This document shows positions 1-14,735 of a stretch of 14,735 bases of DNA, in pieces. Position 1 is the stretch's first letter. The number at the start of each line of letters is the position of its first letter. This DNA comes from Candidatus Nanohaloarchaea archaeon. GTDB taxonomy: Archaea; Nanohalarchaeota; Nanosalinia; Nanosalinales; Nanosalinaceae. Location: positions 1-14,735 of the forward strand of contig JBDGSE010000011.1 in assembly GCA_042217695.1 (NCBI GenBank), in the 5' to 3' direction. The translations under genes were made by a program, and so were the position numbers. The notes under the pieces are model-generated. The model was not told where the DNA came from, did not search any database, and was given only the letters and a program-made list of their open reading frames with translations.

Positions 1-1247
1 TCTTCGGCATCTTCGTCATCCTCTTCCTCTCCGGAAGACCCGGAACCGGAGTCTTCGTCCTCTTCATCGTCCTGGTCTTCCCCTTCCTGGCTGTCGTTCG
101 ATTCTCCGGCTGATTCTTCCCGGGACTCTTCCTGTTCGCCGGCATCCCCGTCTTCTGATCCCTCACCAGAGTCTCCAGTATCTTCGCCGTCACCGAGGCT
201 TTCCTTCAGTTCCTCGATGTTGCCCTCGATGCCTTCCAGTTTCTCGGAGGCCTCTTCCTGTTCACCGGTCTCCTGTCCAAGTTCCGGCTCTTCTACTGTC
301 TCCTCCCCGGGCGAGGTTTCTGGTTCCTCCTCTTCTTCGACGCGGGATTCCAGGAAACTTTTCAGCGTCTTCCGGTCTTTCCCGGATTTCTCCTGTTCGA
401 GGAGCGCGGAGTGGTCCGGGTCCTCCATATCCCTGATTCTGGATTTTGCCTCTTTGACCGTGAGCTCGGAGAGTTCCAGCCCGGTATCGGGTTCCCCGGT
501 CTCCTGCATCTCGTCGCTGGTATCCCCGGTTTCCGCGGCGGTCTCTGGTTCCTCACGTTCTTTAACCCGCCCGCCGATAAACGGTATTTTCTCCTTTATG
601 CGGTCCATGACGCCGGTCTCCTCTTCCTCCTTCGCGGTCTCCACGTGTGATTCCAGTTTTTCCAGGGCCTTGACCTGTTTCGCGAGTTTCTGTCTTTCGT
701 GTTCGAAGTTGGTCTCCGGTTCGCGTTCCTCTATCTCCGAAAGCGTTTCCTCGACCTCTCCCAGGAGTTTGATGTCTTCTTCGTCGACGTCGTCGTTCTC
801 TATCCTGTCCTCGAGTTTTTCCTCGACGTCCTCCAGGCGTTCTATCTGTCTCTTTATCTGTTCCTCGGTGCGTTCCTGTTCGTCGAGGTGCTGTATCATG
901 CGTACGAGTTCTCTCTTCGTGTTGGTCACCTCGGAGGTCTTCTCCTCCATCTTTTCGGAGACCTCCTCGGATTTCTCATCTATCTTCTGCTTCAGCATGC
1001 TCTTTCTCTGTTCGGCCTCTCTCCGGTTCTCGTCCGTGTATCTCAACACTAGTCCGCTACTCAGGGTGTAGTCCTTCTCCACTAGGCCTTCGTCTTCCAG
1101 TGCGTCAGCCCACTTTCTGACACGTTCCGGTTTGACACCTATCTCCCGGGCGATGGAATCGACAGAGTCCTCCCTGTTCTCGGCGAGATAGTTCAGGAGC
1201 GTGTCCACCCCGGTTTCTATGACAAGGTCGTGCCATTCTTCGGGCAT
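1..1247 (-). CDS. Hypothetical protein with N-terminal winged-HTH-like segment and long acidic coiled-coil/low-complexity region (3' end outside window)
   Basis: Absent from the ORF track because it runs off the edge. ATG at 1247 reads MPEEWHDLVIETGVDTLLNYLAENREDSVDSIAREIGVKPERVRKWADALEDEGLV..., an HTH-like pattern, then E/K/D-rich heptads. The Ser-rich + strand ORF 217..1071 is its antisense shadow. Confidence 0.8.
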   Translation of the reverse strand, partial: MPEEWHDLVIETGVDTLLNYLAENREDSVDSIAREIGVKPERVRKWADALEDEGLVEKDYTLSSGLVLRYTDENRREAEQRKSMLKQKIDEKSEEVSEKMEEKTSEVTNTKRELVRMIQHLDEQERTEEQIKRQIERLEDVEEKLEDRIENDDVDEEDIKLLGEVEETLSEIEEREPETNFEHERQKLAKQVKALEKLESHVETAKEEEETGVMDRIKEKIPFIGGRVKEREEPETAAETGDTSDEMQETGEPDTGLELSELTVKEAKSRIRDMEDPDHSALLEQEKSGKDRKTLKSFLESRVEEEEEPETSPGEETVEEPELGQETGEQEEASEKLEGIEGNIEELKESLGDGEDTGDSGEGSEDGDAGEQEESREESAGESNDSQEGEDQDDEEDEDSGSGSSGEEEDDEDAE

Positions 1248-1290
1248 AAGAAACAGTATAGTTTTAATCTAGCTGGTTTAAAAGACTGTT

Positions 1291-2202
1291 ATGCTACTGG
1301 TTTTATCGCATCTGCTGGCGTTCTCGACACTTTTTGTGGCGTCTCTGTTTGACCTCGATACCACGGATGTACCCGACATTTTCGCCGTTACCGGGACGGC
1401 CGGAGGCATCCTTCTCCACGCTGTTTACTCTTACTCTTCCGGGGCGATGTCTCCATGGTTCTTCTACCATGCGGGTATCGACGCAGTCCAGGTCCTGCTC
1501 CCCTTCCTGCCTGCACCGGTTTTCCCTGCCTTCCTCGGCTCCGCAGGCGGACCTCTCACCTGGAGCCTTCTCGCTGGCGCCGTGTTCTCCCTCTACGGCT
1601 GGGGTGCCTATATGCAGGGTATGTGGGGTGGTGCGGACGCGTTCGCCATGACCACTCTCGGGTTCGCGGCCCCGTTCTTCGGCAACCCGGGTATACTGGA
1701 CCCGGTCAACCTGTTCGTGAACGTGATGCTGGTCGGACTGGGTTACACCCTGGTCTACGGCGTCTCGCAGGTATTCAGGAAGGATGCATGGGGCCTGGTC
1801 CGACAGGAGTTCGTCGAGAACCGTTCCAGACTGGTGCTGGAGACCGGGGGAGCTGTCGCGCTCTCGGCAGTCCTGTTTTACCAGGGTCTTTCGGTTCTGC
1901 CCTACTTTTTAATGCTGGAGGGTACAGTGCTGATGTACCACTTCTTCTCGGCGGTCCAGGAGAGGATCTTCACCCGGGAGGTCCCTGTAGAAGAGCTGGA
2001 AGGCGGCGAGGTACCGGCTCCAGGCCAGGGACTTGGGGACAGGATCGTCGGTCTCCGGCAGGAGGAGATAGATGAACTGGAGGCCGAGAGTGTGGAGGTA
2101 CGCCGCGGTGTCCCGTTCATGCCGGTTTTCCCAGCAGCCCTTCTGGTGACGATGCTGGGTTACGGCGGCGTACAGTTAATCCTTGTGCTCTTCCAGTTCT
2201 GA
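1291..2202 (+). CDS. A24-family prepilin/preflagellin peptidase (FlaK/PibD-like)
   Basis: Multi-TM protein with first catalytic Asp motif FDLDTTDVPD, GxGD-type motif WGGAD and C-terminal PFMPVF. TTTAAT box 28 nt upstream of the ATG. Confidence 0.88.
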   Translation: MLLVLSHLLAFSTLFVASLFDLDTTDVPDIFAVTGTAGGILLHAVYSYSSGAMSPWFFYHAGIDAVQVLLPFLPAPVFPAFLGSAGGPLTWSLLAGAVFSLYGWGAYMQGMWGGADAFAMTTLGFAAPFFGNPGILDPVNLFVNVMLVGLGYTLVYGVSQVFRKDAWGLVRQEFVENRSRLVLETGGAVALSAVLFYQGLSVLPYFLMLEGTVLMYHFFSAVQERIFTREVPVEELEGGEVPAPGQGLGDRIVGLRQEEIDELEAESVEVRRGVPFMPVFPAALLVTMLGYGGVQLILVLFQF

Positions 2203-2715
2203 CCTCAGTTTGCTGACGGCAGGATCCAGCCGGGAATCTCTTTCCGTGAACCAGAGGTACCAGATGAGGAGTACGAGAGCAGTCAGACCCCATTTCCAGA
2301 GGAAGCCGTGTATCACTTCAAACGGGATTATGCCCTGATGGGCCAGGTAGACGGTTGTGAAAACGCGCACGATGTTCGCCGCCTCTACAAGCAGGATGCC
2401 CGTGAAGAGGACTTCAAGGTTGTCACGGATACTGTCCGAGGCGTACATGAGCCCGGTGAAGGCGGCCATCGATTTCCATCCGAGGCAGTCCTGTGTTATG
2501 ATGTACCTGGTGGAGTCGACCAGTATCGATACTCCCTGGACGGAGTTCTCGATTCCCGCGACCGACAGCAAGGAACCGATCAAACGGGCAAAACCGGCCT
2601 GCAGCGGTGTAGTATCCGGGTATATCCAGAGTATAACGTGCAGGACCGCTCCCGCTGCCAGCAGACGGAGGAAGAATTTCAGTGTCTCGAAAAGTTTCTC
2701 CTGTGTCTCCGTCAG
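2176..2715 (-). CDS. Exosortase/archaeosortase-family membrane transpeptidase
   Basis: Catalytic-type motifs TQDCLGWKS (Cys), ANIVRV (Arg) and IHGFLW (His). The frame is open upstream of the track start at 2583 and adds a TM helix (LKFFLRLLAAGAVLHVILWIYP). Start inferred at CTG 2715, overlapping the DUF460 stop (CTGA). Confidence 0.8.
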   Translation of the reverse strand: MTETQEKLFETLKFFLRLLAAGAVLHVILWIYPDTTPLQAGFARLIGSLLSVAGIENSVQGVSILVDSTRYIITQDCLGWKSMAAFTGLMYASDSIRDNLEVLFTGILLVEAANIVRVFTTVYLAHQGIIPFEVIHGFLWKWGLTALVLLIWYLWFTERDSRLDPAVSKLRSELEEHKD

Positions 2716-3707
2716 CGAGATTTCCTGTATTCTTCTATAACCTTCTGAAAGCTTTTCTCCGGGAATTCTTCCACCACCATGTAGTCGCCGAGTTCCACGC
2801 CTTCAAGTTCCTCCACGTGTTTGACGTTGAATCCCTGCTCCACGAGCCTCTCCTGCAGCTGGGGGGACCGCGTAACCGCTTTGTCGGGCACCTCTTCGTC
2901 CCGCGTATCCAGTACGGGCACCAGTTCACCGCCCTCCTCGAGTCTTTCAAGCGCTTTCCTGTACTGCCGGTTCCGTATCTCGGCCTTCTCCAGTTCCTCC
3001 TCCAGCTCGTTTATCTCTGCGTTCTTGTCCTTGATAATGCCTTCTCTCTTTCTTATCTCACGGTCCCGGATCACCTCGTCCTTCTTGCCCTCCCTCAGTT
3101 CTGCAAGTTTTTCCCGTAGCTTCTCGTTCTCTTTTTCCCGCTCACCGAGTTCGGAGTTCAGGCGGGAAACCTTGTCCTCCAGCCTCTCTATCCGGCGTTC
3201 CATACGCTTCTTTTCCCGGTCGGGTTCACCCGGCTCGGGATTCTCCTCTTCCTCCGCCTCTTCCTGTTCTTCAGATTCTCTAAGCGGCCTGTCGGAGAAG
3301 TAGCGGTGGGCAGCCTCGGCCCTGGTCGTCCCCAGTTCTGCGGCCTGGTCTTCTATCTTTCTTATCTCGCGCTGGAGATTGTTGTAGGCGTTGAAGGCGG
3401 AGGCGGATGCATCTCTCTCGTGGGAGTTATCCCCTTCTCCAAGCTCTCTCTTCCTCTCGACCTCCAGGTCCTCACCGGGATTGAAACGTTCCGCGCCCAG
3501 CGAGGAAGCTATCTTCTCGACCTTGGAGGGCATCTTTTCCTTGTCCGAGGTCACTACGACAGGTTTTCCGTGTTCGATTATCTTTTCGATTATCTCGTCG
3601 GGTGCCAGATGTCTCCCGCTTTCAAGGAGCTCCAGTTCGCCGTCGAGGTTGACTGCCGCTACTGCCGAGGTGCTGCCCGGGTCCACACCGACGATAAGCG
3701 CTTCCAG
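2712..3707 (-). CDS. DUF460-family protein (RNase H-like N-terminal domain plus coiled coil)
   Basis: N-terminus (L/M)EALIVGVDPGSTSAVAAVNLDG, plus GKPVVVTSD and NSHERDA motifs, followed by a long coiled coil. The track start (GTG 3686) cuts the IVGVDPG strand, so the start is placed at CTG 3707. Confidence 0.8.
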   Translation of the reverse strand: MEALIVGVDPGSTSAVAAVNLDGELELLESGRHLAPDEIIEKIIEHGKPVVVTSDKEKMPSKVEKIASSLGAERFNPGEDLEVERKRELGEGDNSHERDASASAFNAYNNLQREIRKIEDQAAELGTTRAEAAHRYFSDRPLRESEEQEEAEEEENPEPGEPDREKKRMERRIERLEDKVSRLNSELGEREKENEKLREKLAELREGKKDEVIRDREIRKREGIIKDKNAEINELEEELEKAEIRNRQYRKALERLEEGGELVPVLDTRDEEVPDKAVTRSPQLQERLVEQGFNVKHVEELEGVELGDYMVVEEFPEKSFQKVIEEYRKSR

Positions 3708-3709
3708 GG

Positions 3710-5857
3710 TTATCCCTCGCTGGAGGTTATGAGTTCGCGGATTTTCGAGGCCTTCTTCTCGCCTATCATCTCCACGTCCATTAATTCTGTCTCTGAAGCC
3801 GTAAATATCTTCTCGATGCTGCCGAACTCTTCCAGCAGGTTCTCGGCTATCTTGGTGTTCACGCCCGGGAGTCCAGCCACGACGAACTTTTTCAGTTCCT
3901 CCTCTGTTTTAGGCGACTTCTCGCCCCTTATCGCCACTTCACGGTCGTTCTCCTCCTGTTCCCGTTTCGCCAGCGCTTTAAGAGTCTCCGCGGTATCCTT
4001 CTCGTTCTCCGTCCATAGCACAGGCATCTCCAGGTCAAGGGCTATCGAGGCGAGGGCGCCCCTTATAGCGTTGGGATGCACGTCCCTGTGCGAGTAGAGG
4101 TCGTTCCCCTCTATCATGAGCACCGGCCGGTCGAACTGCTGGAGTTCCTGCAGCTGTGAGAAAAGACGGGAGTCCAGGATCGAGTCGACGAAGTCCTCCG
4201 CCGCCTTCCTTTCGACCGCGGTTCTCTCGGAAACTAAAAAGTCGGCGACATCCAGCCTCTTCTTCCGGACCTCGACATCCATCCTCGACAGTTCCTTGGC
4301 GACTGAGTTTTCGCGGTCGTCCGCTATTATCACCAGACCGGTGTCCTCCGAAGAAAAACCGTCGAGGGTCTTCTGTCCCTCATCGTTTTCACGTGTCTCG
4401 TCCTTCAACTCGTTCAACACCCTGTTCATGTTCTTCTTTTTGTGGTGGGCGCTCCAGTAGTAGCCCTCGTCTCTAGTGTTTTCGGCTATAAGCACATAAA
4501 CCTTGCCTGATTCCTGTCTTCCTGTTCGACCCGCGCGCTGTATATCCCTTATCCCGGAGGGCACGGGTTCGTAGAACACCACGTAGTCGACCGCGGGTAT
4601 GTCCAGGCCTTCCTCGCCTATAGAGGTCGAGACTATAACATCGTATTTACCCTCCTCGAACGCATCGAGCACCTCTATCTGCTGTGTCTGGGACATACCT
4701 TCGTCGCCCTGCTGGCCGATGAACTTGACAGCGCTGTGGCCTGAAAGGTTCAGTTCCTCCGCTATCTTTTCGGCGGAGGCCCGGTACTCCGTGAAAACTA
4801 TCGCCTTTTCACCGTCCTCCATCTCGCCGAGTATCTCGACCAGTTTCTCGAGTTTGGGGTGTTCCTCACCCTTTTTCCTCAGGTACTCCACAAGCTGGCG
4901 GGCCTTCTGCATGTCTTCATCGTTTAACGCCCGGGAGGCGGCCTTGGACTCGTCCCTCTCCAGTCCACGTAGGTAGTCATAGCACTGGGAGACGCCCTGT
5001 GTCTCAAGAAGCTCGATTGCCTGGGAGATTTTTAAAGCGGTCGCGACGTGGGAGATAGCGGAGTAAAGCTTGGGGTCGTCGGCCTGCGACAGCCTGGAGC
5101 TTATCTCTCCCCTCATCTTCAGCAGGTCTGTCTTCTGCACACCGGATACAGAGTCTATCTGGCCCAGCGACTTCAGTTCCTTCAGCTGTGTTCTCTTGGC
5201 GGACTCCATCTTCTCCTTCGCGGTCTCGAACCTGTTGTTCAGGGAGACATAGGTCCAGTCTATCTCCTTCTCCTGCATGTAGGGCTCCACGTCCGGGTCG
5301 TCCTCTGTCCGGACCTCAAAGTTGTCGATGCCCAGGTTGTCGGCGACCTCCATGATCTTCTCCTTGTCGCCGCCGGGAGATGCCGTTAAGGCCATGCGTT
5401 GACAGCCCATCTTCTCGCTTATGAAGACGTAGCTGTACTCTCCCGTGGCCCTGTGCGCCTCGTCGAATATCACAAGCGAGAACTCTCCACGGGGGACCTC
5501 GTTCGCGATCAAATCGTTTTCCACCACCTGGGGGGTGGCGAAGAAAACATCCTTCTCCCGCCAGAGTTTATAGCGGTCATCGGGCCTTATCTCCCCGGTC
5601 ATAACTTTCATCCGTTCTTCCCCGACCTCGAGTAAATCCAGGAACGTCTTTCTGTGCTGTTCAACGAGGGGTTTCGTCGGCGCCAGGAACATCACTTTCC
5701 CCTCCGGTATCTTCCTGGAGGCCACCATCGCGGCGATTACCGTCTTCCCCAGTCCTGTGGGCAACACCACAAGCGTGTTCGAGTCCATCGAGTTGGCAGC
5801 GATGACCTCCTGGTAGACCCGGGACTCGAGTTCATCGGTTTTGAGAACGCTCTCCAT
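3710..5857 (-). CDS. hef: Hef/FANCM-like DEAH helicase fused to ERCC4/XPF nuclease and HhH domain
   Basis: LPTGLGKT, APTKPLVEQH, DEAHRA, TASPG, STSIGEEGLDIP and QRAGRTGR helicase motifs; ERKAAED ERCC4 motif; C-terminal LPGV..K / MIGEKKA HhH. Confidence 0.95.
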   Translation of the reverse strand: MESVLKTDELESRVYQEVIAANSMDSNTLVVLPTGLGKTVIAAMVASRKIPEGKVMFLAPTKPLVEQHRKTFLDLLEVGEERMKVMTGEIRPDDRYKLWREKDVFFATPQVVENDLIANEVPRGEFSLVIFDEAHRATGEYSYVFISEKMGCQRMALTASPGGDKEKIMEVADNLGIDNFEVRTEDDPDVEPYMQEKEIDWTYVSLNNRFETAKEKMESAKRTQLKELKSLGQIDSVSGVQKTDLLKMRGEISSRLSQADDPKLYSAISHVATALKISQAIELLETQGVSQCYDYLRGLERDESKAASRALNDEDMQKARQLVEYLRKKGEEHPKLEKLVEILGEMEDGEKAIVFTEYRASAEKIAEELNLSGHSAVKFIGQQGDEGMSQTQQIEVLDAFEEGKYDVIVSTSIGEEGLDIPAVDYVVFYEPVPSGIRDIQRAGRTGRQESGKVYVLIAENTRDEGYYWSAHHKKKNMNRVLNELKDETRENDEGQKTLDGFSSEDTGLVIIADDRENSVAKELSRMDVEVRKKRLDVADFLVSERTAVERKAAEDFVDSILDSRLFSQLQELQQFDRPVLMIEGNDLYSHRDVHPNAIRGALASIALDLEMPVLWTENEKDTAETLKALAKREQEENDREVAIRGEKSPKTEEELKKFVVAGLPGVNTKIAENLLEEFGSIEKIFTASETELMDVEMIGEKKASKIRELITSSEG

Positions 5858-5896
5858 ACACGAAAAATTGGGGCTGAAAACTATAAACCTTCGACT

Positions 5897-6415
5897 TCAC
5901 TGGAAGCCGATCTGTGGCTCGTCCCGGGCAGTCTCGAAGCTCTGTATCACACGGAAAACGATGTTCACTCCGAAGAAGAATATCGCCGCCGCCTTCAGGG
6001 TGGTGCCCGTTATGGGGATCCCGGTCCTCACTATGACCACGGTCAGGTAGGCCAGGGTGTAGACTGCCCCTGCCGAGGAAACCACGAAGGCCACGCTCTC
6101 CGGCCATCTATGGTTGAAATCCATGTATCCGACAAACGCTCCCACGCCTACAAGAAAGTACGCCGCCTTCCGCTCCATCGGGCCGAGCGCCGAGTTCATG
6201 AGGAGTGTTATCCCCGTGGACATCCAGATAATCGCATTACCCACGGAGGTGTTCCATCCCAGACTCTCGTGCTTGTACCTCCCGAAGTAGAGCTCTATCA
6301 CTATCCCTCCAATTATGACCGGTAGAAGGGAGGGCAAAAGTTCCGGATGTCTCACCGGGGCGTAGACGAACCGCTCCAGAAGGTACGGCACACTGGATCC
6401 TCCTGTTATGCTCAC
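5897..6415 (-). CDS. Hypothetical integral membrane protein (about 5 TM)
   Basis: 172 aa hydrophobic ORF with a GTG start 4 nt after the ATPase stop, so probably co-transcribed. Confidence 0.75.
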   Translation of the reverse strand: MSITGGSSVPYLLERFVYAPVRHPELLPSLLPVIIGGIVIELYFGRYKHESLGWNTSVGNAIIWMSTGITLLMNSALGPMERKAAYFLVGVGAFVGYMDFNHRWPESVAFVVSSAGAVYTLAYLTVVIVRTGIPITGTTLKAAAIFFFGVNIVFRVIQSFETARDEPQIGFQ

Positions 6416-6419
6416 GTTA

Positions 6420-7667
6420 TCAGTCCTCGAACGCGTCCGGTGTTCCGCCGGCGTGCCACGACTTCCTCGGCCTCATCTGCACAGGGTACACCCGTTCCGA
6501 GTTGTCGTCCAGTATCAGACCGGTGCCGGCACGGTCAGGCAGCGAGTCGATGTAGTGCTCCAGGTCATACCGCATGTAGGTCTGCATTATCTCGCCCAGC
6601 GCGTCGATATCCTGTTTCGCGGTCAACCGGTGGGAAAGAAGTACGTCGCACTGGGAGAGCGCGTTAGGGTGGAGCTTCGCGGGCTGTTGCGTCGCCAGTG
6701 CCAGCGAGACTCCTGGTTCACGGCCGATCTTCACCCATTCAAGCAGCGGGTCGGATGCCGGCGTCTCACCCTTGTTCGGCAGGAATTCGTGGGCCTCGTC
6801 TATAAGCATCCATACTATAGGCATCTCGTTCTCCTCCAGGCCCTGCATCTCGTTTAGTTCCTCCATACGGCGGGCCTCCATTCTTTGACGCAGGATACGT
6901 TTCGCGAGTATCCCCACGATGAGGCCGCGGACCAGTTCATCGTACATGGAGACATCCACCACCGATAACTCGCCGCGGGTGGTGAACTGGTCGAGTGATG
7001 ATTCGTCGCCGAATATACCCCACTCCTTGGCGTTCATGAACCGGTTTTCCAGGCCCTTCACCGTTTCCTCTTCAAAGTCGAACTTCTCCAGGCCCTCCAT
7101 TATCATGTCCACATCATAGTCTGTGCCGAACTTTTCTTTCAGCGTCGATATAACACGTTCAAGCAGTATGCCGCGTTTCGAGTTCAGTTCGATGTCGAAC
7201 GCCATCGCCCAGTCTCGCGCCACGAGTTCGCCCGGGTTGATGGTGAAGGTGTCGTCGTAGGGCATCTCCTTCTTCTCGAACTCCTGGACCTCTCCCTGCG
7301 GTATGTACACCTGGGCGTCGAACGCCTCCGGTTTCATGTCCCATTCCTCCAGCATTCCCGCCGCCCTTTCGTTCGGACGTGTCATCGACCAGTATATCCC
7401 CATCGAGTCTATCATTATCGTGGACAGGTTCTGTGAAACATCCGCGTTCTGGAGTTCCTCCGCTATAGTCCCCATCGAGTACGATTTACCGGTTCCTCTC
7501 TTGCCGAAAATCCCCATGACGTGGGGGCGCGCCAGATCGAAGTATATCGGGTTGGCCTTGTGTGCCTCCTCGTTCTCTCCCACGAGATGTTTGCCTATCA
7601 CGCCGGTCCCCTTCAGACCGTGTTCTTCGCGGTCCTCCTTGTCCCGTCCGACAGAGATCTTCGGCAT
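6420..7667 (-). CDS. HerA/FtsK-superfamily ATPase (DUF87/DUF853-like)
   Basis: Walker A GKRGTGKS, IIDS-type strand (MIDSMGIY), Walker B LIDEAH, arginine finger/sensor GREPGVSLALATQQP. TTTATA box 30 nt upstream. Confidence 0.88.
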   Translation of the reverse strand: MPKISVGRDKEDREEHGLKGTGVIGKHLVGENEEAHKANPIYFDLARPHVMGIFGKRGTGKSYSMGTIAEELQNADVSQNLSTIMIDSMGIYWSMTRPNERAAGMLEEWDMKPEAFDAQVYIPQGEVQEFEKKEMPYDDTFTINPGELVARDWAMAFDIELNSKRGILLERVISTLKEKFGTDYDVDMIMEGLEKFDFEEETVKGLENRFMNAKEWGIFGDESSLDQFTTRGELSVVDVSMYDELVRGLIVGILAKRILRQRMEARRMEELNEMQGLEENEMPIVWMLIDEAHEFLPNKGETPASDPLLEWVKIGREPGVSLALATQQPAKLHPNALSQCDVLLSHRLTAKQDIDALGEIMQTYMRYDLEHYIDSLPDRAGTGLILDDNSERVYPVQMRPRKSWHAGGTPDAFED

Positions 7668-7701
7668 GTGAACGTTTTCCCTACAGCGGAATATAAAATC
7701 T

Positions 7702-8313
7702 TCATGCGAAGGACAGCACGACCGCGATTATCGACGTCCCCATCGTCAGCAGCCAGATGAAACCGCTCCAGCGGAGGATGTAGGCGCCATCAAGGTCTCC
7801 CGAGGGTATAAGCGAGTAGTCGAGCGGCATCGCCTGGAAGAACGCGAACAGTGCGAACGCCTGCGCCACACCCATCAACGAGTAGCTGTAGAACACCGCC
7901 CAGCCGATTAGAAGGGAAACAACCGCGGCGAGATGGAACCAGAACTGCCTCTTCATCCACACCGAGTCGGTGGATTTGCCCCACTGCTCGTATTTTTTGC
8001 TGGACATGTTCGAGTAGACCGGGAACAGTAACAGTACCGGCCAGCCGGTTAAAACCGCGAGAATCGCGCCGAAAAGCGTTGTAATAGCGCCCTGTCTTGA
8101 GACGCTGAGGTCTGAGTAGGACTCCATCCACTGCGCTATAAGCCTCATACCGGCCTCCCTTACAAGAAGTACAAGTGCTCCAAGCCCCAGGTAGTATATC
8201 GCGGCGTTTACCGTGTATTCATGGTAGAACGATGCGAAGGCCGCTCCCAGCACTACAGAAGCTATGACGAAGTTCTTGACGTCCTGCATGTCGGCGTGGA
8301 AGGCGGTCGCCAT
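7702..8313 (-). CDS. M50/S2P-like membrane protein with degenerate active-site motifs
   Basis: Multi-TM. LLVREAGM sits where HExxH is expected. FFQAMP...GDLDGAYILRWS resembles the FNLxP..LDG motif. Confidence 0.6.
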   Translation of the reverse strand: MATAFHADMQDVKNFVIASVVLGAAFASFYHEYTVNAAIYYLGLGALVLLVREAGMRLIAQWMESYSDLSVSRQGAITTLFGAILAVLTGWPVLLLFPVYSNMSSKKYEQWGKSTDSVWMKRQFWFHLAAVVSLLIGWAVFYSYSLMGVAQAFALFAFFQAMPLDYSLIPSGDLDGAYILRWSGFIWLLTMGTSIIAVVLSFA

Positions 8314-8354
8314 CGTTTAACTTTTCGCGGCGCTGATTAAAAAACCGTTTTTAT

Positions 8355-8834
8355 CTAGAGCTGCATCGCGGTGGCGAGCTGTTCAACCGAGTAGTGCTCC
8401 GAGTCACGGAAAATCTCCGGGTACTGCTTTATCTCGTCCAGGTGCAGCCCTGTCTCCCCGGCTTCGTAGGCCTCAAGTATGGCGTCCCAGGGCACCATGT
8501 ATGCCTTTCTTGAACGGCCTCTCCCACGTTTCAGTTCGACGGCGAGGAAGCCTTTCCGGCCAGAACGCCGGAGGAAGTCCGTGATCCTCTCCACCTGGTG
8601 GCCGTTGTCCGATACGGAAAAATGCTGGGAGAAGTAGAGCTTGTTGGTCGACGAGGTCTTAACCGACTTGTTCTCGATGGCCAGGTAGAACATCTCGTGT
8701 TCCGAGTCCACCAGCACGTCGCACAGCTGGGATGAGAAACGGTGCTGTTTCTTTCTGTGGGCGATACCGTTTATCCCCTCCTCCTCGAAGAAGTTGTTGA
8801 ATGCGTTGACTAGCTCGCGTTCGAAGTCGGTCAT
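8355..8834 (-). CDS. PD-(D/E)XK nuclease, Holliday junction resolvase-like (Hjc/RecU-like)
   Basis: N-terminal FERELV, CDVLVD and AIENKS motifs. TTTATT box 28 nt upstream. Confidence 0.72.
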   Translation of the reverse strand: MTDFERELVNAFNNFFEEEGINGIAHRKKQHRFSSQLCDVLVDSEHEMFYLAIENKSVKTSSTNKLYFSQHFSVSDNGHQVERITDFLRRSGRKGFLAVELKRGRGRSRKAYMVPWDAILEAYEAGETGLHLDEIKQYPEIFRDSEHYSVEQLATAMQL

Positions 8835-8867
8835 GTATCCTTTTTCTCACCGCTGGAATAAAACTGT

Positions 8868-9254
8868 TCATCCGGGGGGCTGGTTCAATCCCTGCAGAGA
8901 CTCCCTTACCTCTGTCATCATCAGCTGCGTGCTCACGCTGACGTTCAACGCCAGCATTATGTATGAAAGCGCCAGGAACACCACTATCGCGGCGGCGTAA
9001 ACTCTCCAGGAAAGCTCCAGCTGGCTGTCCAGCCATTCCCGTGTCCTCGGTATCGACAGGAGAATCCCTGCGGCAGGCGGCAGCAGCGAAAACAGCAGGA
9101 CGGACAGGTAACCGATACCGGTGGATACGCTCGTGATGGTCATCCACGCCACCTTCACTCCCTGCGCACCGAGTATAAGGAATATCGCGGTCGACAGGGC
9201 AGAGAAAAGTCCAGAGGCCATGACTTCCTTCTCAGGGAGCCTTTCCGTGTCCAT
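8868..9254 (-). CDS. Hypothetical membrane protein (about 3 TM)
   Basis: 128 aa hydrophobic ORF filling the gap between neighbours. TTTAAG box 28 nt upstream of the ATG. Confidence 0.72.
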   Translation of the reverse strand: MDTERLPEKEVMASGLFSALSTAIFLILGAQGVKVAWMTITSVSTGIGYLSVLLFSLLPPAAGILLSIPRTREWLDSQLELSWRVYAAAIVVFLALSYIMLALNVSVSTQLMMTEVRESLQGLNQPPG

Positions 9255-9286
9255 GGGATAGTTTAGAGAGCCCGGACTTAAATATG

Positions 9287-10003
9287 TCAGAACTGGGTTA
9301 GACCGGTCTGCTCCGCAGGTTTCAACACCTTCCCGGAGGTAAAGGCGACCGCTCTCCTGCCATCGCTGATCATCTGGCCCTTCACGTGTTCTATATCGGG
9401 CAGGAGACCTGTGCGGTCCACAGTCTTCGCCCGGAACTCTTTTTCTGCGTTTATGCTCCGGACTTCGCCGGACAGGCCGTGTTCGTCCATCAGTCCTGAA
9501 AGCCGTGGCTCCGCGGCCTCCAGCTTGTGCTCTTTCCGTATCCTTTCCGGTATCCCCTCGGAGGAGATCTCCTTCTCTCTTTCCAGCGCCCCGTCACCGG
9601 TCAGCTCCGAGAAGACCTCGACGGCATAGTCCGCGCCCTGTTCCAGCCACCGTTCTTCTAGACGGCCGGTGCGGGCGACGCCGACCTTTACTTTTTCACC
9701 GGCCTGCGCCAGGTATACGCTGTACTCCGCGTCGAAACCCGGGCTCGCTTTACCGGTCCTCCAACCGGTGTAGATGTCCTTTTCCCGGCATTCCCGGCAC
9801 TGGTCTCCCGTCTCCAGTTCACGGAACCCGGGGCAGGGAACGTGCTCTCCCATGTCCCTGTGGTAGCCCGTGCAACGCCTCTCCTTCCCGATCTCGTACT
9901 CCAGTTCTCTGCCGGTTTCCAGGGGCACACGGTCGAATCCGTCGGGGGAGGCAAGTACCAGTACAGGGTCGGGTGTCCATGCGACCTTGACGATGGCTCT
10001 CAT
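9287..10003 (-). CDS. DUF2797-family protein (Cys-rich putative Zn site)
   Basis: RRCTGY, PCP, QCRECR, SVYLA, KVGV and RWLEQGAD motifs. ATGA overlap with the traB-like stop. Confidence 0.8.
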   Translation of the reverse strand: MRAIVKVAWTPDPVLVLASPDGFDRVPLETGRELEYEIGKERRCTGYHRDMGEHVPCPGFRELETGDQCRECREKDIYTGWRTGKASPGFDAEYSVYLAQAGEKVKVGVARTGRLEERWLEQGADYAVEVFSELTGDGALEREKEISSEGIPERIRKEHKLEAAEPRLSGLMDEHGLSGEVRSINAEKEFRAKTVDRTGLLPDIEHVKGQMISDGRRAVAFTSGKVLKPAEQTGLTQF

Positions 10004-10599
10004 CGCAGGGCCTCCTGCAGCGGTTTTTTATGGGCGGCACCGACGAACGCCACGATATCTCCTTCAGTATCTTCTCGCACGTGCTCCAGCGCGGCTATCA
10101 TCGCTCCGTTGCGCTCCTCCATGAGTACCTGGTGGAAGCCCGGGAACTCGTCCCTTAACTCATCCACAAGCAGCTCCACCTCCTCTTCACGGGGTATCTT
10201 CGATATGTCAAACTTTCCGCGGAGGAAAAATCCGGCAACAAGAGATGCGACCGCCTTCACTTTTTCCTTCCGCCTTATCGATCTTAACCGCCGGACAGTC
10301 GTCTGGATGTCCTGGTCGATTAACGCGACCTCTCTGCCCTCGCTCACCGCTTTACGGTAGGCGTAGAGCATCTCCTCTCCAGGCATCAGGCCGGTCTTCT
10401 TCCCGATAGAGTCCTGGAACCTTTTCAGGAGGCGGAGCATCAGTGGCCCTCCAGAACGTTTTTCCCCTGTCTCAAGAGCTCTCAGCCTCAGAATGTCGAG
10501 TTCGAGCGCCACGACGTCCGGGTCGTGTTCTTCAAGCGCTCTATCGATGACGTCAAGGCTTTCCTGGGAGACATGGGATGTGCCGTAGATGTGTATCAT
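10000..10599 (-). CDS. TraB/GumN (TraB/PrgY) family protein
   Basis: MIHIYGTSHVS, VALELD..R, PGEEM, LIDQDI, ERN and FVGAAH motifs. Start moved to ATG 10599 because the track start at 10641 lies inside the SRP RNA. Confidence 0.85.
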   Translation of the reverse strand: MIHIYGTSHVSQESLDVIDRALEEHDPDVVALELDILRLRALETGEKRSGGPLMLRLLKRFQDSIGKKTGLMPGEEMLYAYRKAVSEGREVALIDQDIQTTVRRLRSIRRKEKVKAVASLVAGFFLRGKFDISKIPREEEVELLVDELRDEFPGFHQVLMEERNGAMIAALEHVREDTEGDIVAFVGAAHKKPLQEALR

Positions 10600-10605
10600 T
10601 GTGTT

Positions 10606-10610
10606 AAAAA
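10606..10610 (-). terminator. Oligo-T terminator-like tract after SRP RNA
   Basis: TTTTT on the minus strand 3-4 nt past the predicted 3' end of the RNA. Confidence 0.45.
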
Positions 10611-10613
10611 CAG

Positions 10614-10877
10614 CGGGTTCCCAGGGGTCGACGCCTTCCAACGGTCGGTGAGTCCTCGAAGGGCTTCAGATCCGCCACCCCCCGAACAGCCTGCACGGTG
10701 CTTAGGGCTGCTCCCGTCAGGGCCTGGCCCGGTTCACACAGTGCAGACTCCCGGAGGACGGACCCTCGACAGCCTCTTCAGAGGGCCGACCGCCGGAAGT
10801 ACACCTTCCCCTGGTTTTCGGCCCCTGCGTGTAGAGGATTTCAGGTTACAGGCGACCCCGAACCGCCCGGCCTACCC
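10614..10877 (-). ncRNA. ffs: Archaeal signal recognition particle RNA (7S)
   Basis: 5' Alu-like GGGUAGGCCGGGCGGUUCGGGGUCGCCUGUAACCUGAAA; helix 8 GGGCCAGGCCC-UGAC-GGGAGCAGCCC; long self-complementary helix 5 (CCAGGGG/CCCCUGG, GGCGGUCGG/CCGACCGUU). TTTAAC box 31 nt upstream. Confidence 0.93.
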
Positions 10878-10920
10878 ATAAAGACAAAGACATGTTGGTA
10901 ATGTTAAAAGTCTACTCGGT

Positions 10921-11304
10921 TTACTGGCGCGGGAGTTTCTTCTTCCACTCGGAGAGCAGGTTCTCCGGTAACAGACCAACCACTATAAGCCCGAAGATCA
11001 CGAGGTACAGGAGCGGGGTGAAATCTATCACCGTGACGATCTTCTCCGTGCGGTATACCGTGGCCATGTACGCCGTAAAGGTCAGGCCCACAAATGTGGA
11101 GAGAAGGATAAGTATACCGCCCCGCATCCGTTCCCTTTCCATCAGTATGTAGTAAATCAGGGCCGATGCCAGGAACGTCAGGTAGTAGACGGGATTCCCC
11201 TTGAGCCCTGAAGAACCGACAAGCAGGGTGAAGACAAGCATTATGATTATCAGGAACTCCTTTCTCCGGTCCTTTTCATCTGGTTGAAGCCAGATATCGC
11301 CCAT
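10921..11304 (-). CDS. Hypothetical membrane protein (about 4 TM)
   Basis: 127 aa hydrophobic ORF. TTTAAA box 27 nt upstream of the ATG. Confidence 0.75.
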   Translation of the reverse strand: MGDIWLQPDEKDRRKEFLIIIMLVFTLLVGSSGLKGNPVYYLTFLASALIYYILMERERMRGGILILLSTFVGLTFTAYMATVYRTEKIVTVIDFTPLLYLVIFGLIVVGLLPENLLSEWKKKLPRQ

Positions 11305-11345
11305 GACAAGAACTGCGGCGAGGGTTTTAAAGAAACTATTGAATC

Positions 11346-12152
11346 TCAGATCTCGAACTCCATCCCTCTCTGCACTATCCCGAATCCCTTATCCTCGAGC
11401 TCTTCACGTTCCTCGGAGTCCTCCTGGAGGATCGGGTTGGTATGGTTCATGTGGGTGAAGTATATCTCCGTGGAGGAGTCCCTGAACAGTTCCATGGTCT
11501 GTGTCACCGTCGGGTGAGGCACCTCCTCGTAGCGGTCGAGCTCCTCCTTCTCCCAGAAACAGCCGTCCACTATGGCGATGTCTGCTTCTCTCACCGATTT
11601 CTTTGCCTCCTCGGTCCACTTGTCCAGGTCAGTGACGTAGTACACCTTCTTTTCTCCGCCCTGGATCATGAAGGAGAGGGCGTCGGCATAGTCTCCACGG
11701 TGTACCACCTCTCTGGGTTCGATGTGTCCGCCTTGCAGTTCGATGGTCTGTCCATCCTTGACGGTGTGGACCTCTACGTTCTCCCGGTCCAGCAGCCGCC
11801 GGAACGGATCGTTCTGCTTCATGTAGTGCTCCGCGTCGTCGGTGCAGTAAACGGGGACAGAGTTGGCGTCAAGCGAGGACTCTCCGAGCCACAGAAGCCC
11901 GGTTATGTCGCCTAGATGGGTGTGGGATACGAAAACCCCGTCCAGGTAGTCTCCCTTTATCTGGTAGCGGATGTCAGGGCTCGCACCTATCATGTACCGG
12001 ATCGAATCCTCATCATCGTTCTCCTTCAGCATCACCGCGTTGACATAACGCTGTTTCTCCGGGTTCTCCCTTGCTTCCTCGCATACCTCGCATCCACAGC
12101 CCAGGTGCGGAACCCCGCCGTCCTGGACGTTTCCCAGTATCTCAAGCTTCAT
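11346..12152 (-). CDS. MBL-fold metallo-hydrolase, PqqB/PhnP-like
   Basis: MKLEILGNVQDGGVPHLGCGCEVC, ASPD, SHTHLGD, DGCF, VPHP and THMNHTNP motifs. ATG 12152 preferred, with a TTTAAA box 30 nt upstream. Confidence 0.85.
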   Translation of the reverse strand: MKLEILGNVQDGGVPHLGCGCEVCEEARENPEKQRYVNAVMLKENDDEDSIRYMIGASPDIRYQIKGDYLDGVFVSHTHLGDITGLLWLGESSLDANSVPVYCTDDAEHYMKQNDPFRRLLDRENVEVHTVKDGQTIELQGGHIEPREVVHRGDYADALSFMIQGGEKKVYYVTDLDKWTEEAKKSVREADIAIVDGCFWEKEELDRYEEVPHPTVTQTMELFRDSSTEIYFTHMNHTNPILQEDSEEREELEDKGFGIVQRGMEFEI

Positions 12153-12362
12153 GTCTTCCCCCTTGAAAACCAACTTTTTAAATCACCTTTCTCCTGAAAT
12201 AATAAAAATCCGACACGTCAAGCCGTATTGAGCGGACTCCTAAGAGGTTTTAAAGGAGTTAAAGCCCGGATAAGAAGGACAACAGCGATTATATCTGTTT
12301 GTTCATTACTTCAGAACTTTTACCGGCTCCTCTCTGTCCAGACCAGAGAAAGCCTAACCGTA

Positions 12363-12368
12363 TTTAAG
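12363..12368 (+). promoter_or_regulatory. TATA-like box for the tRNA-Cys transcript
   Basis: TTTAAG. The spacing seen at other genes in the window predicts a TSS near 12391-12394. Confidence 0.55.
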
Positions 12369-12450
12369 ACTGGAACCAAATCGCCAATATAGCGGCGGGA
12401 TGGCAGACTCGCACCCGGAAGGTGATTGCACTGCAAACCCGTCAAAACAT

Positions 12451-12578
12451 GCCGGGATGGCAGAGTAGTTATGCAGCCGCCTGCAGCACCTCAAGTCCCG
12501 AGAGGGACGGGGACCAAGAAGAGCTCCACTCTTCGATTCAGCTAGCGGCGTACCGGGGTGCAAATCCCCGTCCCGGCT
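12451..12578 (+). tRNA. tRNA-Cys(GCA) with 57-nt intron at canonical position 37/38 (intron 12487..12543)
   Basis: Acceptor GCCGGGA/TCCCGGC with discriminator U; D arm GCA..TGC; anticodon stem GCCGC/GCGGC with CT-GCA-G|A loop after splicing; T arm CGGGG-TGCAAAT-CCCCG. Spliced length 71 nt, CCA not encoded. Confidence 0.92.
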
Positions 12579-12643
12579 TTAACTGGGATACAGATCGCTG
12601 GAACGGATCGACTGCCGTTCCGTGCGGATAACCGTCCCGGCTT
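12568..12643 (+). repeat. 12-bp direct repeat of the tRNA-Cys 3' end (CCGTCCCGGCTT at 12568-12579 and 12632-12643)
   Basis: Exact match read directly from the sequence. The copies are separated by 52 nt. Confidence 0.85.
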
Positions 12644-12663
12644 CACTGACAGAGAGGGCGCCG

Positions 12664-13062
12664 ATGACAGCTGACATCGACACTGCGATAGCCGTAGTCT
12701 TCACGGGGGAAAAATACCTGGTGATGAAACGTGCCCCGGACAAACCCACCTTTCCCGGCGTATGGGAGTTCCCCGCTGGCATCGTTGAAGAGGATGAATC
12801 CCCGGAAGAAGCTGTTCTACGCGAGCTTGAGGAGGAATCCGGCCTGGCGGGTGAGATAGTCCGCAGGGGTGAACCGTTCGAGGACGATCGGGCCGAGGGC
12901 CGGTTAAGACACCACCCCTTCCTCGTAGAAGTCGATTCCAGGGATATAGAGCTCTCCAGGGAACACGTCGAATATCAATGGATAGAACTGGAAGAACTAC
13001 ACTCGCTGAAAACCAGGGAGAACTATACTGATGTTGTTGAAGCGGTGGGGATTTCGCTGTGA
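12664..13062 (+). CDS. Nudix hydrolase
   Basis: Complete Nudix box GIVEEDESPEEAVLRELEEESGL and LSREH motif. ATG 12664 with GAGGG upstream is preferred over the track GTG at 12622. Confidence 0.9.
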   Translation: MTADIDTAIAVVFTGEKYLVMKRAPDKPTFPGVWEFPAGIVEEDESPEEAVLRELEEESGLAGEIVRRGEPFEDDRAEGRLRHHPFLVEVDSRDIELSREHVEYQWIELEELHSLKTRENYTDVVEAVGISL

Positions 13063-13469
13063 AGGAGCCGGAAGTCGTAGAAGTTGCGACCGCGGTCACC
13101 TACAACCCGGAACGGGAAGAGTTCCTGCTTCTAAAACGCGCGGATACGCACGAACCTTTTTCCGAGAAATGGGAATTCCCTGCAGGGATGATTGAAGGAG
13201 AAGACCCCAAGCATGCAGCGTTGAGAGAGCTTGAGGAGGAAACCGGGTTGAAAGGAGAGTTCTTGAGAGAAGGGAAAAGGTTCAACGTGGACACGGGAGG
13301 AGATACCTACCGGGTTCACCCTGTTCTCGTAGCCGTCAACTCGGAAGAAGTCGAGCTCTCACGGGAACACGTCGACTACCGCTGGGTCTCGAGGGATGAA
13401 GCGCTGGAGATGGATACTGTTAAAGGCTTCCGGAAAGACCTGGAAAACGTGGGTGTGATAGATGGCTGA
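13059..13469 (+). CDS. Nudix hydrolase (paralog of upstream gene)
   Basis: WEFPAGMIEGEDPKHAALRELEEETGL and ELSREHV. GTGA overlap with the previous stop. Confidence 0.9.
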   Translation: MKEPEVVEVATAVTYNPEREEFLLLKRADTHEPFSEKWEFPAGMIEGEDPKHAALRELEEETGLKGEFLREGKRFNVDTGGDTYRVHPVLVAVNSEEVELSREHVDYRWVSRDEALEMDTVKGFRKDLENVGVIDG

Positions 13470-13878
13470 GTTTCCCGTGGCCGTGACCGGTATCGTTACA
13501 AGGAGAGGGAAAATCCTGGTGGGAAAAAAGAAGGGGTCCGACTCCCCAGGCGAGGAGTGGCGCCTACCCGGCGGCCGTCTGAAAGAAGACGGAGACCTCG
13601 AGGAGACGTTGAAACAGAATATAGAGGAAGAGACAGGGCTCGAAGTGGAGGTACACCAGATAGTGGACGCCTACTTCGACGAGGATACAGGCTCTCTCGA
13701 GGCAGTTTACCACTGTGAGGCTGAGGGAGAGGCTGAACCTCTTGACATGGAAGAGGTACGCTGGGTGCAGCCCGGAGACCTTGAACAGGAACTGGGAGAG
13801 AACGCTGCCCAGGTCTTTTCCGAACGGGAACGGATGGAAGACTTCCGGGAAAAACTGGAGAAAATGCCGACTTTCTAG
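13462..13878 (+). CDS. Nudix-fold protein with degenerate Nudix box
   Basis: WRLPGGRLKEDGDLEETLKQNIEEETGL. GGTGTGA SD-like sequence upstream and 8-nt overlap with the previous gene. Confidence 0.8.
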   Translation: MAEFPVAVTGIVTRRGKILVGKKKGSDSPGEEWRLPGGRLKEDGDLEETLKQNIEEETGLEVEVHQIVDAYFDEDTGSLEAVYHCEAEGEAEPLDMEEVRWVQPGDLEQELGENAAQVFSERERMEDFREKLEKMPTF

Positions 13879-13939
13879 AACCCGGTTAAATTCAAACTGA
13901 TACGACGACCCCCGAAGCCGTGGATATTCATCGGTCAGG

Positions 13940-13947
13940 TTTTTAAG
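13940..13947 (+). promoter_or_regulatory. TATA-like box upstream of the cysS leader
   Basis: TTTTTAAG. TTTAAG begins 28 nt before ATG 13970, the same spacing as at 1291, 8313, 8834 and 9254. Confidence 0.6.
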
Positions 13948-13969
13948 AATTCCACGACCATTCCGGGGT

Positions 13970-14002
13970 ATGAGCAGTGGTCGTTTTTGTCCGTGTCGCT
14001 GA
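13970..14002 (+). CDS. Putative leaderless leader peptide MSSGRFCPCR (candidate Cys-sensing uORF)
   Basis: ATG AGC AGT GGT CGT TTT TGT CCG TGT CGC TGA: two Cys codons near the stop, 69 nt upstream of cysS, at the leaderless position relative to a TATA box. Confidence 0.5.
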   Translation: MSSGRFCPCR

Positions 14003-14071
14003 ACAGGTTTCTCTAGAACCAGTGGCTGGGCTGCTCGAAATCTTTAACCGTGTTCTGACGAGGTTTAAACC

Positions 14072-14735
14072 ATGGCGCTGAAACTTTACAACACCCTGAG
14101 CCGGGAGAAAGAAGAGTTCAAACCGATAGAGGACGGAAACGTAAAGTTTTACTCCTGTGGACAGACGATATACGACGATCTACACATAGGAAACGCCCGT
14201 GCCTACGTGGTCTGGGACACTCTTACGCGTTATTTAAAGTGGAAAGGCTACTCGGTGCGTCACGTCCAGAACATAACGGATGTCGGACATCTAACCGATG
14301 ACGGCGACCAGGGAGAGGACAAGGTGGAGAAACGCGCCTCGGAGCTGGGTATGGAGCCGATGGAGCTCGTCGAGACCCAGATAGAACGTTACTTTGAAGA
14401 CACCGCAGCTTTAAACGTCCAGCGCCAGGACATCGTACCAAGGGCCACCGGCCACATAAACGAGATGATTAACTACGTCCAGAAGATACTGGACAACGGC
14501 TACGCCTATGAGAACAACGGCAACATCTACTTCGATGTTGACTCGTTTGCGGAAGACTACCCCTACGGCGACATGGCGAAGAAAGATCTCTCACAGTTAA
14601 AGGAAGAGGCTGTGTCCCGCGTCGACCCGGACGACAACAAGAAAAACCAGTACGACTTCGCGTTGTGGCTTAAAGCGCCCGAGGAGCACCTGATGAAGTG
14701 GGACGCCGAGTTCCATGTCGACGGCGAACTCGTGG
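14072..14735 (+). CDS. cysS: Cysteine--tRNA ligase (5' part, truncated by window end)
   Basis: MALKLYNTLSREKEEFKP..FYSCGQTIYDDLHIGNARAY..VQNITDVGH..EDK and KKNQYDFALWLK. GAGGT SD at 14060-14064. Not in the ORF track because no stop falls in the window. Confidence 0.96.
   Translation, partial: MALKLYNTLSREKEEFKPIEDGNVKFYSCGQTIYDDLHIGNARAYVVWDTLTRYLKWKGYSVRHVQNITDVGHLTDDGDQGEDKVEKRASELGMEPMELVETQIERYFEDTAALNVQRQDIVPRATGHINEMINYVQKILDNGYAYENNGNIYFDVDSFAEDYPYGDMAKKDLSQLKEEAVSRVDPDDNKKNQYDFALWLKAPEEHLMKWDAEFHVDGELV

Follow-up and report, generated by a model that had tools for sequence, protein, structure and literature searches.

A conserved, codon-specific leader upstream of nanohaloarchaeal cysS and its proposed role in sensing charged tRNA-Cys by +1 frameshifting

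The window, that is, the whole stretch of DNA analysed here (14,735 nt; Candidatus Nanohaloarchaea archaeon, contig JBDGSE010000011.1), ends within cysS, the gene for cysteinyl-tRNA synthetase (PF01406; cysteine--tRNA ligase), which is truncated by the contig end (14072..14735; features are on the forward strand unless stated otherwise). Further upstream lies a tRNA-Cys(GCA) gene (12451..12578), called by ARAGORN with introns allowed, though missed under default tRNA detection, and carrying a 57-nt intron at the canonical position; introns were present in 17 of the 25 tRNA calls in the window's genome. This tRNA gene has its own promoter in the window, and a stable hairpin (12392-12450, -21.4 kcal/mol) that repeats the first ~15 nt of tRNA-Cys lies between the promoter box (about 12361) and the tRNA. 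Similar inserts precede tRNA-Cys in nine other genomes of the phylum. Three tandem NUDIX hydrolase genes (12622-13878) lie between tRNA-Cys and cysS; many relatives have a NUDIX gene coupled to cysS. The archaeal SRP RNA (RF01857) is encoded on the reverse strand at 10610-10882.

Upstream of cysS, a TATA-like box (13940..13947, with TTTAAG at 13942-13947) is positioned 28 nt 5' of an ATG at 13970, which opens a 10-codon upstream ORF, MSSGRFCPCR (ORF0, 13970..14002), the putative sensor. Its TGA stop codon occupies 14000-14002, leaving 69 nt to the cysS ATG at 14072. TATA-like boxes in the window's genome lie most often 27 to 31 nt 5' of the ATG, which makes a leaderless start of ORF0 plausible, and the leader transcript probably begins at 13970. 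Among 15 leaders of the cysS type, 13 have a box at -27 to -32 relative to the uORF, and two, those of the window's genome and of genome G041, have a box at -26 to -32 relative to cysS itself. In the window this second box (TTTAAC, 14043..14048) lies 29 nt 5' of the cysS ATG; it is a possible basal leaderless promoter and may let cysS bypass the leader in this genome. The SD of cysS (GAGGT, 14060..14064) matches the hexamers found most commonly 5' of starts in the window's genome (AGGTGA/GAGGTG). A recurring SD variant with C at the fifth base (GCAGCTGA/GGAGCTGA) was observed 5' of cysS at five other loci and in several cassette leaders.

ORF0 contains three further features. An SD-like hexamer (13977..13982), complementary to the 16S rRNA 3' end and a putative stimulator of a +1 shift, also contains a GTG in the +1 frame. 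It is followed by a putative shift site (13985..13990), consisting of a P-site UUU and the sensing Cys codon UGU, with a run of five U residues at 13984-13988. The first codons also form the 5' strand of a helix, P1 (13972..13978, spanning codons 1-3), whose 3' strand lies at 14030..14036. From the shift site onward the +1 frame is open throughout the leader (13986..14081) and passes through the cysS SD to a TGA at 14079-14081, giving a 10-nt overlap with the start of cysS. The TTTAAG box, the 10-codon ORF, the 69-nt gap, the SD and the second box had all been described in a sequence-only reading of this DNA, and each was borne out together with its coordinates. Neither the frameshift cassette nor the openness of the +1 frame had been noticed in that reading.

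To assess conservation, regions upstream of cysS and of tRNA-Cys were gathered from 70 genomes of the phylum where assembled, both regions not being present in every genome. At least 34 of these 70 genomes, from four families, carry a homologue of ORF0 in which an NUU codon stands immediately 5' of a Cys codon (degenerate in G058). The sequence-only reading had named conservation of a short Cys-containing uORF as a check on its proposal. Two further homologous leaders came from new metagenome contigs, bringing the total to 36; the other six of the eight matches in that metagenome scan were discarded, five as chance matches in a long bacterial-looking ORF and one as a duplicate of G041. Twenty of the 36 leaders stand directly 5' of cysS, and 16 stand 5' of tRNA-Cys or of genes between tRNA-Cys and cysS; in some genomes the leader precedes a tRNA-Cys-(NUDIX)-cysS unit. 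The opening pattern of the uORF matched once each in 13 of the 70 genomes, always 5' of cysS or tRNA-Cys, as against a single match in the reversed control, which places the uORF beyond chance. In the DNA examined, the Cys leader was absent from about half of the 70 genomes. No such leader was seen 5' of cysS at eight archaeal loci outside the phylum, and 57 further outside loci, almost all bacterial, gave no convincing cysS leader (six loose matches in five loci). Five matches were obtained in a viral scan, none of them with the leader design.

Among the homologues, insertions in the uORF are in frame (6 or 9 nt) and located 5' of a fixed four-codon cassette, and the Cys codon stays in frame. 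It swaps between TGT and TGC, and many homologous uORFs contain a single Cys codon where the window has C-P-C. The Phe codon at the shift site is always TTT, and TTC accounts for 71% of the 902 Phe codons in the cysS genes. Neither the residues 3' of the sensing codon nor the peptides of the +1 frame are conserved in sequence or length. We conclude that the element is a real, conserved, codon-specific regulatory leader.

The cassette has a conserved order: a hexamer complementary to the anti-SD, a slippery NUU codon, and the Cys codon. The 16S 3' end reads GGATCACCTCC in four relatives. When the 13 nt 5' of the slippery codon were paired with this tail, the median duplex energy was -7.6 kcal/mol for 57 cassettes, with Cys and other sensing codons, and -1.9 kcal/mol for 171 control windows; a duplex of -4 kcal/mol or better, with a spacer of 2-4 nt, was present in 56 of 57 cassettes versus 17% of control windows. 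The P-site codon is TTT in 43 of the 57 and NTT or CCY in all 57, a count to be read with the fact that the non-Cys cassettes were found with a pattern demanding such a codon. Full re-pairing of the E- and P-site codons (three of three letters) would be possible after a -1 shift in 41 of 57 cassettes and after a +1 shift in 30 of 57, and six cassettes retain a single letter after +1. As re-pairing is at least as good for -1 as for +1, the direction of the shift rests on which frame is open.

The frames were compared by translating from the NUU codon in the shifted frames, with dinucleotide shuffles as the null. In 28 of 29 leaders, where 8.2 were expected, the +1 frame ran without a stop from the shift site until 12 nt 5' of the target; the -1 frame was open in one of 29. 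Taking the worst case per genus, 15 of 16 were open in +1 versus 5.2 expected (P about 2e-8; kin are not fully independent), and because the null ignores kinship and the coding of ORF0, such P values represent the upper end of the evidence. Among seven leaders found later, the +1 frame reached the next gene in all seven and the -1 frame in two. Over the 36 leaders, +1 was open in 35, the exception being the degenerate leader of G058, and -1 in three; a -1 shift was rejected since that frame is closed in 33 of 36. A -2 slip or a hop would enter the same frame as +1, and the sequence does not separate these events.

The end of the +1 frame is also positioned in a consistent manner. In 19 of 20 cysS-type leaders its stop codon falls at -9 to +10 nt from the cysS start, mostly as ATGA or GTGA overlaps, the 10-nt overlap of the window not being the commonest coupling geometry; both metagenome leaders, which had been picked by pattern alone, obey the rule. 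After the ORF0 stop, the +1 frames of 14 cysS-type leaders contain no Cys codons where 9.2 were expected, as would be required of a frame translated when Cys is short. The first set included 14 leaders of the tRNA type, in which the +1 frame continues into the tRNA. Its stop coincided clearly with the next start in seven of these, loosely in two and not in four, and one was cut; in G032 the frame crosses the intron and ends on cysS itself. Cys codons in the +1 frames of the tRNA-type leaders are not depleted (7 versus 8.1 expected).

Six loci carry a different element 5' of tRNA-Cys, namely leaderless, acidic, Cys-rich uORFs with CxCxxCxC tails that lack a slippery site. Five of the six close the +1 frame before the tRNA. 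These uORFs possibly represent metal-binding peptides or a stall-only sensor. A cassette and a CxCxxCxC tail occur together in four genomes.

We consider it likely that these features constitute a sensor of charged tRNA-Cys which operates by a hungry-codon +1 frameshift followed by termination-reinitiation. The transcript would start at or near the AUG at 13970. A ribosome arriving at codon 7 would hold peptidyl-tRNA-Phe on UUU and the Cys codon in its A site, and its 16S tail would pair with the SD-like hexamer 2-4 nt upstream. With plentiful Cys-tRNA, UGU would be decoded, translation would stop at 14002, and cysS expression would remain low because 69 nt is too far for reinitiation and because P1 can close over the start. 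Coupling in Haloferax is reported to require an overlap or a gap of less than about 20 nt (PMC10666635). With scarce Cys-tRNA, the ribosome would slip +1 on UUU-U, slow A-site decoding being described as favouring +1 shifts (PMC5009743). The slipped ribosome would then read the Cys-free +1 frame through the leader, stop in the cysS start region and reinitiate on cysS. The additional CysRS would restore charging and thus provide negative feedback, and ribosome cover of the leader may also shield it against aCPSF1/FttA termination. We infer the pausing, the slipping, the reinitiation and the direction of control from the geometry of the leader and the conservation of its parts.

The same cassette was found before other synthetase genes. 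Of 61 synthetase loci inspected in five genomes, 27 had a cassette within 420 nt, and the codon at the sensing position was cognate to the synthetase at 28 of 28 sites (Val, Leu, Ser, Thr, Pro, Gly, Tyr, Lys and Phe). In the window's genome, cassettes precede thrS, glyS, serS, leuS, the family-II proS and a tyrS start at the end of a contig. Two Trp-codon cassettes also precede a GNAT-M20 peptidase-trpS unit. None was found within 420 nt of ileS, metS, aspS, trpS itself or the family-I proS in four of the five genomes; such misses do not amount to absences because some start calls are wrong. Two ProRS genes are present in the window's genome, one of family II with two Pro cassettes and one of family I without. 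A leaderless-only scan of the window's genome recovered the cysS case alone, the other cassettes having come from the cassette scan. A TTCTAAA(A)CC-like motif also recurs about 40 nt 5' of synthetase starts.

A pattern that ends before the sensing codon gave 96 matches in 48 of the 70 genomes and one in the reversed control. For a blind test, 40 of the 96 matches were hand-picked from genomes outside the five. Thirty-six lay 5' of a synthetase gene, and in all 36 the sensing codon was cognate (Ser, Thr, Gly, Tyr, His) and the +1 stop fell at -9 to +13 nt from the synthetase start. The remaining four comprised two Leu-codon cassettes coupled to proteins without a Pfam match, one Ile-codon cassette 5' of, and not directly coupled to, a PLP-dependent enzyme that we take from its sequence to be threonine dehydratase-like, and one match in a long ORF. 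Together, the cassette with a swapped specifier codon appears to serve at least ten other synthetases in the phylum. We lean towards the broader view that it is a portable +1 cassette, with the A-site codon as specifier, which governs most nanohaloarchaeal aminoacyl-tRNA synthetases, and that, where it stands before tRNA-Cys, starved ribosomes would translate through the pre-tRNA to cysS.

Tandem Trp cassettes occur at three loci, one of them that of the window's genome. There, the +1 frame of the second cassette is a 230-aa GNAT protein that heads the trpS operon and whose conservation in G001 begins at the shift site; in G005 the second +1 frame is a 468-aa ORF heading the trpS unit. The protein in the second Trp +1 frame is a candidate for a gene product that needs the frameshift.

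The leader could instead act on transcription: aCPSF1/FttA would terminate prematurely in the U/C-rich leader unless blocked by a ribosome stalled on the U5 run or by ribosome cover, with coupling to cysS secondary. An aCPSF1-type gene is present in all five genomes tested, which means that the effect may be due in part or entirely to termination control, and aCPSF1 is described as recognising U-tracts (PMC13675443). The placement of leaders 5' of a tRNA gene and the several tRNA-type +1 frames that traverse the leader without meeting a start are consistent with such control. Termination without a shift, however, leaves the open, Cys-free +1 frame and its stop on the start codon unexplained, and CCC/CCT sites have no U-run; we regard this explanation as unlikely.

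Competition between starts in two frames was also considered. Here, the GTG at leader nt 8-10 would start a +1 ORF coupled to cysS, and ORF0 ribosomes would block or free that GTG according to their wait at the Cys codon, such that starvation would lower expression. Every intact cassette contains a GTG in the +1 frame that could serve as a start; it lies 11 nt 5' of the sensing codon in 35 of the 36 Cys leaders and in all other cassettes, and usually no stop interrupts the +1 frame from nt 5 onward. However, ATG never replaces GTG among the Cys leaders, and an ATG version of the pattern gave two matches in 70 genomes, neither before a synthetase, compared with 96 for GTG (the two patterns differ in strictness). 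The distance of the GTG is fixed to the sensing codon and not to the 5' end, and the flanking nucleotides preserve their match to the anti-SD by two distinct routes. This model would also leave the invariant NUU/CCY codon unexplained. We regard start competition as unlikely too.

The sequence-only reading had proposed a cysteine-codon attenuator in which stem a buries the cysS SD and a ribosome stalled at the Cys codons favours a competing stem b, freeing the SD; release of P1 might have the same result. All three helices can be drawn in 13970-14090, with isolated energies of -1.4 (a), -6.5 (b) and -8.9 kcal/mol (P1), but the leader region folds no better than its shuffles (z 0.09-0.18), so that chance could account for the stems by themselves, and Rfam returned no match over 13940-14075 at E<=10. 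Stem b had a probability of 0.91 in naked RNA, which fell to 0-0.48 once either Cys7 or Cys9 was masked by a ribosome. With three mask sizes, SD accessibility was 0.22-0.30 for the stalled state versus 0.24-0.36 for a ribosome at the stop; that is, folding constrained by a ribosome at codons 7-9 left the SD closed and no more accessible than at the stop. Among homologues, the ribosome-binding site was easier to open in the stalled state than in the stop state in one of 14 (-14 to +12) and, for a 30S footprint of -20 to +13, in five of 15. The a/b segment is absent from close homologues, the Cys codon is mostly single, and many homologous leaders precede a tRNA gene, which has no SD. The SD-sequestration switch was rejected on the modelling in the window and in homologues and on the lack of conservation of stems a and b, and we consider it very improbable. 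What survives of that proposal is its sensor: the MSSGRFCPCR uORF most likely senses Cys-tRNA and controls cysS.

P1, the last listed of the three pairings, is the one that is conserved. It joins the first codons with a downstream pyrimidine-rich strand, and the duplex at the 5' end beats shuffles (p<=0.05) in 12 of 19 AUGAGYAGY-type leaders (p=0.056 in the window), with compensatory changes in G012 and G002. P1 ends 12-18 nt 5' of the cysS ATG in nine of 14 leaders; this position, together with the lower opening energy in five of 15, suggests that P1 may contribute in some genomes. It may damp initiation or hinder de novo loading of 30S subunits at cysS. A short peptide or +1 peptide acting in trans, or a neutral element, is hardly credible: the six acidic Cys-rich uORFs resemble small metal-binding peptides, but neither the sequence after the sensing codon nor the +1 peptides are conserved in sequence or length, and the identity of the sensing codon follows that of the downstream synthetase in all 36 cases.

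The frameshift sensor that we favour resembles several known systems in part. T-boxes use one leader design with an exchangeable specifier codon to place many synthetases under the control of tRNA charging. The leaders described here share the single design and the exchangeable codon; in contrast to the T-box, no structured RNA is involved, and the codon stands in a translated frame and would be read by the ribosome. Neither a stem I with specifier loop nor an antiterminator was found (no Rfam match; fold z about 0).

The closest likeness is to prfB, which encodes RF2 and has a short ORF0, an internal SD 3 nt upstream of CUU_U/UUU_U, a slow A-site sensor and negative feedback (PMC5009743). The leader has UUU_U at 13985-13988 and an SD-like hexamer a few nucleotides 5' of it. 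In prfB, however, the A-site codon is a UGA stop and the product is RF2, whereas here it is a sense codon cognate to the regulated synthetase, in archaea and before many genes. In most leaders the +1 frame would be a disposable link to a separate gene: the +1 peptides before cysS are not conserved, and a functional protein across the shift, as in prfB, was seen only in the Trp/GNAT case. The coupling itself has the geometry of termination-reinitiation pairs, with an overlap or very short gap (-9 to +13 nt) between stop and start.

In ketolide-induced ermCL and in pheL, a frameshift in the leader ORF likewise takes translation on into the spacer, with activation of the downstream gene as the result, shifting in pheL being described as incidental (PMC5009743). 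The ermCL leader responds to an antibiotic and acts by unfolding the mRNA, whereas here the trigger would be the cognate aminoacyl-tRNA and the new frame ends on a start codon. The polycysteine sORFs of the mycobacterial 'Cys ribulon' are leaderless, as ORF0 probably is, use Cys codons as sensor and have a cysteine-related target (10.1101/834739). Such attenuators have two or more consecutive Cys codons and an SD-hiding duplex freed by stalling; the window has C-P-C with no polycysteine run, no conserved SD-sequestering duplex was found, and the +1 frame is open. In yeast Ty1, ABP140 and EST3, the P-site tRNA slips while a sense codon awaits slow decoding (PMC5009743), as proposed for the leader; the yeast shifts yield a fusion at a set ratio, in contrast to the feedback on a charging enzyme proposed here. 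By its sequence features, the leader would work like prfB autoregulation joined to termination-reinitiation, yet by the features tested it falls outside the prfB, T-box and polycysteine attenuator families.

No description of this synthetase-leader frameshift system was found in searches of an open-access library, nor was one of an amino-acid-sensing programmed frameshift or of a cellular archaeal +1 frameshift. A 2016 review of recoding states that no example was known of starvation frameshifting with a starvation-specific function (PMC5009743), and a 2021 archaeal review gives one demonstrated cellular -1 case and +1 for a virus only (PMC8211752). If the proposed mechanism is true, these leaders would supply both starvation-specific frameshifting and a cellular archaeal +1 case, with ten or more codons as a built-in control series, and would make it possible to test directly whether an SD stimulates frameshifting on archaeal ribosomes. 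The cassette would amount to a codon-programmable sensor of roughly 100 nt. Before tRNA-Cys, one transcript would toggle between tRNA precursor and mRNA, with even the intron translated. For these minimal symbiotic archaea, the leaders would constitute a frameshift-based equivalent of the T-box regulon and would show regulation of the supply of translation without transcription factors.
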